A DNA stretch of 14,166 nucleotides from an uncultured Fibrobacterales bacterium (GTDB taxonomy: Bacteria; Fibrobacterota; Fibrobacteria; Fibrobacterales; CAWVXU01), in assembly GCA_963934255.1 (NCBI GenBank), contig CAWVXU010000068.1:1-14166 (forward strand), given 5' to 3'. A program made the translations under genes and the position numbers. Of this stretch, positions 1-14,166 are shown piece by piece (positions within the stretch are counted from its first letter, which is position 1; the number at the start of each line of letters is the position of its first letter). Below the pieces are notes generated by a model that was not told the DNA's origin, made no database searches, and saw only the letters and a program-made list of their open reading frames with translations.

Positions 1-74
1 CACCTAGTCCTATTAGATATATCGTCCTCTATTTGAAATTTCTTAAGAGATTTCTTTACTTTTTTTGTTTCTGC

Positions 75-104
75 AAAAAAGCCCCATCCAAAGGATACTT
101 GGAT
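75..104 (-). terminator. Possible weak intrinsic terminator after the chitinase gene
   Basis: Inverted repeat atccaa (86-91) / ttggat (99-104). On the minus strand it is followed by GGGGC and a T6 run, just after the stop codon at 108. The stem is short and offset from the U-tract. Confidence 0.3.
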
Positions 105-107
105 TGA

Positions 108-1556
108 TTATTTTATTGTTAATATCTTGCTATAAGTCTGACTGGGTTGGTGAAGACTTTGTACCCTGAGGAAATAGCTGCCTGCCGGGTAATATTTTAA
201 ATCAATTTGACCATTTCCGTCTACTTCTCTGGATAGAACTCGGTTACCTAAAATTGTCGAAATCTCCACGATCATAGCATTCATTTGACCTTGATTGATC
301 ATCAAGATTTTATCGATCAATCGAGCTTGGATTGCTTGTATATCATTAGTTTCGGATAATCCTGATGTAATTTCACATTTACCACTCTCCACCCATTGCC
401 CCCAAAGGTTGGTTTCAGGGCTAAAGCCATTGCACCAGTTTTCAGAATATTTGAGACACTCGTATGCTGTTATCCCGTCACTCGTGACTCGACTTGATTT
501 ACAGGTGTACTCTAATCCATCCCACTCACAAAGTGCTTCAACCCAGTAATCACAATCCGTATTATTCACTATTTGAGAGGATAAGCTCGCTTCTTCAGAA
601 GATGAACTCGGCTGCCACTGAGAAGAGGTTGTCGGCGATGAAACCGCTTGAGATGATATGGCTGTTGAACTCCCACCTTGAATAATATTAGTTTCGACGT
701 TATGTCCTGTCCAAACTTTACTATTAAAATTCTCTTGATTGGTACAATAATAATAATCAGCATCACTTCCAGAATAACTAGACGGCTTGGCCGCTACTCC
801 TAAATCACTTGCAAACTTCTTAAAGAAATTGACTCGGTCATTTTGTGATGTCAAGCTACCACCAGCACCACATTCAATACCACCATTAATTGCATTAGTC
901 ACACCACTATAGGACCCTGCTCGATCGTCACCGCTGGCTGATCCTGTAAAAATAGCATGAGGCGAAGGTCGTGAATCCGTTGCATCCATCCAATACCAAA
1001 TTGCAGCTCTAAATGCCCATGTTGATGTTTTCACTAAGCCTGGTTCGGAAAGAAAAAGGTCTTTGTTATTAGTCATATCCTCAGACGCCTTGCCATAATT
1101 ATGATTCCAGGAAAGTTGCATTGCTCCGCGGCCGTGATAGGATTGTCCGCTAACAGGAGGGAAACCTAAATTTGATGCCGTGTAGTTTGTACAACCATTT
1201 GTACAGCCCACTTCTTCAGTAAAACAAAGACCATAGTTAAAACAATCAGCAGATGGGTTGCTCGTTCCACCACACCATTCACCACCGCCACCAGTTGTTT
1301 CATGGGATGTTTGACCTAAAAAGGCCGCAAGCTCTCGTTTATCGTTGGTCGCATTTCCACTATTAGCAAAATCCGGAAACCAGCTGGCCGCTTCGATAAG
1401 GGCAGCGTGAGTGTATACATTTGATGCGTTACTAGTCCCACAAGATCCGACACTGCGGTTAGGAAACATTGAATTAAATTGAGTAGAAGATATTAAGCCC
1501 TCAATACCTGCAAACGACATAGAGGCTACTAATAGTAACCCAATTAACTTTTTCAT
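108..1556 (-). CDS. Secreted GH19 chitinase with Ser-rich linker, Cys/Trp-rich putative chitin-binding module and T9SS-like C-terminal sorting domain
   Basis: GH19 motifs KRELAAFLGQTSHETTGG (catalytic Glu), YGLCFTEE, YHGRGAMQLSWNHNYG, AFRAAIWYW and TNAINGGIEC. Signal peptide MKKLIGLLLVASMSFA. ATG at 1556 is preferred over TTG at 1562 (AAAGG upstream). Tail is ISTILGNRV...IDLKYYPAGSYFLRV...KILTIK. Confidence 0.92.
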   Translation of the reverse strand: MKKLIGLLLVASMSFAGIEGLISSTQFNSMFPNRSVGSCGTSNASNVYTHAALIEAASWFPDFANSGNATNDKRELAAFLGQTSHETTGGGGEWCGGTSNPSADCFNYGLCFTEEVGCTNGCTNYTASNLGFPPVSGQSYHGRGAMQLSWNHNYGKASEDMTNNKDLFLSEPGLVKTSTWAFRAAIWYWMDATDSRPSPHAIFTGSASGDDRAGSYSGVTNAINGGIECGAGGSLTSQNDRVNFFKKFASDLGVAAKPSSYSGSDADYYYCTNQENFNSKVWTGHNVETNIIQGGSSTAISSQAVSSPTTSSQWQPSSSSEEASLSSQIVNNTDCDYWVEALCEWDGLEYTCKSSRVTSDGITAYECLKYSENWCNGFSPETNLWGQWVESGKCEITSGLSETNDIQAIQARLIDKILMINQGQMNAMIVEISTILGNRVLSREVDGNGQIDLKYYPAGSYFLRVQSLHQPSQTYSKILTIK

Positions 1557-1829
1557 ACTCAACCTTTAGATTATAACTTCACTTCTAAGTATACGGCGCT
1601 TGAAATTACACCTTTGCATAAGATATACTCTTGCTTTGATCTCAAGAAATATTTCGGTGACTATTTTCCCAATACCCGATATTTCAGGCTCTTAGTGGAC
1701 CAAAAAAGGCCCAGAATGATTAAACACTTTTTAAATACTTTTTGGCTATGAACTAAAAATTCACTTGCTTTTCCACCCTCTTCACTCTAAACTTAACCCA
1801 CCATCATTTACTTTCTGACATGAGCTATT

Positions 1830-3764
1830 ATGAAATTACTTTTCAAACTTCTTCCTATTGCCTTGATTTTGTCCCATCTAGCCTTTGCAGCTAGCTATAC
1901 TGTGTCTGATGGGACTTTTACAGATTCACAAGGTCAGACCGCCAAATACCGTATTGGTATTCCAGATAATTACGTCCCAGGTGCCAAAGGCGAAGTATTA
2001 ATCAATCTGCATGGGAATAATACTGGAACTCAAGATGACATGCTAAACATGTGGTATGCTACAACTGAGAGGCGAGCTGATGTCCTCGGATTGATTCCCA
2101 TCGTTATTGCTTCACCTGGTACTCGCAATGATGGTATCACTAGGCAATGGAGTGAAGCCAAGGATCCCCAGATGCTAGATGAACTCCTGCAGTCTCATTT
2201 TCAGAGTAAAATAACCGTTGATTTCAACCGCGTTTTCCTATGGGGTGCCTCTCAAGGTACTTGTTTTATTAATTCATTCCTGTTAGCCAAGTCAGATAAT
2301 TATTTAGGTGGTGCTTTAGGCTATTGTGGATGCTTCAATTATCTGGCTAATGATTTTACACCGAGTCAATCTTTTATGGATAACTATCGCTTCTACATTC
2401 TTTCAACCACAGAGGATTTCCTTTACGATGGTGCCGTTAATGGTTATCAATTTTATCGCTGGACAGCAGGAGTTAAGAATATTCGTGGTGACTTAGATCG
2501 TTCAGGTAATCACTGTACTGCTCCAGAGAGTGCAATTGACTCTGCTTTGGCTTGGATAGTTGGTGACATCAATACCCCTGAGACTCAAGACGAAGTTCAT
2601 TGGCAAAGAATTGCTACGATCGACACAGTAAAAGGCCTCACTATTTCAACTTTAAATAAATTAATTGTCGGTAGCTACAATGGTAACAATGGCAAGGTCA
2701 GTATTTCAGATGACCAAGGTGATTCATGGACTACCGCTCTTGATATAGTTGGTGAAGCCCTGACATCAGTTGTGGCCTCAGATGATGATGGTTTTGCTGT
2801 CCTTACCGGAAGTAACTACTACCGCTATGACAAAAACTACCAGCTAGTTGACCAAGCGACTGAAGATTTTACTTCCTTCCTTCGAGATGGAATGGATAAC
2901 TTATACAAACTCGGCGGAAACTCTAGTATGGAAGTTTCTATTGATAATGGAATCAACTGGACGGCCAGTGGTTTTGGCTCGGCAGAACGAGCAAGTGTGG
3001 GTCAAAACTTTATTGACATGGGAAGTTCTCAAATACTCGCATCAGGTTCATGGAGAAGTTACTCACTCACTAACAAGGCTGGGGCTGATGCAATTATTTC
3101 ACTTCCTACTCAAAACTTAAGCTACTTAAATTTTTCTAAACACGATGGTAAATTATTACTCTATGGTTGGGACTACAATGACAACTGGAAACCTTATGCT
3201 TGGACATCTTCTGATCAAGGAGTAACTTGGACCCCTGTGATTCTTCCTACTGGTTTTGACATTGGCTATTCAGGCTATGGTGTGGGATTCTATCACGATG
3301 GTAGTTTGGTTTACTATGGTAGTAACGAGACGATGCTCAGTTCGGATAATGGTGCGACTTGGACTTCAGAAGTCAACTTAGGCTATCACTCGGACCCATT
3401 CTTCACCAAAGATAAGGATCAGATTGTCTATACATCTAATGGCGTTGGCATCTTTAGAAAACAAACTTGGCTCACCTCTGCTGCACGACCAACTCATACA
3501 GATGGTGATACAAAAACAAGTCTTATCCTCTCACAAAACCTAGACAAAAATCTTGACTATCAACGCTTTGGAAACCTTCTCATCATCAGAAGTGATTCTC
3601 GTGTTGAGATTAACAGCCTCAATCTCAATGGTCAAAGCCAATCACTCTACCAAGGCAACCCACAAGGCAAAGCTTTAGTTGATTTAAGTGATGTACCTCG
3701 TGGTCATTTAATTCAAATTAAAAGTCTCTCTGCTCAAAATTATCAGACACAATTTTTGAGATAA
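1830..3764 (+). CDS. Secreted alpha/beta-hydrolase (esterase-like) fused to an Asp-box/BNR-repeat beta-propeller and a putative C-terminal sorting domain
   Basis: Signal peptide ending AFA; oxyanion motif LINLHG; nucleophile elbow WGASQG (GxSxG); candidate Asp (TTEDF) and His (SGNHC). Four Asp-boxes: SDDQGDSW, SIDNGINW, SSDQGVTW, SSDNGATW. Tail is LNLNGQ...VDLSDVPRGHLIQIK. Confidence 0.75.
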   Translation: MKLLFKLLPIALILSHLAFAASYTVSDGTFTDSQGQTAKYRIGIPDNYVPGAKGEVLINLHGNNTGTQDDMLNMWYATTERRADVLGLIPIVIASPGTRNDGITRQWSEAKDPQMLDELLQSHFQSKITVDFNRVFLWGASQGTCFINSFLLAKSDNYLGGALGYCGCFNYLANDFTPSQSFMDNYRFYILSTTEDFLYDGAVNGYQFYRWTAGVKNIRGDLDRSGNHCTAPESAIDSALAWIVGDINTPETQDEVHWQRIATIDTVKGLTISTLNKLIVGSYNGNNGKVSISDDQGDSWTTALDIVGEALTSVVASDDDGFAVLTGSNYYRYDKNYQLVDQATEDFTSFLRDGMDNLYKLGGNSSMEVSIDNGINWTASGFGSAERASVGQNFIDMGSSQILASGSWRSYSLTNKAGADAIISLPTQNLSYLNFSKHDGKLLLYGWDYNDNWKPYAWTSSDQGVTWTPVILPTGFDIGYSGYGVGFYHDGSLVYYGSNETMLSSDNGATWTSEVNLGYHSDPFFTKDKDQIVYTSNGVGIFRKQTWLTSAARPTHTDGDTKTSLILSQNLDKNLDYQRFGNLLIIRSDSRVEINSLNLNGQSQSLYQGNPQGKALVDLSDVPRGHLIQIKSLSAQNYQTQFLR

Positions 3765-3787
3765 ACTCTGTGATACAGCTTGAGTCA

Positions 3788-4993
3788 TCAAACATGTGAT
3801 TGGGGGTTCCCAATTTTGGCAAAGCCATGTTTGTTTCGTATGACATCTAAGGCTTCTTGGATAGCAATTTGTGAATTGGAACTCGATTGTTCAAATAAAT
3901 CTTCTTGTCCCCCTGAAGACACACAACGAGAAGCGATGGCTTTTAAACTTCGAACAGATACTCGGCGCGAAAGTATTTGAGGAAGGTTGGATTTGACTAG
4001 CGGGCAAAGATCTAAAAACTTATTAGTCATCTTAGGTAGTGGGATATTTTCTTTGTGGCTTTTTTGATCCGCATAAAATACTTCTATCGCTAGATGCTTC
4101 GTCCAATATTTTTGTAGTCGAAGCTCAAATGCCAATTCATCAATCAGATCATTGATGACATCCTCTAGGACTTGTAGATCCTGCAAATCTTGTTCAAATT
4201 CTCGATGGACCTCTACTTTTGAAACTCGAGTATGAGTAGTATCAATCACCTTTTGACCTGAGTCTTTGACTTTACCATAACTTCGTCCTTGGGCCACTAG
4301 CCAGAGAAGCTCACCTTCTTTAGCAAAGTGGTCACGTAAAAACCTCAGAGGAAGCTTTTGAATTTGTCCTAAATTTTTCAATTGATAAGACTTCAACTTT
4401 TCTCTTGCAGTACTGGTAATTCCTAGGACAAGACTCAGTGGGATTTTTTCTAATTCGTGGAGTTCACCTAATGTGAAGTTGAGTGTATTAGGGAAAAAGG
4501 GCGACCCGACCGAACTATAATACCTCGCAAGTAAAACTGCAGCGCCAATTGTCGGTGCAAAAACTACGCGATAATTCAAACGTGGAAAAACTTCAAATAA
4601 CTCCTGGATTTGTGTGGCAAAACCTCGCTCTCCCCCAGGTATCAGTCTTTGCATACCAGAAAGATCTAAGACGAGGTTGCCCTTTTTAATCACCACACAC
4701 CTAGGGGTTAAATTTTCAACTAGCGCTACTATCTGGATCCACAACTTTTGCACACAGTCAGAGTCATAAGCCAAAAACTGAATATTGGGGTGCCGTCTTG
4801 AGGCTCTCCATTCATTGGCTCCACGGTCAAGTCCCATATGACTGGCTTTAGGGCTCAACTGTAGAACCACACTTTTTTGCCCAGCTTGAGCCACGAGTGC
4901 AAAAGCCTTTTTGTATAAACCTGGTTGTTGATGGATATGGGCTTGAACTTCAAACGAGGAAATTGAAAGGGCCGAAAAAAGTGGTTGTACCAT
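3788..4993 (-). CDS. imuB: Catalytically degenerate Y-family (DinB/ImuB-like) DNA polymerase
   Basis: Y-family layout: LSISSFEVQ (for HxDMDAF), GNLVLDLSG (for DEAYLDLT), APT..AA.LA, GI..TAREKLKSYQLKNLGQIQ HhH region, little-finger domain, and C-terminal QEDLF and LDVIRNKHG. Starts 3 nt after the dnaE2 stop. Confidence 0.75.
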   Translation of the reverse strand: MVQPLFSALSISSFEVQAHIHQQPGLYKKAFALVAQAGQKSVVLQLSPKASHMGLDRGANEWRASRRHPNIQFLAYDSDCVQKLWIQIVALVENLTPRCVVIKKGNLVLDLSGMQRLIPGGERGFATQIQELFEVFPRLNYRVVFAPTIGAAVLLARYYSSVGSPFFPNTLNFTLGELHELEKIPLSLVLGITSTAREKLKSYQLKNLGQIQKLPLRFLRDHFAKEGELLWLVAQGRSYGKVKDSGQKVIDTTHTRVSKVEVHREFEQDLQDLQVLEDVINDLIDELAFELRLQKYWTKHLAIEVFYADQKSHKENIPLPKMTNKFLDLCPLVKSNLPQILSRRVSVRSLKAIASRCVSSGGQEDLFEQSSSNSQIAIQEALDVIRNKHGFAKIGNPQSHV

Positions 4994-4996
4994 CCT

Positions 4997-7900
4997 CTAT
5001 GCTCCCTTAGCCAAAGGATAGGCAAGTGCTAAACTACCGAGTACCCCCATTTGATGATTGGCATGAAGAGCTCGTTTCTTCATTTCTACTGAACGTAAGA
5101 AAGAAACTTGACCAGGGTTCCATGCAGCAATCCGAAGTGATTGAACTTCAAAAGTAATCGCCCCATCTTCATAGCGTGGTATCCCCCAAACTTCCATGGG
5201 TGAATTTTCGAGAGTCTGAGTATAACAACGTTCATACACCTTTGGCCATAAAACCAAATCTGCTGTTCCGCTAAGATCTTGCATCGTCACAAATAGCATG
5301 TCAGCTCCACTGCGCTCAACTCGGTGCTTTCTAAATGTCATAGGCGAACCAAACAGCTTCACACTTTGATTGACAAATTCAGATAGATCACTCATCGCCA
5401 CACAATGATCTGCAGCGGGGTGAAGTGCTAGCATTTTCAAGAAATGCCCTGAGGAAATAAATCCCAATATTTCTAATTCTTGATAACACTTATCCGCAAA
5501 AGTTACCTCATCCAAAATAGGGATATTCATAGAGGGTTGTAAATTTAAATGAGTGAGAAAGTCATTATCAACTGAAGATTTAAAGTCAGGTAAATGAGAA
5601 TGGGCGGACTTAAAATAATGCAGCTCCGCCATCAAAGTAGACTGGGACTGAGCAAAACAATCCAAAGCACTCACTCGAATTAAAGCTTGGATTTCTTTGA
5701 CACCCAACATATCGCTTCGCTTTAAAAAGTCAACAAAATGAAGATAGGGACCATGCTTTGAACGTTCTTCTAACATCAGTAAAAGACTCTTAGAACGAAG
5801 ACCCCGTACATGCATCAAACCTACTCGAATCGAACCTTCTCGACCGAGGTATTTATAAACACTCTCTTGCACACAGGGTGGTAGTATCTCTACACCCATG
5901 CGACGAGCCTCATCAACATAAATAGAGGTCCCATAAAAACCATGTTCATTGGAGATCACTGAAGCCATAAACTCTGCGGGATGATGCGCTTTGAGATAGG
6001 CACATTTAAAACTCAGCTGGGCATAACTCATGGAATGACTTTGACAAAACGAAAAGCCTTGAAAGCTGGCAACCCTCTTCCAAAGCTCAGCTGCCTCTAC
6101 TTGAGTAAAGTTTTTATGATGCATACAGCCTAATTGGAATTCACTCGCGGTTTGAGCGTAGTTTTGGGGTTCGCCTTCATGCATAGAGTTCATCATCTTA
6201 CGTACTTTGTCAGCTTGAGCAAAACTCAAACCAGCAATTTCTACACAGAGGCGAATCACATCTTCTTGATATACCACCACATCATGGGTCTCCCCTAAGA
6301 TTGAGGAAAGCGAAGGGTGTAAGAAGCTCCAATCTTTTACGCCACGCTTATACTCTCTATGCCTCTCAACAAAAGTCTGTGTAAAAGCTGCACTAGCAGG
6401 GCGTACTAACGATGAGGTAATTCCAATCTCTTCAAAACTCCTGGCGTCGCACTTCTGGTTGAGTCTCATCTGAGCGGGTGATTCCACATAAAAAACACCG
6501 CGGGACTGGGAGGTGGATAGAATCTCTTGCACGCTCTCGTCGTGATAACATTTTTCCAGATCCCAAACTTCAGGATCATCAATGCCTTGTGCTTGGATAT
6601 CTCGGAGTGCATCTCGAAGTACCGATAAAGACCCATTACCTAAGATATCGAACTTGATGAGACCGAGAAAATCAATCCCATTATGCATATCAATTTGTGT
6701 GATTTTTCGATTCTTGACACCCCCGCTATATTGGCAAGAAACATGTCTCACAATAGGTTCATTCGTGATGAGAATTCCCCCACAATGTTGACCCAAAAAT
6801 CTTGGCCTACCCTCAATCTTAGCGGCAAGATCTAAAATTTTAGTCAAACGAAGGTCACCTCTTTGTTTGTCACGACTAGCATCTTTGGCTTCGCTTTTCC
6901 ACTCCTTCATCAGGCGGGTCACTTGCTCATCTGTATAACCAAATACTTTAGCGACTTCCCTAAAAGCCGACTTCCAACGAAATGTATTGGTCGTGCACAT
7001 CATCGCACAACGATCCTCACCGAAATTTTCAATAATATATTCAAGAACCTCATCACGCTCATCCCAACCAAAGTCTAGATCTGCATCTGGAGGAGAAACT
7101 CGATCCTCATTTAAAAATCGCTCAAAGTAAAGGCCGTAGCGAATCGGATCTAAATCAGATGCTCCGAGGTTGTATAAAGTGATACTATTGGCCGCACTCC
7201 CTCTGAGTACAGAACAATCTTTAGGTCTCCTATAAGACTCTTGAAAATGGTCATTAGCCCAATCTCGAATCTGCTTCACCATCAAGAAATACGATGAGTA
7301 CCCTTTACTCATAATGATAGCAAGCTCGCGTTCTTGGATTTCGAGGGCTTGAGGTCGATTCTTCACAGCAAGGTCACGAACTGAGAGGTCTCGCTCTGGT
7401 ATGAGCGACACTTCACTCGGATAGTTTTGCTCCAAACCTGTCATTGCGCATTGACGTAAATATTGACTATCTGTTAATCCATCAGGGACTGCAATCTTAG
7501 GCATCAACCAAGCACTTGAAGTCCAATCATCAACTACGCTACTAGCTATCACTTGAGACACATCCAAAAGATCCGGTTTTCTTATAAAAATTTCATCTAT
7601 TAAATAGGGTTCCTTAAACCAAGCACCAGCAGGCGCCAAGTCACTCGGATTTAATTGTTCAATAGAGGAGTTTAAATCAATCGCGCGCATCACTTGATGC
7701 TCCTCATAATCCGCAGCGCTCATAAAGAAGTGCGGCTGGCTTGCAACACACTCTATGCCGTACTTCGAGGCTCTGCCCATTAACTCCTTTGAAACTCGAC
7801 GACTCTCCTGAGATTGAGAAATAATTTCGGCATAAATGTCTAAATTGATAAAATCATTTGTTTCAGAATCCAAGCCAAACTTCACATCCAAAACTTTGAC

Positions 7901-8392
7901 AGTACCCTTCAGCTTCATCAAATCATCCAATGTCTGCACACTAGAGGTCATCACCACCAAATCCTTAAGCCGATCTAATCGCTTATCGCCTAAATGCCCG
8001 GCCTGCTCTTGAGTCTGACCTTTATCTTGAACCTCTAGCCACTCAACCCAAAGGGTAGCCATGCTAAAATCTTCATCATCTCGATGATTGAGCATATAAA
8101 GACTCGTAATCTCACAAATATCAGCATAAGCAGCGGCATTTCGAGCTAAAATCGTCATGGAATCAAAAGGGCGATGCTCTTGTACTAAGTGAACTCCTAG
8201 GATCGGCTTGATACTCAGCCGCTGACACTCCTCTAAAAACAAAATCAAACCACCTGTGTGATTGATATCCGTCAAAGCGAGAGTCTCAATACGCATAGCA
8301 TGAGCCCGCTGCACCAAATCACTCGGCGAAGCCAACCCCCTGAGTAAGGAAAAATGGGAGTGCGATCTTAAATAGGTAAATTGAGTGCTCAT
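4997..8392 (-). CDS. dnaE2: DNA polymerase III alpha subunit, error-prone DnaE2/ImuC type
   Basis: PHP start SHSHFSLLRG and ALTD; RGSAANS; LYFERFLN.DR.SPPDADLDF (catalytic Asps); GQHCGG; KFDILG; GVFYVESP; VYQE; F.GFSFCQSH; OB fold LFVTMQDLSG. Operonic with an ImuB-like gene and carries a LexA box. Confidence 0.9.
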   Translation of the reverse strand: MSTQFTYLRSHSHFSLLRGLASPSDLVQRAHAMRIETLALTDINHTGGLILFLEECQRLSIKPILGVHLVQEHRPFDSMTILARNAAAYADICEITSLYMLNHRDDEDFSMATLWVEWLEVQDKGQTQEQAGHLGDKRLDRLKDLVVMTSSVQTLDDLMKLKGTVKVLDVKFGLDSETNDFINLDIYAEIISQSQESRRVSKELMGRASKYGIECVASQPHFFMSAADYEEHQVMRAIDLNSSIEQLNPSDLAPAGAWFKEPYLIDEIFIRKPDLLDVSQVIASSVVDDWTSSAWLMPKIAVPDGLTDSQYLRQCAMTGLEQNYPSEVSLIPERDLSVRDLAVKNRPQALEIQERELAIIMSKGYSSYFLMVKQIRDWANDHFQESYRRPKDCSVLRGSAANSITLYNLGASDLDPIRYGLYFERFLNEDRVSPPDADLDFGWDERDEVLEYIIENFGEDRCAMMCTTNTFRWKSAFREVAKVFGYTDEQVTRLMKEWKSEAKDASRDKQRGDLRLTKILDLAAKIEGRPRFLGQHCGGILITNEPIVRHVSCQYSGGVKNRKITQIDMHNGIDFLGLIKFDILGNGSLSVLRDALRDIQAQGIDDPEVWDLEKCYHDESVQEILSTSQSRGVFYVESPAQMRLNQKCDARSFEEIGITSSLVRPASAAFTQTFVERHREYKRGVKDWSFLHPSLSSILGETHDVVVYQEDVIRLCVEIAGLSFAQADKVRKMMNSMHEGEPQNYAQTASEFQLGCMHHKNFTQVEAAELWKRVASFQGFSFCQSHSMSYAQLSFKCAYLKAHHPAEFMASVISNEHGFYGTSIYVDEARRMGVEILPPCVQESVYKYLGREGSIRVGLMHVRGLRSKSLLLMLEERSKHGPYLHFVDFLKRSDMLGVKEIQALIRVSALDCFAQSQSTLMAELHYFKSAHSHLPDFKSSVDNDFLTHLNLQPSMNIPILDEVTFADKCYQELEILGFISSGHFLKMLALHPAADHCVAMSDLSEFVNQSVKLFGSPMTFRKHRVERSGADMLFVTMQDLSGTADLVLWPKVYERCYTQTLENSPMEVWGIPRYEDGAITFEVQSLRIAAWNPGQVSFLRSVEMKKRALHANHQMGVLGSLALAYPLAKGA

Positions 8393-8399
8393 ATGTGCA
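8386..8399. promoter_or_regulatory. LexA (SOS) box, Fibrobacter type, overlapping the dnaE2 start codon
   Basis: TGCTC-ATAT-GTGCA exactly matches the TGCNC-N4-GTGCA consensus I recall for Fibrobacter succinogenes LexA, and lies at the head of a typical SOS mutagenesis operon. Confidence 0.8.
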
Positions 8400-8401
8400 G
8401 T

Positions 8402-8429
8402 AATTTAAATTCAACTATCAAAGAATCAA
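8402..8429 (-). promoter_or_regulatory. Putative sigma70 promoter of dnaE2-imuB
   Basis: Minus strand TTGATT (8429-8424), 16-nt spacer, TAAATT (8407-8402), 9 nt upstream of the ATG. The region is AT-rich, so a chance match is possible. Confidence 0.45.
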
Positions 8430-8460
8430 ATAGTTAAATCAAAATATTTTCAACTAAAAC

Positions 8461-8474
8461 TGCTCTCTAAAGCA
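8461..8474. promoter_or_regulatory. Possible second, degenerate LexA box
   Basis: TGCTC-TCTA-AAGCA, one mismatch to the symmetric TGCNC-N4-GNGCA. Confidence 0.3.
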
Positions 8475-8533
8475 CCATCTTCGAGCAAAACAAGCTATTC
8501 TTAAAAAACTTATAAGACAATTAGGAGAAATAA

Positions 8534-9865
8534 GTGAAGAAAATCATAAATTCCCTGGCTTTTATCGGCTTGGTAAGTTTAACAGCTTTAACAACTTTAA
8601 CAGGTTGTTCAGATGTACTAGAAACTGAGTACAAAAATGCCGACAACAAGGCTGACATTACATTTTATGTCACCTCGTCGGAAAATTCAGTACCACTTAA
8701 AAATGTTAAAATTTATCTCATATCTGAAAACCCTCAAATCTCAGAAAAGACCGATGAGAACGGAGTCCTCATTAGGAAAAAGTTCAGCTTGGGTAATTCA
8801 TATACCTTCCACATTGTCGCTGACGGATATGCAACACAAACGACAACAGTCACTATCACTAATGCATCAGGCAATGCAGACTACTCTATTGCCGGTAATG
8901 TCACTCAATCAATCATGATGTTCAAGCTTGACGGTTCAGCCTCAGGATCACTATTTGTATTGCAAAATGGAACCAAACTTCCAGCAAAAGATGCCATAGT
9001 TCGTGCTAATATTGCTTGTGCTACTTGTGATGTAAATTATGTAGAAACTAGTGTCCAAGCCGATGGAACGTATACATTTGATCAGCTTCCGCTTAACATC
9101 CCGGTTTCAATTGTAGGACAAAGCTTTACACTGAATGGAACTAGATATGCATCTGAGAACTTGGGAACAATCACTGCTTCTTCCGATGATGAAATATTTA
9201 TGACCGCGCTTGGCCAATATAATACACCTGCTGCTCAAGCTTTAGAAGCCTTAGCCACAGATATTGGTTCTGTCATCGGCACCAAGCCTGTTGATATTGA
9301 ATTTTCACAAGCAGTCGATGAGTCTAAAATCGGTTACAATGATATCCGCGTCACTCATGGCAATACAGTGGCAGTAGATGCTACATGGAATACTAATAAA
9401 ACCAAGGTTACACTGACACCATCTCAAGGCGTTTGGGAATCAGGCAAAAACTTCACTATTTTCTTTGATCTTGAATCAGAAGATGGTGATTTTTATAATG
9501 GCTCTGTAGATTTTAATACTTATGGTGCACTATCAGCATTTCAAAATCTTGAATTTGCCACATTGTTTGCTCCGGTTGATGCAGATTTCAGTCCAATTGT
9601 TGACGATAGAATCATTGTCCTTGGAAGTAATGAAACGATTACAGTTAAATGGGATGCCATTGACGGTGTAGCCGACTACCAAATCTATTTTATGGCTGAT
9701 GATGATGCTGCACTTGAGTATCTAACAACGACAAGTCAAACTACATACTCAACCAATATTAACCCGGGTGATGCTGATATAGACGCAGGTAATGCATATA
9801 TTCAAATCTGGGCTGAAAATGGTGAAAGTGTTGTTAAATCAAACATCATTAAAATAAGAGAATAA
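8534..9865 (+). CDS. Lipoprotein with tandem beta-sandwich domains (carboxypeptidase-regulatory-like, Ig-like Big_5-type, Fn3-like)
   Basis: GTG start with AGGAG at 8523-8527; lipobox LTGC. Motifs PLKNVKI...TDENG...YTFHIVADGY, ADGTYTFDQLP, IEFSQAVD...VTLTP and ITVKWDAIDGVADYQIY. Confidence 0.75.
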   Translation: MKKIINSLAFIGLVSLTALTTLTGCSDVLETEYKNADNKADITFYVTSSENSVPLKNVKIYLISENPQISEKTDENGVLIRKKFSLGNSYTFHIVADGYATQTTTVTITNASGNADYSIAGNVTQSIMMFKLDGSASGSLFVLQNGTKLPAKDAIVRANIACATCDVNYVETSVQADGTYTFDQLPLNIPVSIVGQSFTLNGTRYASENLGTITASSDDEIFMTALGQYNTPAAQALEALATDIGSVIGTKPVDIEFSQAVDESKIGYNDIRVTHGNTVAVDATWNTNKTKVTLTPSQGVWESGKNFTIFFDLESEDGDFYNGSVDFNTYGALSAFQNLEFATLFAPVDADFSPIVDDRIIVLGSNETITVKWDAIDGVADYQIYFMADDDAALEYLTTTSQTTYSTNINPGDADIDAGNAYIQIWAENGESVVKSNIIKIRE

Positions 9866-9903
9866 GAATTTCGTTTATCTAGTATACACTAGGTGATTAT
9901 TTT

Positions 9904-9935
9904 AAAGCACTACTTCTTTCGAGGTAGTGCTTTTT
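9904..9935. terminator. Bidirectional rho-independent terminator
   Basis: AAAGCACTACTTC-TTTC-GAGGTAGTGCTTT(TT) stem-loop (GAAA loop on the minus strand) with A/T tracts on both sides, between convergent ORFs. Confidence 0.85.
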
Positions 9936-10008
9936 CATTATGAGTAAAAGAAACTACTAAAATATGAATGGTATTTTTTTCGTGTAAATGAATTCCTCGC
10001 GCTAATAA

Positions 10009-10209
10009 TTAGGGAAAAAGTGGACCTCGAAAGTCAAATTCAAAAGTTCTAGAGTTTTTACTGTGGTCAACGCCTGTGTTTTTGTCAAAAAATGAACCTG
10101 AGCCATATTGTTCTTTTTTCGCATCATCCAATAAAGAAGCCGACCAAATAGAAGAATTTAATATTAATACTAGAGAACAAATCAAGGAGGTTAAGTTTAA
10201 AAACTTCAT
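10009..10209 (-). CDS. Small hypothetical secreted protein (66 aa) or gene remnant
   Basis: The ATG at 10209 gives a signal-peptide-like N-terminus MKFLNLTSLICSLVLILNSSIWSA. No recognisable domain and no clear RBS. Confidence 0.35.
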   Translation of the reverse strand: MKFLNLTSLICSLVLILNSSIWSASLLDDAKKEQYGSGSFFDKNTGVDHSKNSRTFEFDFRGPLFP

Positions 10210-10339
10210 TACTTCGAACCTTTTCACAACAACACGAACCCCACAGGATATCATCTCAGTCTTAGAACAAAAAAATCGTCCCATTAGAACGATCTTATCT
10301 CTATTTGTTTAATGGATCATTATAATCAAACGAACCCGA

Positions 10340-10711
10340 TTATGCCACAAGGGCATTTTCTCTCTTTTTAAAAGAGACATAACTTATAGTCCAAAGTACT
10401 AGTGCCACACCAGCACCCACTGCTTTACCATCACCTATAGCAATGTGTGCAGCACCTGCTAGAAGAAAGTTGAATAAGAAGCCTGCGTAAGCAAATTCCT
10501 TTAAAAACTTTACTTTATTTGTCCAAATCGCAGTTATTCCAAGTAACTTCACTACAGCTAGTGGTATCACAACGTAACCTGGGTGTCCCAAGGTTTCAAA
10601 CAATTGACTCATCGTTTCATAATCAAAAATATAACGCCCCGCTGACATGAACATCATTACACTCAATAGTCCAGTACTTACATAATTTGTAATCTTTAAA
10701 GCTTTCATCAT
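10340..10711 (-). CDS. DoxX family membrane protein
   Basis: Four hydrophobic segments; motifs F..LGHPGY, KLLG, LKEFAYAGF.F.FL.A..AH...GDG; GGAG RBS upstream. Confidence 0.85.
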   Translation of the reverse strand: MMKALKITNYVSTGLLSVMMFMSAGRYIFDYETMSQLFETLGHPGYVVIPLAVVKLLGITAIWTNKVKFLKEFAYAGFLFNFLLAGAAHIAIGDGKAVGAGVALVLWTISYVSFKKRENALVA

Positions 10712-10841
10712 TCACTCCGTCTTCATTCGGGTGCTTGACACCCATTTCTTTACTAACGCAAAGTTATATTACATGTAAACTATTTACAAGGCTTTTTTTA
10801 ATATTATCCATTTTTATAGAGTATTGTAAAAAAGGGGATTT

Positions 10842-11834
10842 ATGCCAACTGCTAAAGTAAGAGTCAGAGAAATTGAAGCCACCGGACATATCGCACTTCA
10901 GTATTTTCAAGATGTTGCCATTAGTGGGAATGAGCGGCCCAAACCAAGTGATGAGCTCATCGCTAAATGGGAAGCTAGTATTGAACTTCTCTGTAAATTG
11001 ACACAAGCTAAGGTTGGGCGTATCACCCAAATTAGCGAATCTCAGATGAGTACTTTAACCACCTACTTCTCTGAGGACACTCTACCTAAATTTGAATCAG
11101 TTATTCCTCTTGGTCTTGCATCATATAGCGAAACCATCATAGGGACCAACAGCAGTCTTTATATAAAAGATGCTACATCAATTCCTTTGTGGGAAAACAA
11201 TTTTGATCTAAGATCGGGCTACAAGTCTATTATTGGGGTTCCAATAGAATGGCCAAGTCATGAGACTTTTGGAACTTTAGAGTTACTCAGTAACCAGCCA
11301 CTCGAACTCAGTAGAATTCAACAAGCATTAATTGGAGAATTCCAAGTATCCATTTTGGGAGATCTTCGTCAGCTTCATCTCGAATCACAATTGGAGTTTT
11401 TCACAACGATTGACCCATTAACACAAGTATCGACTAGACGAACTATTCAAGACCAACTCGAGTTTGAGTTTATGCGCGCTAGACGGACGCGAAGCCCCTT
11501 TGCAATTGGCTTTATTCACCTTACCAACCTCAAGGATATCAACCGTGATCAAGGCAACCCTGTAGGTGACGCAACACTTGAAGATGTAGCCACAGCAGTT
11601 GTCGAAACATCAAGAGCAACAGATAGTCTAGGCCGGTGGAGCGATGCTCATTTTTTATTAATTTGTCCAGAGACAGGGACTTCAGGTCTTGAGACAATGA
11701 AGTCAAAGCTCAATTCTCAACTTGATGCATTTACGTTTACTGAAAAAGTCGAACCTCAAATTGAAACTCAATGGATCCTCATCGAAGGACAAGACAAATC
11801 AATCGAAGAAATCTTGCATCATTTAAAATTCTAA
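10842..11834 (+). CDS. GAF domain + degenerate GGDEF domain protein
   Basis: GAF part LYIKDA...W..N.D...GYKSIIGVPIEWP..E.FGTL. GGDEF fold DPLTQVSTRR, LKDIN..QG..VGD..L, but the signature reads RWSDAHF. Confidence 0.85.
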   Translation: MPTAKVRVREIEATGHIALQYFQDVAISGNERPKPSDELIAKWEASIELLCKLTQAKVGRITQISESQMSTLTTYFSEDTLPKFESVIPLGLASYSETIIGTNSSLYIKDATSIPLWENNFDLRSGYKSIIGVPIEWPSHETFGTLELLSNQPLELSRIQQALIGEFQVSILGDLRQLHLESQLEFFTTIDPLTQVSTRRTIQDQLEFEFMRARRTRSPFAIGFIHLTNLKDINRDQGNPVGDATLEDVATAVVETSRATDSLGRWSDAHFLLICPETGTSGLETMKSKLNSQLDAFTFTEKVEPQIETQWILIEGQDKSIEEILHHLKF

Positions 11835-11890
11835 ATAGATTGAGTACCATAGAGACTTTAGCCCTAGCTGCTCTCGAAGCTATTACTTAC

Positions 11891-12049
11891 AACGTTTAAA
11901 CGTTTTTTCAAATTTGCTTTGAGAAAAATTTTCGTGCACAGCACGAAAATGGGAGCTCCTTGCGGGCGGGCTGCGCCCTGGGCTCCATACACTGAGCCGA
12001 GTTTGGATAAAGAGTGTGTGGCGAGGCCTAGCCATGGGAAATGGCTAGG
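11891..12049. repeat. Cluster of palindromes/hairpins downstream of the FISUMP gene
   Basis: AACGTTTAAACGTT (11891-11904, perfect palindrome); TTTTTTCAAA/TTTGAGAAAA (11903-11927, 1 mismatch); ATTTTCGTGC-aca-GCACGAAAAT (11928-11950); GGAGC..GGGCG-ggctg-CGCCC..GCTCC (11952-11986); CCTAGCCAT-gggaa-ATGGCTAGG (12027-12049). Confidence 0.85.
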
Positions 12050-12239
12050 TATCCTTTAGGCACCTAACGGAGCTAACGTAGTCCCCATGGCCGAAGAGGC
12101 GGTAGAAGTAATCATCGCCTGAGTGCAAGCTGCGGTACCATGCGTAACTGCCACTCTTCTCAGAGGAAGACCACCAGAAGCCGTTGTCGCCTAGGTCGTT
12201 GAAGTCACCATCGGAGTTACGGTAGCCACCTGGGAGGCC
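12045..12239 (-). other. Putative DGR variable repeat (VR) at the 3' end of the FISUMP gene
   Basis: Abrupt enrichment of NNC codons: hand count 36/64 versus 27/135 in the rest of the gene. It sits in the C-terminal ligand-binding segment, with a hairpin at the stop codon. No TR or RT in the window. Confidence 0.65.
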
Positions 12240-12644
12240 TGAGAATCCAAATTCATCAGTGCCATTCATTGATCTAGCTTTGAGGGTTTTGCCAAGCTGA
12301 ACGTAACCATATATATCCATAGCTGAAAGACCTGCCTCTCTAGCTACATACTTTGCCAATTGCTCCCACTCATCATCACTAGGCAAATGCCAACCACTTG
12401 GGCACGAACTTTTAGCAGAGGACCAAGTGTAAAGGCGACCGTATTTTTTACAATTACTTGAGTCATTATCATAACACCAAGAATCACTTGTTTCAAAATT
12501 TAAGTTTTCAGCCATCCAGACTTGGGAGCCGATTTGGGTGGTTTTATATTGCTGAGCATCTCTAGAGTCTTTCAATGAATTGATTTTGGACTCTTTACAA
12601 GAGGATAGCATCAAGATGAAAGTGAGTGTAAGGATTTTAAACAT
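12045..12644 (-). CDS. FISUMP (Fibrobacter succinogenes major paralogous) domain lipoprotein
   Basis: Lipobox LSSC; motifs D.RD.QQYKTTQIGSQVWMAENLN, YGRLYTW, CPSGWHLPSDDEW, FGFSGLPGGYR, FWWSSS and SVRCLKD. Confidence 0.93.
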   Translation of the reverse strand: MFKILTLTFILMLSSCKESKINSLKDSRDAQQYKTTQIGSQVWMAENLNFETSDSWCYDNDSSNCKKYGRLYTWSSAKSSCPSGWHLPSDDEWEQLAKYVAREAGLSAMDIYGYVQLGKTLKARSMNGTDEFGFSGLPGGYRNSDGDFNDLGDNGFWWSSSEKSGSYAWYRSLHSGDDYFYRLFGHGDYVSSVRCLKDT

Positions 12645-12888
12645 GGAATACCTAGGGTAAAGCTAAAGTCAGTGAATGTCATAATTATACTATTTAATCT
12701 GGATGACGTAGGGGGAAATTTGGACTTCATTGAGTGCTCGCTTTTCATTAAAGTCATTTAGAATATTGAACTTTTAAATGAATTGGCCACTCTTTGTCTT
12801 GAGTCCAAACTACTTTGTAGGAGTAACACATAGCACAAAAATAATTCCTACATTGAGCTATATAACCACTTAGATAAAGAAACTTTAA

Positions 12889-13359
12889 ATGATTCACTTA
12901 TTCTCCTTAAATAACGCAAAAATACTCATTTTGATCAGCATCTTAGGAGTCAGCTCCTGGTCACAAAAAATCACTGATTTCTACAGTCATTTTGGGATGA
13001 ACCCGATTGAGACAGCTCTTGCAAACAAACAACCAGCCCCTAATATTACTGGGCTTCAATTAGACAATGCACGCGGAATGTTTATGATTATTGACTCTAA
13101 CACACTCACCTTAGATATTATGGGAATGCAAAAAAAATCACTTTGCAAAGACCATAAAATTGCCGCATCTAAAATGACCATGACATGTACTGTGGACGAC
13201 AAAACAGATTACATGATTCTTTCTCTTAAAGATGGCAAATTACATGTGATCAAAAAAAAGGACTCAATCACCCTAGTCTTTGATAAACTCACTGACCTTG
13301 AATTTAAAAGTCGGCAAGAAAAAGCCATCGCAGCTCTCAAAATAATGACTGGAATGTAA
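12889..13359 (+). CDS. Hypothetical secreted protein
   Basis: 156-aa ORF with signal-peptide-like KILILISILGVSSWSQ and a beta-strand-rich body; 3 nt from the next gene. Confidence 0.65.
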   Translation: MIHLFSLNNAKILILISILGVSSWSQKITDFYSHFGMNPIETALANKQPAPNITGLQLDNARGMFMIIDSNTLTLDIMGMQKKSLCKDHKIAASKMTMTCTVDDKTDYMILSLKDGKLHVIKKKDSITLVFDKLTDLEFKSRQEKAIAALKIMTGM

Positions 13360-13362
13360 AAC

Positions 13363-13710
13363 ATGGCAATTAAAGAATCACATGGAATCAAAGGGCTGAT
13401 TGCCGCCGTACTCATCGACATTGCAGGATATTCAACCTATATTTTCCCCGCTCTTGGTGAATTCGGCGACATTGTTTGGGCCCCCATATCAGCCTACCTT
13501 ATTTTTAAACTTTTCAAATCCAAGACAGGTGCTGCTATTGGCTTTGTTGAAGAGATTCTTCCTTTTTCAGATTTCATCCCCACGGCGACAATTATCTGGG
13601 TCATGAAACATTTTGAAATTGGCCCTTTAGGCAAGCGCAAAGGTAAGTTCGTGGATGGACTAGATCCTGATGACGAAATCCACCCTAAAGACAATGAAGA
13701 GACTTTGTAA
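13363..13710 (+). CDS. Conserved hypothetical membrane protein
   Basis: Hydrophobic segments with D..G...Y..P..GEFGDIVWAPIS and EEILPFSDFIPT motifs, resembling a small uncharacterised membrane family I recognise from Bacteroidota. Confidence 0.75.
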   Translation: MAIKESHGIKGLIAAVLIDIAGYSTYIFPALGEFGDIVWAPISAYLIFKLFKSKTGAAIGFVEEILPFSDFIPTATIIWVMKHFEIGPLGKRKGKFVDGLDPDDEIHPKDNEETL

Positions 13711-13819
13711 GAACTTGATATTATTTACGACAAATAAGACAGAAAACACAGCTCACACTGTAAAACAACTTTATAATTTATGACAACGATTAAAGCACAT
13801 CAAAATGAAGGATTTTAAA

Positions 13820-14166
13820 ATGGAACTATTAACACCTGAATCATTCAAAAAAAAGATCTTCGATTACACCAATGGTGGTGACTGGAACTTCCTTGGTGAA
13901 CACCCTGCAATTATTGATTTCTACGCAGATTGGTGTGGACCGTGTAAGATGCTAGGCCCAATTTTTGAGAAACTTTCTGCCGAGTTTGAAGGCAAAGTGA
14001 ATTTCTACAAAATTGACACTGAAGCTCAACAAGAACTGGCTCAAGTTTTTCAAGTCAGCTCTATCCCTTCAATCCTTTTTATACCTAAAGGAGCTGAACC
14101 TCAAATGGCTCAAGGCGCTCTACCTGAGCACGCCCTTAGAGAAGCCATCAATGACGTTCTCAAACC
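13820..14166 (+). CDS. trxA: Thioredoxin (3' end runs off the window)
   Basis: Not in the ORF track. ATG at 13820 after AAGGA; translates MELLTPESFKKKIFDY...PAIIDFYADWCGPCKMLGPIFE...FYKIDTE...SSIPSILF, containing the WCGPC active site. Confidence 0.95.
   Translation, partial: MELLTPESFKKKIFDYTNGGDWNFLGEHPAIIDFYADWCGPCKMLGPIFEKLSAEFEGKVNFYKIDTEAQQELAQVFQVSSIPSILFIPKGAEPQMAQGALPEHALREAINDVLK

Follow-up and report, generated by a model that had tools for sequence, protein, structure and literature searches.

A predicted FISUMP lipoprotein gene with a C-rich 3′ end

In the current study, we characterized a FISUMP gene on the minus strand of a 14,166-nt stretch of DNA (hereafter, the window) from an uncultured member of the Fibrobacterales. 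The genome, G000, is assembled to 2.67 Mb in 138 contigs, is 92% complete and is present in marine metagenome runs. The gene and its surroundings hold the following features:

12045..12644, minus strand: FISUMP target gene encoding a predicted lipoprotein of 199 aa with one FISUMP (Fib_succ_major) domain of predicted C-type-lectin-like fold
12597..12644, minus strand: predicted lipoprotein signal peptide ending in L-S-S-C16, from sequence alone
12051..12578, minus strand: FISUMP domain TIGR02145, residues 23-198 (profile match, E 3.6e-53)
12297..12323, minus strand: further loop that varies among alleles (residues 108-116), lying upstream of the variable region; populations differ in it by small indels, and it is not template-like
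12072..12239, minus strand: variable region (VR), codons 136-191, almost certainly DGR-derived (codon signature, templates and alleles)
12222-12224 (codon 141) to 12072-12074 (codon 191), minus strand: allele-variable codons within the variable region (allele comparison)
12045..12071, minus strand: near-constant 3′ end, SVRCLKDT-stop, at the place expected for an IMH; K197Q is the sole variation among proteins, and a record from metagenome run X6 diverges behind 12072
12027..12049, minus strand: perfect 9-bp hairpin with a 5-nt loop, overlapping the stop codon, without a T-run, at the place of a DGR target-recognition hairpin
11964..11998, minus strand: two short GC-rich hairpins, a REP-like downstream element with extra letters at 11984 in other populations
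11928..11950, minus strand: 10-bp hairpin with a T-run, terminator-like (structure search)

The hydrophobic stretch at the N-terminus, up to L-S-S-C16, is one that we take to fit the lipobox consensus. A profile search also placed PF09603 in the product (E 3e-33), and no sequence match to the protein was found in the PDB. Its structure model (pLDDT 91.3) was most similar to TvpA (2y3c) by VIA-align (Z 10.1, rmsd 3.2, 146 residues aligned), followed by TaqVP (Z 8.7) and Mtd (Z 7.0), with rows less than 1 Z apart counted as ties; Foldseek returned no match at E 0.001 or better, and its weak rows were C-type lectins. According to the model, the C-terminal variable region sits in a C-type-lectin-like (CLec) fold, as in DGR targets, and the match to TvpA bears out the fold that had been proposed from the sequence alone. 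Variable residues alternate on predicted strands 167-173 and 180-186, a pattern that would fit a binding sheet of which one face varies. The loop of residues 108-116 also varies strongly between populations, with indels, though it lies outside the templated region.

The end of the gene is set apart by its composition. From GLPGGYR to the stop codon, 36 of 64 codons end in C, vs. 27 of 135 upstream (Fisher p 5.9e-7), and the GC content is 56.3% in the last 64 codons vs. 39.3% upstream; the counts given in the sequence-only reading (36/64, 27/135 and a GC content of about 56%) proved exact. Given the amino acids and the codon usage of the genome, 13.2 C-ending codons would be expected (z 7.2). 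The excess ranks first among 1840 crude ORFs of at least 150 aa, and windows of the last 64 codons genome-wide contain a median of 10 C-ending codons, with a 99th percentile of 20. Among the two-fold N/D/Y/F/H/C codons, the ratio of C to T endings is 19:5 in the region and 9:23 upstream. Since G-ending codons are not raised (9/64 vs. 22/135), the 3′ end is not a general GC patch.

A hairpin of this kind at the stop codon occurs in 8 of 1828 ORFs, and in 2 of 1828 with a stem GC of at least 50%. By position, the hairpin at 12027-12049 matches the one expected just downstream of the VR of a DGR target. The target of Bordetella BPP-1 needs a hairpin/cruciform downstream of its VR (PMC3240598), and in the window gene, too, the VR is directly followed by a short inverted repeat; unlike that of BPP-1, it overlaps the stop codon, and its role is putative. 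Further downstream, the structured REP-like element (11924-11998; region z -4.5) is present as a single copy in G000, has no Rfam match and carries the extra letters at 11984 in four of the four runs compared; a second flank exists.

Several other genes in the window deserve mention. At 108-1562 (minus strand) lies a GH19 chitinase with a C-terminal extension, and at 1830-3764 (plus strand) the gene for a secreted protein of 644 aa that has no Pfam match; the tails of both give the impression of sorting domains. An IMS-family gene lies beside a DnaE-family polymerase gene (3788-8392, minus strand), resembling an imuB-dnaE2-like mutagenesis pair, and a GGDEF protein, whose signature motif GRWSDAHF looks degenerate, is encoded at 10842-11834 (plus strand), converging on the FISUMP gene.

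Templates of relatives and alleles among populations

Among 40 relatives, the DNA most similar to the variable region was a template in genome G010, where target, accessory gene, TR and RT make up a complete cassette; of 206 bases compared between its TR and VR, 28 differ, and at 27 of these the template has an A. When the comparison covered 296 genomes of the phylum, the TR of G126 ranked first (74% over 116 nt); G010 and G126 both belong to the same order as G000. Alignment of the variable region to the two templates needs no gaps. Both templates have AAC or AAT at 21 codons, where the window has NNY at 21/21 and NNC at 17, and the bases at positions 1-2 of these codons (A20 G10 T9 C3) appear close in spectrum to those of the nine scored G126 targets (A344 G108 T94 C10). 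Like the window gene, the FISUMP DGRs of G010 and G126 have a gap-free colinear VR, the same variable positions and hairpins after the stop codon; their cassettes run in the order target-accessory-TR-RT. They differ in possessing RT and TR, their templates are non-cognate, and G126 has 143 FISUMP matches vs. 5 in G000. Since the cognate template was not found and the closest template among 30 RT loci mismatches the window at 16 of 85 non-A positions, the adenine test on the window is an indirect one.

Alleles provide a second line of evidence. An orthologous protein, P0002 (199 aa, 76% identity), differs from the window at 18 of the 21 shared AAC/AAT-template codons vs. 7 of the 43 others (p 1.1e-7), and overall at 25 of 64 codons in the region vs. 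23 of 135 upstream. Of the 25 replacements in the region, 23 fall at NNY codons; all 25 can be reached with base 3 unchanged, a weak test given that 22 of the 23 upstream replacements can be as well. In run X6, a 30-letter loose end behind 12072 differs at 13 of 20 first or second positions and at 1 of 10 third positions (hand count; p 0.007), the opposite of the third-position pattern that the sequence-only reading had named as counting against it. Judged through non-cognate templates and alleles, the variation appears to sit at template-adenine positions, i.e., codon positions 1-2 of AAC/AAT. The segment is almost certainly a DGR-derived variable region: its proposed descent from an AAC-rich template is borne out by the colinear G010 and G126 templates, by the NNY codons and by the distribution of P0002 replacements.

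Close alleles, by contrast with P0002, are nearly invariant. The three other members of the 90% cluster differ in the tip at 0, 0, and 3 of 64 codons vs. 2, 1, and 6 of 135 upstream, and two of the three tip changes are common to P0002; the cluster is cut at 90% identity, and in a protein of 199 aa an allele that had been strongly rewritten would no longer be included. P0002 was the only further allele among the top 120 of 1065 matches, and neither a further allele nor a shared-scaffold target was found in searches of shorter (15 of 18 candidates) or longer (19 of 127) proteins. One JGI record is identical to the window, possibly from the same source.

The metagenome comparison covered contigs of 4 of 19 listed runs (X1, X2, X5, X6), with the small-share runs X10-X19 left out. 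Main contigs of X1 and X2 differ from the window at 2 of 379 and 4 of 544 letters, with at most one difference each inside the region. A second lineage, marked by P0002-like upstream changes, makes up a minority of X1 and X2; X5 showed this lineage alone, as did the rows listed for the upstream part in X6. Among the matches listed (40 of 116 difference rows), an X2 record differs over the region at 23 of 157 letters and an X1 record at 32 of 275. At least three alleles are known (window, P0002, X6), and those of X6 and P0002 differ at 5 of 10 visible codons. In the contigs compared, with 40 of 116 difference rows listed, window-type alleles appear static and the other lineage has several alleles. 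Contigs of X5 and X6 stop at or inside the variable region; at a depth of 2-8, we give no weight to missing coverage there, but the stops, together with the allele differences, may reflect activity in sister populations.

An alternative flank lies before 11924-11928 in four of four runs and behind 12711 in two of four, and the two alternative-flank motifs are absent from G000. An equal depth of 3.94 suggests that the variant tip of X6 sits on the record with the other flank. Compared with the window, X5 has 38 differing letters of 422 in the gene body and 5 of 548 and 1 of 209 in the flanks; therefore, old divergent alleles lie in near-identical backgrounds. It is possible that a sister population has a live cassette.

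FISUMP genes elsewhere in the genome and the phylum

Two of the five FISUMP matches in G000 carry the codon signature. The second carrier ranks 2 of 1840 in C-ending excess (30/64, z 5.8):

C8:11673-17072 (L029), plus strand: C8 paralog, a 1799-aa secreted repeat protein with a terminal FISUMP domain and a C-rich tip (30/64)

The C8 paralog has no strong hairpin, and the four other members of its cluster differ at 0-1 of 64 codons in the tip vs. 1-18 of 1735 elsewhere. Genes for LpoB-like and FGE-like lipoproteins (weak matches) follow it. The FISUMP genes on C91 and C129 have 13 and 7 C-ending codons of 64, respectively.

Elsewhere in the phylum, 47 of 296 genomes have DGR-like RTs. G126 has 40 matches to its TR besides the 143 to FISUMP; 30 of the 40 were fetched, of which 3 are templates. 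Compared with the template on its contig C64, nine targets differ at 0-3 of ~133 non-A positions and at 19-29 of 62 A positions. Six of these nine lie on contigs without an RT match (0-3 non-A and 20-29 A differences), and the other 18 fetched loci show 5-31 non-A differences. The G126 loci (L115-L144) look like dispersed FISUMP targets with graded decay. Every close target, even the one beside an intact RT on C119, fits the C64 template better than that of C119, and the RT at C64 is in fragments; a template served by an RT in trans is possible, as is a mixture of strains in the bin. Across 116 FISUMP-ending rows at 83 loci (not deduplicated; one without an upstream part), the median C excess was 0.14, 39 rows exceeded 0.2 and one had an RT in its flank. 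From the G126 targets and these rows, it follows that a dispersed FISUMP family exists in the phylum but hardly in G000. The sequence-only reading had envisaged the window gene as possibly one of a dispersed hypervariable family; in G000 such a family is small, with two signature carriers of five matches, but in G126 it is real.

FISUMP genes also form tandem arrays (10 in L049), and many have C-rich tips without a nearby RT (L049, L036, L040-L047 and others); the records with these loci are titled Fibrimonadaceae and Chitinispirillales. In G001, a genome of the same family, the tip of a FISUMP gene (C146:1649-2152, L157) has 26 of 64 codons ending in C vs. a fraction of 0.17 upstream. The assembly of G001, the sole further genome of the family, is 78% complete and yielded no DGR-like RT; an RT match there, on a 554-nt contig, looks LINE-like and was hence not counted.

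A probable cassette scar and the present state of the gene

No RT, TR or accessory gene was found within the window, as had been noted from the sequence alone, nor was an intact one found in the 92% complete assembly. An intact RT was sought in G000 with PF00078, two RT proteins of relatives and a six-frame profile of 30 relatives' RTs, and none was found; two matches in one RT search came from the template part of the query rather than the RT. The accessory (avd-position) gene was likewise not found in G000, either with one protein as query or with profiles of 25 relatives at the protein and DNA levels. A near-copy of 12045-12239 differing at adenines and lying beside a DGR RT, which the earlier proposal had called for, was looked for in the 92% complete G000 and not found: blastn detected no template for the window tip, and an adenine-tolerant ungapped scan gave best non-self scores of 15.0 (self 197.1) for the window tip and 16.3 (self 225.0) for the C8 tip. 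AAC-rich tracts in G000 were rejected as templates, being simple repeats or reverse frames. No cognate TR was found in the 296 genomes of the phylum, and the collections covered included no other genome of the genus. A search with the 3′-end pattern found no template in JGI or viral collections (viral contig scans 0, 0, 0). One JGI match to the pattern was set aside as identical to the window and not independent, possibly from the same source, and a scan with the P0002 pattern gave one partial, unrelated locus.

Another contig of G000, C100, does hold a trace of such machinery. Two of the top four weak matches to the six-frame RT profile (30 relatives) are adjacent there, and a DNA profile of 28 RT genes matched C100:398-290 at E 7.9e-7 (profile positions 804-913, one base missing), vs. 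E 0.37 for the next match in G000 and 0.2 for the best in the reversed genome. Over 43 aa, this piece shares 53% identity with a DGR-type RT that has a motif of the Y-G-R-Y-V-D-D type; the other RT kinds compared matched at E 0.9 or worse, or not at all. Adjacent to it, C100:652-404 is a FISUMP pseudogene with two stops, 50% identical to the C8 paralog and ending at the CPSGWH motif. Together, they form the following feature:

G000 C100:290-652 (L197), minus strand: FISUMP pseudogene with an in-frame, frameshifted 3′ RT fragment, a putative DGR deletion scar

The scar is presumably flanked by an EF-G-like gene on one side and the start of an EF-Tu-like gene on the other. The arrangement on C100 would be the remnant of a cassette that lost its middle (VR, accessory gene, TR and most of the RT) through a deletion; had it arisen by misassembly via the TR/VR repeat, the join would be expected elsewhere, and no stops would have been added. 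Since C100 holds this target-RT scar, the lineage appears once to have had a cassette and lost it. The pseudogene is more similar to the C8 paralog than to the window gene. Given this C8-like target, and given that the tips on C8 and on C68 (window) do not share a scaffold, the scar does not tie the C100 cassette to the window gene.

Taken together, the tip of the window gene is probably a frozen leftover of a DGR variable region rather than a live target of hypermutation. By the known mechanism, a DGR reverse transcriptase would once have copied an AAC/AAT-rich template RNA, misincorporating at adenines, and the cDNA would have replaced codons ~141-191, with the 3′ end and the stop hairpin as guides. 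This would have left the observed footprint of NNC/NNT codons at the predicted ligand-binding strands of the C-type-lectin-like domain. The deletion on C100 would have joined the beginning of a FISUMP target gene to what is left of the RT at its 3′ end, with loss of VR, accessory gene, TR and most of the RT. One variant would then have been fixed, and the gene would now be an ordinary, intact gene for a static predicted binding protein.

An alternative is that an intact cassette, unassembled or unbinned, still rewrites the gene in trans while selection holds one dominant variant in place. TR/VR repeats can fail to assemble, which, in an assembly 92% complete and in 138 contigs, speaks against the frozen reading. 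The hairpin and reading frame are intact, G126 has real remote FISUMP targets (the six loci on contigs without an RT match), DGR-like RTs are found in 47 of the 296 genomes, and the alternative flanks seen both before and behind the gene represent arrangements in the populations that were not assembled. Nevertheless, the tip is nearly invariant among cluster members and in two runs, the JGI record is identical, the C8 paralog is likewise static, a decayed scar is all that the assembly shows of an RT, and the 3′-end pattern retrieved no template from JGI or viral collections. Current diversification in trans, as the sequence-only reading had proposed, is therefore not borne out, with neither a template nor an intact RT, a scar on C100 and close alleles nearly invariant in the tip; we consider it unlikely.

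It is far less probable still that the tip owes nothing to a DGR and is a 3′ patch recombined from a GC-rich FISUMP gene, with ordinary positive selection on its binding residues. C-rich FISUMP ends without a nearby RT are common (the excess is above 0.2 in 39 of 116 rows), residues of binding sites vary under selection anyway, and the alleles differ upstream too (23/135). A patch of this kind does not agree with the flat G-ending codons, with allele differences that avoid third positions (1/10) and match template adenine codons, with the 23 of 25 replacements at NNY codons, or with the presence of hairpin and scar. The polymerase genes at 3788-8392, of the IMS and DnaE families, bring to mind local hypermutation by an error-prone ImuB-like/DnaE2-like pair 3.6 kb away, yet adjoining genes are ~99% identical between runs. 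Translesion mutagenesis is not known to be confined to codon positions 1-2 of a single 170-nt stretch, and we give local hypermutation almost no credence.

A frozen target also agrees with what is described for other bacteria. Isolates of Treponema denticola have DGR targets without RT and TR, explained as genes left behind when a cassette was lost or as genes that were taken up by themselves (PMC4891356). Like the window gene, these are lipoproteins with a VR pattern in genomes without the core components, and TvpA is the best fold match of the window gene; they have an FGE-sulfatase-type domain and a TR known from sister strains (PMC4891356), whereas the window gene has a FISUMP domain and its genome a target-RT fusion scar. 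Fib_succ_major targets fall into category 'd' or CLec2 (DUF1566, DUF823, Fib_succ_major), with Legionella LdtA as type example, and 45 of 372 DGRs have non-adjacent targets (PMC5758913). The window gene shares the Fib_succ_major domain, lipoprotein signal and C-terminal variable region of this category; it differs in having no adjacent cassette and no intact one found in the assembly, and its assignment to CLec2 is by domain name, not VR alignment. FISUMP is annotated in 43 DGR targets (PMC11661182), purifying selection can mask DGR activity (PMC8144416), and activity of DGRs in trans has been examined in Thiohalocapsa (PMC10907252). In the literature searched, most subscription papers and all supplements aside, we found no paper on DGRs in the FISUMP families of this phylum.

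More tentatively, it is conceivable that sister marine populations keep a live DGR, that DGR-less strains acquire finished alleles by recombination, and that the large FISUMP paralog families of the phylum are DGR-written repertoires, with a few members as live remote targets and the rest frozen at graded ages; we regard this broader picture as doubtful, if worth stating. Uptake of alleles is suggested by the comparison of runs, in which the flanks are ~99% identical, the gene body is ~9% different and the tip is rewritten, and graded ages by the 0 to 31 non-A mismatches among the 30 G126 loci fetched.

By itself, the window gene is a clean but ordinary retired DGR target, to which the same genome adds a scar recording the loss of a cassette. 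If FISUMP expansions are indeed products of DGRs, then their ends would be ligand-binding surfaces, and surveys of DGRs that center on cassettes would undercount targets. Writing by DGRs would thereby offer a testable origin for a FISUMP paralog family that has long been unexplained.
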